DNA of 63,307 nt from contig CAYRRP010000004.1 of the NCBI GenBank assembly GCA_964426735.1, positions 25,142 to 88,448 on the forward strand, given 5' to 3'. Position 1 is the stretch's first letter, and the number at the start of each line of letters is the position of its first letter. A model generated the notes under the pieces. That model was not told the origin of the DNA and did not search any database. It worked only from the letters and a program-made list of their open reading frames with translations. This document shows, piece after piece, positions 1 to 63,307 of this stretch. Origin of the DNA: an uncultured Candidatus Saccharibacteria bacterium. Its GTDB lineage: Bacteria; Patescibacteriota; Minisyncoccia; Phycocordibacterales; DATDWN01. Position numbers and translations under genes: made by a program.

Positions 1-55
1 CGTGGGCCGGAGGAAATCTCAATTCGACGGAATTGAGATTATCCAAAGGCACAAA
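1..55. repeat. 55-nt direct repeat, copy 1 (truncated by window edge?)
   Basis: CGTGGGCCGGAGGAAATCTCAATTCGACGGAATTGAGATTATCCAAAGGCACAAA recurs identically at 130-184. It contains the hairpin TCTCAATTC-GACG-GAATTGAGA. Confidence 0.8.
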
Positions 56-129
56 TAATCTACTACTCCAGATTTTTGCTTTATGTGCTCGACGGAGCCA
101 TGTTTTTGTACCAACAAAAACGGGCGAGT

Positions 130-184
130 CGTGGGCCGGAGGAAATCTCAATTCGACGGAATTGAGATTATCCAAAGGCACAAA
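130..184. repeat. 55-nt direct repeat, copy 2
   Basis: Identical to 1-55 and separated from it by a 74-nt unique spacer. Confidence 0.8.
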
Positions 185-204
185 AATATCTAAGGTTAGT
201 TTTT

Positions 205-996
205 ATGTGTTATATTTTATATATGAGTATTGCACAACTCCTTTTGCCAAGAGAGAAGTTTTCAGAAGCTTTTGATAATTATGGACAATCTCCACTTACT
301 TTTGAAATTGAGAAAGAAGGTCAATTATTATTTTATTTTGGAGCAAATCATTCTCATGATCCAGAAAATTATCAATATCCAGTACTTAGAGAATATTGGA
401 ATAGATTTTTGGAAACTACAATAAATAAAGAAAGATTAATTTTAGTAGAGGATACTCAGCGAAGTATACAAATAGATGAGGTGACAGCTATAAAATGTGG
501 TGCTGAGGGAGACTTTGTTTCCTTTCTTGGTGCTCAAACAAATATTAAAAACATTTCTCCTGATATTACTTTAGAAAAACTTGCGAAAAAGTTTCCAGAA
601 ATTCCAGAGGAAGAGGTCCTGTTGTATAGGTTTCTTGATGTGGTTAATGCATTTCAGAGACATCACCTTTCGAGTCCATTTGAGGATGTTGTGAATAATT
701 GGTGTGAAGATAAAAAACAGAAAGGGTTTGATGTTTCTCTGGATAAACTAAAAGATCTGTATAAAAATATTCTCGGCAAAGAATTTGATTTAAAAGATGC
801 TATGAATAACCTAGTTAATCCAAATAATACAGGAACTCGAATTAACGAAATAGCTCGATTGTTATCTGATGCTCGAGAAGTAAACATTGTTTCAGAAATA
901 GAGAAATATTGGAAAGAAGGCAAAAGTTTATTTGTAGTTTTTGGGTCAGGACATTTGGTCGTTCAAAGACCTGCTTTGGAAAAACTTTTGATTTAA
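205..996 (+). CDS. Hypothetical protein, possibly TraB/GumN/Tiki-like
   Basis: Long ORF with alternative ATG at 223. An N-proximal FGANHSHD and a C-terminal FGSGHLV resemble the paired GxxH motifs of the TraB/GumN family. The family assignment is weak. Confidence 0.55.
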   Translation: MCYILYMSIAQLLLPREKFSEAFDNYGQSPLTFEIEKEGQLLFYFGANHSHDPENYQYPVLREYWNRFLETTINKERLILVEDTQRSIQIDEVTAIKCGAEGDFVSFLGAQTNIKNISPDITLEKLAKKFPEIPEEEVLLYRFLDVVNAFQRHHLSSPFEDVVNNWCEDKKQKGFDVSLDKLKDLYKNILGKEFDLKDAMNNLVNPNNTGTRINEIARLLSDAREVNIVSEIEKYWKEGKSLFVVFGSGHLVVQRPALEKLLI

Positions 997-1054
997 TTTT
1001 TGCGACACAAGATATTTGACCTCGGATTTTATATCGTCGCAAAGCTTCGCTTTG

Positions 1055-1114
1055 CTCATCGCGCACAATTAAAAACACCCTCATGTGAGAGTGTTTTTAA
1101 TTGTGCGCGATGAG
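1055..1114. terminator. Perfect 24-bp palindrome (bidirectional terminator-like) that incorporates the tRNA-Val 3' acceptor strand
   Basis: CTCATCGCGCACAATTAAAAACAC (1055-1078) pairs with GTGTTTTTAATTGTGCGCGATGAG (1091-1114). The right arm overlaps the tRNA-Val 3' end. Confidence 0.7.
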
Positions 1115-1176
1115 GGACTCGAACCCCCGGCATCTTCAGTGTAAATGAAGCGCTCTACCAGCTGAGCTAATCGCGC
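1104..1176 (-). tRNA. tRNA-Val (anticodon TAC)
   Basis: The reverse complement folds as a cloverleaf: acceptor GCGCGAT/ATCGCGC, D arm AGCTCAGCTGGTAGAGC, anticodon loop TTTACAC, T arm GGGGGTTCGAGTCCCTC. Confidence 0.9.
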
Positions 1177-1268
1177 GATAAGATACAGTGTACATAAACT
1201 AGTAGATAATTTCAAGGTGTGGATAAATATACTAGTTAATCATCTATTATAAAAGGTATACTCTACTT

Positions 1269-1940
1269 ATGAAAGTTGTTGAAAGAGAACGGTCAATAAA
1301 GCTTAGAAAGCAAGGCAAATCTATTAACCAGATTGTCTTAGAAACAGGTTTTTCAAAAGCAAGTGTAAGTGTTTGGGTTAGAAGTGTTAAACTGACGAGA
1401 AATCAGATGAACAAGCTTTCTCTAAAAGGGAGGAGTGTTGAGTCTATAGAAAAAAGAAGATTGAATAGGCTTATTAACGAGCAAAAAAGAAGACGGTTGG
1501 TTATAGATGAGGCAAAAAAGGATTTCCAGAAAATATCCCTTGATGATTTAAAGCTTACTGGAACTATTTTATATTTGGGAGAGGGTACTAAAAGCAATAA
1601 AGGGATGGTTGTTATCACCAACAGTGATCCTGTGATTATAAAGATTGCAGCTAAATTTCTCAGAAAAGTATGTCAGGTTTCAGAAAGTAAATTTCGAGGA
1701 CATATCCATACGTTTTCTAGTGCTAACATAAAAAAGACTGAGGATTATTGGGCTAATGTGTCGGGAATACCTAAACGTCAGTTTTATAAAACATATATAA
1801 AACCAAGTTCGGCGAGTTTACAAAAAAGACAAACGCTACCGTTTGGGACATTTAGTATATCAACAAATGACACGAAACTTTTTTTAAAAATTATGGGATG
1901 GATTGAAAAAATAAAAGAATTAGTTGTAAATGATTTATAA
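1269..1940 (+). CDS. HTH domain plus LAGLIDADG-like endonuclease-fold protein
   Basis: N-terminal resolvase-type HTH (KQGKSINQIVLETGFSKASVSVWV). This is followed by LYLGEGTK...VVITNSDP, which is typical of single-motif LAGLIDADG-like proteins. Confidence 0.55.
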   Translation: MKVVERERSIKLRKQGKSINQIVLETGFSKASVSVWVRSVKLTRNQMNKLSLKGRSVESIEKRRLNRLINEQKRRRLVIDEAKKDFQKISLDDLKLTGTILYLGEGTKSNKGMVVITNSDPVIIKIAAKFLRKVCQVSESKFRGHIHTFSSANIKKTEDYWANVSGIPKRQFYKTYIKPSSASLQKRQTLPFGTFSISTNDTKLFLKIMGWIEKIKELVVNDL

Positions 1941-1953
1941 TAAGCCTGTAGAT

Positions 1954-2637
1954 ATGAATACAAAAGATAAACATCTGTGTGTAGGAGTCATTATGGACGG
2001 TAATCGTCGGTGGGCAAAAAAACGAAACCTTCCTGTTTTTATGGGTCATATGCAAGGATATGAGACCTTAAAATCACTTCTTGAGTGGGTAAAAGAGACC
2101 TCTGTGCGCACGATTATTGCGTATGCATTTTCAGTAGAAAACTGGAATCGTACCAAAGAAGAGGTTGGTTATATTTTGGATTTATTTCGTAAAGTACTCA
2201 CCAGTGAAATCACAGAACTTATTGAGAAAAAAATAAAAGTTCGGTTTATTGGAAATCTTTCACGTTTTCCTGAAGATATACAAGTATTAATGAAATCTGT
2301 TGAAGAAAAAACAAGACATTATACAGACTTCAATCTTGTTCTTGCGGTGTCATATGGAGGAAGGGAAGAGGTTATACATGCAGTAAATACTCAGTATAAA
2401 CAAGAGGGTTTATGTACCACAGATGGTCTAAAAAAATACCTATACACAAAAGATATCCCGGATCCTGATATGATTATTCGCACTTCAGGAGAGAAACGAT
2501 TATCTGGATTTTTACTCTGGCAGTCGAGTTACAGTGAATTGTTTTTTACTGATACGTTATGGCCTGATTTCTCTAAAGATGAATTTTTAGGTATGATGCG
2601 GGAATACACAGAACGCATACGACGTTTCGGTGTCTAA
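1954..2637 (+). CDS. uppS: Undecaprenyl-diphosphate synthase (cis-isoprenyl transferase)
   Basis: Motifs GVIMDGNRRWA, AYAFSVENWNR, RTSGEKRLSGFLLWQSSYSELFF. The start is chosen at the ATG just after the upstream stop. Confidence 0.9.
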   Translation: MNTKDKHLCVGVIMDGNRRWAKKRNLPVFMGHMQGYETLKSLLEWVKETSVRTIIAYAFSVENWNRTKEEVGYILDLFRKVLTSEITELIEKKIKVRFIGNLSRFPEDIQVLMKSVEEKTRHYTDFNLVLAVSYGGREEVIHAVNTQYKQEGLCTTDGLKKYLYTKDIPDPDMIIRTSGEKRLSGFLLWQSSYSELFFTDTLWPDFSKDEFLGMMREYTERIRRFGV

Positions 2638-2643
2638 AAAATT

Positions 2644-3378
2644 ATGGAACCAACTATTTTATATGAGGACAAAGATATTGTGGCAATCAATAAACCGAGT
2701 GGTTTGGTGGTGCATGGAGACGCCCTGTCTGCGCGGGCAGGTAAATCCATAGAAAAAACTTTGGTTGACTGGGTCAAAGATAAATTTCCAAACATAGAGG
2801 GTGTGGGTGAGCCGATTGAGCTTACTGATGAAGATTTTATTGACCGACCGGGTATTGTTCATCGACTCGACAAAGACACATCAGGGGTGATGCTTGTCGC
2901 AAAAACCAAAGAAGGTTTTGAAACACTAAAGAATCAGTTTCAAGAGCGTGAGATTAAAAAAATATATCATGCATTTGTATATGGAGTACCAAAACACGAA
3001 CGAGGACTAATCGATAAGCCGATAGGACGCAGTCAGCATGATATTCGTATGTGGTCATCCGAGAGGGGTGCGCGAGGATTAAAACGTGAGGCAACAACAC
3101 GATATGTAGTAAAAGAGTCTGGTCATGGAGTTGCTTTTCTGCAAATCATGCCAGAGACGGGACGAACACATCAAATTAGAGTTCATTTTAAGGCTATACG
3201 ACATCCGCTTGTAGGAGATAGTCTCTATGCTCCTACTATGCCCCAGGTACTTGGTTTTACACGTACCGCACTCCATGCACGTAGTATAGAATTTGTTAAT
3301 TGCCAAGGTAAAATAGTTAAAGTGGAAGCTCCATACCCGGCAGATTTTGAGCAAGGGCTTACGTTGTTGCGGAATTAG
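2644..3378 (+). CDS. RluA-family pseudouridine synthase
   Basis: Catalytic motif HRLDKDTSGVMLVAK and the C-terminal GRTHQIRVH motif. Confidence 0.85.
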   Translation: MEPTILYEDKDIVAINKPSGLVVHGDALSARAGKSIEKTLVDWVKDKFPNIEGVGEPIELTDEDFIDRPGIVHRLDKDTSGVMLVAKTKEGFETLKNQFQEREIKKIYHAFVYGVPKHERGLIDKPIGRSQHDIRMWSSERGARGLKREATTRYVVKESGHGVAFLQIMPETGRTHQIRVHFKAIRHPLVGDSLYAPTMPQVLGFTRTALHARSIEFVNCQGKIVKVEAPYPADFEQGLTLLRN

Positions 3379-3405
3379 TATATATATGTTAGATTGATTG
3401 ACATT

Positions 3406-3837
3406 ATGGCAACGGCAACAACACCACAAAAAACTATACATTCTCCAGTTTCTATCGTTGATCGAAAGAAGATGGATATTCGATCTGGAGATACGATTCG
3501 AGTATGGCAAAAGATTCAAGAAAAAGGAAAGACTCGACTTCAGGCGTTTGAAGGTCTTGTTATTGCAGTAAAACATGGGAAAGAGGCAGGTTCTACATTT
3601 ACAGTACGAAAAGTTGCTTCAGGAGTGGGTGTTGAGAAAATTTTCCCACTTTACTCTCCAATGATTGACTCAGTGGAAACTATCAAACGAGCAAAAGTAC
3701 GACGAGCAAAGCTTTATCACATCCGAGACAAGGCAGCAAAAGAAATTCGTCGACAGATGCGAAATACTCGATCAGCAAAAGCTACAGAGGAAACAGAAGG
3801 GGATGCAGAAGAAACAGCAGATCAAGCTTCAGAATAA
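3406..3837 (+). CDS. rplS: 50S ribosomal protein L19 with acidic C-terminal extension
   Basis: IRSGDTIRVWQKIQEKGKTRLQAFEGLVIAVKHG...FTVRKV..GVGVEKIFPLYSP matches the L19 core. Confidence 0.9.
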   Translation: MATATTPQKTIHSPVSIVDRKKMDIRSGDTIRVWQKIQEKGKTRLQAFEGLVIAVKHGKEAGSTFTVRKVASGVGVEKIFPLYSPMIDSVETIKRAKVRRAKLYHIRDKAAKEIRRQMRNTRSAKATEETEGDAEETADQASE

Positions 3838-3921
3838 TCTACTCAAAAAAACACCACCATGGTGTTTTTTGTTGCGGATAAATTAGTAGACTATATAGTG
3901 TGAGGTTATTATAATATATAA

Positions 3922-4602
3922 ATGGAAGGGGATTCAAAAAGAGGACCAAAACCAAAAAAAATTATAGATGAAACCTGGCGACCTGATTTGGCTTACGCTA
4001 TCGGACTACTTGCATCTGATGGGTGTTTGTCGAGTGATGGTTTGCTGATTGATTTAACCTCAAACGAAAGAGAGCAATTAGAAAATTATTCCAAATGTCT
4101 CGGTGTTAATTTTACAATAGGGGAGAAAAAAGCTAACCATGGTATTAAGTATTTAAGGGTTCAATTTAAAAATCGTATTTTCTATAACTTTCTATTATCA
4201 ATCGGACTGACAAGAAAAAAATCTTTAACTCTCAATAAACTTGCTATACCAGATAAATACTTTTTTGATTTTTTAAGAGGACTTTTTGATGGGGATGGTT
4301 GTAGTTATAGTTACTGGGATCCTCGATGGAAATCAAGTTTTATGTTTTATGTTGGTTTTACATCTGGAAGTAAAGATTTTATTTACTGGATTCGACAAGA
4401 AATAAAAAACAAGATAGGAATAAATGGGCATATTACAAAGTCAAAAAGAAAAAATCCTTGTTATCAAATTAAATATGCAAAAAATGAAGCTATTAAATTG
4501 ATCCAACAAATGTATAAAAACAATAAATGTGTTTGCTTGAGTAGGAAAAGGTTGAAAATTAATGAATCTTTAGGTACTATAGGCGTACCTCTAATTGGTT
4601 AA
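3922..4602 (+). CDS. Free-standing double-motif LAGLIDADG homing endonuclease
   Basis: Two LAGLIDADG motifs are present: LAYAIGLLASDGCL and FLRGLFDGDGC. Confidence 0.85.
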   Translation: MEGDSKRGPKPKKIIDETWRPDLAYAIGLLASDGCLSSDGLLIDLTSNEREQLENYSKCLGVNFTIGEKKANHGIKYLRVQFKNRIFYNFLLSIGLTRKKSLTLNKLAIPDKYFFDFLRGLFDGDGCSYSYWDPRWKSSFMFYVGFTSGSKDFIYWIRQEIKNKIGINGHITKSKRKNPCYQIKYAKNEAIKLIQQMYKNNKCVCLSRKRLKINESLGTIGVPLIG

Positions 4603-4621
4603 GTCTAGTGTATGAAAATTT

Positions 4622-4706
4622 GCCCAGGTGTCGTAATTGGTAGCCGAGCACCCTTGAGGTGGGTGTGCCGTAAGGTGTGGAGGTTCGAGTCCTCTCCTGG
4701 GCACCA
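4622..4706 (+). tRNA. tRNA-Leu (anticodon GAG), CCA encoded
   Basis: Acceptor GCCCAGG/CCTGGGC, anticodon loop TTGAGGT, long variable arm, T arm GGAGGTTCGAGTCCTCT, 3' ACCA. Confidence 0.9.
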
Positions 4707-4745
4707 TAAGAAAAAACCGCTTAATGCGGTTTTTTCTTATGGTGC
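4701..4745. terminator. Perfect 20-bp palindrome that includes the tRNA-Leu 3' end and CCA
   Basis: GCACCATAAGAAAAAACCGC (4701-4720) pairs with GCGGTTTTTTCTTATGGTGC (4726-4745). Confidence 0.75.
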
Positions 4746-4793
4746 ACAGAGCAAAGCAAAGCTTTGCGGAGAGGACTCGAACGACGACCCATC

Positions 4794-6071
4794 CTATTTC
4801 TTCGACGGCAATATAATCTCCGTCACGGTATACGCTGGGTCTGTGAGATATATTCCTATATTTTGCATATCTTCAAATGTCATTGTTTCCCGATCTTCGA
4901 TATTCTCAGTAAGTTTTTTTATAGTGTTGGTACGAACAACCTCAGATGTTACATTGTGTGCAATATCTTCACTATCGTGCTCACTTGCTCGAAGTTGTTC
5001 AAGACTTATATGGCGCATTTGTTCAAAACGATTTTTATATACATCTGTATGCGTGAGAAGTTTGATTTGTTCTTTGATTACATCGAGCACAATAACCTTG
5101 TGTTCTTCAGAGGTTTTGATATCAATAGAAAAATTAACATAATGAGCGCCGCGTCTGCTTGATACGTGGACTCCATAACAGAGTGGTTGTTCATCTCGGA
5201 GTTTCTCATGCAAGATATCCTGAAGTACTCGTCGGAACACATGCTCGTGGTCTCGAGGGTTTCCTCGGATATCTTTATGTAGGGAAATGTTTATCTCAAC
5301 CTGTTCTTTTACAAGACCGATTTCATCGGCTATTTTTACAATCTCATTGATGAGAGGAAGTGGAGTTTTTTCTGTAGTATTTTCTGTACGTAGGCCTTTT
5401 GGAAGTGTGTGTATTATTTCTTCCAAATCATGCAAAGATGAATCTTGAATATTTCCCACAAGAATAATATTCATGTTGACTGTGTGATAATGATTTTTGT
5501 GCCACAAACGCACATCCTCGGCAGTGATACCATTGATACTCTCGGGCCAACCAAGTGCACTTGAGACTCGTGAGAGTGAGTGACCAGGAAATACTTTTTG
5601 AGTAAATTCATGGATATAGGAAAGAAGTTTTTCATTTTGAAAATATCCCCACGCTTCCTGAGTGATCACTTTTCTTTCATGTTCAACATCCTCATCTCGA
5701 AGAAGAGGGGAGAAAATCTGCTCCGTCATTTTTTCAAGTACTGGTTTGAATTTTTCCGGAAGGCATTTGAGGTGGTAAGCAGTGTTGTAGTGCCCGGTGT
5801 ACGCATTCCATGTATCAAGTGTTTCATTTTTTCTCCACTCATTTACTTCTTTTCGGTCGGCAAAACTCGGTGAGCCGTCAAATATCATATGTTCGAGAAA
5901 ATGAGACAACCCTTCTTTTCCTCCTGGATCTTTAAACGCACCAGTATTAAATGAAATATATACATGAATACATGGCGCCCATGGGAGGTTCTTGTAATAC
6001 ACGGGCACATCGTTGATTTCTTTTTTAGAGAAATCATACGGGTCAAATGCAAGAGGTTTTGATTGTGTCAT
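4794..6071 (-). CDS. M16 (pitrilysin/insulinase) family zinc peptidase
   Basis: Inverted zinc motif HFLEHMIF (HxxEH) near the N-terminus. Size of about 425 aa fits the family. Confidence 0.85.
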   Translation of the reverse strand: MTQSKPLAFDPYDFSKKEINDVPVYYKNLPWAPCIHVYISFNTGAFKDPGGKEGLSHFLEHMIFDGSPSFADRKEVNEWRKNETLDTWNAYTGHYNTAYHLKCLPEKFKPVLEKMTEQIFSPLLRDEDVEHERKVITQEAWGYFQNEKLLSYIHEFTQKVFPGHSLSRVSSALGWPESINGITAEDVRLWHKNHYHTVNMNIILVGNIQDSSLHDLEEIIHTLPKGLRTENTTEKTPLPLINEIVKIADEIGLVKEQVEINISLHKDIRGNPRDHEHVFRRVLQDILHEKLRDEQPLCYGVHVSSRRGAHYVNFSIDIKTSEEHKVIVLDVIKEQIKLLTHTDVYKNRFEQMRHISLEQLRASEHDSEDIAHNVTSEVVRTNTIKKLTENIEDRETMTFEDMQNIGIYLTDPAYTVTEIILPSKK

Positions 6072-6218
6072 GTGTTGAGTATATGGCTAAAGTGTATGTC
6101 GGGGCAAGAGGGTGTAGTTTTTGGTTTGTTGTCTGTGTAAGTAAGGATGGTGGTTTCTGTATTTACAGAAGCCACCATCTTTACTTGAAAAAATTAATTT
6201 GCTAAAATTTAAATCAAG

Positions 6219-6725
6219 ATGGTAAGTGTATTTTGCATGTTTTGTTCAAAAAATTTTTCCACCAAACCTTCCTGGGTAGCAAGGGGATATGGAAAGTATT
6301 GCAGTATGACATGTAAGATAAAAGCTCAAAAAACAGGTCAGATTGTAAATTGTGCTGTGTGCGGAAAAGAGACGTATAAAACCATAAAAGCACTTAGGTT
6401 ATCTAAAAGTAAAAAATATTTTTGCAATAAATCTTGTCAGGCTATATGGAGAAATGCTGAGTTTGTAGGGGAAAAACACTCAAATTACATCTCAGGTAAA
6501 TCTTCGTATAAAAGTATTTTAACTAGAAATAAATTTCCTAAGATTTGTGGTTTGTGTGGTACGGAGGATGTGAGGGTGTTGGCAGTGCATCATGTTGATG
6601 GTAATCATTATAATAATGAAGTTAATAATTTAGCTTGGCTGTGTCATAATTGCCATCACCTAGTACATCATGATAATGTAGAAAAGCTTAAGTTTGCAGG
6701 TATACATAGACTTAGAGCGCAGTAA
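6219..6725 (+). CDS. HNH endonuclease with N-terminal Cys-rich zinc ribbons
   Basis: HHVDGNHYNNEVNNLAWLCHNCHHLVHH is an HNH core. Upstream CxxC pairs (CMFC, CSMTC, CAVC, CNKSC) are present. Confidence 0.85.
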   Translation: MVSVFCMFCSKNFSTKPSWVARGYGKYCSMTCKIKAQKTGQIVNCAVCGKETYKTIKALRLSKSKKYFCNKSCQAIWRNAEFVGEKHSNYISGKSSYKSILTRNKFPKICGLCGTEDVRVLAVHHVDGNHYNNEVNNLAWLCHNCHHLVHHDNVEKLKFAGIHRLRAQ

Positions 6726-6726
6726 T

Positions 6727-6801
6727 GGTGACTATAGTTTAGTGGTAAAACTCCGGTTTGTGGAACCGGTATCGAGAGTCCGATTCTCTCTAGTCACCCC
6801 A
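6727..6801 (+). tRNA. tRNA-His (anticodon GTG) with encoded G-1 and CCA
   Basis: An extra 5' G pairs with C73. Acceptor GTGACTA/TAGTCAC and anticodon loop TTGTGGA. It starts 1 nt after the HNH stop codon. Confidence 0.9.
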
Positions 6802-6888
6802 CAATGAATTTGTATGTTTGTCAAATACTAAAAAATCCCTACTTGGTGGGATTTTTTAGTTCTATGTAACTCATGATACTCTTTAGTA

Positions 6889-7356
6889 ATGAGAGCGACT
6901 ATAAAAAAGTTAATCAGATTTTTTAGACCTGTCTATTGGCCACTTATAAAAGCTTATTTTATTTTGTTTAGTCCTGAAACTAAAGGAGCGAGAATTATTC
7001 TTACATATAAAAATGAAATTCTTTTTATAAGACATAGTTATGGACTCAAGTATAATTTTCCAGGTGGAGGAATTGGAAAATCTGAAGATCCAGAAGATGG
7101 GGTAAAAAGAGAGGTGAGGGAAGAGTTGGGCATTGATCTTGATAAGGTTCACTACATTACTTCACTTGTGCCAGATGTAGCATATGAGTATAGAAAAAAC
7201 ACGATATCAATCTTTACTGCAGAATTACAAACTAAAGATATTAACATTAACAATTTAGAAATTGCGGATGCACAATGGTTGCCACTCACCAACCCTCCCT
7301 CGCTTGGACATGTTGCATATCAAATCTTCCAGTTGTATAAAACAACTAAGGTTTAA
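6889..7356 (+). CDS. NUDIX hydrolase
   Basis: Nudix box GGGIGKSEDPEDGVKREVREELGI. Confidence 0.85.
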   Translation: MRATIKKLIRFFRPVYWPLIKAYFILFSPETKGARIILTYKNEILFIRHSYGLKYNFPGGGIGKSEDPEDGVKREVREELGIDLDKVHYITSLVPDVAYEYRKNTISIFTAELQTKDININNLEIADAQWLPLTNPPSLGHVAYQIFQLYKTTKV

Positions 7357-7422
7357 GGTTATAAACTTCCCAACAAAACAGAACAAGTAGATAATATAGG
7401 TATTAATTATTAATATTTTTAT

Positions 7423-7968
7423 ATGTCATACGTTGTCATTGAAGAGTCTCCTGTGTCTAAGTTTTTATTTTCAAATACTAAAACAGCGGTGTTTTGGTTT
7501 GTTGTTCGTTTGTATGTAGGGTGGGAGTGGTTGGTAGCTGGATGGGCTAAGGTGTTTAACCCTCTATGGATAGGGACTGATGCAGGAAAAGCAATCACTG
7601 GATTTGTGCAAGGTGCATTACAAAAAACAGGCGGAGCTCATCCGGATGTAACAGGGTGGTATGCAGCGTTTCTTCAAAACTCAGTGCTTCCTCATGCAAA
7701 GGTGTGGTCGTATGCAGTTGCATATGGAGAAGTACTTGTAGGAGTAGGTCTTATTGTTGGATGTTTTGTGGGTATTGCCGCATTCTTTGGTTTGTTTATG
7801 AACCTAAATTATCTGCTCGCAGGTACAGTAAGTACAAACCCTATTTTATTTGTACTTTCTATTGGACTTATTCTTGCGTGGAAGGTTGCAGGGTATTGGG
7901 GATTAGATCGGTATATGTTACCAAAACTGGGTGTACCCTGGAAATCAAACTCATTTTTTAGGAGTTAG
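7423..7968 (+). CDS. DoxX/DoxD-like integral membrane protein
   Basis: Four predicted TM helices. RLYVGWEWLVAGWAKV and the overall layout resemble the DoxX family. Confidence 0.6.
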   Translation: MSYVVIEESPVSKFLFSNTKTAVFWFVVRLYVGWEWLVAGWAKVFNPLWIGTDAGKAITGFVQGALQKTGGAHPDVTGWYAAFLQNSVLPHAKVWSYAVAYGEVLVGVGLIVGCFVGIAAFFGLFMNLNYLLAGTVSTNPILFVLSIGLILAWKVAGYWGLDRYMLPKLGVPWKSNSFFRS

Positions 7969-8039
7969 GTCAGCATACTCACTTTCGTTGTTTTTTGTGG
8001 TACACTGATTATCCTTTACGTCATATAAATATATATCAT

Positions 8040-8528
8040 ATGTATACACGAGAACAATTTTGGAAATCAGCTTCAAATGAAGTAAGAATTATTAAACACT
8101 TGGCAACTAAAATTCCAGAAGGGAAAGGAGACTATCGTCCTTCAGCAGCACAACGAAGTACACTTGAGTTGTTGCAGTATTTAAGTGCAACAGGTATGAC
8201 TACGTTTAAAGTAATGTTGACCGAAAATAAAAATTCATACGAAGACTATGTTGCCTTTAAGGAAAGTGTGACGATTGAAAATTTTAGAGATAAGATGGAT
8301 GAGCAAGAACGAGAGATGAAAGAAATGTTCGAAAAAATCACAGATGAAGATTTGAAGAAAGAATTTGATTATTACGGAAATCGAACAAAAGCAGAACATT
8401 TGATTGAGGGAATTTTGAAGACTTTTGCGGCATACCGAATGCAACTCTTCTTGTATGTAAAAGCATGCGGAGCGCATGTTTCGACTATGGATGTGTGGGC
8501 AGGAGTAGATACTCCATCAGCAAAGTAG
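8040..8528 (+). CDS. DinB-superfamily-like helical protein (hypothetical)
   Basis: Helical protein of about 160 aa with an N-terminal region resembling the DinB/YfiT fold family. The ATG at 8040 is preferred over the TTG at 7995. Confidence 0.45.
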   Translation: MYTREQFWKSASNEVRIIKHLATKIPEGKGDYRPSAAQRSTLELLQYLSATGMTTFKVMLTENKNSYEDYVAFKESVTIENFRDKMDEQEREMKEMFEKITDEDLKKEFDYYGNRTKAEHLIEGILKTFAAYRMQLFLYVKACGAHVSTMDVWAGVDTPSAK

Positions 8529-8640
8529 TACAATCACCTCATTTACGTCGTTGCGGTGCAAATTTTTTCACTCACCGTACGAAAAGTACGGCTTACTCAC
8601 ACATTCTCTTACGTCTAGTATCTGAAGCAATTTTACTACT
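8529..8640 (+). repeat. Dispersed ~115-nt hairpin repeat, copy A
   Basis: Core CTCACCGTACGAAAAGTACGGCT, with flanks CGTTGTTGCGGTGCAAATT and ATCTGAAGC shared with copies C and E. It starts at the stop codon of the upstream gene. Confidence 0.8.
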
Positions 8641-8657
8641 TTGAACAAATACATCAC

Positions 8658-10400
8658 ATGAAATTACTGTTCGCATATCTTAAAAAATATTGGAAGCTCT
8701 GTGTTGCAGTGCTTGTTCTTGCTGCAATCAACCAAGTCTTTTCATTGCTTGATCCGTTGATTTTTAGACATATTATTGATGAGTATGCAACAAAGTATGA
8801 CGCGTACACCCTTGCAGAATTTTCTCGAGGTGTACTGAAACTATTGTTGCTTGCAGTAGGTGTGGCATTTGTTTCTCGTGTTGCAAAAAACTTCCAAGAC
8901 TACTTCCTTAATGAAGTTACTCAAAAGATAGGAGCAGAGCTCTATAGTAATGGAGTAAAGCACTCACTCGCGTTGCCATATGTGGTTTTTGAAGACCAGA
9001 GGAGTGGAGAAACACTCGGTGTACTCCAGAAGGTTCGTACTGATGTAGAGAAGTTTATTGCGTCATCAATTAATATTACATTTGTCTCATTGATTGGTTT
9101 TGTGTTTGTGTCTGTATATGCAATCAGTATTTATTGGGGTATTGCGGTCGCGTACGCAGTGACGATACCTATTATTGGTGGTATTAGTTATGTGCTTACG
9201 CGAAAGGTAAAAAATATCCAACAAGAAATTGTTCGAGAGACCACTGCACTTGCAGGGTCTACTACCGAATCATTACGTAATATTGAATTGGTAAAAAGTC
9301 TTGGACTTGTGGATCAAGAGATAGGGAGACTCAATACAACCACACAGAAGATTCTTGCACTCGAGCTAAAAAAACTCCGCTATATTCGAAGTGTGAGTTT
9401 TGTGCAGGGGACACTTATAAACTTCCTGAGATCTTCAATACTTCTGTTTATGTTGTATTTGATATTTACCCAAGTGATCACTTTTGGTCAATTTTTCTCA
9501 CTCTTTATTTATTCTTTCTTTGTGTTTGGCCCACTTCAGGAGCTTGGGAATATGGTAAATACATATCGAGAGGTTGAAGTGTCTTTAAAAAAATATACTC
9601 AAATTTTGGATATACCAGTAGAAAAAGTTCCAGATCATCCGAAAGTTCTATCTGATGTGCACATTGTTCGATTCGACGAAGTGACCTTTATGTATCCATC
9701 AGGCAACGAACCTGCGGTATCACAAATATCTTTTGATGTGAAAACAGGAGAAACCGTTGCATTTGTTGGTCCATCTGGATCAGGTAAAACAAGTTTGGTT
9801 AAGTTGCTTGTAGGATTGTATGAGCCAGCAGTCGGACAGGTGCTTTACAATAATGTGGCTCATGATGAGGTGGATATGCAAAGTATCCGTACTCATATTG
9901 GTTTTGTAACACAAGATACTCAGTTGTTTGCAGGGACAATTCGAGAAAACTTATTGTTTGTAAAACCAGATGCAACGGATGAAGAGTGCCTCAGTGCACT
10001 TAAAAAAAGTGCATGTGACGCACTGCTTGCTCGGGGAGGCAAGGGTCTTGATACAATGATTGGTGAAGGGGGAGTAAAAGTTTCTGGTGGAGAAAAACAA
10101 CGTCTTTCAATTGCTCGAGCACTCTTGAGAAAACCAAGCATTCTTATTTTTGATGAAGCGACTTCCGCTCTTGATTCGATTACAGAAGAAGAAATCACTC
10201 GAACTATGAGAGATGTGACGGTAGAGGGTGCGCATATCACAGTATTAATTGCACATCGATTGTCGACTATTATGCATGCAGATAGAATCTATGTACTTGA
10301 AAAAGGTAAGATTGTAGAAGTAGGATCGCATCAAAAACTTCTTGAAGAGAAAGGTTTGTATAGTGCGATGTGGCGAGAGCAAATCGGAGAGAGGTCTTAA
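8658..10400 (+). CDS. ABC transporter, fused permease/ATPase (MsbA/exporter type)
   Basis: Six-TM N-terminal half. Walker A GPSGSGKTS, signature VSGGEKQRLSIARA, Walker B ILIFDEATSALD. Confidence 0.9.
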   Translation: MKLLFAYLKKYWKLCVAVLVLAAINQVFSLLDPLIFRHIIDEYATKYDAYTLAEFSRGVLKLLLLAVGVAFVSRVAKNFQDYFLNEVTQKIGAELYSNGVKHSLALPYVVFEDQRSGETLGVLQKVRTDVEKFIASSINITFVSLIGFVFVSVYAISIYWGIAVAYAVTIPIIGGISYVLTRKVKNIQQEIVRETTALAGSTTESLRNIELVKSLGLVDQEIGRLNTTTQKILALELKKLRYIRSVSFVQGTLINFLRSSILLFMLYLIFTQVITFGQFFSLFIYSFFVFGPLQELGNMVNTYREVEVSLKKYTQILDIPVEKVPDHPKVLSDVHIVRFDEVTFMYPSGNEPAVSQISFDVKTGETVAFVGPSGSGKTSLVKLLVGLYEPAVGQVLYNNVAHDEVDMQSIRTHIGFVTQDTQLFAGTIRENLLFVKPDATDEECLSALKKSACDALLARGGKGLDTMIGEGGVKVSGGEKQRLSIARALLRKPSILIFDEATSALDSITEEEITRTMRDVTVEGAHITVLIAHRLSTIMHADRIYVLEKGKIVEVGSHQKLLEEKGLYSAMWREQIGERS

Positions 10401-10431
10401 GGATGGATATACTTCATGATATAATTTTTTC

Positions 10432-11397
10432 ATGACTATTATTTCTGCGTTTGCGACAGTCCTTGCATTGGTGTTTATTATGCTTAATGCGGTTTCAAAA
10501 TTTAGTAAACACATCCAACTTGTCGCAGGGGATACGTTTAAGGATATGATTCGTTCTCTAACCTCAAATCCTTTTCGAGGCACTATCGTTGGTACGGTGT
10601 TTACCGCACTCATCCAATCTTCTGCGGCAACCATGATGATGGTGGTAAGTTTGGTGGATAGCGGGGTGATGACGTTCTATAGTAGTTTGGGTGTTATGTT
10701 TGGTGCAAACATAGGAACTACACTTACATCTCAACTTGTTGCATTAAATGTAACAAGCATTGCTCCTTATGTGGTCATCATTGGTTTTTTAATGTATGCC
10801 TATGACTGGAAGTATAAACGGTACGGTAAGCCAGTGTTGTATTTTGGTATCGTGTTTCTTTCACTTGCGCTTATATCGGATGTAGTACTCAATCTACAGA
10901 CCAACCAGAGCTTTCTTTCATTGTTTAAGTCAATTACTCACACGTACAGCGCAATTATATTTGGGGCATTAGCTGCAATTATATTTCAATCAAGTACAAT
11001 TACTTCAGCGATTGTAGTTATTCTGGCGGGACAAGGATTGCTTTCTGCACCAATTGGTATTGGCATTATGTTAGGTGCAAATATTGGAAGCGCATCAACA
11101 TCATTTATTGCATCATTGTTTATGAATCATGGTGCAAAAAAAGCTGCTACTGCTCATGTGTTATATAATATGATTGGTGTGATATGTATCATTCCGTTTT
11201 TCAATCACTTTACTGCATTGATTGATCTGATCGGAGGAAGTGCTCCTCAGCAGGTTGCGAATGCTCATGTGGTGTTCAATATACTGAGTGCTTTGTTGTT
11301 TTTATTGTTTATTAAACCATTTGCACTTCTTGTTGATTGGGTATCTGAAAAAGCGTATAGCACTATACCACTCAGAGAACAAAAAATTAATTTTTAA
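10432..11397 (+). CDS. Na+/phosphate cotransporter family protein (NptA-like, short)
   Basis: Duplicated QSSxxT motifs (QSSAATMMMV, QSSTITSAIV) and GANIGT(T/S) repeats. Confidence 0.75.
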   Translation: MTIISAFATVLALVFIMLNAVSKFSKHIQLVAGDTFKDMIRSLTSNPFRGTIVGTVFTALIQSSAATMMMVVSLVDSGVMTFYSSLGVMFGANIGTTLTSQLVALNVTSIAPYVVIIGFLMYAYDWKYKRYGKPVLYFGIVFLSLALISDVVLNLQTNQSFLSLFKSITHTYSAIIFGALAAIIFQSSTITSAIVVILAGQGLLSAPIGIGIMLGANIGSASTSFIASLFMNHGAKKAATAHVLYNMIGVICIIPFFNHFTALIDLIGGSAPQQVANAHVVFNILSALLFLLFIKPFALLVDWVSEKAYSTIPLREQKINF

Positions 11398-11400
11398 TAT

Positions 11401-11976
11401 ATGACAGAAGAACAAGAAATTATAAAAAATCCGTATACAAATTTAGAAAGAGATTTGTTTTTTATTGCATTGTCGATATTTGTAGCGATAGGTATCATTC
11501 GTTTTGGCGTGATTCAGAATATCGTATCTGCTGTTGATGAGTTAAAGATTATCGGAAGTCTTATTGCAGGTTTTTTCTTCACTTCTGCATTTACGATTGC
11601 TCCGGCAGCAATCGCCTTGGCTGAAATATCAAAAACAGCATCACCTTTTTTGGTTGCGTTTTGGGGTGCATGTGGATCGTTAGCAGGGGATATGATTATT
11701 TTTTTGTTTGTGCGTGATCGGTTTGCTGATGATATTCGAGAAGTTCTCCATACGTTTAAACAAGAAAAAAAGATCAAGCGGTTTTTCAGAAGAGGTTTTT
11801 TTAGATGGCTTTCTCCGTTACTTGGTGCATTGATTATTGCATCACCGTTGCCTGATGAATTTGCTATCGCACTTATGGGTGTGTCGAAAGTGCATATGAA
11901 ATTGTTTATCCCAATTGCATTTATTATGAATTTTTTTGGTATACTTATTATTGCACTTATCACGGGCGCACTGTAA
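11401..11976 (+). CDS. Integral membrane protein, unknown function
   Basis: About 5 hydrophobic helices. Translationally coupled to the upstream transporter by a 3-nt gap. Confidence 0.6.
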   Translation: MTEEQEIIKNPYTNLERDLFFIALSIFVAIGIIRFGVIQNIVSAVDELKIIGSLIAGFFFTSAFTIAPAAIALAEISKTASPFLVAFWGACGSLAGDMIIFLFVRDRFADDIREVLHTFKQEKKIKRFFRRGFFRWLSPLLGALIIASPLPDEFAIALMGVSKVHMKLFIPIAFIMNFFGILIIALITGAL

Positions 11977-12006
11977 GCGTGTGTTTAGTGGTATAATATC
12001 TCATGT

Positions 12007-13032
12007 ATGATTGATAGAAATAAAGTTGAAATAATCTTTTTTGGTTTATTGTTTGGAGCAGTGATGACGCTTGTGTTTTTTGTATTTAAACCTTTCTTTA
12101 CCACATTGTTTCTTGCGGCAACATTTAGTATTGCTCTTTTTCCTATATATAAGAAAGTATTGATCTATACAAAAGGTAGGGAAACAATAAGTTCATTAAT
12201 TTCTCTCTGTATTGGTATTGTTTTTGTTATGATACCGGTTACATTTTTAGGACAACAAGCTTTTACACAGGCGCATGGTTTGTATAATAAGCTTGCTACA
12301 AATAATGTAAGTGAGCTTGATTTTATTACCGAGGCTGTCGAAAAACCTATTAGAAATATTATCCCAGGGTTTTCAGTGAGTATTAATCAGTACGCAGAAT
12401 ATGCGTTAGGATGGGCAACAGATAATTTTAAAGATGTTCTTTTTGGTACATTGGCAGTTATTGCTGATGTTTTTTTGATTATTCTTGCAATGTTTTTCTT
12501 TTTGAAAGATGGGGAACGAATATTGGAAAAATTAATCAAACTTTCTCCACTGCGTGATTCATATGATAGAGAGTTATTAGAAAAAACGACAGCCACGATT
12601 ACAACAGTGGTAAAAGGTACGTTGTTGATTGCATTGGTACAAGGAGTGCTTGCAGGACTTGGTTTGTTTATATTTGGTGTTCCAAATGCAGTATTATGGG
12701 GAGCACTCGCAGCATTATGTGCATTTGTGCCTGGATTAGGTACAGCGCTCGTAATCATACCTTCAGTTATCTATCTTTTTGTGATTGGAAATATGCCGTT
12801 TGCAATCGGTTTATCAGTGTGGGGTATGTTACTTGTAGGTATGATCGATAATATACTTGGTCCCTATCTGTATAAAAAAGGTACGAGACTGCATTCACTC
12901 ATTGTGCTTTTTTCAGTACTCGGAGGAATTTCTTTTTTTGGTCCAGAAGGATTGTTTTTAGGTCCAGTGATTGCAAGTGTGTTTGTTTCCCTTATACATA
13001 TTTATGAGAGGATGATTATTGGTAATAATTGA
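12007..13032 (+). CDS. AI-2E family transporter (PerM/UPF0118)
   Basis: Multi-TM protein with the typical central loop and the C-terminal GLGTALVIIP...GPxL pattern. Confidence 0.75.
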   Translation: MIDRNKVEIIFFGLLFGAVMTLVFFVFKPFFTTLFLAATFSIALFPIYKKVLIYTKGRETISSLISLCIGIVFVMIPVTFLGQQAFTQAHGLYNKLATNNVSELDFITEAVEKPIRNIIPGFSVSINQYAEYALGWATDNFKDVLFGTLAVIADVFLIILAMFFFLKDGERILEKLIKLSPLRDSYDRELLEKTTATITTVVKGTLLIALVQGVLAGLGLFIFGVPNAVLWGALAALCAFVPGLGTALVIIPSVIYLFVIGNMPFAIGLSVWGMLLVGMIDNILGPYLYKKGTRLHSLIVLFSVLGGISFFGPEGLFLGPVIASVFVSLIHIYERMIIGNN

Positions 13033-13052
13033 GAATAATAAAATAACGAATT

Positions 13053-13511
13053 ATGAAAAAAAATATTTTATACAGTGTAGTAGGTCTCGTAGTGCTTTGT
13101 GTAATAGGGTATATACTCTGGCCAAACACACCACTTGTTGTTGAGAACACTCAAACTGAAACAGATGTAGTTTCAACAACAACCGCAAAAAATACTTCAG
13201 AAGTTAAAAAGACAACTCAAACAGTAAAGTCTGCGCCAAAAACAACATATACTGTGTTGTATACAAAAAAAGGTTTTGAGCCAAGTGAACTTCAGATTCC
13301 AAAAGGTGCAACAGTAAAATTTGTAAACAAAACAAATACATCAATGAGAATTTTTGCAAGTGATACCGCAAAACCTCCATATTCAGATCTCAATCAACCG
13401 AAAGCGCTTGGATTGAATGGTGAGTATATGTTTAATTTTGTATACACAGGTGTATGGACGTATTATAATTCATTGAAACCATCTGATACGGCAAATATTG
13501 TAGTGTATTAA
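13053..13511 (+). CDS. Membrane-anchored cupredoxin-like domain protein
   Basis: N-terminal TM anchor, Thr-rich linker, then FEPSELQIPKGATVKFVNKTNTSM, which is typical of cupredoxin_1-like domains. Confidence 0.45.
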   Translation: MKKNILYSVVGLVVLCVIGYILWPNTPLVVENTQTETDVVSTTTAKNTSEVKKTTQTVKSAPKTTYTVLYTKKGFEPSELQIPKGATVKFVNKTNTSMRIFASDTAKPPYSDLNQPKALGLNGEYMFNFVYTGVWTYYNSLKPSDTANIVVY

Positions 13512-13556
13512 TAGAAGGTAAAAAACTGCTCTCATGCAGTTTTTTTCTTGTGTGGT

Positions 13557-14444
13557 ATGATACATACTATGACAATCCTCATAACACAATCAGTTGGTGA
13601 GTATGCGCTACTAGACTCAGGTGATGGGGAGAAACTTGAGCAGTTCAATGATGTGATTTTAGCTCGTCCTGATCCAGAAGTGTTGTGGGAGAAAAAGTAT
13701 CCCGATCTATGGTCTACGGCACACGCTCAATTTACTTATGGAGAACGTGGTACAAAATGGCATTCAAAAAAAACATTACCACTGAAGTGGGTGTGTAAGG
13801 TGGGGGATATTTCCTTATTGTTAAAACTCGGAAATAATAAACATGTGGGAATGTTTCCTGAGCAAATTGCTCAATGGGATTGGATGGTGGAACGAGTCAA
13901 AAGTAGACAGTCAGAAGTTAGCAGTAAAACAAAAGAAATTAAAATTCTTAATTTGTTTGGGTATACTGGTGGTGCAACCTGTGCACTTGCAAAAGCGGGG
14001 GCTGAGGTGACTCATGTAGATGCATCGAAAGCTGCAATCACATGGGCTCATGAAAACAAAAAAACAGCAGGACTCGATAATGCAAAGATTCGTTTTATGC
14101 TCGATGATGCACGAAAGTTTGTGGAGCGTGATATTAAAAGAGGTGTTGTGTATGACGCGATCTTGATGGATCCGCCAGTGTACGGCAAAGGTGTAAAAAA
14201 AGAAAAGTGGCATATCGATGAAAACTTTCTTCCGTTGCTTGAGCGTTCAATGAAATTACTTTCAAAAAATCCTCTTTTTGTGGTAGTGACAGGGTATGCT
14301 TCGGAGTATTCTCATCTTTCGTATGCCAACGCACTTGAGGGAGTGCTTCCTGGTGTGAAGGTTGAGTCAGGGGAGCTTGCGATTAAAGAAAAAGAAACTG
14401 AGCGACTTTTGCCCGCGGGTATTTTTGCGAGGGCAACGTTTTAA
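13557..14444 (+). CDS. Class I SAM-dependent methyltransferase (RlmI/RlmK-like)
   Basis: SAM-binding loop LNLFGYTGGATCA and the catalytic-type motif ILMDPPVYG. Confidence 0.75.
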   Translation: MIHTMTILITQSVGEYALLDSGDGEKLEQFNDVILARPDPEVLWEKKYPDLWSTAHAQFTYGERGTKWHSKKTLPLKWVCKVGDISLLLKLGNNKHVGMFPEQIAQWDWMVERVKSRQSEVSSKTKEIKILNLFGYTGGATCALAKAGAEVTHVDASKAAITWAHENKKTAGLDNAKIRFMLDDARKFVERDIKRGVVYDAILMDPPVYGKGVKKEKWHIDENFLPLLERSMKLLSKNPLFVVVTGYASEYSHLSYANALEGVLPGVKVESGELAIKEKETERLLPAGIFARATF

Positions 14445-14450
14445 AGTTTT

Positions 14451-14691
14451 AAAAAAGCGCGCGCAGACGGAGGTCCGTTGCGCGCATGTGAGGATGGGGA
14501 GATCAATCAATCGATGTTTTCCCCAAAGTTGTAAGGCTCTGTACCTTGGGGGTACAGAAGGGGTTCTTCTAGGTGTGGGCCGAACTGGGGTGGTTTTGTG
14601 ATTGGCGGTGGCATTGTTCTTGACTCGCCAGTAGTCACTACCTCATTTGCCAGTAAGGCAACGAAAGGACATTCTTTGTGTGGCATATTCT
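14451..14691 (-). ncRNA. Candidate ~240-nt structured ncRNA of unknown class
   Basis: GC-rich island in an AT-rich intergenic region. It has a minus-strand promoter (TTGACT-17-TAGGAT) and a minus-strand intrinsic terminator (GCGCGCA..TGCGCGC followed by a T-run). Several internal hairpins are visible. Confidence 0.4.
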
Positions 14692-14697
14692 ACCCTT

Positions 14698-14726
14698 ATC
14701 CTAACTAGCTCTCTTTAAAGAGTCAA
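14698..14726 (-). promoter_or_regulatory. Sigma70-like promoter for the ncRNA candidate
   Basis: On the minus strand, TTGACT (14726-14721), a 17-nt spacer, then TAGGAT (14703-14698). Confidence 0.45.
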
Positions 14727-14745
14727 GATATACTTTGTGTATGAT

Positions 14746-14849
14746 CCCGTTAGAAATAACGGAAATCACTACGTATCACGTCGAACCATTACAAGTTAAT
14801 ACTTATGGGAAGTACAGAATGCTATCTGTGATTTCCTATTTCTAACGGG
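14746..14849. repeat. ~23-bp inverted repeat pair enclosing 58 nt and abutting the PAP2 start codon
   Basis: CCCGTTAGAAATAACGGAAATCAC (14746-14769) pairs with GTGATTTCCTATTTCTAACGGG (14828-14849). The ATG is at 14850. Confidence 0.75.
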
Positions 14850-15392
14850 ATGAATACAATTGATCAATCAGTGCATTTATTTTTTCAATCAATCCAAAGC
14901 TCAGAACTTACGTATGGTTTGTATGTGTTCACGTGGTTTTTTAACACAGTGCCTGCCGTTATTCTCGTTGTACTCACAACGTATTTTTTGTTTAAGTGGG
15001 GTAATAAAAAAAATGGATTTGAGTTTCTATTTGCCATCAGTTCATCATTTATCTTGGTGTGGCTTATTAAACTTTTTGTAAATCATCCACGTCCTCCGTT
15101 AGGCATCATCACTGCATATGGTCCTAGCTTTCCATCTGCACACACAGCTGTCGCTATCACATTTTTTCTGTTTTTCTTGAGATTTATGCGACATGAAAAA
15201 AATCCCTTTCGCAAGATTATTCATCAAGCGTTTTGTATTCTCGTTCCGCTTATGGTGGGGTTAAGTCGAGTTTATCTTGGAGTTCACTGGCTTTCTGATG
15301 TGCTTGCTGGTATTGTGGTGGGTGTTACTGCTCTGATGATATCTCGATATATATGGAAACAAACTCACAACCTCACATCCTTAAAGGTATAG
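14850..15392 (+). CDS. PAP2-family phosphatase (undecaprenyl-diphosphatase/PgpB-like)
   Basis: PAP2 motifs PSFPSAHTA and SRVYLGVHWLSDV in a multi-TM protein. Confidence 0.85.
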   Translation: MNTIDQSVHLFFQSIQSSELTYGLYVFTWFFNTVPAVILVVLTTYFLFKWGNKKNGFEFLFAISSSFILVWLIKLFVNHPRPPLGIITAYGPSFPSAHTAVAITFFLFFLRFMRHEKNPFRKIIHQAFCILVPLMVGLSRVYLGVHWLSDVLAGIVVGVTALMISRYIWKQTHNLTSLKV

Positions 15393-16204
15393 CTCCACGC
15401 GAAGCACTCCGAGAAAAACTCGCTCTCCAGGTGAGAGCTTTTTCTGTTGCACCTAAGCTCGTGATTATTCAGGTTGGAGATAGAGAAGATTCAAATATTT
15501 ATATTAAACAAAAAATCGATTTCGGAGAGTCTATTGGGGTGGATGTTGTACATAAGAAATTTTCAAACACAATAACTCGAGATGAATTGCAGAAAGAAAT
15601 AGAATCCGTAAACACAGATGATTCTGTGACAGCGATGATTGTACAGTTACCACTTCCTTCGCATATACCCACAGATGTTCTTGAATGCATTGAATCAAAA
15701 AAAGATGTTGATTGTCTTACAGAGTATCATCGGGCAGAGCTTGCAAAAGGTGCAATGTATTCTTCACCAGCAACAGCAAAAGCAGTGCTTGCGTTGCTTA
15801 CATATTATAATGTACCTATTGTAGGTACACATGCTGTTGTAGTAGGAAGATCAGTATTGGCTGGAGGGCCGATTGCTGAGTTATTAAAAATTTCTGGAGC
15901 ACATGTTTCAGTAATTCATCGCGAAACAAAAGATCCAGAAGTGATAAGTCGTACCGCCGATATTTTGGTGGTAGCATGCGGAGTTCCAGCATTGGTAACA
16001 GAGACATGGATTAATCCAGATAAACATACGGTTGTTATAGATGTGGGAATTCATCGAACAGAGCATGGTGTGGTCGGAGATGTGGATGTGCTGTCAGTAT
16101 CGCCATATATACAAGCGATATCTCCAGTACCAGGTGGAGTTGGTCCTCTCACGGTTGCGTGTTTATTTGAGAACCTCATCCATATTCACACACAAAGTGT
16201 ATGA
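15353..16204 (+). CDS. folD: Bifunctional methylene-THF dehydrogenase/methenyl-THF cyclohydrolase
   Basis: ILKG...KLVIIQVGDREDSNIYIKQK, PLP..I, VVVGRS.LAG.P and PVPGGVGP motifs. The start overlaps the PAP2 3' end by 40 nt. Confidence 0.9.
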   Translation: METNSQPHILKGIAPREALREKLALQVRAFSVAPKLVIIQVGDREDSNIYIKQKIDFGESIGVDVVHKKFSNTITRDELQKEIESVNTDDSVTAMIVQLPLPSHIPTDVLECIESKKDVDCLTEYHRAELAKGAMYSSPATAKAVLALLTYYNVPIVGTHAVVVGRSVLAGGPIAELLKISGAHVSVIHRETKDPEVISRTADILVVACGVPALVTETWINPDKHTVVIDVGIHRTEHGVVGDVDVLSVSPYIQAISPVPGGVGPLTVACLFENLIHIHTQSV

Positions 16205-16256
16205 ATATGGTCTCTGTGGTATAATAGCTCTGTTAATAAGTAATTTTAAAAAAAAT

Positions 16257-17060
16257 ATGGACACATTGTTTGATCCAAATGATAAAAAACAGATTGTAAA
16301 ATACGCAATGATTCTTGCGGTAGTACTTGCAGTCTTTGTTGGTGTAAAAACTATCAATGCGCTGAAAGAATATTCTTACATTGGCAAAGATGTGCCCGCA
16401 ATGAATGTGGTATCAGTAACAGGAAAAGGGGAGATTGCAATCAAACCTGATGTTGCTTCTTTTACCTATACAGTAACTGAAGAAGGTAAAACAACAGCTG
16501 ATGCTCAGGAAAAAGCAACGAAAAAAAGTAACGACATGCTTGCTGCACTCAAAGATGCGGGGATAGAAGAAAAAGATATTAAAACTGTTTCGTACAATAT
16601 CTATCCAAAATATGAGTATACACCAGTAGTGTGTACACAGTATTCATGTCCACCAAGTAAATCTACTATATCAGGATATGAAGTATCTCAGTCGATTGAA
16701 GTGAAAGTTCGAAAGATTGAAAAGGCGGGAGATGTACTTGCTCTTGCGGGAACACTCGGGATATCAAATGTATCAGGTCTTAATTTTGTAGTCGATGATA
16801 TGGAGGCTCTAAAATCAGAGGTTCGTAAGCAAGCAATCATTGATGCAAAAGAAAAAGCAAAAATGCTTTCAAAAGAACTTGGAGTAAAATTTGATACTAT
16901 CATTAGTTTCTATGAATCAAACGATCAGATGTACCCATATATGTCAGAACGTGCATATGGAGGAACAATGATGCTTGATACAATGAAAGTGTCACCAGAG
17001 ATTCCATCAGGTGAAAACAAGCTTACCACTCAGGTAACCATTACATACTCTATAAAATAA
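16257..17060 (+). CDS. SIMPL-domain (DUF541) periplasmic/secreted protein
   Basis: N-terminal TM anchor, then a pattern typical of SIMPL (GEIAIKPDVA..., ISGYEVSQSIEV, ...VTITY). The upstream ORF extension overlapping folD was rejected. Confidence 0.65.
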   Translation: MDTLFDPNDKKQIVKYAMILAVVLAVFVGVKTINALKEYSYIGKDVPAMNVVSVTGKGEIAIKPDVASFTYTVTEEGKTTADAQEKATKKSNDMLAALKDAGIEEKDIKTVSYNIYPKYEYTPVVCTQYSCPPSKSTISGYEVSQSIEVKVRKIEKAGDVLALAGTLGISNVSGLNFVVDDMEALKSEVRKQAIIDAKEKAKMLSKELGVKFDTIISFYESNDQMYPYMSERAYGGTMMLDTMKVSPEIPSGENKLTTQVTITYSIK

Positions 17061-17127
17061 TATACAGAGAGAAGTGTAAGTCTAAAAAACGCCTCAACAA
17101 AGGCGTTTTTTAGACTTTACAGGTATG

Positions 17128-17156
17128 TTGACTAATTGTTTAATAAAGAGTATTAT
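17128..17156 (+). promoter_or_regulatory. Sigma70-like promoter upstream of secE
   Basis: TTGACT (17128-17133), 17 nt, TATTAT (17151-17156). It is followed by a GC hairpin plus T-run (17173-17196) ahead of the secE ATG. Confidence 0.5.
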
Positions 17157-17206
17157 ATAGGGTATTAGTGAAGTCGCGCCCCCCGGGCGTTTTTTAGAAC
17201 AAATTT

Positions 17207-17386
17207 ATGAGTCTTATACAATACATTAAAGATACAAACCTTGAGTTAAAACATGTCAGTTGGCCAACACGAGGACAGGCGATTGCATTTACTGTTGTGG
17301 TAGTGCTTACATCATTTGGTGTCGCATTTTTCCTCGGACTATTTGACTATGTGTTTAAGATCATACTGGAAAAATTTGTACTTTAG
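17207..17386 (+). CDS. secE: Preprotein translocase subunit SecE (59 aa, not in the ORF track)
   Basis: MSLIQYIKDTNLELKHVSWPTRGQAIAFTVVVVLTSFGVAFFLGLFDYVF.. The K.V.WP motif plus a single TM helix, located directly upstream of nusG. Confidence 0.85.
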   Translation: MSLIQYIKDTNLELKHVSWPTRGQAIAFTVVVVLTSFGVAFFLGLFDYVFKIILEKFVL

Positions 17387-17390
17387 GTAA

Positions 17391-17494
17391 ACATGCGAAT
17401 ATGCGAATATACACATGATGCGAATGATTACGAATAAGAAAATCAACAGCATGTATGAGTAGTCATTCGTAGATTCGAATTATTCGTTAATTCG
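17391..17494. repeat. Array of CGAAT / ATTCG pentamers in the secE-nusG spacer
   Basis: CGAAT occurs at 17396, 17404, 17421 and 17431. ATTCG occurs at 17465, 17473, 17482 and 17490. The array is roughly symmetric about position ~17448. Confidence 0.7.
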
Positions 17495-17508
17495 TATATT
17501 AAATTATT

Positions 17509-18054
17509 ATGTCGAAACAACAAATTGGTGAAGGTCGTAATTGGTATGTTATCCATACATACGCTGGATATGAAAACGCAGTGATGCGAAATCTTAAACA
17601 GCGTATTGAGTCTCTTGGTATGGAAGATAAAATCTTTGATGTAATTGTTCCAACTGAAAAGAAAATCAAAATCAAAGGAGGGAAGCGAGTAGAGGAAGAA
17701 GAGAAAATATATCCAGGATACGTATTGGTAGATATGATTGTAACCGATGATTCGTGGTATGTGGTACGAAATACTCCTCGTGTGACTGGTTTCGTTGGTT
17801 CAGGAGTGTTTCCGGTGCCTGTTGAAAAGAAGGAGGTTGAAGCGTTGTTTGCTCGTATGAATGCACACACCGCAAAACATAAAATTGATTTATCTGTTGG
17901 AGATATCGTCATGGTTGTAGATGGTCCATTTAAAGACCTCGAAGGTAAAGTGTCTGAGGTTGATGAAGAGAGAGGTAAGGTAAAAGTACTTGTGGCGATG
18001 TTTGGACGCGAAACACCAGTAGAGTTGGACTTTTTGCAAGTTAGAAAAAGTTAA
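17509..18054 (+). CDS. nusG: Transcription termination/antitermination factor NusG
   Basis: NGN domain (WYVIHTYAGYENAV, YPGYVLV) and KOW motif (VGDIVMVVDGPFKDLEGKV). Confidence 0.92.
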   Translation: MSKQQIGEGRNWYVIHTYAGYENAVMRNLKQRIESLGMEDKIFDVIVPTEKKIKIKGGKRVEEEEKIYPGYVLVDMIVTDDSWYVVRNTPRVTGFVGSGVFPVPVEKKEVEALFARMNAHTAKHKIDLSVGDIVMVVDGPFKDLEGKVSEVDEERGKVKVLVAMFGRETPVELDFLQVRKS

Positions 18055-18055
18055 A

Positions 18056-18174
18056 CTTCAAAATCTGGCGAACTCCTTTGTCGGAATTCCAATTGATGAC
18101 CGCTCACCTTACAAAAAGTAAGGCTCAGGATCATCAGTCGGCTTCCTTCGCGGATTTCATCCAGATTGTGAAAG
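18056..18174 (+). repeat. Dispersed ~115-nt hairpin repeat, copy B
   Basis: CTTCAAAATCTGG-CGAACTCCTTTGTCGGAA...CTCACCTTACAAAAAGTAAGGCT...TTCCTTCGCGGATTTCATCCAGATTGTGAAAG. It starts 2 nt after the nusG stop. Confidence 0.85.
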
Positions 18175-18197
18175 TTTTCAGTAGCTATTTAATACGG

Positions 18198-18226
18198 TTG
18201 AAATTAGTTAAAAATTGAGGTATAGT
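18198..18226 (+). promoter_or_regulatory. Sigma70-like promoter upstream of rplK
   Basis: TTGAAA (18198-18203), 17 nt, TATAGT (18221-18226). Confidence 0.5.
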
Positions 18227-18261
18227 GGCACTTCCCACGCTTCTAGGGAAAAAATAATACA

Positions 18262-18684
18262 ATGGCAAAAAAAATAACAAAAAAATTAAAGCTCGTCATT
18301 CCTGCGGGTAAAGCGAACCCAGCTCCTCCAGTTGGTCCTGCGCTTGGTCAGGCAGGTGTAGCTATCGGTGAATTCGTAAAGCAATTTAACGATGCAACTG
18401 CAAAGATGATGGGGGATATTGTACCAGTTGAAATTACTGTGTATGAAGATCGAACATTCACCTTTGTATTGAAAACTCCTCCAGCATCAAGTCTTATCTT
18501 GAAGGCAATCGGAAAGGAAAAAGGTTCAGGTAAACCAAATACTTCAAAAATGGGAACTCTTACAAAAGCTCAGCTTAAGGAGATCGCAGAAAAGAAGATG
18601 GTAGACCTCAATGCTCACGATGTGGACGCTGCGATGAATATTATTGCGGGGACTGCTCGATCTATGGGCGTCGACGTGAAATAA
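18262..18684 (+). CDS. rplK: 50S ribosomal protein L11
   Basis: [24 protein letters not shown]... is the canonical L11 N-terminus. Confidence 0.95.
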
Positions 18685-18892
18685 GAAACGTCGACGAGCC
18701 GGAGGTCGACGGACCGAGGCGGGCTCGCGCAACTTTTCAGTAGAAAAGTATGTGTGAGTGGATGTAACTAAATACCACTAGACTTTTCTATTTTGGTTTT
18801 GATATACTAATTAGACAAAAGACGCCTCCGGGTGTCTTTTGTATTTGTGTTTTCTGGTGTGAATTGCTAGTCTGTTTTCAGAAAGGGTGAGT

Positions 18893-19492
18893 ATGATCAA
18901 GATCGAGCGTCCGAGCTGGGAAGAAGCGTTTCTTCTTGACATTATAGTTGGTGGACTTCGTTCCACCTGCTTAAAGAGAAAGGTGTGTGCAGGATTGGTA
19001 AAGTATAATCGAGTTCTTGCGCGAGGATATAATGGAGCCCCTCCTGATGTAGAAACATGTTTGCAAACAGGAGAGTGTTACTATGAGCGTCTAGCCTGGG
19101 AAGATCATCTTAAGGGTCATGGGGAGTTCCCGATACTGAAAGAGGCAAGAAAACAATTCTGCAATGCAATACATGCAGAAAAGAACGCATTCAATCAGTG
19201 TATTCAAACAGGGGTCATCCCTATCGGAGCATCCTTGTATACCACCAATTTCCCATGTCCGGGGTGTGTGCGAGATGTGGTGATTCCAAACAAAATTGCC
19301 GAAGTGGTTGTGTGGAAGCCATTTCTCTCAAATATCACACTGACTGCTGATGAGTTGACGGTGAGTAAGTCTTGGCTCAGACAAGCGAACATACCGACAC
19401 GTACCATAAACATAACTGATGCACGGTTGCAAGATTTACTTAGCTTGTTTCCTTCTGTTGGAGATCGGATTGAGTATGTTTTTCAACCATAA
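18893..19492 (+). CDS. dCMP deaminase (CMP/dCMP deaminase zinc-binding family)
   Basis: Zinc and catalytic motifs HAEKNAF and PCPGCVRDV. The ATG at 18893 is preceded by GAAAGGGTGA. Confidence 0.8.
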   Translation: MIKIERPSWEEAFLLDIIVGGLRSTCLKRKVCAGLVKYNRVLARGYNGAPPDVETCLQTGECYYERLAWEDHLKGHGEFPILKEARKQFCNAIHAEKNAFNQCIQTGVIPIGASLYTTNFPCPGCVRDVVIPNKIAEVVVWKPFLSNITLTADELTVSKSWLRQANIPTRTINITDARLQDLLSLFPSVGDRIEYVFQP

Positions 19493-19499
19493 AAAGATA

Positions 19500-19536
19500 C
19501 CCCACAGGTGCGCAACGCGCACCTGTGGGGATTTTG
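19500..19536. terminator. Bidirectional GC-rich terminator between convergent genes
   Basis: CCCCACAGGTGCGC / GCGCACCTGTGGGG, followed by ATTTTGTTT. Confidence 0.75.
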
Positions 19537-19537
19537 T

Positions 19538-20860
19538 TTAGACTTCTTTTTTGATGATGTCGTGTCTGCCACGAAGAGTTGACCACTCATCAGGAGACAT
19601 GTCACAGTGCAGCATGATATCTGGAATCACCGTCTTTAGTGCATATCCGATGTTCTGGGCCACAGGACGAAGAGTTGGATGAACGCTTTGTCCACTGCGT
19701 AGTTCAGCAATATAGACACTTGATGGAATGCTAGCTGTCATTTCACAACCAACCTGGTATCCCATTGCGATATAGTATTGCCGAATGAGTGGGTCAGTGA
19801 TTTTCCTGATCTCGTCTTCTTGGAGAGAAATCGTTTCCATGGTACAGGATCGGAGCTCTTCAGGTAGATTTTCCAAGTACCATGGGTGAAAGCCGATGTC
19901 TGTAGTTAACAGCGGCATGATTTGCGTACAGCTCCGTTGTCGTTGGATGTCACGAAACGATCCGAAGTCTATATGGAACATGTATTGTAACTGTCCATAC
20001 CGATCGAACCAGTCAGGGATTTCAGTTTTAGCAGGTCTGTTTGTGAGAAGGTCGAGATGTTTCTTGCGACCATATAGTTTTGCTGTTTGGATTGTGTCAG
20101 TGAAATAAAAATCACTGTCATGTCTCATGTACTCGTACTCGAGTTCTCCGCATCGTGCATAGAACGCATCCTGTTCACTGTAGGATTTGAACGAGAAGCT
20201 GTTTGGGTATTTTGCTTGCAACTCGCTCAGCATGCTTTGTGCGGCTTGGCGCACCTCTTCGAGAGGATGGAACGACATTTCTTTAATGTGATCCCATGCC
20301 TGTCTCAAGTTGGTGTGCCACCCAACATATGTGGTTGATCCTGCTGGAAGAAACGACCGAGCAATATCAAAAGCTTTTGCTTTAATTGCCTTGAAATGCT
20401 CTTTCGGATTATCTGTCTCTAGGGCAGGGTATTTCCCCATTAGAAAAGGAACCAGTTTTTCGAGTGCGATGGAATACAACAGCATCCACCTCTCCTGAAT
20501 CCCTCGCCCCTGTTCTGTGCCAAGTGGGTTGAGTACCGCCTGAGCACTCATGTCTAAATATCGAGTGCTCGCTTCTTGCCCATTGTATAGACGATTGTTC
20601 TGAATCGCTTTTGCATTGAGCATGCTTCCATTCTCGTGACAGATGGTGGTCGAGCCACAGTCGCCAATAGACTTATGGCCGTACCCAACATAGTAAGTTC
20701 CCATAAATCTTTGAGGACCCACCTTGTTAATTTGTTCGAGATGTACTCGCACTGAGCGAGGGTCTCGTGAATACAACGAAAGTGCCATTGCAGCTTCTTC
20801 CGGAGCAAGGTGATCAAAGATGATAACCTCTGACTCTGGTAAGTTAACAATTTTCGGCAT
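19538..20860 (-). CDS. Tandem-duplicated, divergent ThyX-like (Thy1 family) protein, putative flavin-dependent thymidylate synthase
   Basis: Half 1 has GHKSIGDCG (compare GHxSxxEH), QEASTRYL (the SxRY motif) and ARSFLPAGSTT...NLRQ..H. Half 2 has FRDIQRQRS (compare RHR) and AELRSGQSVHPTLRPVA. The canonical motifs are split between the two halves. Confidence 0.5.
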   Translation of the reverse strand: MPKIVNLPESEVIIFDHLAPEEAAMALSLYSRDPRSVRVHLEQINKVGPQRFMGTYYVGYGHKSIGDCGSTTICHENGSMLNAKAIQNNRLYNGQEASTRYLDMSAQAVLNPLGTEQGRGIQERWMLLYSIALEKLVPFLMGKYPALETDNPKEHFKAIKAKAFDIARSFLPAGSTTYVGWHTNLRQAWDHIKEMSFHPLEEVRQAAQSMLSELQAKYPNSFSFKSYSEQDAFYARCGELEYEYMRHDSDFYFTDTIQTAKLYGRKKHLDLLTNRPAKTEIPDWFDRYGQLQYMFHIDFGSFRDIQRQRSCTQIMPLLTTDIGFHPWYLENLPEELRSCTMETISLQEDEIRKITDPLIRQYYIAMGYQVGCEMTASIPSSVYIAELRSGQSVHPTLRPVAQNIGYALKTVIPDIMLHCDMSPDEWSTLRGRHDIIKKEV

Positions 20861-20971
20861 GCGTTTCTCCTATCCAAGTTTGGATTCTGCATCTATTTGT
20901 ACCTTTTGTAGTAAATAAGTCAAATTGACAGGGTTTTGATGGTTGATATGCTGTAAAACAGGAAAGGAAAC

Positions 20972-21661
20972 ATGATGGTTCAAACATATCTACCTCTTCA
21001 GTTGCCAGTATTTGCGTTTGAGGGTATTGATGGTTCTGGTAAGACAACGATAGTTGAGAGGTTGCGGAATGATCCACAAGTTGGCCTCTCTCGAGCTTGC
21101 TTTACTCGAGAACCAGGCGGGTCACTTATTGGTGAAAAGATTCGTTTTCTGCTCCTGAACGATAAAGAGTCAGAAGACGAGTCTCCACTTACGCGACTAC
21201 TGTTGTTTATGTCGTCGCGATCATCAAATGTTGATAAGATTGTCAGGCCGGCTTTACACAACGGAAAGATGGTGATATCGGATCGTTTAGATGCTTCCAC
21301 ATTTGCATTCCAGTTGTGGGGTGGTAAGTGTCAGAATCTCGAAAAGATTTTCTACTATCTACGTAATGAAATTTTGGGACAGCTGCCAATCCAATATATC
21401 TATTTGCGGATTACTCCTGAGGAGGCAGCTCTTCGCAGAGTTGGGAGATCTGAGGCTGCTCGAAATTTTCTTGATGATCTTCCTCCGGATTTCCATCAGC
21501 GGGTATTTGAAGGGTACGAGCTTTTCTTTAAAAGGGTGGCATATGAAGCTATGAAGCAGGAAAACCCTTTACATGTTGTTCATACTGTCGATGCTTCATG
21601 TGACGAAGATGAAGTTTATGGGAAGGTGCTCGATGTTGTGTTGCGAGCGTGGGGAAGTTAG
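20972..21661 (+). CDS. tmk: Thymidylate kinase
   Basis: P-loop FEGIDGSGKTT, the TREPGG motif and a DR...S..AFQ region. Confidence 0.85.
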   Translation: MMVQTYLPLQLPVFAFEGIDGSGKTTIVERLRNDPQVGLSRACFTREPGGSLIGEKIRFLLLNDKESEDESPLTRLLLFMSSRSSNVDKIVRPALHNGKMVISDRLDASTFAFQLWGGKCQNLEKIFYYLRNEILGQLPIQYIYLRITPEEAALRRVGRSEAARNFLDDLPPDFHQRVFEGYELFFKRVAYEAMKQENPLHVVHTVDASCDEDEVYGKVLDVVLRAWGS

Positions 21662-21732
21662 ACACCGTAAGGTGTCCAACTTCCTCTTTTTATTATTAAA
21701 AATGCTATTATGTGCATGTTTTAAAATTTCAT

Positions 21733-22911
21733 ATGAAAGACACACAAATCAAAAAACTTATCGATGCAGAAAAGAAAAGACAAAAGAAAGTTATCAACCT
21801 GATTGCATCTGAAAACTACGTCTCAAAAGATGTGCTCGAAGCGCTTGGTTCAGAACTTACCAATAAGTACGCAGAAGGGTATCCGGGTAAACGATATTAT
21901 GGAGGTCAGGTGCATGTTGATCAGATTGAAATCTTGGCACAAGAGAGAGCGTTAAAACTTTTTGGTTTGTCTTCTAAAAAATGGCACGTCAATGTACAAC
22001 CTCTTTCAGGCTCACCGGCAAACTTGGCGGTGTATGTAGGACTCGTTCCAAAAGAGGGGAAGATTATGGGTATGTCACTCGACCATGGAGGACATCTGAC
22101 TCATGGACACAAAGTGTCTGCGACAGGTAAGTTTTGGCAACAGGTTCCATATGGAGTCGATCCAGTTACAGAAGTTATCAACTACGATGAAATAAAAAAG
22201 ATTGCACAGCAAGAAAAGCCACAAATCATTGTTGCAGGATTTACCGCGTATCCTCGAAAAGTTGATTTTAAAAAGTTTCGGGAAATTGCAGATAGTGTGG
22301 GTGCATTGCTTATGGTGGACATGTCGCACTTTGGTGGGTTGGTCGCAGGTAAGGCATATGCATCTCCTTTTTTATATGCAGATGTGGTGACCACTACTGT
22401 ACATAAGACACTTCGTGGTCCGCGCGCTGCGATGATTTTCTCAAAGATTGATGAAAGAGAATTGTATAAAAAAATAGACCGAGCAGTGTTTCCGGGGCTT
22501 CAAGGCGGACCACATCTAAATCAAATTGCTGGTATTGCGGTAGCGCTCAAAGAAGCAGATACACCAGCATTTAAAACATATGCAAAGCAAGTGGTAAAAA
22601 ATGCATCGACACTTGCAAAAGAATTAAAAAAACGAGGATGGAAAATTATTTCAGGAGGTACTGACACTCATCTTATTTTGATGGATACATGGATGGGAGG
22701 TGCGGGTATTTCTGGAAAAGAGGCGAGTGATCGCTTGGAGGCAGAAGGGATTATTGTAAACAAAAATAGTATTCCCGGAGAGACTCGTTCACCAATGGAT
22801 CCTTCTGGTATCCGCTTGGGTACTGCAGCCGAAACAACTCGAGGTAAAAAAGAGAAAGATATGATAAAAATTGCACAGAAAATTGATACCATCTTACGTA
22901 AAAAGCTATAA
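21733..22911 (+). CDS. glyA: Serine hydroxymethyltransferase
   Basis: LIASENYVS, NKYAEGYPGKRYYGG and the PLP-lysine motif TTTVHKTLRGPR. Confidence 0.93.
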   Translation: MKDTQIKKLIDAEKKRQKKVINLIASENYVSKDVLEALGSELTNKYAEGYPGKRYYGGQVHVDQIEILAQERALKLFGLSSKKWHVNVQPLSGSPANLAVYVGLVPKEGKIMGMSLDHGGHLTHGHKVSATGKFWQQVPYGVDPVTEVINYDEIKKIAQQEKPQIIVAGFTAYPRKVDFKKFREIADSVGALLMVDMSHFGGLVAGKAYASPFLYADVVTTTVHKTLRGPRAAMIFSKIDERELYKKIDRAVFPGLQGGPHLNQIAGIAVALKEADTPAFKTYAKQVVKNASTLAKELKKRGWKIISGGTDTHLILMDTWMGGAGISGKEASDRLEAEGIIVNKNSIPGETRSPMDPSGIRLGTAAETTRGKKEKDMIKIAQKIDTILRKKL

Positions 22912-22955
22912 GAGTGTGTCTTTGTAAATTAAGGTCATAATGCTATTATTGCCTT

Positions 22956-24641
22956 ATGACATTGCAGACTACAATAAAACAGTGGATTGCCTCGACATTA
23001 TCAATCGATGATGATGTTGTTTTGGAGTATCCAGGGGATCTCTCTCATGGAGACTTCGCGACCAATATTGCACTTGTGTATGCAAAACAATACGGCAAAA
23101 ATCCACGTGAACTCGCGGGGGAATTTGTTGAAAAGCTTAATGCGCATAAATTACCTGAAATTGCATCGATTGAAATGGCTGGTCCTGGATTTATAAACTT
23201 CAAACTCACACCAGAGGTTTTTGGAAATGTAGTGGAAAAAATTGTCGCAGCGGGTAAAACATTTGGAAATCATACAAGGCTTAGTGGGCAAAGAGTTGTG
23301 ATCGACTATACTCAACCAAACCCATTTAAAGAATTTCATATCGGACACTTAATGAATAACATTATCGGTGAATCAATATCGCGACTTTTTGAAGCACATG
23401 GTACTGAGGTGATTCGCAGTACGTATCATGGTGATGTTGGTCTGCATGTAGCAATGGCAATCTGGGGTTTGCAAAGTATGGAGGTGGGTACAGAAATGGA
23501 TGCACATATGCTTGGTAAAGCGTATGCAACAGGAGCGAGGTTGTTTAAAGAAAGTGAGGAGGTTAAAAAAGAAATTGTTGCACTTAATAAAGTGATTTAT
23601 GATCGCAGTGATGCTGATGTAAATATGCTGTATGATACTGGACGAAAAGTGTCGCTCGATTATTTTGAATCACTCTACAAACGTCTCGGCAGTAATTTTG
23701 ATTTTCATTTTTATGAAAGTGAAACAGCACCAATCGGTAAAGCACTTGTGGAAGAATATTTAAAAACAGATGTGTTTGAAGAAAGTGAAGGAGCGGTGAT
23801 ATATCGAGGAGAAAAACATGGGTTACATACTCGTGTATTTCTTACCTCTGGTGGTATACCAGTGTATGAAGCAAAGGAGCTTGGTCTTACAGCGTTAAAG
23901 CGGGAAGCAATTGGTAATTTTGATATGTCGGTGACTATCACTGCAAATGAACAAAATGCGTTTTTTACGGTGGTTGAAAAAGCTATTGAGGATATTTTCC
24001 CGGATTTATGTGGCAGACTGTTGCATCTTTCTCATGGCATGATGAAACTTCCTGGTGGAAAAATGTCTTCGCGTACCGGTGATGTGGTTACTGCAGAAGC
24101 AATGATTGAGAGTGTAAAAGAGGCGGCAAAGATGAAAATAAAACCAGGAGTGTTCTCGCAAGCACAACAAGATGATATTGCAGAAAAAGTGGCACTCGCT
24201 GCTTTACGATATACAATCCTCCGACAATCAATCGGCGGTGATATTATTTTTGATATCAATCAGGCACTCTCACTCGAAGGGGACTCAGGTCCATATCTTC
24301 AGTATGCATCAGTGCGTGCTTCTACACTTTTGAAAAAAGCAGAGGGTCTTGTCGAAGTGTCTTCTGTTTTGCCAGAGTCTTGGCAGACAACTCATATCGA
24401 AAAGCTTCTTCAGCGTTATCCACGAATCATTGACCGTGCAGGACGTGAATATGCTCCACATCAGCTCGTTACGTATCTTACAGAGCTTGCAGGGTCTTTC
24501 AATTCGTTCTACGGGTCTCATAAAATCATTGATGCTGATGATCCTACTTCAGAATATCGCCTCGCAATTACAAAAGCATTTTTCGATGTAATGACTTCAG
24601 GCCTTCATCTCCTGGGAATCGAAATCCCTCAAGAAATGTAA
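22956..24641 (+). CDS. argS: Arginine--tRNA ligase
   Basis: Class I HIGH motif (EFHIGHLMN), an N-terminal Arg-tRNA-synthetase additional domain and a C-terminal DALR-type anticodon-binding region. Confidence 0.9.
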   Translation: MTLQTTIKQWIASTLSIDDDVVLEYPGDLSHGDFATNIALVYAKQYGKNPRELAGEFVEKLNAHKLPEIASIEMAGPGFINFKLTPEVFGNVVEKIVAAGKTFGNHTRLSGQRVVIDYTQPNPFKEFHIGHLMNNIIGESISRLFEAHGTEVIRSTYHGDVGLHVAMAIWGLQSMEVGTEMDAHMLGKAYATGARLFKESEEVKKEIVALNKVIYDRSDADVNMLYDTGRKVSLDYFESLYKRLGSNFDFHFYESETAPIGKALVEEYLKTDVFEESEGAVIYRGEKHGLHTRVFLTSGGIPVYEAKELGLTALKREAIGNFDMSVTITANEQNAFFTVVEKAIEDIFPDLCGRLLHLSHGMMKLPGGKMSSRTGDVVTAEAMIESVKEAAKMKIKPGVFSQAQQDDIAEKVALAALRYTILRQSIGGDIIFDINQALSLEGDSGPYLQYASVRASTLLKKAEGLVEVSSVLPESWQTTHIEKLLQRYPRIIDRAGREYAPHQLVTYLTELAGSFNSFYGSHKIIDADDPTSEYRLAITKAFFDVMTSGLHLLGIEIPQEM

Positions 24642-24652
24642 ATACATTTGAA

Positions 24653-24692
24653 TACATAGGGGTACCCTATGTACATAGGGTACCCCTATGTA
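24653..24692. repeat. REP palindrome pair (back-to-back, opposite orientations)
   Basis: TACATAGGGGTACCCTATGTA (24653-24673) and TACATAGGGTACCCCTATGTA (24672-24692). The same motif flanks the RAYT gene at 49.6-50.5 kb. Confidence 0.85.
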
Positions 24693-24740
24693 TTTGCTTT
24701 CTTTATAAAAACTACTGAAAATGATAGTATTGGCGTATAT

Positions 24741-27700
24741 ATGGCAGAAGATAAAGATGTAAAGCTAAAAAGTGAGACCGCACAACGAGAAGAGAGTATT
24801 CTCGATTTTTGGCAAAAAGAAAAAATATTTGAAAAGACCCTCGCAAAGGAATCTCCAAAAGGGGAGTTTGTGTTCTATGAGGGTCCACCGACTGCAAATG
24901 CAAAGCCCGCACTGCATCATCTCGAAGCACGCGCATTTAAAGATGTAATACCGCGTTTTAAAACAATGCATGGTTTTCATGTGCGACGTAAAGGAGGATG
25001 GGATACTCATGGTCTTCCGGTGGAACTTCAGATAGAAAAAAAGCTCGGACTTCAATCTAAAAAAGATATTGAAAGCTATGGTATCGAAGCATTTAATAAA
25101 GAGTGTAAGGATAGTGTATTTGAATATATCGGAGAGTGGGAAAAATTTACTGATCGTATTGGATACTGGGTAGACAAAAAGAATGCGTATTTTACGTTCA
25201 ATCCAAGTTACATGGAGTCGGTGTGGAATATTGTCAAAACAGTTGATGAGAAAAAACTTTTGTACAAAGACTACAAGGTGGTGCCGTGGTGTCCTCGTTG
25301 TGGTACTGGTCTTTCGTCACACGAGCTCGCGCAAGGGTATGAAGATGTGAAGGATCTTTCGGTGTATGTGAAATTTCATTTAAAATCGGGACAGACATTT
25401 GGAGGAGATAGAATTACTAAAGATTCTGCTTATATTGTTGCTTGGACTACAACCCCGTGGACATTACCAGGGAATGTTGGTTTGGCTGTAGGGAAAGATA
25501 TTAAATATACAGCATTGAGAGTGGGTGGTATCTCAGAACTATTGATAGTTGCTAGTGAGAGAATTTTAGATTTGTTTAAAGACCAAAAGATTGAAATAGT
25601 TCATGAGGGTATTTTTGGTTCAGATCTTATTGGTCTTTCATACGAACCGCTATTCCCATATCTTGCGGACAAATTTACTGATAAAAATCCAGAAGCGTTT
25701 CAAAAAGCATACAAAGTATATGCAGGGGATTTTGTAACTACAGAAGATGGTACGGGTATTGTGCACACTGCAGTGATGTACGGACAAGAAGATTTTGATT
25801 TAGGTACAGAGGTTGGTTTGCCAAAATTCCATCTTGTAAATCCAGACGGACATTTTCTCGACGGTATGGATTTTCTTTCAGGGCGCTTTGTAAAAGAAAA
25901 AAGTCCTGAAGGAAAGCCAACCTTGGATGTGGATATCATCAACTATCTCAAGGAACACAATCTATTTTTTGCTCAAGAAAATTACAAACACTCATATCCA
26001 CATTGTTGGCGATGTAAAACTCCACTTATATATTATGCGCGAGATTCGTGGTACATCCGTATGTCGTCTCTCCGAAAAGAACTGATGGCAGAAAATGAAG
26101 GTGTTCGTTGGGAGCCAAAACATATCAAAGAGGGTCGCTTCGGTGAGTGGCTTCGTGAGATCAAAGATTGGGCTATTTCTCGTGAGCGATACTGGGGGAC
26201 TCCGCTTCCTGTATGGACTGATCCAGAAGGGAATTATCGAGTGGTAGGGAGTGTCAATGAACTCAGAAATCTCACTCAGAAATCTGGTAATACATACACT
26301 GTCATGCGTCATGGGCAGGCGGAAAATAATACTCGTGGTATTGCAAGTACAAAAAAAGACAATCCACACCATTTGACTGACCTCGGAAAAGAACAAGTGA
26401 GAGTCTCTATAGAAGATGTTCGCGGTAGAAATATAACAAAGATTATCGCTTCACCATTTGTTCGAACACGAGAGACTGCGGAAATGGTGGCAGAAGCACT
26501 TGGTATTGCAAAAGATGTAATCATATATGATGAACGACTTGGTGAACACAATGTTGGAATATTTGATGGACAATCGATAGAAGCCTATCGTCAGTTTTGT
26601 GTAGATAATGATTATTATACCGGCAGGCCAGAAGGTGGAGAGACGGTAGGTGAAATGAAAAACCGTGTCGGAGATTTTCTCTATGAAATCGAACAGAAAT
26701 ATCAAAATGAAAATATTTTAATTGTTACTCATGAAGATCCGGCATGGATGCTTTTTGCGGTTGCTGCAGGATGTAATCAAGAAGAGACACTCAAACTCGA
26801 TCCTTCAGGATGTGAATTTATAAAAAACGCTGAGGTGCGAGTACTTAATTTTATCCCACTGCCTCATAACAGAAACTTTGAGCTTGATTTGCATCGACCG
26901 CACATCGATAATGCAATGCTTTGTAATGAAAAAGGTCAGCCACTTACTCGTGTGAAAGAAGTGATGGATGTGTGGTTTGACTCAGGTGCTATGCCGTTTG
27001 CTCAGGTCAACTATCCATTTTTAGAAGAGGGGTTGTTATATCCTGCGGATTTTATTTCTGAAGCAATTGACCAGACTCGCGGATGGTTTTATACCCTCCA
27101 TGCGATTGGAGTACTAATGGGTAAAGGTAAAGCATATAAAAATGTGATCTGCCTTGGACATATTCTCGATGCTGAGGGGAAGAAGATGTCTAAATCGATT
27201 GGAAATATTGTTAATCCAAATGAGATGATGGATCTCTATGGTGTCGATGCACTTCGTTTGTGGATGTACAGTGTAAACCAACCAGGGGATTCGAAAAACT
27301 TTGATCCATCAACAGTAGATGAGATTGTTAAAAAAGTTTTCAATCCAACTCGAAATATTCTTGCTTTTTATGAGCTTTATGCTGATGAAGATACAAAAGC
27401 ATTTACAGGAAAATCAAATCATGTTCTTGACCAGTGGATAATGAGTCGTCTCAACGAAGTAATCAGAGAGGGTACTCAATCACTCGAAAACTATCAGGTA
27501 TTTGAGTCTGCCCGCTTAATTCGTGATTTTGTCAATGATTTCTCGACGTGGTATGTACGACGCTCACGAGACAGATTTAAATCCGAAAACAAAAAAGAAA
27601 AAAATGAAGCGCTTGCAACAACTCGCTTTGTACTACAAGAACTCGTAAAATACATGGCTCCGTTTACTCCATTTTTTGCTGAAGATGTATATCGTACGCT

Positions 27701-28277
27701 TCGTCTCGATATTGATCCTGAAAGTGTTCATCTTTCCATGTGGCCACAAGGAGGTGAAGTTAATGAAAAACTTATAGCTGATATGCAAAATGTTCGAGAG
27801 ACGGTGACTCGAGTGCTTGAACTTCGTTCAAAAGCAAATATAAAAGTAAGACAACCACTTGTGTCTTTGGTGGTGAAAGAAGAGTTTGGAGAAGAGCTTC
27901 GTGCAATTATTGCTGATGAGGTGAATGTAAAAGAAGTTGCCTCGGATGCAACTATGGCAGGAGAACTCGAGCTTGATACAACACTGACTCCGGACTTGAT
28001 TGAGGAAGGAATTGCGCGAGATGTAATTCGTGCTATTCAAGATGCTCGTAAAAAAGAAAATCTAACACCGAGTCAGACCGTTACACTTTCTATATCAGGA
28101 ATCGGAACAGAATTTTTGAATCGATGGGGTGAGATGATACAAAAACCTACAGGAGTGAAAAGTATTGAGGTTGTAGATGCACAAGGGGTTCATAAGCTCA
28201 CTCTCGATAACCTCTCGATTTCATTTTCTTTAGAACTTCAAAATCTGAGTGAAGTTCTAGGCGGACAAGAAAAATAA
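24741..28277 (+). CDS. ileS: Isoleucine--tRNA ligase carrying an inserted histidine-phosphatase domain
   Basis: PPTANAKPALHHL (HIGH region), the editing domain WTTTPWTLPGN, ISRERYWGTPLPVW, and KMSKS (KKMSKSIGN). The ATG at 24741 is preferred, since the upstream 24 codons are REP sequence. Confidence 0.9.
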   Translation: MAEDKDVKLKSETAQREESILDFWQKEKIFEKTLAKESPKGEFVFYEGPPTANAKPALHHLEARAFKDVIPRFKTMHGFHVRRKGGWDTHGLPVELQIEKKLGLQSKKDIESYGIEAFNKECKDSVFEYIGEWEKFTDRIGYWVDKKNAYFTFNPSYMESVWNIVKTVDEKKLLYKDYKVVPWCPRCGTGLSSHELAQGYEDVKDLSVYVKFHLKSGQTFGGDRITKDSAYIVAWTTTPWTLPGNVGLAVGKDIKYTALRVGGISELLIVASERILDLFKDQKIEIVHEGIFGSDLIGLSYEPLFPYLADKFTDKNPEAFQKAYKVYAGDFVTTEDGTGIVHTAVMYGQEDFDLGTEVGLPKFHLVNPDGHFLDGMDFLSGRFVKEKSPEGKPTLDVDIINYLKEHNLFFAQENYKHSYPHCWRCKTPLIYYARDSWYIRMSSLRKELMAENEGVRWEPKHIKEGRFGEWLREIKDWAISRERYWGTPLPVWTDPEGNYRVVGSVNELRNLTQKSGNTYTVMRHGQAENNTRGIASTKKDNPHHLTDLGKEQVRVSIEDVRGRNITKIIASPFVRTRETAEMVAEALGIAKDVIIYDERLGEHNVGIFDGQSIEAYRQFCVDNDYYTGRPEGGETVGEMKNRVGDFLYEIEQKYQNENILIVTHEDPAWMLFAVAAGCNQEETLKLDPSGCEFIKNAEVRVLNFIPLPHNRNFELDLHRPHIDNAMLCNEKGQPLTRVKEVMDVWFDSGAMPFAQVNYPFLEEGLLYPADFISEAIDQTRGWFYTLHAIGVLMGKGKAYKNVICLGHILDAEGKKMSKSIGNIVNPNEMMDLYGVDALRLWMYSVNQPGDSKNFDPSTVDEIVKKVFNPTRNILAFYELYADEDTKAFTGKSNHVLDQWIMSRLNEVIREGTQSLENYQVFESARLIRDFVNDFSTWYVRRSRDRFKSENKKEKNEALATTRFVLQELVKYMAPFTPFFAEDVYRTLRLDIDPESVHLSMWPQGGEVNEKLIADMQNVRETVTRVLELRSKANIKVRQPLVSLVVKEEFGEELRAIIADEVNVKEVASDATMAGELELDTTLTPDLIEEGIARDVIRAIQDARKKENLTPSQTVTLSISGIGTEFLNRWGEMIQKPTGVKSIEVVDAQGVHKLTLDNLSISFSLELQNLSEVLGGQEK
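26280..26870 (+). other. Histidine phosphatase (phosphoglycerate-mutase-like) domain inserted in IleS
   Basis: TVMRHGQAENN (RHG motif), LTDLGKEQ, ASPFVRTRETA, ERLGEHNVGIFDG, LIVTHEDP. It lies between ..VGSVNELRNL and ..LDLHRPHID of the IleS body. Confidence 0.75.
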
Positions 28278-28351
28278 TTGGAGCCGTACTAACGTACGGT
28301 GAGAATTATTTTTTGCAGTCCAACAACGAAATTTACCAGATTTTGAAGTTC
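28233..28351 (-). repeat. Dispersed ~115-nt hairpin repeat, copy C (inverted orientation), overlapping the ileS 3' end
   Basis: The outer stem GAACTTCAAAATCTG / CAGATTTTGAAGTTC is perfect over 15 bp. The core is GAGCCGTACTAACGTACGGTGAG. The last 15 ileS codons and its stop lie inside the element. Confidence 0.85.
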
Positions 28352-28355
28352 GATT

Positions 28356-28934
28356 ATGAGCTATCAGATTTATACAACCAAAGCATTAGTCATTAAGCGA
28401 ATACCTTATGACGCAAACGTATCATATCTTTTGTATACAAAAGATATGGGACTCATTAGTGCACTAGCGACTGGTGTGCGAAAAAGTGAATCAAAACTCC
28501 GCTATGCACTTCAAGAGTATTCACTTTGTGAAGTGTCGCTCGTAAAAGGCCGACATACGTGGCGTCTTACTTCTGCAGTACTTGAAACAAATCTTTATCT
28601 CTCTGCTTCTGCACTCGTTGCTCGTGAAGTGATTGCGCGTATTTGTACTCAGGTGGTGCGTCTAGTTGCGGGGCAGGAGAGAGATGAACAGCTATTTAAT
28701 ACACTCACACTTGGTTTAAAAGAGCTCACTTCAACATCTGCAGATATGATATCTCCACTTGAAATACTGATCATGCTTCGAATGCTTCATATACTTGGGT
28801 ACGTGTCTGATGTGGACACTTCTGTCTGTATGCCATATATCTCATATAGTGAAGACGTGATACATAGAGTAGCTCATTCAAAACAGGTGTTTGTTGCACA
28901 TATCAACAAAGGACTACGAGAAAGTCAGTTATAA
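28356..28934 (+). CDS. recO: DNA repair protein RecO (short form)
   Basis: The N-terminal OB-fold pattern (KALVIKRIPYDANVSYLLYTKDMGLISALATGVRK..SKLR) is typical of RecO. Confidence 0.6.
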   Translation: MSYQIYTTKALVIKRIPYDANVSYLLYTKDMGLISALATGVRKSESKLRYALQEYSLCEVSLVKGRHTWRLTSAVLETNLYLSASALVAREVIARICTQVVRLVAGQERDEQLFNTLTLGLKELTSTSADMISPLEILIMLRMLHILGYVSDVDTSVCMPYISYSEDVIHRVAHSKQVFVAHINKGLRESQL

Positions 28935-29005
28935 ATAAAAGGTAAATACTCCAGGTTAATACCTTTTATTCGTATATCAATATAAGATAATGTTATAATA
29001 AATGT

Positions 29006-30889
29006 ATGACTGTAGAAGATGATCGAATCGAACAGCTTAAGCGAAAACTCTATTCACGTGATGGAGTTGTTCCTGCTATATCAACTGATTTTAAAATACA
29101 ACAAAATGCTGTCGATGAAGTAAAAGATGATTGGAGTACAGAGCTGCATATTGATGGTGCTCCATATGAACAATCAACTCATCCGTTTCTAAAAAAATTC
29201 TTTGCAGCATCTCTCGTCTTTTTTCTTGTTGCGCTTGCAGTAGCGGGGTATATGTTTTTTATGGGTACAAATGAAGTGTCTTCTGCAAATGTAGATATTG
29301 TAATCGTTGGGCCAGCAAGTGTTGCGTCAGGTGAACAGGTTGATCTAGGGTTGTCATTGCGTAATAAAAATCGTACAACACTCCATGATATTGTGCTTAC
29401 GATTGAGTATCCTGAGGGTGCTCGAGCTCAAGACAATAGTGCTGAGCCACTGAAACGTACGACAGAACAGATAGCATCTTTGGCAAAAGATTCAGAGCAT
29501 AATACAACAGCGAAGTTTTATGTATTTGGAGATAAAGATGTTCCTAAAACACTCACGATTAAGATGGAGTATTCTGTTACTGGTTCATCTGCGCGATTTA
29601 CGAAAGAAAAAAAATACGATGTTCTTATCGGCTCATCTCCATTGTTGATCAGTGTGTCTGCTCCTCAAGAGATTAATTCAGGTCAACAAGTTTCAATGCA
29701 AGTGACTGTGACATCAAATTCAACATCTCTCTTGAAAGATGTGTTGGTGAAGGCAGAATATCCATATGGGTTTACATACAATCGGGCAACACTCGAACCT
29801 GAAAGTGATAAACAGACATGGAAGATTGGTGATTTAAAAAATGGTGATAAAAAAGTATTTACGGTTATAGGTAGTGTACTCGCTCAAGATAATGAAGAGC
29901 GGACATTTAGATTTCTGGCAGGTGTGGCAAATCTTGATGGTGACGTAGAGACAGTGCTTGGCACAGCGATGCCGACAATTTCTGTACGCAAACCTTTTTT
30001 CAATACTATATTTTCTTTAGATGGTGATGTGTCTGATGTGGTAGGTGCAAAAGCAAACACACGTGTATCAGCTCAACTGTCAGTTGCAAACTCGCTCCCG
30101 GATTCTCTTTCAAATGTTGTATTAGAGGTTAAGATGAGTGGGGCTGCGTTAAATAAATCTGGTGTACGAGTGAATAGTGGAGGTTTTTATCAATCAAGCC
30201 AAAACGTGATTGTATGGGATAAAAATACAGATTCATCTTTTGATTTTATGCGACCAGGAGACAAGGTTTCAGCTCGGTTTGATTTAGAGAGTTTTAATGT
30301 TCCTCAGACAATGAAAAACCCAGAGATTACATTTGATGTGACGCTGAAAGGTGTTCGGTCTTTGGCTGGTGGTGGTGTTGATAATGTAGTGTCTACGGTC
30401 ACAAAAAAACTAAAGTTTTTTACAGATATTACTCTCGCTGCACGTTCATTACGACTTGGTGCATTGCAAAATACTGGCCCTGTTCCTCCGCAGCGAGACA
30501 CTCCTTCAACATATACAATCGAGTGGGTGCTTTCAAATACACACAATGATGTTCAAAAATCACAAGTACAAACAGTGCTTCCGGTGTATGTTGAATGGAT
30601 GGGTGTTGTATCTCCAAGTACAGAAAGTGTGATCTATAATGCAGATACACGTATGGTTACATGGAATGCAGGTACAATCGGTGCAGGTGCGGGGTATCTC
30701 ACGTCTCCTAAAAAAGTACTGTTTCAGGTAAAAATAAATCCAAGTGTATCGCAGGTTGGTTTGAGTCCGGCATTGACCGGCGATCTTCGCGTATCAGGAA
30801 TGGATACTTTTGTAGGTAAGGCGGTGGTGAATGATCTTATTCCGGTTACTACTAATACTGCGGATGGGTTTTCCGGTATAGTACAGTAA
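29006..30889 (+). CDS. Large membrane-anchored beta-rich protein, unknown function
   Basis: Single TM helix (FFAASLVFFLVALAVAGYMFF), followed by about 540 aa of repetitive beta-sandwich-like sequence. Confidence 0.6.
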   Translation: MTVEDDRIEQLKRKLYSRDGVVPAISTDFKIQQNAVDEVKDDWSTELHIDGAPYEQSTHPFLKKFFAASLVFFLVALAVAGYMFFMGTNEVSSANVDIVIVGPASVASGEQVDLGLSLRNKNRTTLHDIVLTIEYPEGARAQDNSAEPLKRTTEQIASLAKDSEHNTTAKFYVFGDKDVPKTLTIKMEYSVTGSSARFTKEKKYDVLIGSSPLLISVSAPQEINSGQQVSMQVTVTSNSTSLLKDVLVKAEYPYGFTYNRATLEPESDKQTWKIGDLKNGDKKVFTVIGSVLAQDNEERTFRFLAGVANLDGDVETVLGTAMPTISVRKPFFNTIFSLDGDVSDVVGAKANTRVSAQLSVANSLPDSLSNVVLEVKMSGAALNKSGVRVNSGGFYQSSQNVIVWDKNTDSSFDFMRPGDKVSARFDLESFNVPQTMKNPEITFDVTLKGVRSLAGGGVDNVVSTVTKKLKFFTDITLAARSLRLGALQNTGPVPPQRDTPSTYTIEWVLSNTHNDVQKSQVQTVLPVYVEWMGVVSPSTESVIYNADTRMVTWNAGTIGAGAGYLTSPKKVLFQVKINPSVSQVGLSPALTGDLRVSGMDTFVGKAVVNDLIPVTTNTADGFSGIVQ

Positions 30890-30892
30890 AAG

Positions 30893-31008
30893 CCTTCAGA
30901 ATGGCAAACTCCTTTGTCGGAACCTTGATTGATGCCCACTCACCGTACGACAAGTACGGCTCGGGAGCATCAATCAGTTTCCTTCGCGGATTTCATCCAT
31001 CCTGAAAG
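30893..31008 (+). repeat. Dispersed ~115-nt hairpin repeat, copy D
   Basis: CCTTCAGAATGG-CAAACTCCTTTGTCGGAA...CTCACCGTACGACAAGTACGGCTC...TTCCTTCGCGGATTTCATCCATCCTGAAAG. It starts 4 nt after the upstream stop. Confidence 0.85.
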
Positions 31009-31063
31009 ACTTTATTAAAACTGAAGTTGATTGTGAAGCGTATTTAATATACTATTTGAAATT

Positions 31064-32452
31064 ATGGCAGAAAAAAATCAAGAATTGATGGAAAAAATTG
31101 TGTCTCTCTGTAAGCGCCGAGGGTTTGTTTTTCCTGGTTCTGAAATCTATGGGGGATTGGCGGGTACGTTTGATTATGGACCGCTTGGTGTTGCATTGCG
31201 CAACAATATAAAAACACTTTGGTGGAAGCGATTTGTTGATGATCGAGAGGATATGTATGGTGTTGATGCAGCAATTTTAATGAATCAAAATGCCTGGAAA
31301 GCCTCAGGGCATGTCGGTGGCTTCAACGATCCTTTAGTTGAAGATTTGAAAACTAAAAAAAGATACAGAGCAGACCATTTGCTTGAGGATGCAGGTGTAG
31401 ATGTAAAAGGTCTCAATATTTCACAAATGGATGCTTTGATAAAAGAAAAAGGAATCAAAAGTCCTGACGGGAATCCTCTTGGTGACGTACGTCAATTTAA
31501 CATGATGTTTAAAACTCATTTCGGTGCCACCGAAGGGGAGGATTCTGTGACATATTTGCGACCTGAAACAGCGGGTGGTATGTTTGTGAATTTTAAAAAT
31601 ATTCTCGACTCATTTCATCCAAAACTTCCGTTTGGTATGGCTCAGATTGGGAAGGCTTTTCGAAATGAAATTGCACCTCGTGATTTTATCTTCCGTCTCC
31701 GCGAGTTGGAGCAGATGGAAATTGAATACTTTGTAGACCCGAGAGATAGTAAAAAAGTAGATGAGATTTTTGATATGTGGTTTGACGAGCAGGTAGCATT
31801 TTTGAAAGACCTTGGTCTTCCCGAATCAAAGATTCATAAAATAGATGTACCTGAGGCAGATAGAGCTCACTATTCAAAGAGAAGTGTTGATACTGAATTT
31901 GATTTTGCTATCGGACAAAAGGAGCTTCTTGGTCTTGCGTATCGTACTGACTTTGACCTCTCTGCACACTCACATGCATCAGGAGTTGATCTTTCGTATT
32001 TTGATGAAGAAACGAAAGAAAGAGTGATGCCTCATTGTATTGAACCAACATTTGGTGTTGATCGCACATTTCTTGCAGTCCTTTCATCTGCATATACTGA
32101 GGATGAGCTTGGAGGGGAAACACGTACTTACTTAAAATTTGCACCAAAAATTGCACCGGTATTGGTTGCTGTATCTCCACTTTTGAAAAACAAACCAGAG
32201 CTTGTAGCAAAGGCGAGAGAAGTGTTCGGAGAACTCAAGAAAAAATTTGGACGAGTAACCTTTGATGACAACGGAAATATCGGAAAGCGATATCGAAGAC
32301 AGGATGAAATCGGTACACCGTTCTGTGTGGTGATTGATTTTGAAACAATCGAACAGGGAACCGGGGTTACTGTTCGAGATCGAGATACTGGAGAACAAAC
32401 TCGCATGCAAGTACCAGAACTCATCGCCTACATTGAAGAAAAACTAGACTAA
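31064..32452 (+). CDS. glyQS: Glycine--tRNA ligase (dimeric class II type)
   Basis: RRGFVFPGSEIYGGLAGTFDYGPLG, FRNEIAPRDFIFRLREL (motif 2 region), and a C-terminal anticodon-binding domain. Confidence 0.9.
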   Translation: MAEKNQELMEKIVSLCKRRGFVFPGSEIYGGLAGTFDYGPLGVALRNNIKTLWWKRFVDDREDMYGVDAAILMNQNAWKASGHVGGFNDPLVEDLKTKKRYRADHLLEDAGVDVKGLNISQMDALIKEKGIKSPDGNPLGDVRQFNMMFKTHFGATEGEDSVTYLRPETAGGMFVNFKNILDSFHPKLPFGMAQIGKAFRNEIAPRDFIFRLRELEQMEIEYFVDPRDSKKVDEIFDMWFDEQVAFLKDLGLPESKIHKIDVPEADRAHYSKRSVDTEFDFAIGQKELLGLAYRTDFDLSAHSHASGVDLSYFDEETKERVMPHCIEPTFGVDRTFLAVLSSAYTEDELGGETRTYLKFAPKIAPVLVAVSPLLKNKPELVAKAREVFGELKKKFGRVTFDDNGNIGKRYRRQDEIGTPFCVVIDFETIEQGTGVTVRDRDTGEQTRMQVPELIAYIEEKLD

Positions 32453-32550
32453 AAAAAACTTAAAAATAGACAATACAAAAGCCCTCTAAACAAGGGCTTT
32501 TGTATTTCATACAAGCATGATATATTCACCCTGATTTTGCGACCCGTACC

Positions 32551-32585
32551 CATTCGGAGCCATTCGCGACATTCGTATAATATTC
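32551..32585 (+). repeat. Four phased ATTCG motifs upstream of the second M16 peptidase
   Basis: ATTCG occurs at 32551, 32561, 32570 and 32581, a spacing of 10, 9 and 11 nt. The last copy is 9 nt before the ATG at 32594. Confidence 0.6.
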
Positions 32586-32593
32586 GTATTCTA

Positions 32594-33862
32594 ATGAAAT
32601 TCACCCAAAAAAAGCTCAAAAATGGTATCAAACTCATGCTTGCGCCCATGAAGGATTCGTTGTCTACTACGGTCTTCGTGATGGGTCGTGTGGGCTCTAA
32701 ATACGAGACAAAAGGGAACAATGGTATCTCTCATTTTGTTGAACACATGGTTTTCAAAGGCACAAAGAAGCGACCAACTGCAATGGATATATCAAAAGCC
32801 CTTGATGAAATGGGTTCTCAGTACAATGCGTTCACTTCACAGGAATGTACCGGATATTATGCAAAAGCGCATCCTAAAAATATCGATACATTGATCGATG
32901 TGATTTCTGATATATATCTTTATCCAACCTTTGATCCAAAAGAACTTCAAAAAGAAAAAGGGGTGATTATAGAAGAGATCAATATGTACGAAGATATGCC
33001 ACATAAGCAAGTGGAAAATGTTTTTGCTCAAGCGATGTATGGTGACCAGCCGGCTGGGTGGTCTATTGTGGGCAGTAAAGAAAATGTGAAAAATATGACG
33101 GTACGTGATTTGGAAAAATACTGGAAGAGTCACTATGTGGCGAGTGCTACTACTGTACTTATCTCGGGAAATTTTGATACACGAACAATTACAAAGAAAA
33201 TAGAGAAAGCATTTGATGGTATTTCTCGAAGCGCAAAAGCAAAGAAGCGTCCGGTGGTAGAACCTCAGAATCGACCAAAGATATTGATTAAATACAAAAA
33301 GACAGATCAGGCACATATTTCACTAGGAGTACGTTCGTTTGCAGGTAAGCATAAGCTTTCACCTGCACTCAAGGTGCTTGATGCGGTTTTGGGTGGAGGT
33401 ATGAGCTCTCGACTTTTTCAGAAGCTTCGTGAAGAGATGGGTGTAGGCTACTACTTACGTACAATGATAGATGAATACACCGACCATGGATATTTTTCAA
33501 TATCTCTTGGTGTTGATTCATCTCGATCAATTGAGGTTGTGAAGGCGATACTTGCGGAGTGTCAAACACTTAAAACACAACTTATATCAAAATCTGAACT
33601 TGAAAAAGCAAAAGAATATTTGATCGGTAATACTATTCTCTCGCTCGAATCATCTGATTCAATGGCGGAATATTTTGCACTACAAGATGTAACAGGGGAG
33701 GAAATCACTACACCTGATGGATTGATTAGAAAAATCCGCAAAGTTACAGCTGCTGACGTACAAAAAGTAGCAAAAGAAATATTTGCAAATGATCGCCTGG
33801 TGCTTGCTATTGTTGGGCCTGTAAAAGAATCTGAAGCACTGAAGAAAGCATTTCAGTTCTAA
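32594..33862 (+). CDS. M16 family zinc peptidase (second copy)
   Basis: HFVEHMVFKGT (HxxEH). Size of about 420 aa. Confidence 0.85.
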   Translation: MKFTQKKLKNGIKLMLAPMKDSLSTTVFVMGRVGSKYETKGNNGISHFVEHMVFKGTKKRPTAMDISKALDEMGSQYNAFTSQECTGYYAKAHPKNIDTLIDVISDIYLYPTFDPKELQKEKGVIIEEINMYEDMPHKQVENVFAQAMYGDQPAGWSIVGSKENVKNMTVRDLEKYWKSHYVASATTVLISGNFDTRTITKKIEKAFDGISRSAKAKKRPVVEPQNRPKILIKYKKTDQAHISLGVRSFAGKHKLSPALKVLDAVLGGGMSSRLFQKLREEMGVGYYLRTMIDEYTDHGYFSISLGVDSSRSIEVVKAILAECQTLKTQLISKSELEKAKEYLIGNTILSLESSDSMAEYFALQDVTGEEITTPDGLIRKIRKVTAADVQKVAKEIFANDRLVLAIVGPVKESEALKKAFQF

Positions 33863-33915
33863 TACGTGTGTTGTGCATAATGACGGAGGATATTTCTTTG
33901 TGTTACTATAGACGT

Positions 33916-34995
33916 ATGGAACAACCTCAAAACATAGTACATATTAGTGCGGGTACGATTATCAAAGCGATTGTAGTGGGTATATTATTCTACGCAGCAT
34001 ATCTACTCAAAGATCTAATACTTATCGTATTGCTGTCCATTATCATTGCATCATCCGTAGAGCCGATGACTCGATGGTTTGTAGAACGAAAGATACCGCG
34101 TATTCTCGGAGTGATTTTAATATATCTTACACTCACTGGGATAATCATTGGGTCTGTTTTCTATCTTCTGATCCCACTTCTTTCTGAATCAACGGATGTA
34201 TTGAAAAACCTACCATCGTATTTGAGTTCACAGGCAGTAGAACAATCACTTCCTACTACAGGCTTTCTGGGTGAACAATCTTCTTTTGTGTCAGGTATTA
34301 AAAGTGCTATCAATATCGAAGAAGTGGTTCTGGGTATTAATGCGATGATTGAAGGTTTCTCTACGGGAGCATTTAATACTATCGCATATGTATTCGGTGG
34401 AGTTGTATCTTTTGTACTTATGATTGTTCTTTCTTTTTATCTTTCTGTGGATGAAAATGGAGTGGCGAAGTTTCTCCGAATCATTACTCCATTGAAGCAT
34501 GAAAAATATATACTTAATCTCTGGGGTCGCGCACAAGGAAAGATAGGTCTCTGGATGCAAGGTCAGCTTATCCTTGCAGTAATTATTGGGATGCTCGTAT
34601 ATCTCGGTCTTACATTACTCAGTGTGCCAAATGCACTTCTGCTTGCGTTTCTTGCGGCACTGTTTGAGATTATCCCACTGTTTGGTCCAATTCTTGCAGC
34701 AATTCCAGCGGTGATGATTTCATTTGTTGACGGAGGTATTTCACTTTCAGTTGTTGTGATCGGACTATATCTTATTATCCACCAGTTTGAAAATCACTTG
34801 ATTTATCCACTTGTGGTAAAAAAAGTGACAGGAGTATCTCCGATTGTGTCTATCGTCGCTCTTGTGGCGGGCTGGGAGCTTGCAGGTTTTCTTGGTCTTG
34901 TGATTTCTGTTCCTGTAGCCACTGTGCTTATGGAATTCTTTGATGATGTAGAGCGAAATAAAATTGCACAGATTGAACATAATAATAAACAGTAA
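33916..34995 (+). CDS. AI-2E family transporter (second copy)
   Basis: Multi-TM protein with a pattern similar to 12007-13032 (..FEIIPLFGPILAAIP..). Confidence 0.75.
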   Translation: MEQPQNIVHISAGTIIKAIVVGILFYAAYLLKDLILIVLLSIIIASSVEPMTRWFVERKIPRILGVILIYLTLTGIIIGSVFYLLIPLLSESTDVLKNLPSYLSSQAVEQSLPTTGFLGEQSSFVSGIKSAINIEEVVLGINAMIEGFSTGAFNTIAYVFGGVVSFVLMIVLSFYLSVDENGVAKFLRIITPLKHEKYILNLWGRAQGKIGLWMQGQLILAVIIGMLVYLGLTLLSVPNALLLAFLAALFEIIPLFGPILAAIPAVMISFVDGGISLSVVVIGLYLIIHQFENHLIYPLVVKKVTGVSPIVSIVALVAGWELAGFLGLVISVPVATVLMEFFDDVERNKIAQIEHNNKQ

Positions 34996-35032
34996 GTCAA
35001 AAATCCATCAAGTCCGTAAAGTCAAAAGTCTA
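34994..35032 (+). repeat. AAGTC-rich short repeat upstream of metG
   Basis: AAGTCAAAAATCCATCAAGTCCGTAAAGTCAAAAGTCTA. An inverted partner lies at 36474-36508 and a related copy at 56379-56456. Confidence 0.7.
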
Positions 35033-35040
35033 ATACCTTT

Positions 35041-36468
35041 ATGAAAGATACATTTTACATTACAACCCCAATATTTTACCCAAATGCAAAACTGCATATG
35101 GGTCATGCGTATACAGTTACACTCTGTGACATTATTGCTCGCGCGCAAAAACTTCAAAGTAAAGAAGTGTATTTTCTTACGGGAGCAGACGAAAATACAG
35201 GTAAAATTTTAAAAGTAGTAGAAGAGCAAGGGCAAACAGTGGAAGAGTACCTCGATCAAGTCACTTTAAATTTTAAAGATTTATACAGCAAACTTGGTAT
35301 TTCATATAATCAGTTTATAAAAACTTCTGATAGAAAAAAACATTGGCCTGGAGCAGAAGCATTATGGAAAAAACTTGTAGATGCTGGTGATATTTATAAA
35401 GCGTCATATACAGGTTTGTATTGTGTAGGTTGTGAGACTTTCTATACAGAAAAAGATTTAGTTGAAGGAAAATGTCCGGTGCATCTTACTGTGCCGGAAA
35501 AAATAGAAGAAGAAAATTATTTTTTCAAACTTTCGAAATATACAAAAAGTATTAAAGAAAAAATTCAAACAGATGAGCTTTCAATTCTTCCTCAAACTCG
35601 AAAAAATGAAATTCTCGCCTTGTTAGAGAGGGGGTTGGAGGACGTAAGTTTTAGTCGTCCACTTAAAAATGTTCCACATGGAATTCCTGTACCTGGTGAT
35701 GATTCTCAGGTTATTTATGTATGGTGTGATGCATTGGTAAATTATATCTCAGCACTCGGATACGGACGTGATGATGAATTGTTTAAAAAATTTTGGCCGG
35801 CAGATGTACATGTAATCGGAAAAGATATTTTACGTTTTCATGCCGCTATCTGGCCCGCAATGCTTTTGTCTGCAGGAGTGCCGCTTCCTAAAAGTCTTTT
35901 GGTGCACGGACTTATTACTTCTGGGGGACATAAGATGTCAAAAAGTTTAGGGAATGTGATTGATCCTTATGTGCTCATCGAAGAATATGGTTATGAAGCA
36001 GTGCGCTATTATCTTGCACGTGAAGTGAGTCCTTTTGAGGATGGTGACATGACACTAGATCGTTTTAAAGAAAGTTATAATGCAAACCTTGCAAATGGTA
36101 TTGGAAACCTCACGTCTCGTATTATGAAAATGGCTCAGGATAATCTTGACGCACCTGTTGTAATAGCGGAATGGGAAGATATGTCAAAGTATTTTGAATT
36201 CTACGATTCATTTGAGATCAGTAAAGCTGCGGATTATATTTGGAATGAAATAAAAGCACTTGATCAGTATATTCAAGAAAACCAGCCGTTTAAAGTAGTA
36301 AAAACTAACAAGGAAACAGGTCAAAAAATGATTTCTGATTTAGTGATTCGACTGTATTCAGTTGCTCGAATGCTCAATCCAATTCTTCCAGAAACTTCAG
36401 AAAAAATTAAAACCCTTATTAAAGAAAACAAAACTCCAGAAACACCCCTTTTTGCACGTAAGGATTAG
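35041..36468 (+). CDS. metG: Methionine--tRNA ligase (minimal form)
   Basis: PIFYPNAKLHMGHAY (HIGH region) and KMSKSLGN. Confidence 0.92.
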   Translation: MKDTFYITTPIFYPNAKLHMGHAYTVTLCDIIARAQKLQSKEVYFLTGADENTGKILKVVEEQGQTVEEYLDQVTLNFKDLYSKLGISYNQFIKTSDRKKHWPGAEALWKKLVDAGDIYKASYTGLYCVGCETFYTEKDLVEGKCPVHLTVPEKIEEENYFFKLSKYTKSIKEKIQTDELSILPQTRKNEILALLERGLEDVSFSRPLKNVPHGIPVPGDDSQVIYVWCDALVNYISALGYGRDDELFKKFWPADVHVIGKDILRFHAAIWPAMLLSAGVPLPKSLLVHGLITSGGHKMSKSLGNVIDPYVLIEEYGYEAVRYYLAREVSPFEDGDMTLDRFKESYNANLANGIGNLTSRIMKMAQDNLDAPVVIAEWEDMSKYFEFYDSFEISKAADYIWNEIKALDQYIQENQPFKVVKTNKETGQKMISDLVIRLYSVARMLNPILPETSEKIKTLIKENKTPETPLFARKD

Positions 36469-36473
36469 TATTA

Positions 36474-36508
36474 CTTTAAGGACTTGATAGACTTTTGACT
36501 TTATGGAC
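36474..36508 (-). repeat. AAGTC-rich short repeat downstream of metG, overlapping the tatD start
   Basis: TAGACTTTTGACTTTATGGAC is the reverse complement of GTCCGTAAAGTCAAAAGTCTA upstream of metG, with one mismatch. Confidence 0.7.
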
Positions 36509-37309
36509 TATAGCTATATCGACATCCACTCTCATTTATACTTCAAAGATTTTGATTCTGATCGAGAAGAGGTGATTCTCCGTATGAAAGAACAGGGAAT
36601 TGCCACTATTTCAATTGGAACTGGTCTTGAAACATCCAAACAATCAGTGGAGTTGGCGCACGCACATGAAAATTTGTATGCATGTGTTGGTGTGCATCCT
36701 GCAGATGTGGCTACCGCGGATGTTCCGGAGGAAATTGACTTGCTCGCAGAAGATCTGAAAGTGGTCGCTATTGGTGAATGTGGTTTTGATTATTTTAGAC
36801 TCGAAGGGGATGCGTCTGAGATTAAAGAAGCTCAAAAGAGAGTATTTGAACATCAGGTTAAGCTCGCGCTAAAGGTGGGTAAGTCACTGATGCTTCATTG
36901 TCGCTCAACAGCTGGAACAATGGACGCGTATCATGACACACTTGATATCTTGGAGAGTTACCATAGGGAACACGGAAGCAAGCTTCGTGGCAATGCTCAC
37001 TTTTTTGCAGGAGACATGGATGTCTTGAAACGTTTTCTTGATATTGGTTTTACTGTCTCTTTCACAGGAGTAATCACTTTTACTCATGATTATGATGATC
37101 TGGTACGCTATACACCGCTTGAGATGCTTCATGCAGAGACCGATGCTCCGTTTGTTGCCCCAAAGCCTCACAGAGGCACTCGCAACAGTCCTGAATACGT
37201 CAAGGAGGTTGTTTCTGCCATCGCTCGTATAAAGGAAGAAGATGAAGAAATGGTCAAAAAAAACCTTATTTCTAACGCCCAGCGTATCTTTAGGGTCTCG
37301 GTTGGGTAG
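36503..37309 (+). CDS. tatD: TatD-family metal-dependent hydrolase
   Basis: IDIHSHL at the N-terminus, GECGFDY, and HCR/AHFF/ETDAPF motifs. Confidence 0.85.
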   Translation: MDYSYIDIHSHLYFKDFDSDREEVILRMKEQGIATISIGTGLETSKQSVELAHAHENLYACVGVHPADVATADVPEEIDLLAEDLKVVAIGECGFDYFRLEGDASEIKEAQKRVFEHQVKLALKVGKSLMLHCRSTAGTMDAYHDTLDILESYHREHGSKLRGNAHFFAGDMDVLKRFLDIGFTVSFTGVITFTHDYDDLVRYTPLEMLHAETDAPFVAPKPHRGTRNSPEYVKEVVSAIARIKEEDEEMVKKNLISNAQRIFRVSVG

Positions 37310-37347
37310 GGTTGCGTTTACCCCGTACTTGTGATAGTCTTTGACTC

Positions 37348-37848
37348 ATGGAAAAAGAGAACAAAAAAAGCTCAAAATCAGCCAATAAAACCGATTCTTC
37401 AAAGGTATATGAACTCGGATATATTTTGGTTGCTTCGTTACCTGATGAGAAGATTGCTGATGAAGTGGTTTCTCTTAAGGATATGTTGGTAAAAAATGGA
37501 TCAGATATTATTTCACACGAAGATCCAATGTTGATCGATCTCGCATACCCAATGGTTAAAGTGGTCTCAACTCAACGACAAAAATATTCACGAGGGTATT
37601 TTGGATGGATTAAGTTTGAAACTGAGCCAAGCGCACTCGCTGAAATCAAAAAAAGTCTCGACCTTTCTTCAACTGTGCTTCGATACTTGATTGTAAAGAC
37701 AGTACGAGAAAATACATTATTGAATGGAAAAATGATTCTTCGAAAAGAGGAAAGAGAGGAGGTTCTCCCTGAAGAAGTGATTGATGATGTTGTTGTTGAT
37801 TCAGGTGAGGTTTTGGATAAATCTATCGATGATCTCGTAATTGCATAA
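37348..37848 (+). CDS. rpsF: 30S ribosomal protein S6 with N- and C-terminal extensions
   Basis: YELGYIL core, and its position at the head of the rpsF-ssb-rpsR arrangement. Confidence 0.8.
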   Translation: MEKENKKSSKSANKTDSSKVYELGYILVASLPDEKIADEVVSLKDMLVKNGSDIISHEDPMLIDLAYPMVKVVSTQRQKYSRGYFGWIKFETEPSALAEIKKSLDLSSTVLRYLIVKTVRENTLLNGKMILRKEEREEVLPEEVIDDVVVDSGEVLDKSIDDLVIA

Positions 37849-37855
37849 CAAATCT

Positions 37856-38314
37856 ATGTATCTCAATAAAGCAATCATTATAGGTAATCTTACGCGCGAT
37901 CCTGAGCTTAAAGCTCTTCCGTCAGGAATTACCGTTACAAGCTTTTCTGTGGCAACGAATCGTGTATGGAAAGATAAGAATGGTGCAAAACAAGAGAGTG
38001 CAGATTATCACAATATTGTAGTGTTTGGCCGTCAGGCAGAGATTGCAAATCAATACCTTCGCAAAGGCGCTTCGGTGCTTGTAGAGGGGAGAATGCAGAC
38101 TCGAAGTTGGGATGATGCAAGTGGTAAGAAAAACTACCGAACAGAAATCATCGCAGATCGAATCCAGTTTGGTCCACGCACAGGAGGTGCATCAACTGTT
38201 CCGTCACAAGCACCAGTGGGTGACTCAGGTGTGCCTGACCAGGGTAGTCCTAAAGGTCTCGATACTATCGAATATCCAGAAGAGGAGATTAACCCTGAGG
38301 ATATCCCATTCTAG
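37856..38314 (+). CDS. ssb: Single-stranded DNA-binding protein
   Basis: NKAIIIGNLTRDPELK...TSFSVATNR OB fold, with the acidic tail ending DIPF. Confidence 0.92.
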   Translation: MYLNKAIIIGNLTRDPELKALPSGITVTSFSVATNRVWKDKNGAKQESADYHNIVVFGRQAEIANQYLRKGASVLVEGRMQTRSWDDASGKKNYRTEIIADRIQFGPRTGGASTVPSQAPVGDSGVPDQGSPKGLDTIEYPEEEINPEDIPF

Positions 38315-38326
38315 TTATTTCTGGTT

Positions 38327-38448
38327 CTTTTGCTCGATTTCTTTGATACTCACTTTTCTCTTTCCCGCGAAGTAGTCAATCTACATCTTGGTCAAGAGAA
38401 AAGTTCCGTCCTTCGAATCGAACAAAAGCCCTCAGAACTAACATGTTG
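38327..38448. repeat. Long imperfect hairpin (~120 nt) splitting ssb from rpsR
   Basis: The arms TTCTGGTTCTTTTGCTCGATT..CACTTTTCTCTT and AAGAGAAAAGTT..AATCGAACAAAAGCCCTCAGAA are complementary. Confidence 0.65.
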
Positions 38449-38506
38449 GGGTACGACTTGACGTTTAGTGAGAAATAATATAATTTACATACAATAATAA
38501 AAAAAG

Positions 38507-38704
38507 ATGAAGTGTTACTTTACTCAAAACAACATACAGCATATCGACTATAAAGACGTTGATTTGCTTAAGAAATTCCTCAACCCGCATGCGCGAATGA
38601 TTTCACGTAAGCGAACAGGTACCACTGCTAAAAACCAGCGAAATCTTGCAGAGGCGGTTAAGCGAGCACGCTTCATGGGTCTTCTTCCATACGTAGCAAG
38701 ATAA
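38507..38704 (+). CDS. rpsR: 30S ribosomal protein S18
   Basis: [47 protein letters not shown]. Confidence 0.93.
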
Positions 38705-38822
38705 ACTTGTAAAATTACTCCATCTGCGTTGTTGCGATTCAAATTTGTTCGCTCACCGTAGGACAAGTACGGCTCACTCACAAATTCTCTCGCGCCTAGC
38801 ATCTGAAGCACTTTTTCAAGTT
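38704..38822 (+). repeat. Dispersed ~115-nt hairpin repeat, copy E
   Basis: CGTTGTTGCGATTCAAATTTGTTCGCTCACCGTAGGACAAGTACGGCTCACTCACAAATTCTCT..CATCTGAAGC. The outer stem is AACTTGTAAAA / TTTTTCAAGTT. Confidence 0.85.
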
Positions 38823-39041
38823 AATAAATACAAAACAAAAACCCCTTACGGGGTTTTTGTTTTAAGTAATCACCAGTGGGAGTCTGAGGATTTTTGTTTG
38901 AGTTTGAGGTGAGGAATGAGTGACCTCATTCCGCAAGACCTTGAATATTTTGTAATCAAAATGTGAAAGGTATACAGCTCCTGTAAGGAGGAAGGATGAC
39001 TTCAAACATACAACAAAGAAATCAGACAAAAAGACCAGACG

Positions 39042-39620
39042 CTAAAAGCTATTACCAACACGTTCGACGTAATCGCCGGTCTCGGTATTGATTCGAATCG
39101 TTTCTCCTTCTTTAATAAACATTGGCACATACACTGACGCACCGGTTTCCACCTTTACTTCTTTGGTTGCACCCTGAGCGGTATTTCCTTTGGTTGCATC
39201 ATGTGCTTCGGTCACTTTGAGATCTACTTTTACAGGGAGTTTTACTCCGATGATTTTCTCCTTAAACATAAGAAGGGAAATAATAGAATTTGTTTTCATA
39301 AACTTTGCCCCCATGCCGATCATATCTTCTTCGATTTTAAATCGTTTAGAAGCATCATCAGTCTCACAGAACCAGTATTCACCTTTGTTTGCATAGAGGA
39401 ACTTCGCGTCTTTTTTGTCGATTTCGGCTTCTTCAACCTTTTCAGATACGTGGAAAGATTGTTCAGTCATTTTTCCAGTGATAAGGTTTTTGAGTTTTGT
39501 TGCATTCACTGGTTTTCGCTGTTGTTTGCGAAATACATGTGAGTCAACTACCTCGTAGGGCGCACCGTCGAGGACAATATATTTTCGCTCTACGATTTCA
39601 TTGTATTCAAGCATTGCCAT
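39042..39620 (-). CDS. efp: Elongation factor P
   Basis: YIVLDGAPYEVVDSHVFRKQQRKPVNATKLKNLITGK is the canonical EF-P N-terminal domain. Confidence 0.92.
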   Translation of the reverse strand: MAMLEYNEIVERKYIVLDGAPYEVVDSHVFRKQQRKPVNATKLKNLITGKMTEQSFHVSEKVEEAEIDKKDAKFLYANKGEYWFCETDDASKRFKIEEDMIGMGAKFMKTNSIISLLMFKEKIIGVKLPVKVDLKVTEAHDATKGNTAQGATKEVKVETGASVYVPMFIKEGETIRINTETGDYVERVGNSF

Positions 39621-39652
39621 AAGATTTTGTGTATTATGAGTATAACTGTGCG

Positions 39653-39681
39653 ATTATAGCGTATTTTAAGTCTCCTTACAA
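39653..39681 (-). promoter_or_regulatory. Sigma70-like promoter for efp
   Basis: On the minus strand, TTGTAA (39681-39676), 17 nt, TATAAT (39658-39653). Confidence 0.55.
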
Positions 39682-39683
39682 TA

Positions 39684-39819
39684 CAAAAGCCCTCCTTTTT
39701 GAGGGTAGGGCTTTGCGTGTCTGACTCCCGCGTACCGTACTAGGATGTTGAGGGGGTGAGCAGCTCTGGTTTAAGGAGGGCTCACACGGAGGAACTAATA
39801 CGGATGAAGTCTCCACTTA
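39684..39819 (-). ncRNA. Candidate ~135-nt sRNA between recA and efp
   Basis: GC-rich segment with its own minus-strand promoter abutting the recA stop and an intrinsic terminator (AAAGCCCT..AGGGCTTTTG). It folds into a rod-like set of nested stems (CCGUAUUAG/CUAGUACGG, GUGAGC/GCUCAC). Confidence 0.4.
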
Positions 39820-39825
39820 GCAAGT

Positions 39826-39853
39826 ACAATACCCGATAGAAATATTTTGTCAA
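39826..39853 (-). promoter_or_regulatory. Sigma70-like promoter for the sRNA candidate
   Basis: On the minus strand, TTGACA (39853-39848) immediately after the recA TGA, a 16-nt spacer, then TATTGT (39831-39826). Confidence 0.4.
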
Positions 39854-40924
39854 TCATTCATCACTTGAAGTTTCGCTTTCAGATCCAGATACGGGTACGG
39901 CAGATCCACCGTTATCTTTGAGCTTTGCACGGATTTGTTTGAGGATTTCCTCTGAAAGCTTCTTGTCTTCTCGGAGAAACTGACGAGTCGCATCGTATCC
40001 ACGACCAAGCTTCACATCTCCGTAGGCATATGAAGTACCTGATTTCTGGATGATACGCATCTTTTCTCCGAGAGCAATGATTTCTCCTTCACGAGAAATA
40101 CCTTCATTGTACATGAGGTCAAACTCTGTTTGTTTGAATGGAGCAGCGACTTTGTTCTTTACCACCTTCACTCTGATACGTCCTCCCATGATCTCTTCTC
40201 CTTTCTTGATCTGAGCGATACGTCGGATATCGATACGTACAGAAGTGTAGAATTTAAGTGCCTTTCCACCTGGGGTAGTCTCAGGGTTTCCAAACATCAC
40301 TCCGATTTGCATACGGATTTGATTGATGAAGATAACCACGGTTTTAGATTTTGCTACAATAGCAGTGAGCTTTCGAAGGGCTTGAGACATGAGACGGGCT
40401 TGTTTACCGACATGATGTGCCCCCATATCTCCTTCGATTTCATCTTTTGGAGTAAGTGCCGCAACAGAGTCGACTACAATCACATCCATTTTTCCTGAAC
40501 GTACGAGAGATTCAACAATTTCAAGGGCTTGCTCACCATTGTCTGGTTGAGAGATAAGAAGCTGATCAATACGCACACCGAGTCTTTGTGCATATTCAGG
40601 ATCCATTGAGTGTTCTGCGTCGATAAATGCACAAATCCCACCAAGTTTCTGTGCTTCTGCCACAACATGAAGAGAAAGAGTTGTTTTACCTGATGATTCT
40701 GGGCCAAAAATTTCAATAATACGTCCACGGGGGATACCACCAACACCGAGTGCAGCATCAAGTCCTATAGATCCTGTTGAAATTGAGTTCACATCAACAT
40801 GAGGTTTGTCACCAAGCATCATGATTGAATCTTCACCAAATTTTGTTTTAATTTCTCTCAGTGTATCTGCAATACCTGCGTCATTTCCTTTTGCTACCTT
40901 TTCTTTCTTCGGTTTTTTCATCAT
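39854..40924 (-). CDS. recA: Recombinase RecA
   Basis: [10 protein letters not shown] Walker [15 protein letters not shown], and L1/L2 loop sequences. Confidence 0.97.
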
Positions 40925-40935
40925 ACCTTTATATA

Positions 40936-41292
40936 TTATGGTTTTTCCTGATAAATAATTTCTATCGTTTTTTTCGTTTCCGCCCCAAACTTATCTTTCG
41001 CCTCGATTGTAATTATATTATAGCCAGGTATGAGGAGCAATGCATCGGTAAAGTTGCCCGAACGATCAATGTAGAGTATTCGATCATTGAGAGTTATAGA
41101 ATTTACATTTTTTGCCACACCACGAACTTCGATCAGCGGGGTAATATAGGTGGCCCCATTCAAAGGAGCGCGTATCTCAATAACCGGTCCCTGGATAATT
41201 TTTTTACCTTGAAATGCGCTATACCCAACAATGAGTATGCCAAGTGCGAGTAAAGAATAAAGTTTGAGGTAGTAAATACCGTTGTGTTTCAT
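40936..41292 (-). CDS. Small membrane-anchored beta-sandwich-like protein, unknown function
   Basis: N-terminal TM helix followed by about 85 aa of Ig-like sequence. It sits between ftsK and recA on the same strand. Confidence 0.55.
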
Positions 41293-41300
41293 GCCAAGTA

Positions 41301-43487
41301 TTAAGAGGTCGATTCAGTATCTTCTTGTTTGATGAGGACTTCACGTGCTTTTGCTCCTGATCCAGGGCCAATAACCTGTTGTTCCTCGAGACTGTCAATC
41401 AGTCGTGCTGCACGTGCATATCCAATACCTAGTTTTCGTTGGAGATATGATGTAGACGCTTTGCCAGATTCTATGACAATTGCGCGTGCTTCTTCATAGA
41501 GTTCATCTTCTGCAGCACCATCACCCTCATCTTCGAGAGTTGATTCAAATATAGAATTCTTACCATCTTGTACTTTTCCAGACAGATCGATTTCATTCGG
41601 GAGTTCAAGTGAATAGTTGTCGGCAAGGTATTTAACTACATCCTTAAGTTCATTTTCTGAGATATATGCAGATTGAATACGCTGAGGTTGTGACATTTCT
41701 CCTGATAGATAGAGCATATCTCCCGCACCAAGAAGTTTTTCCGCGCCTGCCATATCGAGGATTGTTCGAGAGTCGATCTGAGATGCTACTTGGAGTGCAA
41801 GACGGGTAGGGATGTTGGCTTTAATAAGACCAGTAATAACATTTACTGATGGACGTTGTGTAGAAAGGATGAGGTGAATACCGACTGCTCGAGACATTTG
41901 TGCGAGGCGAACGATACCTGCCTCGAGCTCTCGAGGGTATGCTTGCATGATATCAGCCAACTCATCGATTACGATGACGATATATGGCATAGTCTCCACA
42001 GGCGATTCTTCATCACCTGTACGTGTTTTTTTAAGTGCGGGTTCAACAATATTTTTATGATATGACTCAATATTTTGTAGAGACGCCTTTTGTAGTACAT
42101 CATATCGGCGATCCATTTCTTTTGCTGCCCATTTAAGTGCAAGAATAGCTTTCTTTGCGTCAGTAATTACCGGTGTGAGCTGGTGAGGGATTTTGTTATA
42201 CAAGGTAAGCTCCACTCGTTTTGGGTCAACCATGATGAATTTGAGGTTGTCTGGAGAGTTTCTATATAACAATGAAGTAATCACTGCATGGATTGTCACT
42301 GATTTACCAGATCCGGTTGCACCTGCAATAAGCATATGTGGTGCTTTTGCAAGGTTTGCAAAGTATGACATTCCAGAAATTCCTTTACCGAGACAAATCA
42401 TAAGAGGTTTTTCTGAGTTTTGAAATTCAGGTGCACCAAGCAGAGAGCCCATACCTACTGTTGTTTTTGTACTGTTTGGTATTTCAATACCTACCAGAGA
42501 TTTGCCAGGAATAGGGGCTTCGATACGGATCGGGTGTGCCGCAAGGGCAAGTGAAAGATCATTTTGAAGACCGAGGATACGAGAAAGCTTTACTCCTTCT
42601 GCAGGTTTGAGTGCATACCGAGTGATAGATGGTCCAACTGAGACCTCATCCATTTCTACATTAATACCAAAGTTTGCAAGAGTTCGTTTGATAATATTTG
42701 AGTTTGCTTTAATATCTCCAACTCCCGGTTTTCCACGGTCTTTTTCAAGTAAGGTAAGGGGAGGAGGTACAAACTCTTTACCCGAAAGTGAGAGGAATCC
42801 ACCAAGATCAAATCCACCTTTTTCTTCATCAGTTATTTTTTTAGATACTGGTTTCTGATCATCTTTTTTTGCTTCATCAGCTTGTGCTTGAGCAAGTGCT
42901 TGTGCTGTTGCAGGGGCGAGGATTGGTTCTGTATCTAGTGTATTATCACCAGGAGCAAGTCCTTCTTTCTTTTTAAATAAAGATGAAAAATGGAGTTTGA
43001 GAGGAATATCAAACATAATAAGGAGTGATATAACACTAAATGCAAGAAGAATAATCACTGATGCATAGAGATCAAATAAAGAGAGGAGTGGTGATGAGAT
43101 GAGATTTCCGAGGATACCGCCTTTACCTCCAAATCCTGCAGTTGATGTTGCAATATTGAGTAATGCAAGAGTTGAACAGAAAAAGAGTAGTCCTCCAATG
43201 CTATGTGTCAAAGCCAACTTTTTTTTCAATGAATTAAAAAATGATATACAGAGAATCAAAAAAAGAATTGGGAGAAGCCAGTATCCATACCCAAATAAAT
43301 GTTCAAGGAAATCATATGACCATACACCAACTTTTCCACCACGACCAAATCCTGAAAGTGTGAAAAAAGTTGCGAGAACAAAAAAGAGTACCGCAATAAT
43401 ACCTTGAAGAGTTTCTTCTTGTAAGTAAGTAAAAACGCCACCAGATTCTTCCCCCTTTTCTTCAATGTGTTTTTTCTTTCGTCCCAT
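41301..43487 (-). CDS. ftsK: DNA translocase FtsK/SpoIIIE
   Basis: N-terminal TM segments, Walker A GATGSGKSV, Walker B VIVIDELAD, and a C-terminal gamma winged-helix (TSYLQRKLGIGYARAARLID). Confidence 0.93.
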   Translation of the reverse strand: MGRKKKHIEEKGEESGGVFTYLQEETLQGIIAVLFFVLATFFTLSGFGRGGKVGVWSYDFLEHLFGYGYWLLPILFLILCISFFNSLKKKLALTHSIGGLLFFCSTLALLNIATSTAGFGGKGGILGNLISSPLLSLFDLYASVIILLAFSVISLLIMFDIPLKLHFSSLFKKKEGLAPGDNTLDTEPILAPATAQALAQAQADEAKKDDQKPVSKKITDEEKGGFDLGGFLSLSGKEFVPPPLTLLEKDRGKPGVGDIKANSNIIKRTLANFGINVEMDEVSVGPSITRYALKPAEGVKLSRILGLQNDLSLALAAHPIRIEAPIPGKSLVGIEIPNSTKTTVGMGSLLGAPEFQNSEKPLMICLGKGISGMSYFANLAKAPHMLIAGATGSGKSVTIHAVITSLLYRNSPDNLKFIMVDPKRVELTLYNKIPHQLTPVITDAKKAILALKWAAKEMDRRYDVLQKASLQNIESYHKNIVEPALKKTRTGDEESPVETMPYIVIVIDELADIMQAYPRELEAGIVRLAQMSRAVGIHLILSTQRPSVNVITGLIKANIPTRLALQVASQIDSRTILDMAGAEKLLGAGDMLYLSGEMSQPQRIQSAYISENELKDVVKYLADNYSLELPNEIDLSGKVQDGKNSIFESTLEDEGDGAAEDELYEEARAIVIESGKASTSYLQRKLGIGYARAARLIDSLEEQQVIGPGSGAKAREVLIKQEDTESTS

Positions 43488-43733
43488 GTTGTTTGTGTTA
43501 TATAGAAAATTATATCACATATATGTAGGAGGTTTATCGTGGAAAAGTGATCAGGTATGAAGGTTTGATGTATGATCGGGATACAACAACAAAAGTCATC
43601 ATGTGTATTGCTTGTATCTCAATACGACACTGATGTATAATGGACACCAACAGTTGCTCATATAAAAGACGTGTGGTATTATATAAGACAACAAAGGACA
43701 TAAAAATAGTCTTTAATAAAAACTAAAAAATAA

Positions 43734-44534
43734 ATGGACAATCAAGGTCATCAAAAAGACAAATTTGAACAACACAACGGACAAAATTCTGTTGGTATTT
43801 CTGTAAATAATCATAATCCTATTGATTATTTCGCCCAAGACCGTTCATTTGTCTTTGTGTATAAAAAGACAGAGAAGCTCGCAACAGCATTGTATATGGT
43901 GACAAATTTGTTTAATGATACTGAGCCAATGAAGTGGACACTTCGTGCAAAAGTATCAGAGCTTTTGTCTTTTATTATTGGGTTTAAAGACGTGCTTGAG
44001 TCGCGTGAATATGAGTTTTCAAACGAGGTGAAAACTAAAGTTCTTGAGATCGTCTCACTCCTTGAGGTAGCATCACAATCAGGTCTCGTGTCACCGATGA
44101 ATTTTTCAATACTCAAGACGGAGTTCATGAACCTTATTGGAGGACTGATTCCACTTAAGAAACAAACTGAAGAACGAGATCGATTTTCATTACCAAAAAC
44201 ATTTTTTGACGTTGCACAAAGTACACACATACCAGCACAGATACAGCATGCAGGGGGAGTGGGCCCACACCATAAAGGACAAGATATTATAAAGGACAAT
44301 GGTGTGCCTTCTGAGACAGTCAGCGAGATACCTTCGTTTAAAAAGACAAATCGACAGACTATAATCATCAATCTTTTGAAGAAAAAGAAGGATCTTACTA
44401 TCAAGGATATTGCTCAGGTTATACGTGATTGCAGTGAAAAAACCATACAAAGAGAGCTTATTTCGCTTATTGATGCAGGTGTCCTTAAGAAAACAGGTGA
44501 GCGAAGATGGAGTCGGTATGCGTTGGTGGCATAG
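43734..44534 (+). CDS. Hypothetical protein with C-terminal DeoR-like winged HTH
   Basis: C-terminal LTIKDIAQVIRDCSEKTIQRELISLIDAGVLKKTGERRWSRY. Confidence 0.55.
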   Translation: MDNQGHQKDKFEQHNGQNSVGISVNNHNPIDYFAQDRSFVFVYKKTEKLATALYMVTNLFNDTEPMKWTLRAKVSELLSFIIGFKDVLESREYEFSNEVKTKVLEIVSLLEVASQSGLVSPMNFSILKTEFMNLIGGLIPLKKQTEERDRFSLPKTFFDVAQSTHIPAQIQHAGGVGPHHKGQDIIKDNGVPSETVSEIPSFKKTNRQTIIINLLKKKKDLTIKDIAQVIRDCSEKTIQRELISLIDAGVLKKTGERRWSRYALVA

Positions 44535-45330
44535 AGGATGATTTCTCGTTTACACGAACTACATAGACGAGATATATGACGGTTTACAGAGAACTACTCT
44601 TCATAGGGTAGTTTTTCTTTAAACTCCCTCTAATATTGACTTTTGACCCCTCTCTGTGAGATACTTCCTCCTGTGGGTTATGTGTCAAAACCCCTATTTT
44701 TCTTGAGGTTTTCCTTGGGGATTATGGGGGTTGTACGGCATAGTTATCCACAATCATTATTTTGTGAGACCTCGTCTCGCATATATAATTGTCTTAATAG
44801 GTACGCCATAGGGTATTTTGTATACACCTATACTACCTATCTCAGAAACACTGTACCTTCCGCACGAATCAGATCATTGACAACTTAATAGCAAAACGTT
44901 TCAGAGCTTTTATATAAAAAGCTCATTTCCGCTTTTCTGTTTCGTACAGAATTTTCTAGACACACAGACACGCAGACCAAACATCACAAACTATTTTTCA
45001 GATTTGTGTCGGTCTGTACACCTACTGCCACCATGTGGTAGGTCGTGCAAATATAAATCTGAAAGATTAGTTGAGTTGAGTATATGTCTCCTAAAAAGAG
45101 ATATAGGACTCGGTTCACAGTTTATTTGTTTTGATGGTTGCTTGATACATAACTGATATTCAGGTGTGCATCAAGCGTCATCAAAGTAGCAAATAACACT
45201 TTATTAAGTTTTTTCCGCCTAGTGTCGCGAGATACGAAGTCGGAACAATTATTATTATCGGTTCGTGCGCTATTTTTTACATTTTATTAGTAACAGTAAA
45301 AAATAGTCACAATTTACAAAAAACGAATAT

Positions 45331-48300
45331 ATGACAGCAAAATCAAAGTTCGCTAAGGTGGCTGCTGGTTTTGTAGGATTCGCAATGGCATTCTCATTTG
45401 TAGTAACACCAGTTACTGCATCTGCTGCTACTGCAGAAGAACTACAGGCTCAGATTGCTAGTCTCCTTGCAACAATCAATTCGTTGCAGGCACAGCTTTC
45501 ATCTACAACAGGTGGTAGCTCAACTACAACTGGATACACATTTAACACAAACTTAACAGTAGGAAGTAAAGGTACAGATGTAATGAACCTTCAGAAGGTT
45601 TTGAACATGAGTGCTGATACTAAAGTTGCATCAACAGGTGCTGGTTCTCCAGGAATGGAAACATCAACATTTGGACCTGCAACTAAAGCAGCGGTGATCA
45701 AGTTCCAGACAAAATACGGTATCAGTCCAGCAGCTGGTTACGTAGGAGCTATCACTCGAGCAAAGCTTAACAGTATGAGTGGTTCTACTACTACAACAGG
45801 TGGTACAACAACTCCTACTACTGGTGGAGCACTTACAGTTTCAATGGCATCACAGCCTGCAAACTCATTGGCTCCTCAGTCAGCTTCTCGAATTCCATTC
45901 ACAACTCTTACACTTACAGCAGGTGCTTCAGACGTAACTGTTAACTCTATTACTGTAGAGCGATCAGGTCTTGCACAGGATGCAGTATTTTCAGGAGTAG
46001 TGCTCTTGGATTCAAACGGAATGCAGATTGGTATTGCTAAGACTTTGAATTCTAACCACCAGGCAATGGTAGGTGAGCCTTTCACAGTTAAAGCAGGAAC
46101 ATCTATGACCGTTACAGTTGCTGGTAACATGGCCTCATCATTGAGTACATACGCAGGACAGGTTGTTGGTCTTAACGTTGTAGCAATTAATACTTCTGCA
46201 ACAGTTTCAGGATCACTTCCTATCATGGGTGCTCAGCACACAGTGAACGCTACACTTACATTAGGTGCAGCTACACTTGCGCTTTCATCATTTGATCCAA
46301 ACTCAGCTCAGACAAAAGAAATCGGTACAACTGGTTACAAATTTGCTGGTATTCGAGTAACAGCTGGATCAGCTGAGAAAGTACGACTTAACTCTATCCG
46401 ATGGAACCAGACAGGTTCTGCATCATCTAACGATCTTGCAAACGTAATGGTTTATGTAGATGGAACAGCGTACAACACTGTGGTTTCAGCAGATGGTAAA
46501 TACTACTCTGCAGTATTCCCAGGCGGTATCTCAATTGACAAAGGTTTCTCAAAAGACATCTATGTTCAGGGAGATCTCGTTGGTACAAGTGCAGCAGGAC
46601 GAACTGTTCAGTTTGATATCTACAAAACAACAGATATCTACCTAACAGGTGAGACATACATGTATGGTATTACACCATCAGCTGGCTCAACTTCTGCAGC
46701 TTCAACAGCTTCTGAATTTACAACAGGTACACCATTCTTTAGTGGTTCACTTGTAACAGTTTCAGGAGGTTCAGTTACAACAATCCAGAAAGCAACTTCA
46801 GTTGCAGCTCAGAACGTTGCATTGAACGTATCAAATCAGATCCTCGGTGGTTACCAGACAGACATCAAGGGTGAACCAATTTCAGTTCAGTCTTCAGTAT
46901 TCTGGTTTAACTACAGTGCAGGTGTAGCAGCTTCTTCATACCTTTTGACAAACGTATCTATCGTTGATGCAAATGGTGCAGTAGTTGCTGGTCCAGTTGA
47001 CGCAGTAAACGTAGGTGGTGTTGCTCAGAAAGTAACATTTACTGACACAATCACATACCCAATCGGTATGAAGACATACACATTGAAAGGAAAACTTCCT
47101 TCAGGTGTAGCAAACAACACAACACTTACAGCTTCAACAACTCCATCTACAGATTGGACAAGTGTAACAGGACAGACAACTGGAAACTCAGTTAGTCTTT
47201 CATCAAACGGTGTATTCACAATGAACACTGTAACAGTTAAGGCAGCAGCTCTTGCTATTTCAGTAGCATCTACTCCTTCTGCACAGTCAATCGTTGCTGG
47301 TTCACAGGGAGTGACATTCACTAACTACCAGTTCGATGCATCACAGTCAGGTGAGGATGTACGATTCTCTTCAATTCCATTGAAGATTACATTCGGAGGT
47401 GGTGCGGCAGCTAACAACGTAAATGCATGTCAGTTGTTTGATGGTGCAACAGCGCTTAACACTGGCTCAAACGTAGTTAGTCCAGCATCTTCTGTTACAA
47501 CAGCTTCAGACGTAACATTTACACTTGATCAGCAGCTTGTTGTTCCAAAGGGAACAGTTAAGACTCTTGCTCTTAAATGTAATGTAACTTCAGCAGCTAC
47601 AGGAACAATGTCATGGGGTATCCAGGCATCACCTTCTATCGCTGTATCAGGTGTTACATCATCTAATGACGTAACAGAAACTGTTTCAGCTTCAGTTGGT
47701 CAGACAATGACAGTAGGATCAGGATCACTCGTAGTATCTACAGATTCATCTAGCCCTTCATACTCTGTTGTGGCAGCTGGTTCTACAGGTAATACAGCAG
47801 GTGTATTCAAATTCCGAGCTACAAACGAAGGAGTTAATCTAAACCGACTTGGTCTTAAATTGACTTCAGGTTCAGCTTCTGATCTTGTACAGGTTTCTAT
47901 CTGGGACGGTGCAACACAAGTTGGTTCAGCAACATTCACTGGATCTAGCTCATACGCTACATCTACATTTGCTTCACCAGTTGCTCTTCCAAAAGACACT
48001 GACAAGACTTTGACAGTTAAAGTTGACCTCGCTATGGTGGGAACATCACAGCCTGGTTCACAGGGTTCATTGATCAAGGTTGACTTCAACGGTTCTGATT
48101 CAACAGGTACTCAGGGTACAGGTGCAGGTTCTGGTAACACAATCAACGCAACAGGTTCTACAGCAGTAGCTGGTGTACGATTGTTCAAATCATTCCCTAC
48201 ACTTGCTCAGGATACTCTTGGATCAACAGGTATCGCTGATGGTCGTCTTGCACGATTCAAGGTAACTGCAAACGCAAATGGTTCAATCGGTATTTCACAG

Positions 48301-48765
48301 TTCAAGTTTAAAGTTTCAACAACTTCAGCTACTGTGACTCAGATCGCACTCTACGCTTACAATGATGCTGCATACTCAAATCCTATTTCAGGACAGGGTA
48401 CATCAGGTCAGATTGGTTCAAACGTAGCAACTGCAATCAACGATACAGCATTTGCAATTACACCAACATCTAACCCAGTACAGGTTTCAGCTGGTGCAAC
48501 TGTATACTTCGAGCTTCGAGCTTCAGTAGCAGGTGTGACAACAGGATCTTCTGTGGTTACAACACTTATTGGTGATTCAGCATATCCTACACAGATCACT
48601 TCTGGTTACAACGTGGCAACTTCATCAGTTATCACAACTAACCACAACTTCGTGTGGTCAGGTAACGCGACATCTACATCAGCTACAGCTGACGTAGACT
48701 GGTCAAACGGATATGGTCTTCCAGGATTCTCAGCTTCTGGTCTTATCCAGACTCGATCTAACTAA
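45331..48765 (+). CDS. Giant secreted cell-surface (S-layer-like) protein with a peptidoglycan-binding domain
   Basis: Signal peptide (..PVTASAATA), a coiled segment, and a PG_binding_1-like domain (GSKGTDVMNLQKVL...ATKAAVIKFQTKYGI). About 950 aa of T/S/G/V/A-rich beta repeats follow. Codon choice is strongly biased. Confidence 0.7.
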   Translation: MTAKSKFAKVAAGFVGFAMAFSFVVTPVTASAATAEELQAQIASLLATINSLQAQLSSTTGGSSTTTGYTFNTNLTVGSKGTDVMNLQKVLNMSADTKVASTGAGSPGMETSTFGPATKAAVIKFQTKYGISPAAGYVGAITRAKLNSMSGSTTTTGGTTTPTTGGALTVSMASQPANSLAPQSASRIPFTTLTLTAGASDVTVNSITVERSGLAQDAVFSGVVLLDSNGMQIGIAKTLNSNHQAMVGEPFTVKAGTSMTVTVAGNMASSLSTYAGQVVGLNVVAINTSATVSGSLPIMGAQHTVNATLTLGAATLALSSFDPNSAQTKEIGTTGYKFAGIRVTAGSAEKVRLNSIRWNQTGSASSNDLANVMVYVDGTAYNTVVSADGKYYSAVFPGGISIDKGFSKDIYVQGDLVGTSAAGRTVQFDIYKTTDIYLTGETYMYGITPSAGSTSAASTASEFTTGTPFFSGSLVTVSGGSVTTIQKATSVAAQNVALNVSNQILGGYQTDIKGEPISVQSSVFWFNYSAGVAASSYLLTNVSIVDANGAVVAGPVDAVNVGGVAQKVTFTDTITYPIGMKTYTLKGKLPSGVANNTTLTASTTPSTDWTSVTGQTTGNSVSLSSNGVFTMNTVTVKAAALAISVASTPSAQSIVAGSQGVTFTNYQFDASQSGEDVRFSSIPLKITFGGGAAANNVNACQLFDGATALNTGSNVVSPASSVTTASDVTFTLDQQLVVPKGTVKTLALKCNVTSAATGTMSWGIQASPSIAVSGVTSSNDVTETVSASVGQTMTVGSGSLVVSTDSSSPSYSVVAAGSTGNTAGVFKFRATNEGVNLNRLGLKLTSGSASDLVQVSIWDGATQVGSATFTGSSSYATSTFASPVALPKDTDKTLTVKVDLAMVGTSQPGSQGSLIKVDFNGSDSTGTQGTGAGSGNTINATGSTAVAGVRLFKSFPTLAQDTLGSTGIADGRLARFKVTANANGSIGISQFKFKVSTTSATVTQIALYAYNDAAYSNPISGQGTSGQIGSNVATAINDTAFAITPTSNPVQVSAGATVYFELRASVAGVTTGSSVVTTLIGDSAYPTQITSGYNVATSSVITTNHNFVWSGNATSTSATADVDWSNGYGLPGFSASGLIQTRSN

Positions 48766-48801
48766 TCTTAGATTGGTGAAGGTTGAAAGCCTAAGCTAAA
48801 C

Positions 48802-48835
48802 AAAAAACCACTCCCGAAAGGGGGTGGTTTTTTGT
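48802..48835 (+). terminator. Intrinsic terminator after the surface-protein gene
   Basis: AAAAACCACTCCC-GAAA-GGGGGTGGTTTTTTGTT. Confidence 0.8.
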
Positions 48836-48906
48836 TATGTAAAAAGTGTATTTTTTAAGGTGTTTCTGGTAGAATTGACCGTATGTTAACAATATTTGCA
48901 CATAAT

Positions 48907-49596
48907 ATGGAACCAAAAAAAAGAAATACACTCATTGCTGTTGCACTTATACTCGTGCTTGTCGGCTTATATTTTGCATTTGATATATCAAAAAAAGAAC
49001 CTGTACCAGTGGAGACTGTTCCTACAGAATCAAATACATCTACTACAACCCAAGTAAATCTTGGAGATGGTATTGTTGCAACTGTTCCAAATGGGTATAT
49101 GTTTGAGTCAGTGAACACACCATCTACTCCAGTCCCATCATTAAATCGAGCAGTTGTATTTGTGTCAGGTATCGATGAATCAGTACAAAAAGCTATACAA
49201 ACAAAAGTTGCAGAACTACAAACAGAACTTAAAAAAGATTCTTCAAAGGTTGCATACTGGATAGATCTCGGTACGTATCACAAGGTGGCTGGAGATTTTA
49301 GTGGGGCAAAAATATATTGGGATTATGCAGGTAAACGTGCTCCTACAGATTTCATTTCTTTTGGAAACCTTGGAAATATGTACGCATATCAGTTGAAAGA
49401 CATGGTCACTGCAGAAAAGTATTACAACCAAGCAATCAAAAACGCACCGACCCAAGTCTACCTCTACTTCCAGCTCGCAGAAGCATTTCGTGATGTATCA
49501 AAGGATATATCAAAAGCACGTGCAGTCGTAGATCGCGGACTTGTTGCAAATCCAAACAACGCAGACCTTCTAACACTTAAAGAATCATTGAAATAA
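48907..49596 (+). CDS. Membrane-anchored TPR-repeat protein
   Basis: TM anchor (LIAVALILVLVGLYFAF) and C-terminal TPR-like repeats (..AEKYYNQAIKNAP..YLYFQLAEAF..). Confidence 0.65.
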   Translation: MEPKKRNTLIAVALILVLVGLYFAFDISKKEPVPVETVPTESNTSTTTQVNLGDGIVATVPNGYMFESVNTPSTPVPSLNRAVVFVSGIDESVQKAIQTKVAELQTELKKDSSKVAYWIDLGTYHKVAGDFSGAKIYWDYAGKRAPTDFISFGNLGNMYAYQLKDMVTAEKYYNQAIKNAPTQVYLYFQLAEAFRDVSKDISKARAVVDRGLVANPNNADLLTLKESLK

Positions 49597-49650
49597 CAGA
49601 AACAAAAACCAGCAATACTTGCTGGTTTTTTTTGTTAAATAAATCTCGAA

Positions 49651-49726
49651 TACATAGGGGTACCCTATGTATTCCGCAGAAGTAGTTATCCAAAGCATAG
49701 TAGTATACATAGGGTACCCCTATGTA
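49651..49726. repeat. REP palindromes upstream of RAYT (two copies, opposite orientation)
   Basis: TACATAGGGGTACCCTATGTA (49651-49671) and TACATAGGGTACCCCTATGTA (49706-49726). Confidence 0.85.
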
Positions 49727-49749
49727 AATTTATTTGATAATCTATATAT

Positions 49750-50415
49750 ATGTCAACAAGAACACTAAATTTTTCAGTCGGGGAATTTTATCACATCTAT
49801 AATCGAGGAACAGATTCAAGAATTATATTTATAGATAATGCTGATAAAGATAGGTTTATTAAATTATTATATATTGCGAATGGTACCAAACCTTTTGTTT
49901 TTCGTGACTTTCCCATAGGGGTACCCTATGTAAATGTCGATAAAGGAGATCCTATTGTTGCTATAGGTAGCTACTGCCTGATGGATAATCATTTTCATTT
50001 GCTCTTGAAGGAGATAAGTGATGGTGGTATATCTGTATTTATGACAAAAGTACTCACAAGTTATTCGTCTTATTTTAATAAAAAATATAAGCGTACAGGC
50101 AGTTTGTTTGAAGGGACATTTAAAGCAAAACATTTGGATACTGATGAATATTTAAAATATATCTTTTCGTACATTCATCTCAATCCTGTAAAAATTATTG
50201 AACCAAATTGGAAAGAGAATGGTATAAAAGATCGTGATAAGGCTAAGAGGTATTTAAAGGAATATAAGTATTCAAGTTATCTCGAGTATCTTGGGGAGAA
50301 GCGAACAGAAAATGCAATTATTAATAAAGTTGAATTTCCAGAGTATTTTGCTGATTTTAAAGAGTTTGATCTATTTATCAATGAATGGCTTTTGTTTGGT
50401 GAATATAAAATTTAA
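49750..50415 (+). CDS. REP-associated tyrosine transposase (RAYT; IS200/Y1_Tnp-like)
   Basis: HUH motif in CLMDNHFHLLLKE and the catalytic-Tyr helix YIFSYIHLNPVK. The N-terminal FYHIYNRG is typical of the family. Confidence 0.8.
   Translation: MSTRTLNFSVGEFYHIYNRGTDSRIIFIDNADKDRFIKLLYIANGTKPFVFRDFPIGVPYVNVDKGDPIVAIGSYCLMDNHFHLLLKEISDGGISVFMTKVLTSYSSYFNKKYKRTGSLFEGTFKAKHLDTDEYLKYIFSYIHLNPVKIIEPNWKENGIKDRDKAKRYLKEYKYSSYLEYLGEKRTENAIINKVEFPEYFADFKEFDLFINEWLLFGEYKI
49914..49932. repeat. REP-like palindrome inside the RAYT coding sequence
   Basis: CATAGGGGTACCCTATGTA is in frame and encodes ..PIGVPYV.. Confidence 0.75.
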
Positions 50416-50418
50416 GTT

Positions 50419-50479
50419 TACATAGGGTACCCCTATGTAAACTTAGATAAATCTCGAATACATAGGGGTACCCTATGTA
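50419..50479. repeat. REP palindromes downstream of RAYT (two copies)
   Basis: TACATAGGGTACCCCTATGTA (50419-50439) and TACATAGGGGTACCCTATGTA (50459-50479). Confidence 0.85.
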
Positions 50480-50548
50480 AACTTGACTGAAGAACACAAG
50501 ATAATATACTTAGATGTAATTAGTATAATAGTATAATAAAAAAATATC

Positions 50549-53500
50549 ATGACTCAAGCAGATTCTGATTTCCATAGTCTCTTGAAACGAAGTTTCGCGT
50601 ATATTTTATTTGTCTCGACAGTCGCTCTTTTTGGGGCGATTTTTATTATTAATCCAAAACAAGTATCTGCTGAGATTACGGTGCCACTGTATACTGTTGA
50701 TTATAAACCGCAGGTATTATTTGGCGATAACGCATTAGTTGATGGCTATCAAGGCTTGGAAAATTATAGAGCTCAGTATACAAATGGGTATCTACATATT
50801 ACATTTACAACTACACATGGTTATGGTGGTTATGCAAGCTATGCTCCGTTTTTATACATACGTTCTGATAATCCAACAGTCAATCCGTTTACAACACATC
50901 TATATCAAGGGCTTATTCAGAATGTAAATATGAATGCCGGCTTACCAACAGATGTGTATTTTGTTGATATTCAATTTAATGCCGATGGTTATCGAGAAGT
51001 TGTTACTCGTGGTACCAATCGTGAGTTTGTATCGGATGATACAGTACTCATATCCGGTATGAATAAGGAGACATTTATTGCTCTTGCTAATCACTACCCA
51101 TCATTTGGCAGTCAGTATTCAATGTCATTTGAACCGATGAGATTGGTTGAAAATAGACCGTCACATATCGATTTTTTTGAAGTTTCAACAACTACACGTA
51201 AAGTGTCTGTACGTAATTTTATAGCAGTAGATGATGTGGGAGTTAATATGCATTTTATTGTTTCGGATGCGTCAGGTGGTGTGGTGTATACAGGAGAGAC
51301 TGTCCAGGCAACAACTACAGGAGATTTTTATTACACTTGGAATTATCCACAAGTCACTAATCAAGATACTACAAAAGCAAGTAATTTTGTTTTTTATTCT
51401 GACATAACAAAAGATGGTTTAATCTTAAAGTATGTCAGTGCCACAACATCACTCGCATCATCTATTGATGGATATCCAGGGTATTACAATTTTATTGCTG
51501 ATGGTTCTGAGCAAATACAATCATCATATAATTCTGTAATTCAGACATTGGGAACAGGGTTGTCAGGTAGACTTACACAAATTGATGTGCAGACAAGTAA
51601 TGGTGGGTATATATACTATGGTTCTCGACCAGGAGTAACTGTATATGAATGTGTTGATGATACATATGCAAATTTTGTACTACAGTCTGTAGGAGATTGT
51701 GTATCTGTATTTTTTGGGTATTCAGAAGAGGTAAGTAAAGGCACTCAAAGTATTCAAAGTATATATGTAGATGAGGAAGTTATTCTTGATCCTAAAAAAT
51801 ATTATTTTTTCAATACAAGCGGACATAATCAACTCAACACAATTCCTGCATATTACGGTAGTGTTGCTGATGTTGTGGATGGGGCGTGCTATCAAAAAAT
51901 TTCATCACGAGCTGCTCCATGTCAGGAAGTGTCTGACCTATTTTTCTATCTTCGAGGAGTATCAAAGTCTGTACAACCAACAATTACGGGGTATTCAAAT
52001 GTACTATTTTTACCAGGACTTGAAGCAAGTAGATTGTACACAGAAAAGAGTGTCCTCGGTCTAACATATGAAGATCAACTTTGGGAGCCAAATAAAAAAA
52101 CAGATGTAGAGGATTTGTATTTGAATGCTGATGGAACAAGTAAACTATCGGGCGTATATACACGAGATGCAATATCGGAAACAAATGTGATACCAGGAGC
52201 GCTTGGGTCAAATATATATAAAACATTGTTTAGTACACTCGATAGTCTTACGGATACAAATCTACCAGCTGATAAACGGATGGCACGATGGGAAGCCTAC
52301 GCGTATGATTGGAGGCAAAATATTAATGATATTGTACACAACGGTACTCCGTATAAAGATGGTAATAAATCTTTGATTACTACACTTGAAAATCTGATTG
52401 CATCGTCAACTACTGGAAAGGTGACAATTATTGCACATAGTAATGGTGGATTACTTGCTAAAGCCCTTCTTGTAAGACTTGAGGAAATGAAACAGATAGG
52501 GATGAATAATCTCATTGATCATATTGACACTGTTGTGTTGGTGGCATCACCGCAGATTGGTACAGCGGTTGCAGTACCTGCGGTTCTTCATGGATATGAT
52601 CAACGAATTGCATGGGGTGCATTACTTAATGAAGAACATGCTCGAGAACTAGGGAGAAATATGCATGGTGCATATGGACTTCTACCATCAAAAGAGTACA
52701 TAGAACACATAAATATTTCACCAGTAGTGTTTAAAGACAATACAATTCCTTCAGGTATCACTACTGATTTTGTGAGTGTGTATGGGAGCACTACGGATAC
52801 ATATAGCGAGTACAGAAGCTTTTTATTAGGAGAGGAGGGGAGAAATAATCCTGTTGTATCTGCAACAAAGTCACCAATTAAACTTTCTTCTGTGTTATTG
52901 GAAAAAGCAGAAGAACTCCATACGGATATCGATCAGTGGGTAGCACCTGCACATATACGAATGATAGAGGTGGCTGGATGGGGACTCGATACGGTGGCAG
53001 CTTTTGAATATTATCCAAAACGTACAGGATGTGTGAGTACAAGTGTAGGATGTGCAAATCCATATATACTTGATCAAAAACCAATTTTTACAGTGGATGG
53101 TGACAAGACTGTGGTAGAGCCAAGTGCTTTGTATATGGGAGGAGAGAAGTATTGGGTTGATTTTCAAGAGTATAATTCGTTGGATAAAGTAAACAGAGAA
53201 CATAAAGACATATTGGAAGTAGATCAGTTGAATGGTTTTCTTAAATCAGTAATTTCAAAAACAGATATTGTATTTGATTCCGTATTGAAAAACACACAAC
53301 CTACGGATACAAAAAACCGTCTTCGCATCAGTGTTCACTCCCCAGTCTCTATCGGAAGTTATGATTCTTTAGGTAATTTCACTGGAAAAGTATGCTCTGA
53401 TACAGAAGATTTCTGTCGTATCCAGGAGGATATTCCAAACAGCTCATATCTTGAATTTGGAGAAGGTAAGTATATAAACCTCCCGGAGGAAAATATCCAG

Positions 53501-54007
53501 AAAGTGGTATTGCAGGGTACAGGTAGTGGTACTTTCACCTACGTTTCAGAGAAAGTAACACCAGAAGGACAGACTATTTCATCATCATTTACTGATATTC
53601 CTGTAACCACACAAACACAAGGAGAAGTCGTACTCAACACAGTGACACAACTTCCGGAACTCAAGCTTGATGTCACCGGAGATGGCACTACAGATTTTAC
53701 ACTTACTCCTGCTGATAGTTTTGATCCTATTGTATTTCTTCAGGTAATGAAAAAAACAATTGAATCATTTGACATTAAACAATCTCGAAAAACTACACTC
53801 ACAAAACGAATTGATGGTATTATTAAATCAATACAAAAAGGAAAGATATCAAAAGCGCAACTCAAAGCAGAGCGTTTTCAAGAAGTTTTGGTACGAAAGA
53901 CTCATAAGCCAATACCTAAAAAACCAAAACCGCAAAAACTTTCAAATGCAGATGCTGAAGTGTTGATTGAGATGCTTGAGAAATTATTAAGTAATTTAGA
54001 GAAATAA
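50549..54007 (+). CDS. Giant membrane-anchored/secreted protein with an LCAT-like alpha/beta-hydrolase (lipase/acyltransferase) domain
   Basis: N-terminal TM anchor. Mid-protein motifs VLFLPGLEASRLY, AYAYDWRQN (the PYDWR-type motif of the LCAT/PDAT family) and the nucleophile elbow IIAHSNGG. Confidence 0.65.
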   Translation: MTQADSDFHSLLKRSFAYILFVSTVALFGAIFIINPKQVSAEITVPLYTVDYKPQVLFGDNALVDGYQGLENYRAQYTNGYLHITFTTTHGYGGYASYAPFLYIRSDNPTVNPFTTHLYQGLIQNVNMNAGLPTDVYFVDIQFNADGYREVVTRGTNREFVSDDTVLISGMNKETFIALANHYPSFGSQYSMSFEPMRLVENRPSHIDFFEVSTTTRKVSVRNFIAVDDVGVNMHFIVSDASGGVVYTGETVQATTTGDFYYTWNYPQVTNQDTTKASNFVFYSDITKDGLILKYVSATTSLASSIDGYPGYYNFIADGSEQIQSSYNSVIQTLGTGLSGRLTQIDVQTSNGGYIYYGSRPGVTVYECVDDTYANFVLQSVGDCVSVFFGYSEEVSKGTQSIQSIYVDEEVILDPKKYYFFNTSGHNQLNTIPAYYGSVADVVDGACYQKISSRAAPCQEVSDLFFYLRGVSKSVQPTITGYSNVLFLPGLEASRLYTEKSVLGLTYEDQLWEPNKKTDVEDLYLNADGTSKLSGVYTRDAISETNVIPGALGSNIYKTLFSTLDSLTDTNLPADKRMARWEAYAYDWRQNINDIVHNGTPYKDGNKSLITTLENLIASSTTGKVTIIAHSNGGLLAKALLVRLEEMKQIGMNNLIDHIDTVVLVASPQIGTAVAVPAVLHGYDQRIAWGALLNEEHARELGRNMHGAYGLLPSKEYIEHINISPVVFKDNTIPSGITTDFVSVYGSTTDTYSEYRSFLLGEEGRNNPVVSATKSPIKLSSVLLEKAEELHTDIDQWVAPAHIRMIEVAGWGLDTVAAFEYYPKRTGCVSTSVGCANPYILDQKPIFTVDGDKTVVEPSALYMGGEKYWVDFQEYNSLDKVNREHKDILEVDQLNGFLKSVISKTDIVFDSVLKNTQPTDTKNRLRISVHSPVSIGSYDSLGNFTGKVCSDTEDFCRIQEDIPNSSYLEFGEGKYINLPEENIQKVVLQGTGSGTFTYVSEKVTPEGQTISSSFTDIPVTTQTQGEVVLNTVTQLPELKLDVTGDGTTDFTLTPADSFDPIVFLQVMKKTIESFDIKQSRKTTLTKRIDGIIKSIQKGKISKAQLKAERFQEVLVRKTHKPIPKKPKPQKLSNADAEVLIEMLEKLLSNLEK

Positions 54008-54008
54008 A

Positions 54009-54377
54009 ATGAAGAAAATTGTGAGTATTTCATCCTTAATATTATCACTCGTAATATTTTTTGGACTGTATGATTATGTGAAAGTATCCTTTAGTTATCA
54101 GATGGCACAGAATGTTGGGTATATTTTTTACTGGAGTGCAGTTATGTTTCTAATAAGTTTGTTAGCTATTTTTCTTGAAGATAAAAAATACAAAGCGTGG
54201 CTATATCTAAGTGGTGTGTATATGGTATTCTCATTATTTATTGCTTTTAAGGTTGGTGATGGAAACGGAATGATTTTGAGTTTTGATGGTAAGTCACTCA
54301 CGTGGTTTTTTGCTGGACTCTACTCGGTTATCTCGATAATCTATTTTATCGTTCAGTTTGTAAAAAATCGGAGATAA
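54009..54377 (+). CDS. Small 4-TM membrane protein
   Basis: Hydrophobic ORF starting 1 nt after the upstream stop. Confidence 0.6.
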   Translation: MKKIVSISSLILSLVIFFGLYDYVKVSFSYQMAQNVGYIFYWSAVMFLISLLAIFLEDKKYKAWLYLSGVYMVFSLFIAFKVGDGNGMILSFDGKSLTWFFAGLYSVISIIYFIVQFVKNRR

Positions 54378-54392
54378 TCATATTATTAACCC

Positions 54393-54551
54393 ATGAAAGA
54401 ATACGTCGATGAAAAGTTTTGGAGAATGTTTAGCGGATTTATTACCTTGATAGCGGTAAGTCTAATCCTTTTAATTGTGATTAAAGTATATAAAACTAAA
54501 GTAATCTCAGTCGATAGTACTCAGGCTGCAGTTATAATGAGTGAACAATAA
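54393..54551 (+). CDS. Possible 52-aa single-TM peptide (not in the ORF track)
   Basis: MKEYVDEKFWRMFSGFITLIAVSLILLIVIKVYK.., followed by an intrinsic terminator at 54550-54573. Confidence 0.35.
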   Translation: MKEYVDEKFWRMFSGFITLIAVSLILLIVIKVYKTKVISVDSTQAAVIMSEQ

Positions 54552-54587
54552 ACCCTTTGCGGGTTTTTGTTTTAATTACAGAAATAT

Positions 54588-55883
54588 ATGAAAAAGATTA
54601 TTGTGTTGATTGGTATATATCTTTTATATACACACGGTGTTTATGCGGAAGTGAGTCAGTTTGTTTTTACTAATGAACAAAGGAGTGTTGCTCCTGGAGT
54701 AATCTCTGAGTCGCTTACAGTACAATCTCAAAATAGTGGAAGTGCGCAAGAGTCTATAGCGGAGACAACAGATCTGGTATTTCAGAGTAGTTCTCCTACA
54801 GGAGAGTTTCTTAATTCATCAGGGAATCCAGTATCAACAACTATGTCTAAAAATACAGCAAATAGAACTTTTTATTACAGAGATAGTACTACAGGAAACC
54901 ATACTCTCACTGTGACCGCTACTGGAAGGGATACTGCAAAAGTGTTTAAAGCGACGCAGATGATTGTGGTGGGAAATAGTCAGTCTGCAATTGATCAAAA
55001 TCAGAATAATTCCACAACCACCTCGACAAGTGGTACGACAAGCTCATCCGGAGATTCTTTGTCGTCTCATTCAAATCCATCTCCAGCATCTGACTCAAAA
55101 ACTGTGATGAATTTTGAAGTGTCAGCGGGAAGGAAAAGGTTTACATCTATTGCAAGTGAAGTTGTATTTAAAGCTGAGCCATTAAAACTATCTGGTGTTC
55201 CTGAAAACTATATTCAATATACATGGAGTTTTGGTGATGGTACGACTGCAAATGGTCAAGTGGTAAATCATAGGTATAGGTTTGCGGGGGATTATGTGGT
55301 GGTGTTAAATGCAGTATATAGTGACAAATCTGCTGTTTCTCGTACTGATGTTTCTGTTATTAAGCCGATGTTTTCTGTTGGTGTGATTGATGGTGGAGTG
55401 TTAGTAAAAAATAATTCTTCGGGTGAGGTGAATATGGGAGAATGGGTGATAGAAGGTGCACGAAATCGTCTTGAACTACCAAGGGATACTATTATTGAAA
55501 AAGGTAAAAGTATTGTATTTTCGTATACTTCAAGTATTACGGATACAGATACAATAGTACTTAAAGATCCGTTAGGTGGTGTGGTGGCTGAAAGGGTGTT
55601 CGAAGTACAAAAAGAAGAGTTAGAACATGTGATTCCACAACAAATAGCGAATCAAAAAACAGAGCCGATAGTAAAGATTGTATATATCGATAGGCCGATA
55701 ATAAAAAAAGAAGTTTTAGGAGTAACTACTACTCCTGAGAAAAAAGAAGAAGTGGTAGAAAATATTTCATCTGAAAGTCTTGTGGCAAACGTGTACACAG
55801 GTTCAGAGAAAGTCTCCGCACTTGAAAGCTTTCTTTGGATCCCAAAAAAAGGATGGGGGATTTTGGCGGAGTTGTTTCGATAA
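54588..55883 (+). CDS. Secreted PKD-domain protein
   Basis: Signal peptide and the PKD signature YTWSFGDGTTANGQVVNHRYRFAGDYVVVLNAV. Confidence 0.7.
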   Translation: MKKIIVLIGIYLLYTHGVYAEVSQFVFTNEQRSVAPGVISESLTVQSQNSGSAQESIAETTDLVFQSSSPTGEFLNSSGNPVSTTMSKNTANRTFYYRDSTTGNHTLTVTATGRDTAKVFKATQMIVVGNSQSAIDQNQNNSTTTSTSGTTSSSGDSLSSHSNPSPASDSKTVMNFEVSAGRKRFTSIASEVVFKAEPLKLSGVPENYIQYTWSFGDGTTANGQVVNHRYRFAGDYVVVLNAVYSDKSAVSRTDVSVIKPMFSVGVIDGGVLVKNNSSGEVNMGEWVIEGARNRLELPRDTIIEKGKSIVFSYTSSITDTDTIVLKDPLGGVVAERVFEVQKEELEHVIPQQIANQKTEPIVKIVYIDRPIIKKEVLGVTTTPEKKEEVVENISSESLVANVYTGSEKVSALESFLWIPKKGWGILAELFR

Positions 55884-55942
55884 GTAAAAAGGAAAACCCG
55901 CCGAAACGGGGATTCCGTTGGCGGGTGGTTTGTCGGGCAACT

Positions 55943-56260
55943 TTACTTTTTGCAAAGCCTTATGTTTATGTATGCAGCAAGAAAATCTCGATGGGTGTTT
56001 GCTTGACGACTGATCCTACTAAAGATTTCCTGGATAGTTCTGTGGTTGCCAGCAGGTATGGTGATGCCAAGCTGTTCGCATGCCAACTTGGCGTCGTCAT
56101 AGTTGAATGGAATTTTTTGTGCTTGTTTCAGTAACTTGTCGGCAGCTTGTCCTCTGAGTTTGTCGATAAGCTGTGGTTTGCCTGCGTAATAGCGCAAATT
56201 GACCTCCTCTGTGTTTTTATCAAAAACAGGTAAGTATGTCAATGAAGGGTGTTTGACCAT
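55943..56260 (-). CDS. Hypothetical protein (~105 aa)
   Basis: ORF with an internal ATG at 56260 preferred. No recognisable motif. Appears G+C-richer than its neighbours by eye. Confidence 0.4.
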   Translation of the reverse strand: MVKHPSLTYLPVFDKNTEEVNLRYYAGKPQLIDKLRGQAADKLLKQAQKIPFNYDDAKLACEQLGITIPAGNHRTIQEIFSRISRQANTHRDFLAAYINIRLCKK

Positions 56261-56378
56261 TTTGGACTTTTCGGGTATAGTGGGAGGCAATAAGGTCAGA
56301 GACAGTAGGCATCTATAAGCCCTACCGAGACATCTCATATCTTCTTCAAGAAGAAACCTTATGGTCGGATTATCAATC

Positions 56379-56456
56379 AGTCAAAAGTCTATCAAGTCCA
56401 TCAAGTCTAAAGAAATTTCGACTTTACGGACTTTCAACTTTTCGACTTTAAAGACT
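56379..56456. repeat. AAGTC-rich repeat hairpin in the rplJ leader
   Basis: AGTCAAAAGTCTATCAAGTCCATCAAGTCTAAAG ... CGACTTTACGGACTTTCAACTTTTCGACTTTAAAGAC. The left half matches the metG-flanking repeat. Confidence 0.7.
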
Positions 56457-56461
56457 ATAGT

Positions 56462-56950
56462 ATGGCTGTATCAAAAGATAAAAAGTCAGGTATTTTGGAT
56501 AATCTTAAAAAGATTGTCGCAGGATCGAAGTCTTTGGTGTTTTTGAACTTCAAAGGTCTACCGGTTTCGGAGACAGGTGAGATTCGAAAAACATTGCGAA
56601 ATAGTGGTGTGGGTTATGTTGTAGCAAAGAAAACACTTTCTCGAAAAGTATTGAAAGAAGGTGGGATCACAGGCGACATGCCAGAAATGCCAGGTGAGTT
56701 TGCGATGGTGTATGGAGAAGATGCTCTTGCACCTGCACGCGAAATCTTTGCATTTCAGAAGAAGTTTGATAAGAAAGTACAAATCGTCGGAGGTGTGTTT
56801 GAAGGGAAGTTTATGAATCAGTCAGAGATGACTACGGTTGCAAATATCCCAGGTATGAAGACTCTCCAGGCTCAGTTTGTTAACCTCATCAATTCTCCAA
56901 TTCAACGACTCGTTGTTGGTTTGAATGAGATTGCTAAAAAGAAAGCTTAA
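56462..56950 (+). CDS. rplJ: 50S ribosomal protein L10
   Basis: The N-terminal pattern (..LVFLNFKGLPVSETGEIRKTLR..GVGYVVAKKTL) is followed by rplL. Confidence 0.9.
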   Translation: MAVSKDKKSGILDNLKKIVAGSKSLVFLNFKGLPVSETGEIRKTLRNSGVGYVVAKKTLSRKVLKEGGITGDMPEMPGEFAMVYGEDALAPAREIFAFQKKFDKKVQIVGGVFEGKFMNQSEMTTVANIPGMKTLQAQFVNLINSPIQRLVVGLNEIAKKKA

Positions 56951-56960
56951 TTAAATCACA

Positions 56961-57079
56961 CGCTTTCAGAATTTGAATGAAATCCGAGGCGGGCGAAGAA
57001 AATAATTGGAGGCGTACTTGACTGTACGATGAGAATTATTTTCTGAAGTCTAACGAAGGAGTTCGTCAAATTTGAAAGC
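56961..57079 (-). repeat. Dispersed ~115-nt hairpin repeat, copy F (inverted orientation) between rplJ and rplL
   Basis: The reverse complement reads CTTTCAAATTTGACGAACTCCTTCGT..AATTCTCATCGTACAGTCAAGTACGCCTCC..CGCCTCGGATTTCATTCAAATTCTGAAAG. Confidence 0.85.
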
Positions 57080-57109
57080 TCGTTTATAAAAATCACTAAT
57101 AATATTATT

Positions 57110-57505
57110 ATGGAAGAAACAAAAGTAGTAGAAACTCCTGCGAAGTTCAAATCTATCGTAGAAGCAATTGAAACAATGTCAGTTCTTGACCTTCATGAGT
57201 TGGTAAAACACCTTGAAGAAAAGTTTGGTGTATCAGCGGCAGCGGTAGCTATGGCTCCAGCAGCAGGTGGTGCAGCAGGTGCAGCAGAAGAGAAAACATC
57301 ATTTGATGTAGAACTTACTGATGGTGGTGCTACAAAGATTGCTGTTATCAAAGTTGTAAAAGAAGCTCTTGCACTTGGTTTGAAAGAAGCAAAAGACCTC
57401 GTGGATGGTGCTCCAGCAATGCTTAAAACTGGCATGAAGAAAGAAGATGCAGAAGCTTTGAAAAAAGCTGTTGAAGAAGCGGGAGGAAAGGTTACATTCA
57501 AATAA
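57110..57505 (+). CDS. rplL: 50S ribosomal protein L7/L12
   Basis: Ala/Gly hinge ([18 protein letters not shown]) and C-terminal domain [27 protein letters not shown]. Confidence 0.95.
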
Positions 57506-57526
57506 TCAAAAATCTATTCAGATTTG

Positions 57527-57560
57527 AAAAAGGACCGCGACATCATGTCGCGGTCCTTTT
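57527..57560. terminator. Bidirectional terminator after rplL
   Basis: AAAAGGACCGCGACA-TCA-TGTCGCGGTCCTTTT. Confidence 0.8.
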
Positions 57561-58073
57561 GATTTTGCCGGTAGCAATGCGATAGATATCCCGCATCACT
57601 TTTCCTGCTTCTTGCAGACATTCCATTTTGGTGAAGGACTGGTCTCGAGCTGGAACAAAGGTCACCTCCCAGTTTTTTGGTGCAAGTGCCCACCAGTACA
57701 TTTTTACCCGGGGCATGTGTCCAAGGTTAGTACAAATGTATACTTGCGGTTGTACCTCTGGATGAAGAGAAGCATGTGATTTGATTTGCAGAATCGCCCC
57801 TTGTATTTCTGCGAGCGTGCCCCAACCAAATGGTGTAGGGATTGGATTGATTGTATTCTGGGAAATGTGAGTGATATACTGCGCCATCTGCTCTGCCATA
57901 CTCACCGTACGATCGCTTCCTGGAGGAGTTCCTGCGACGAGTATCAAATGAAACTCTGTTTGCAGGAGGGACTCGAACCTAATGATTTTAAGTAACGTAT
58001 TACAACGAATCTGAGTACCTCCAGGTTTTTCAGATACAATCCAGTTGTACCCAAGGGGAATGAAATAAAGCAT
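57543..58073 (-). CDS. DUF218 (YdcF/ElyC-like) domain protein
   Basis: LILVAGT..., SMAEQMAQYI and ICTNLGHMPRVKMYW resemble the DUF218 motif order. Confidence 0.5.
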   Translation of the reverse strand: MLYFIPLGYNWIVSEKPGGTQIRCNTLLKIIRFESLLQTEFHLILVAGTPPGSDRTVSMAEQMAQYITHISQNTINPIPTPFGWGTLAEIQGAILQIKSHASLHPEVQPQVYICTNLGHMPRVKMYWWALAPKNWEVTFVPARDQSFTKMECLQEAGKVMRDIYRIATGKIKRTAT

Positions 58074-58156
58074 ACCCCTCCTTTCTGCGAAAAATATATA
58101 ATGTTAAATATATATAGTCAAGTACATTCATGGAAGAAAATTGCTATAATCTTTTC

Positions 58157-58768
58157 ATGGAAATTCTATCGAAATTATTTGGTGGTGAAGCAAAAGTAAA
58201 AATTATGCGATTATTTTTGTTTAATCCTGACACGGTATTTGAAATCGGCAGTATTGCAGATCGTGTAAAAGAGGATCCGGCACGTGTACGAAGAGAGATT
58301 CTTGGGCTTGATAAAATCTCGTTGATTAAGAAAAAGATTGTTGGTAAAGCTGAAGTGAAGCATGGCAAGAAAACAGAAACACGTATCATGTCATATGGAT
58401 ATTATTTAAATCGAAATTTTTCATACCTTTCTCCGCTTCAAAATTTCCTCATTAATGCAAAACCACTCCAGCCAAAAGAGATTGTAAAAAAACTAACACA
58501 GCTTGGTGCGATTAAACTCCTCGTTATTTCAGGTGTGTTTATTCAGGATTCTGAGAGTCGCGTTGATTTGCTTGTGGTTGGAGATAATATTAAAAAATCT
58601 CACTTGGAAAACCTCATGGGTGTATTGGAGGCAGAAATAGGTAAAGAATTAAAATATGCATATTTCACCACCGCTGATTTTACGTACAGACTTTCTATGT
58701 ATGACAAATTGATTCGTGACATTTTAGATTATCCACATGAAAAGATAATCAATAAATTGGGACTCTAG
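58157..58768 (+). CDS. Winged-HTH (ArsR-like) protein with a C-terminal nucleotidyltransferase-like region
   Basis: N-terminal LFGGEAKVKIMRLFLFNP...IADRVKEDPARVRREI. The C-terminal half contains VDLLVVGD. Confidence 0.5.
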   Translation: MEILSKLFGGEAKVKIMRLFLFNPDTVFEIGSIADRVKEDPARVRREILGLDKISLIKKKIVGKAEVKHGKKTETRIMSYGYYLNRNFSYLSPLQNFLINAKPLQPKEIVKKLTQLGAIKLLVISGVFIQDSESRVDLLVVGDNIKKSHLENLMGVLEAEIGKELKYAYFTTADFTYRLSMYDKLIRDILDYPHEKIINKLGL

Positions 58769-58818
58769 TTCCGTGGTAAGATTAATGTATTAGAAGTTAA
58801 TAGTAACTAATACGATAT

Positions 58819-59508
58819 ATGATCTTTCAATCATGGGGAGGGGTACTAGAAAATTCCTTTCAGACTTTGTGGGCGGGTGTTTTATTGTTTATTCCAAACC
58901 TTATCGTCGCGCTTGTTATTCTTGCACTTGGGTGGATGATTGGTGTACTTGTTGGACATGGGATTACAAAATTTTTGGATGTACTTCGATTTGACGAAGC
59001 TCTTAAAAAAACCGGTTTTGAGAATGTGGTAAGACGTGCAGGTCTTGAGCTTCACGCATCTGCATTTGTCGGATGGCTTTTCAAAGCAGCAATTATTATT
59101 ATCTTTTTGATTGCAGCTTTTGATGTGCTTGGTCTTGTGCAGGTCACTCAGTTTTTGAGTCAGGTCGTACTCGGGTATCTTCCACAGCTTATTGTAGCAG
59201 TACTTATTTTGCTTGTTGGAGTGGTGGTTGGAGATGCATTAGAAAAAGTAGTAGTAGCGTCTTCACGAACAGCAGGACTCACTTCATCAGGAATGTTGGG
59301 TAAGGTATCAAAATGGGCAGTATGGATTTTTGCAATTCTCGTAGCTCTTTCTCAGATGGGTATCGCAGGAGCATTTATCCAGACACTCTTTACTGGTCTT
59401 GTGGTAGCGGTATCGCTTGCACTCGGTCTTGCGTTTGGTCTTGGAGGTCAGGAGGCAGCAGCAGATGCTATACGAAAGGTGAGAGAGGAGATCAAGGAAA
59501 AGCGGTAA
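58819..59508 (+). CDS. Conserved TM-helix-repeat membrane protein (MscS-associated TM_helix type)
   Basis: Repeated units of the form LP.LI.A..IL..G...G. Confidence 0.55.
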   Translation: MIFQSWGGVLENSFQTLWAGVLLFIPNLIVALVILALGWMIGVLVGHGITKFLDVLRFDEALKKTGFENVVRRAGLELHASAFVGWLFKAAIIIIFLIAAFDVLGLVQVTQFLSQVVLGYLPQLIVAVLILLVGVVVGDALEKVVVASSRTAGLTSSGMLGKVSKWAVWIFAILVALSQMGIAGAFIQTLFTGLVVAVSLALGLAFGLGGQEAAADAIRKVREEIKEKR

Positions 59509-59608
59509 TAGTATAGATAGTTGGTTATACAAAAAACACCCTAAAAAGGGTGTTTTTTGTACCTTTCTCGTGAGCGATAAAACCCTTTAAAAATCAGTGC
59601 AAAAGTCT

Positions 59609-59637
59609 GTTGACAGGACTTTAAGCTTCGTATATAC
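59609..59637 (+). promoter_or_regulatory. Near-consensus sigma70 promoter for the 23S rRNA gene
   Basis: TTGACA (59609-59614), exactly 17 nt, TATACT (59632-59637). It lies downstream of the terminator at 59531-59558. Confidence 0.65.
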
Positions 59638-60182
59638 TAGCTTCATTCGGTATGAAAAAAACATTGAATCTAAAAAGCGGCGTTTAGGAAACATGCTTAA
59701 TTGAATGTTGCCCAAATTCCGCTCTAAGCGGATTTTTTGTTCCACAGATTGACTCGATATTTGACAACTAAATCCCGCCACTTACTACTGACCAATGATG
59801 GGTCTTTTCGGGTGAGTAGGCGGACCAAATATTTTGTTACCTAAGATCAATAGATGTTAGATAACAGAGTATGAATGTAAAAATATAATTGTGGTTTTTA
59901 AATTTCCTAATGGGAAATTTAAGAGCATATGGTGGATGCCTAGACTCTAAAAGGCGATGAAAGACGCGGCATGGTGGCGATACGTTTCGGGGAGGTACCT
60001 AGCAACCTTTGATCCGGAAATCTCTGAATGGGGGAACCCAACAGCTTTTGCTGTTACTCTGCAAATTATGCAGAGCGCACACCCAGGGAAGTAAAACATT
60101 CCAGTACCTGGAGGAAAAGAAAACAATGTTCGTAAGAACGATATTTCGTTAGTAGCGGCGAGCGAACACGAAAGAGCCCAAA

Positions 60183-60394
60183 CCGATGCATCACAGTGTG
60201 TAAAATATTTTTGTTTTGAATGGTCCGAGTGAGGAATACCTGTTATGAAAAGGGAGAAGGCCATCCCTGTGTAATGACAAAGCTCCTGCAGAGCTGGTGT
60301 TCCTCGCTCGGTCCACGGAAGTTCTTTCTGTGGCCGATTTTAAAATCGGTTTACCATTCAGTACGAAAATATTTTATATAGCGTGATGCATCGG
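60183..60394 (+). other. 23S insertion 1: helix-9 intervening sequence (~188 nt inside a 12-bp stem)
   Basis: CCGATGCATCAC (60183-60194) pairs with GTGATGCATCGG (60383-60394), between the conserved GCCCAAA and GGTTGTAAGG. The interior has nested stems. Confidence 0.8.
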
Positions 60395-60604
60395 GGTTGT
60401 AAGGCAACAACGTCAAATTTATTTGAGAGAAGTCAAAAAATAGTATGTTAATGGAATGCGCTGGAAAGCGCGACCCCAGAGGGTAATAGTCCCGTACATG
60501 AAAATCTACTATCTTCTTTGTTGTTGTTCTTGAGTACCTCGAGACATGAATAGCTCGGGGGAATCTGCCAGTACTAACTGGTAAGGCTAAATACTTTTAG
60601 AGAT

Positions 60605-60643
<39 letters not shown>

Positions 60644-60698
60644 GTCCGAGAGGACGGTGAAATAGACCTGAAACCATATGCTTACAAGGAGTCGGAGC

Positions 60699-60827
60699 GG
60701 GGGCATCACATGGAATGTGATGCAGTTTTTAGTCATTAGTCATAAGTCAACAGTAGATGCAAATGCATTTTACTGATGACTGTTAACTGTGAACTATTGA
60801 CTGCATCGCGCTTCGCGTGATGCTTCC
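60699..60827 (+). other. 23S insertion 2: helix-25 intervening sequence carrying repeat element rIE copy 1
   Basis: Inserted between CAAGGAGTCGGAGC and GTCACGGCGTGCC. The segment 60704-60822 is about 85% identical to 62413-62532. Confidence 0.8.
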
Positions 60828-61467
60828 GTCACGGCGTGCCTATTGAAGAATGAGCCAACGAGTTGATGGATGCAGCAAGGCTAAGCCCTTTACCGGGCGG
60901 AGTCGTAGGGAAACCGAGTGTGAATAGCGCGTTAAGTTGTATGCATCAGACCCGAAGCCAGAGCGAGCTTACCATGAGCAGGGTGAACTTTGTCGAAAGA
61001 TGAAGGGAGGCCCGAACAGTTTAGCCGTGCAATACTATCTGATGACTTGTGGTAAGAAGTGAAAAGCTAATCGAGCCTGGTAATAGCTGGTTCTCTCCGA
61101 AATAGCTTTTGGGCTAGCGTTAGATGATCCCTTCCGGGGTAGAGCACTGGAAGGACTCGACAGGGAGAAATCTCGCGAGTCCTATCAAACTCCGAATACG
61201 GAAGATTACAGTCTAGCAGTTAGACGGCGGGGGCTAAGCTCCGTACGTCAAAAGGGAAACAGCCCTGATCTCTATTTAAGGTCCCTAAATCTATGTTAAG
61301 TACACGTAAGGTGGTGGATTTTCTCAGACACTGAGGAGGTTGGCTTAGAAGCAGCCATCCTTTAAAGAAAGCGTAACAGCTCACTCAGTAAGAGAATCTG
61401 CGCCGCAAATAATCGGGGTTAAACATGGTACCGAAACTGAGGGTTTGTAGACTTCATCAAGAAAAAA

Positions 61468-61579
61468 TTCCAAAATTGGCGAATTTCATCTTTTTGATTT
61501 TTAAAATACTCGTCACCGTACGTCAGTACGGCTTCTCGTATTTTAAAAATCAAAAAGCGAACTTCATCCAATTTTGAAA
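61468..61579 (+). repeat. Dispersed ~115-nt hairpin repeat, copy G, inside the 23S H45 insertion
   Basis: TTCCAAAATTGG-CGAATTTCAT..TCGTCACCGTACGTCAGTACGGCTTCTC..CGAACTTCATCCAATTTTGAAA. Confidence 0.8.
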
Positions 61580-61602
61580 TTTTATAAAATGTTTTTTAAT
61601 GC

Positions 61603-61677
61603 GCATCGGTCGTCTAATGGTTAGGACATCGGACTCTTAATCCGAAAATTGGGGTTCGAGTCCCTGCTGATGCGCCA
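61603..61677 (+). tRNA. tRNA-Lys (anticodon CTT), CCA encoded, nested in the 23S insertion
   Basis: Acceptor GCATCGG/CTGATGC (one G-U pair), U8, 3-bp D stem GTC/GAC, anticodon stem TCGGA/TCCGA with loop CTCTTAA, T arm TGGGG-TTCGAGT-CCCTG, discriminator G, CCA. Confidence 0.8.
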
Positions 61678-61722
61678 CTCCAATTTTTGGAGTGAATGTT
61701 CTTTAATTTGTGTCCAAAATGT

Positions 61723-61799
61723 GGACGTGTAGCTCAGCCTGGTAGAGCGGTGCGCTGAAAACGCATATGTCGGGGGTTCGATTCCCTCCACGTCCACCA
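61723..61799 (+). tRNA. tRNA-Phe (anticodon GAA), CCA encoded, nested in the 23S insertion
   Basis: Acceptor GGACGTG/CACGTCC, D arm TAGCTCAGCCTGGTAGAGC, anticodon loop CTGAAAA, T arm GGGGG-TTCGATT-CCCTC, ACCA. Confidence 0.88.
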
Positions 61800-62410
61800 C
61801 TCTCTTTCAGAGAGTGGTACACAAATTTTTTCTTTCGATTTTTTAAAATCGAATTCTTGATGAAGTCTACAAGCGGTAGGAGAGTATTCGTATCTGCGCT
61901 GAAGCCAAAGGGGTGACCCATGGTGGAGCGATGCGAAGTAAGAATGTTGGCACAAGTAACCACAATGCAGGTGAAATCCCTGCACGCCGAAAGACTAAGG
62001 TTTCCTGTTCAATGTTAATCAGAGCAGGGTTAGTCGGGCCTAAGGAAATGGAGAGATCCGCATCCGATGGACATAGGGTTAATATTCCCTAACTTTTGTG
62101 TAATGCGATGGAAGGACGGAGTGCTGTATATAGGGCTCATTATTGGATTTGAGTCACTGCCGTGAGATTGTGTTCCAGGTAAATCCGGACACTCACTTAA
62201 ATGTGGAATTCGAGCGGTTGCGAAACCTTGAGATTCGTCAAGAGGGATCCTATAAAGCGCGCTTCCAAGAAAAGTTTCTAAGCTTAAGTACACAAGAACC
62301 GTACCGTAAACCGACACAGGTAGTCAGGTCGAGTAGACCAAGGCGAACGAGTGAGAGATCCCCAAGGAACTCGGCAAAAAAGCAGCCGTAACTTCGGAAT
62401 AAGGCTTGCC

Positions 62411-62535
62411 CCCATCACATGGAATGTGATGGTGGTCATAAGTAGACAGTCATAAGTCAACAGAAAATGCATATGCATTTTACTAATGACTATTGACTGT
62501 GAACTGTTGACTTCATCGCGCTTCGCGTGATGGGG
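62411..62535 (+). other. 23S insertion 4: helix-63 intervening sequence carrying repeat element rIE copy 2
   Basis: Inserted between CGGAATAAGGCTTG and CGCAGCTAAAG..GGCAACTGTTTATCAAAAACACAG. The closing stem is CCCCCATCAC / GTGATGGGGG. Confidence 0.8.
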
Positions 62536-62688
62536 GCCGCAGCTAAAGTATTTCTGGCAACTGTTTATCAAAAACACAGCTCCCTGCGAACTCGCAAGAG
62601 GATGTATAGGGGGTGACACCTGACCAATGCCAGAAGGTCAAATATGGGAGGTGATGTCGCAAGACTGAGCTTGACTGTATAAGCCCTG

Positions 62689-62723
<35 letters not shown>

Positions 62724-62967
62724 TGTGCGAACGAATCATATCGTGCGCACAAGGACTGGGACTGTTGTAGTTCTGTTGATACAATAAAATGTTCAATTTT
62801 ATTTATTGGCATTTTGATAAACTAACTAAACAATAATCATTACATTTCTAGCTACCTATCATGCCGTAATGCATGAATAGTCCAACGTGATTGACGAGAG
62901 ACCAACGTCACGGACCCGAAACTTGCAAAGTTGGGTTAAGAGAGAGTCCAACGGAGAGGAATCGTTG
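62724..62967 (+). other. 23S insertion 5: candidate ORF-less group I intron at about E. coli position 1931
   Basis: It interrupts GGTCCTAAGGT | AGCGAAATTCC. The upstream exon ends in T(U) and the insert ends in G. It contains an AAGAGAGAGTCC (J8/7-P7-like) segment and a duplicated AGTCCAACG. No ORF is present. Confidence 0.45.
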
Positions 62968-63307
62968 AGCGAAATTCCTTGTCGGGTAAGTTCCGACGCG
63001 CACGAATGGTGTAATGACTGGAAAACTGTCTCGGGGATTTGCTCGGTGAAAATACAATACCGGTGAAGATGCCGGTTACCTGCAGTTAGACGAAAAGACC
63101 CCAGGAGCTTTACTGCATCTTGATATTGAGAATATGACTTGCATGCGTAGCATAGTGGTGAGGATTTGAAGGGCACTTCCGGGTAGCCTGGATCCGTCAG
63201 TGAAATAGCCATCTTGTTTGTTATATTTTCTAACCTCGGCGGAAAAAACGACGAGAGACAGTGTCTGGTGGGCAGTTTTAGTGGGGCGCTATCCTCCTAA
63301 AAAGTAA

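What the first reader, a model, noticed from the sequence alone, without database searches (positions are those of the whole stretch)
62724..62967. 244-nt ORF-less insertion at the H69-H71 junction (about position 1931): candidate minimal group I intron
The universally conserved string GGTCCTAAGGT|AGCGAAATTCCTTGTCGGG is split by 244 nt. This region forms an intersubunit bridge and part of the decoding-proximal core, so an unspliced insertion is very unlikely to be tolerated.

Features consistent with group I rules:
- The 5' exon ends in U and the insert ends in G.
- The 3' part contains TTAAGAGAGAGTCC, resembling the J8/7 plus P7 strand (compare AAGATATAGTC in known introns).
- GGAC/GTCC pairing candidates and a small P8-like hairpin (ACTT-GCA-AAGT) are present.

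Positions around 1917-1951 are known group I insertion sites in bacterial and organellar LSU genes.

Caveat: I could not find a convincing internal guide sequence pairing with the 5' exon. Instead the exon GGTCCT pairs with AGGACT in the insert, leaving AAGGT as a bulge at the splice point. An atypical splicing or processing mechanism is therefore possible.
Basis: partly seen in the sequence, partly recalled or inferred. Interest (0 to 1): 0.65.

Follow-up and report, generated by a model that had tools for sequence, protein, structure and literature searches.

The report
Stripped-down group I intron in 23S rRNA
The 244-base insert in this bacterium's 23S rRNA gene belongs to a widespread, apparently undescribed family of very small group I-type introns that have lost a core domain and instead base-pair extensively with both flanking rRNA exons.

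Summary
A 244-nt ORF-less insert (62724-62967) splits GGUCCUAAGGU|AGCGAAAUUCC at E. coli site 1931.

It is not an isolated oddity. I recovered 92 complete copies (64 distinct, 187-282 nt), all at this site. Two are in named CPR/Patescibacteria genomes and the rest are on unnamed metagenome contigs.

Covariation across 63 sequences supports a group I 3' core:
- P3, P8 and P9 covary.
- P7, J8/7 (AAGAnAGA-GUCC) and the terminal G are invariant.
- The core closely resembles canonical introns at the same site.

Three defining group I features are missing:
- The P4-P6 domain is absent.
- The splice-site U faces an A rather than a wobble G.
- Rfam's group I model gives no hit in the window and about 20 bits in relatives, against a cut-off of 50.

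Compensatory changes instead show two intron-exon pairings:
- A 13-bp pairing between the intron and the 3' strand and loop of exon helix H69.
- A 7-bp pairing between the P9 loop and the 3' exon.

A short invariant guide (GCUACCU) could form P1 and P10. With it, four helices would close a four-way junction around the 5' exon.

Best reading: a reduced group I-derived intron, excised by guanosine-dependent splicing, possibly with protein help. Splicing itself is untested. I rate it a new variant of a known kind.

The parts
62706..62718 (+). 5' exon segment (3' strand and loop of 23S helix H69, CUAUAACGGUCCU) bound by the intron
   Evidence: Pairs with 62758-62770 in the MFE fold and in RNAalifold. 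Family counts are CG:60 UA:2 and GU:39 GC:17 UA:1. The two genomes with a changed H69 stem (L162, L165) carry compensating intron changes.
62720..62723 (+). Last four 5' exon bases, AGGU; candidate P1 strand; U62723 is the 5' splice-site U
   Evidence: Complementary to ACCU 62854-57. Both sides are invariant in 63 sequences (one C>U change keeps a G.U pair), so the pairing cannot be tested by covariation.
62724..62751 (+). H1: hairpin formed by the first 28 intron bases, followed by A62752
   Evidence: Ten pairs, nine with changes on both sides (helix 4). Loops are often UUCG or GNRA. The base after the hairpin is A in 59/63 sequences.
62753..62757 (+). Helix X, 5' strand (GGACU)
   Evidence: Pairs with AGUCC 62879-83. 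The first pair covaries (GC:39, UA:18) (helix 5).
62758..62770 (+). 5'-exon-binding segment (GGGACUGUUGUAG)
   Evidence: See 62706-62718. The mean exon/intron duplex energy is -18.5 kcal/mol over 63 members. The motif is absent from 91 other inserts at this site.
62771..62850 (+). A/U-rich linker. In the window it carries an extra, optional roughly 45-nt hairpin (about 62771-62815) that most members lack.
   Evidence: Alignment A1. RNAalifold predicts no conserved helix here. A possible 3-bp contact links GAU 62816-18 with AUU 62890-92 (AU:29, GC:19, GU:10).
62851..62857 (+). Candidate internal guide GCUACCU. ACCU faces exon AGGU (P1); GCU faces 3' exon AGC (P10).
   Evidence: Identical in 62/63 sequences, within a variable region. 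It resembles the guide GCUAGCCUUAG of canonical introns at this site, which 33 of 91 carry. The pairing is inferred, not shown.
62858..62878 (+). P2 hairpin with a GNRA-type loop (GUAA, 62866-69)
   Evidence: Seven pairs, all with changes on both sides (helix 7). The loop is G(U/A)AA in 63/63 sequences.
62879..62883 (+). Helix X, 3' strand (AGUCC)
   Evidence: helix 5.
62886..62912 (+). P3 (CGUGAU 62886-91 / GUCACG 62907-12) enclosing only 15 nt. Those 15 nt hold the P7 5' strand GAGAC (62898-62902).
   Evidence: P3 is 100% paired, with two pairs covarying (helix 8). Rfam's alignment of relative L022 puts 8 nt where the model has 89 positions for P4-P6 and P7. The P7 strand matches CAGAGAC[TC], found in 74 of 91 canonical inserts.
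62913..62937 (+). P8
   Evidence: Nine of ten pairs covary (helix 10). Two adjacent C-G pairs are fixed (CG:63, CG:58) while their neighbours vary.
62938..62949 (+). J8/7 (AAGAGAGA) plus the P7 3' strand (GUCC)
   Evidence: Invariant, but AGAGUCC was part of my search pattern. The preceding AAGA was not forced and is 62-63/63 conserved. It matches the canonical AAGAUAnAGUCC motif.
62950..62967 (+). P9 hairpin (AACG/CGUU). Its loop GAGGAAU (62956-62) binds the 3' exon. The terminal G (62967) follows.
   Evidence: All four P9 pairs covary. Loop x exon counts are AU:33 UA:29 and UA:51 CG:8, with 99% paired (helices 11-13). The terminal G is present in 63/63 sequences.
62968..62980 (+). 3' exon. 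AGC (62968-70) is the candidate P10 strand. AUUCCUU (62974-80) is bound by the P9 loop.
   Evidence: Exon variants AUACC, GUACC and UUUCC are matched by intron GGUAU, GGUAC and GGAAA.

Best explanation
The insert is a reduced, group I-derived intron of the 23S rRNA precursor. It belongs to a family confined, as far as seen, to site 1931 of bacteria related to Paceibacterota/Nomurabacteria (CPR).

**Retained group I parts**
- The guanosine-binding half of the ribozyme: the P3-P7 pseudoknot, P8, J8/7, P9 and the terminal G.
- A P2 hairpin whose GNRA loop probably docks on two fixed C-G pairs in P8.

**Lost parts**
- The P4-P6 domain.
- With it, the U.G wobble that this domain normally reads.

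**How the exons are held instead**
- A 13-bp duplex with the H69 part of the 5' exon.
- A 4-bp P1 and a 3-bp P10 on a short guide, GCUACCU.
- A 7-bp pseudoknot between the P9 loop and the 3' exon.

The exon duplex, P1, P2 and a new helix X close a four-way junction with linkers of 1, 0, 0 and 0 nt. This clamps the 5' exon next to the catalytic core.

**Proposed reaction.** Excision would follow ordinary group I chemistry. A free guanosine bound in P7 attacks after U62723. The terminal G62967 then takes its place, and the 5' exon attacks after it, restoring GGUCCUAAGGU-AGCGAAAUUCC.

**Shown versus inferred**
- Shown: the family, its site specificity, the helices, the two exon pairings and the absence of P4-P6.
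- Inferred: P1, P10 and P7 (all invariant), the tetraloop docking, the chemistry, and whether a protein is needed.
For: **Site and family**
- The insert position is exact.
- 92 complete copies (64 distinct) all sit at the same site. The search pattern contained no exon sequence.

**Structure**
- 94.4% of cells pair, against 37-43% when partners are slid. 36 pairs show double changes, and 0/500 shuffles reach the observed values.
- RNAalifold independently recovers the exon x intron duplex, H1, P2, P3, P8 and P9.

**Exon pairings**
- 3' exon pairing: AU:33/UA:29 and UA:51/CG:8.
- 5' exon pairing: L165 has exon AAUUGUCC with intron GGACAAU, and L162 also compensates.

**Group I ancestry**
- Canonical short introns at the same site score 51-83 bits with RF00028.
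- They share CAGAGAC (74/91), AAGAnAnAGUCC (58/91) and the guide GCUAGCCUUAG (33/91).
- Rfam aligns relative L022 to P3, P8, J8/7 and P9.

**Conservation not forced by my search pattern**
- Terminal G 63/63.
- AAGA of J8/7 62-63/63.
- GCUACCU 62/63.
- G(U/A)AA loop 63/63.
Against: - No group I hit in the window at any threshold, and only about 20 bits in relatives.
- The P4-P6 domain is absent. In known group I ribozymes it is part of the active structure.
- The splice-site U faces A, not G, in both possible pairings.
- P1, P10 and P7 never vary, so they are unsupported by covariation.
- The metagenome search pattern forced ACGAGAGACCAnCGUCA and AGAGUCC. Conservation of those 23 bases is therefore partly an artefact of how members were found.
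- No RNA data were available, so excision is not shown.
- Shortened 'degenerate' group I introns in lichen fungi do not self-splice in vitro (PMC8527467).
- H1 ties the outer ends of P1 and helix X together. That fits only some four-way-junction geometries.
Confidence: 0.6

Rival explanations
1. A degenerate group I relic that can no longer catalyse its own removal. It is excised in vivo only with host help, either a protein that replaces the missing P4-P6 scaffold or an endonuclease plus ligase. The exon pairings serve to present the junctions.
For: - Core elements needed for catalysis in known group I introns are missing.
- Lichen rDNA holds short group I introns that fail to self-splice in vitro yet are removed in vivo (PMC8527467).
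Against: - The guanosine-site sequence (GAGAC/GUCC with a bulged A), J8/7 and the terminal G are fully conserved in 63 variants whose helices otherwise drift freely. That would be unnecessary for nuclease-based removal.
- No intron-encoded protein exists, and no candidate cofactor was identified.
Confidence: 0.25
2. The insert is not removed. It stays in the mature 23S rRNA as an expansion segment.
For: A group I intron at this same site in Simkania is listed in the literature under the title 'An unspliced group I intron in 23S rRNA' (Everett et al. 1999, ref. 28 in the reference list of PMC11270868; site given in PMC1995217). This 23S gene carries several other inserts.
Against: - The conserved, covarying pairings use the 3' strand and loop of H69 and the universally conserved AAAUUCCUU stretch. 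If kept, they would unfold functional rRNA.
- Conservation of the terminal G and the P7/J8/7 core has no role in a retained insert.
- CPR rRNA inserts are reported as absent from transcripts (statement in PMC11270868).
Confidence: 0.07
3. An RNase III-type intervening sequence, cut out without religation to leave a fragmented 23S rRNA.
For: - The same gene has a classic intervening sequence at the H45 site, with a 17-bp stem.
- CPR genomes keep RNase III (PMC12641178).
- The exon-intron duplex plus helix X would make about 18 bp of double-stranded RNA.
Against: - The two ends of the insert do not pair with each other; they form separate hairpins, H1 and P9.
- The site is a helix junction, not a helix tip.
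- The only long duplex includes H69 itself, so cleaving it would destroy the exon.
- Group I hallmarks are conserved.
Confidence: 0.05
4. A decaying insert in a non-functional rRNA gene copy.
For: The gene is unusually cluttered, with five inserts.
Against: - The rRNA core scores 1624 bits with all conserved stretches intact.
- The insert family is maintained, with compensatory changes, in 64 distinct variants from many samples.
Confidence: 0.03

Closest known systems
Canonical group I introns at 23S site L1931. Examples: Thermotoga, Synechococcus and Simkania, about 650-700 nt with a LAGLIDADG gene (PMC1995217); and ORF-less forms of 240-330 nt found here in many MAGs (e.g. L002, L041, L046).
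   Same: - Same insertion point.
- Same P7 strand (AGAGAC).
- Same J8/7-P7' motif (AAGAnAnAGUCC).
- P3'-P8-P9 order and a terminal G.
- A related guide sequence (GCUA(G)CCU).
   Different: - Canonical forms have a full P4-P6 domain, a 7-bp P1 (GCCUUAG) with the U.G wobble, and score 51-83 bits with RF00028.
- This family has none of these.
- It adds H1, helix X, the H69-binding segment and the P9-loop/3'-exon pairing. Of these, the two motifs tested (the H69-binding GGGACYGUU and the P9-loop GGAAU) are each absent from all 91 other inserts at the site.
Small bacterial tRNA group I introns (Azoarcus about 205 nt, Anabaena about 249 nt; subgroup IC3). From my own knowledge.
   Same: - Similar overall size.
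- A P2 hairpin with a GNRA loop that docks on P8.
- A compact P9 directly before the terminal G.
   Different: Those introns keep P4-P6, J4/5 and the U.G wobble, and they bind only a few exon bases.
Degenerate group I introns in lichen-fungus nuclear rDNA (PMC8527467)
   Same: Shortened group I introns in rRNA genes that lack sequences needed for catalysis.
   Different: - They are eukaryotic and nuclear, and shown not to self-splice in vitro.
- No extended covarying exon pairing is reported for them.
- Whether the family described here self-splices is unknown.
Engineered Tetrahymena ribozymes lacking P4-P6 (Ikawa, Shiraishi and Inoue 2000). Recalled from memory, not checked here.
   Same: The P3-P9 half alone retains weak activity, showing that chemistry without P4-P6 is possible.
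   Different: These are artificial and need high ionic strength or polyamines. This family would be a natural counterpart with added exon clamps.
RNase III-processed intervening sequences of bacterial 23S rRNA (H25 and H45 sites)
   Same: ORF-less inserts in 23S genes. One sits in this very gene, at 61447-61871.
   Different: Those sit at helix tips and form a terminal stem from their own two ends. This insert does neither.

Membership tests
Group I intron | P3-P7 pseudoknot core with P8 and the J8/7 consensus | tested here: met
   P3 and P8 covary, and P9 covaries. The order and sequence match canonical L1931 introns and Rfam's alignment of relative L022. P7 itself is invariant, so it is supported by similarity only.
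Group I intron | Terminal guanosine (omega-G) at the 3' end of the intron | tested here: met
   G62967. G is present in 63/63 family members, and it was not part of the metagenome search pattern.
Group I intron | P4-P6 domain (P4, P5, P6 with J4/5 and J6/7) between P3 and P7 | tested here: not met
   Only 6 nt lie between the P3 5' strand and P7 (62892-97). Rfam's alignment of L022 has 8 nt for 89 model positions. RNAalifold finds no conserved helix in the upstream A/U-rich region.
Group I intron | U.G wobble pair at the 5' splice site within P1 | tested here: not met
   U62723 can face A62854 (A in 63/63) or A62752 (A in 59/63). No G partner exists in either case.
Group I intron | An internal guide sequence pairing with the end of the 5' exon (P1) and the start of the 3' exon (P10) | tested here: inconclusive
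   GCUACCU (62851-57) is complementary to AGGU and AGC and is conserved 62/63. Both sides are invariant, so there is no covariation. The closed four-way junction it creates is circumstantial support.
Group I intron | Match to Rfam RF00028 at or above the gathering score (50 bits) | tested here: not met
   The window gives no hit at E<=10. Relatives L022 and L060 score 20.5 and 20.1 bits. Canonical neighbours score 51-83 bits.
Group I intron | Guanosine-dependent self-splicing | not testable with these tools
   Needs an in vitro splicing assay or RNA reads.
RNase III intervening sequence | The insert's two ends pair into a long stem at the tip of an rRNA helix | tested here: not met
   The ends form separate hairpins, H1 and P9. 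The site is the H69/H71 junction.
Group II intron | 5' GUGYG and 3' AY boundaries, six domains including domain V, size of at least about 400 nt | tested here: not met
   GUGCG occurs at 62725-29, but using it as the boundary would leave an extra exon base. The insert is 244 nt and ends in G. Rfam reported no match to any intron family in the window.
Degenerate (non-self-splicing) group I introns | Shortened, with catalytic core parts missing, but removed in vivo | tested here: inconclusive
   Shortening and loss of core parts are shown. Lack of self-splicing and removal in vivo are not testable here.

The most novel reading that the evidence does not exclude
This would be a natural, self-splicing ribozyme class derived from group I introns. 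It works without the P4-P6 domain and without the U.G wobble. In their place it uses its own exons as structural parts: rRNA helix H69 held in a four-way junction, and a P9-loop/3'-exon pseudoknot. That would redefine the minimal natural group I catalytic architecture. The roughly 27 nt of exon complementarity could also allow site-specific reverse splicing into 23S rRNA, which would explain the spread of a family that has no homing endonuclease.
Probability: 0.35. Interest if true: 0.8.

Novelty: new variant of a known kind. Interest (0 to 1): 0.7.

Why it matters
More than half of the 23S rRNA inserts in CPR bacteria are not recognised as introns by current models; only 45% are called group I (PMC11270868). 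This family gives one of those unclassified classes a defined, covariation-backed structure.

If it splices, three things follow:
- Group I chemistry would be shown to work in nature with only the P3-P9 half, plus exon clamping.
- It would be a compact (about 200 nt) scaffold with long, programmable exon recognition.
- It would be a natural system for asking what P4-P6 and the wobble pair really contribute.

The intron also sequesters H69, a key intersubunit bridge, until it is removed. That could act as a checkpoint in ribosome assembly in organisms with few assembly factors.

On the practical side, a covariance model of this family would improve rRNA annotation in metagenomes.

Tried and rejected
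1. **Rfam group I model.** I ran it on the window at gathering and at E<=10, on 3.8 kb, 778 nt and 291 nt. It gave no hit.
Rejected: 19/63 mismatches and no covariation.
3. **The single-sequence MFE pairing GGGACUGUU x GAAUAGUCC.** Rejected: 23-24 mismatches at two positions. Those bases belong to P2 and helix X instead.
4. **RNAalifold's pairing of J8/7 with the 3' exon.** Rejected in favour of the P9-loop pairing: 16 non-pairs against 0-2.
5. **Group II reading of GUGCG at 62725.** The boundaries and the size do not fit.
6. **An organelle origin, suggested at first by tRNAs inside the rRNA gene.** Rejected: the window encodes ordinary bacterial genes.
7. **Exact-protein look-up of the gene next to the rRNA.** Nothing on record. 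The argS look-up only gave short Logan contigs from SRR14271372/3.
8. **Family motif in viral contigs.** 0 hits.
9. **Literature searches for a description of this family.** I found the general CPR insert survey, the L1931 literature and the lichen introns, but nothing on this architecture. The library is incomplete, so prior description cannot be excluded.
10. **A P4-P6 substitute in the A/U-rich region.** Not found. The only lead is a possible 3-bp contact, 62816-18 x 62890-92.

Full report
**1. The observation**

The window is a piece of a bacterial chromosome carrying ileS, argS, ftsK and ABC transporters. A 23S rRNA gene starts at 59909 and runs off the end of the window. The bacterial LSU model aligns cleanly through ...CGUAACUAUAACGGUCCUA[about 247-nt insert]G--AGCGAAAUUCCUUGUCGGGUAAGUUCCGAC.

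Read directly, the exon string GGUCCUAAGGU ends at 62723 and AGCGAAAUUCC resumes at 62968. The insert is therefore 62724-62967, 244 nt, exactly as reported. It begins after a U and ends in G. It has no reading frame longer than 35 codons.

**2. It is one member of a large family at one site**

I scanned one genome per prokaryotic species for 'G' followed by the 3' exon. Inserts ending in G at this site (L1931) are therefore common.

- 91 of the 120 loci, besides the two relatives below, had both exon anchors. Most of these are canonical group I introns of 240-770 nt.
- 58 of the 91 carry the guide GCCUUAG that pairs with exon CUAAGGU.
- 74 carry CAGAGAC (P7), and 58 carry AAGAnAnAGUCC (J8/7-P7').

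Two loci from CPR genomes were plainly homologous to the window insert over its whole length:
- L022, Candidatus Nomurabacteria, 214 nt.
- L060, Candidatus Paceibacterota, 254 nt.

A metagenome scan with an internal motif of the three sequences, containing no exon sequence, returned 94 contigs. 92 complete copies, 64 of them distinct and 187-282 nt long, lie at exactly this site. One hit looked like chance, and three were cut off by contig ends.

Among named genomes, the closest 23S gene to the window's is L060, at 79% identity against at most 73% for other phyla. The host is therefore most likely a CPR/Patescibacteria bacterium. This is an inference.

**3. Structure from comparative analysis**

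I aligned 63 distinct members with 30 nt of exon on each side (A1). I then counted pairs for a structure that includes pseudoknots.

- 94.4% of cells form standard pairs, against 37-43% when partners are slid by 1-3 columns.
- 36 pairs show changes on both sides.
- No shuffle out of 500 reaches the observed values.

The helices supported by covariation are listed here.

| Helix | Window coordinates | Support (unless stated) |
|---|---|---|
| H1, the first 28 nt | 62724-62751 | 9 of 10 pairs covary |
| P2, loop G(U/A)AA in 63/63 | 62858-78 | 7 of 7 pairs covary |
| P3 | 62886-91 / 62907-12 | 100% paired, 2 pairs covary |
| P8 | 62913-37 | 9 of 10 pairs covary |
| P9 | 62950-53 / 62963-66 | 4 of 4 pairs covary |
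| Helix X, GGACU x AGUCC | 62753-57 / 62879-83 | GC:39, UA:18 |

RNAalifold, run blind, recovers H1, P2, P3, P8, P9 and the exon duplex described next. It predicts nothing in the A/U-rich stretch 62771-62850.

**4. Two intron-exon pairings proven by compensation**

(a) *The P9 loop and the 3' exon.* The loop (GAGGAAU, 62956-62) pairs with exon positions +7 to +13 (AUUCCUU, 62974-80).
- Genomes whose rRNA reads AUACC, GUACC or UUUCC carry GGUAU, GGUAC or GGAAA in the intron.
- The counts are AU:33/UA:29 and UA:51/CG:8, with 99% paired.

(b) *GGGACUGUUGUAG and the 5' exon.* This segment (62758-70) pairs with exon CUAUAACGGUCCU (62706-18), which is the loop and 3' strand of helix H69.
- The exon is nearly invariant.
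- In the two genomes with a different H69 stem the intron compensates. L165 has exon AAUUGUCC with intron GGACAAU. L162 changes C-G to U-A.
- Elsewhere the intron varies only between G-C and G.U, or U-A and U.G.
- The mean duplex energy is -18.5 kcal/mol.

None of the 91 other inserts at this site has either exon-binding motif.

**5. What is group I about it**

The 3' half aligns element by element with canonical L1931 introns.
- Canonical: CUC-AGAGAC-UACA-CGCCAAG...P8...GAAGAUAUAGUCC-P9...G.
- This family: ACG-AGAGAC-CAA-CGUCACG...P8...UAAGAGAGAGUCC-P9-G.

P7 would be G62898, a bulged A62899, and G62900-C62902 against GUCC 62946-49. This is the same G-[A]-GAC/GUC arrangement as in the canonical introns.

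Rfam's group I model aligned to relative L022 matches P3, P8, J8/7 and P9 (20.5 bits).

The segment GCUACCU (62851-57) is conserved in 62 of 63 sequences. It resembles the canonical guide GCUAGCCUUAG, and it is complementary to the last four exon bases (AGGU) and the first three 3' exon bases (AGC). That is the standard P10-P1 layout.

With that P1, four helices (exon duplex, P1, P2, X) meet with linkers of 1, 0, 0 and 0 nt in every member. This is a closed four-way junction, and it is circumstantial support for the assignment.

The GNRA loop of P2, together with two fixed C-G pairs in an otherwise variable P8 (CG:63, CG:58), suggests a tetraloop-helix contact. The receptor preference comes from general knowledge and was not tested.

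**6. What is not group I about it**

- Only six bases lie between the P3 5' strand and P7 (62892-97). Rfam's alignment has 8 nt where the model has 89 positions. No substitute helices are found upstream. The P4-P6 domain is absent.
- The splice-site U faces A in either possible pairing (A62854 in 63/63, A62752 in 59/63). The U.G wobble is therefore absent too. These two losses are coherent, because in known introns J4/5 of P4-P6 reads the wobble pair. That point comes from general knowledge.
- Rfam's model misses the window copy entirely. It scores canonical short neighbours at 51-83 bits.

**7. Mechanism proposed**

Guanosine-dependent two-step splicing would use the retained P7 pocket. The exons would be positioned by the bipartite 5' clamp (13 bp plus 4 bp), P10, and the P9-loop pseudoknot.

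- Shown: the pairings and the conserved core.
- Inferred: the chemistry, P1, P10 and P7, and whether the reaction needs no protein.

My confidence that the insert is removed by group I-type chemistry is about 0.6. I give less than that to protein-free self-splicing.

**8. Rivals**

- *A degenerate relic needing host factors* (0.25). Lichen rDNA introns set the precedent (PMC8527467). Conservation of the G-site, J8/7 and the terminal G argues against purely nuclease-based removal.
- *Retention in mature rRNA* (0.07). A Simkania intron at this site is listed in the literature as unspliced (Everett et al. 1999, ref. 28 in the reference list of PMC11270868; site in PMC1995217). Here, however, the conserved pairings would unfold H69 and the AAAUUCCUU stretch.
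- *An RNase III intervening sequence* (0.05). The insert's ends do not pair with each other.
- *A pseudogene* (0.03). The rRNA core is intact and the family is under selection.

**9. Caveats**

- The metagenome pattern fixed 23 bases of the P7 loop and J8/7-P7'. Their invariance is partly due to how members were found. Only L022 and L060 were found without that constraint.
- Sequences are related by descent, so shuffle controls overstate significance. The slid-partner control and the multiple independent pair types are the stronger evidence.
- No RNA-level data were available.
- The literature library is incomplete. I found no description of this family, but I cannot exclude one.

**10. Verdict**

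The feature is real.

The insert belongs to a widespread, structurally distinctive family of reduced group I-derived introns that grip both exons. I file it as a new variant of a known kind, with interest 0.7.

Noticed in passing
window 61447-61871: The classic H45 intervening-sequence site of the 23S gene holds a 425-nt insert.
- It is closed by a perfect 17-bp stem (61447-63 / 61854-70).
- It contains a long hairpin (61466-61581).
- It contains two tRNA genes: tRNA-Lys(CUU) at 61603-61677 and tRNA-Phe(GAA) at 61723-61799.

The five nearest relatives have only about 22 nt at this site. tRNA genes nested inside a 23S intervening sequence look unusual, and processing them would fragment the rRNA.
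   Followed up: partly
window 60704-60818 and 62413-62532: Two copies, 85% identical and in the same orientation, of a roughly 120-nt palindromic element are inserted in two different 23S helices (model positions about 583 and about 1760). Relatives have 13-22 nt at these sites. The element looks like a small mobile hairpin that targets rRNA helix tips.
   Followed up: partly
window 60185-60382: A further insert of about 198 nt lies in 23S domain I (model position about 283), where relatives have about 70 nt. Its nature is unknown.
   Followed up: no
window 58819-59908: The 23S gene is preceded by a mechanosensitive-channel-like gene and about 400 nt of spacer, not by a 16S gene. The rRNA genes appear to be unlinked.
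   Followed up: no
window 24669-28277: The isoleucyl-tRNA synthetase ORF (1202 aa) carries a histidine-phosphatase / phosphoglycerate-mutase-like domain inserted at about residues 538-716. The IleS matches flank it on both sides.
   Followed up: no
L060 3951-4291: In the Paceibacterota relative, a tRNA-Gln(UUG) gene (4096-4170) lies inside the 23S gene, within a weak group I-like match. tRNA genes embedded in 23S inserts may therefore recur in this lineage.
   Followed up: no
L121, L124, L126, L142, L170, L204, L207 (just after GUCGGGUA of the 3' exon); L149, L159 and L166 similarly: Many family-bearing 23S genes carry a second insert about 20 nt downstream, near site L1951. The short exon between the two introns is the very segment bound by the P9 loop.
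   Followed up: no
They span Acidobacteriota, Actinomycetota, Proteobacteria, Chloroflexota, Nitrospirota and other phyla. They include ORF-less canonical group I introns of only 240-330 nt. This is far more than the handful of bacterial cases in the older literature.
   Followed up: partly
window 62816-62818 with 62890-62892: A possible 3-bp contact links GAU in the A/U-rich linker with AUU at the end of the P3 5' strand. The middle pair covaries (AU:29, GC:19, GU:10, other:4). It could be a tertiary or alternative pairing, or a phylogenetic coincidence.
   Followed up: partly
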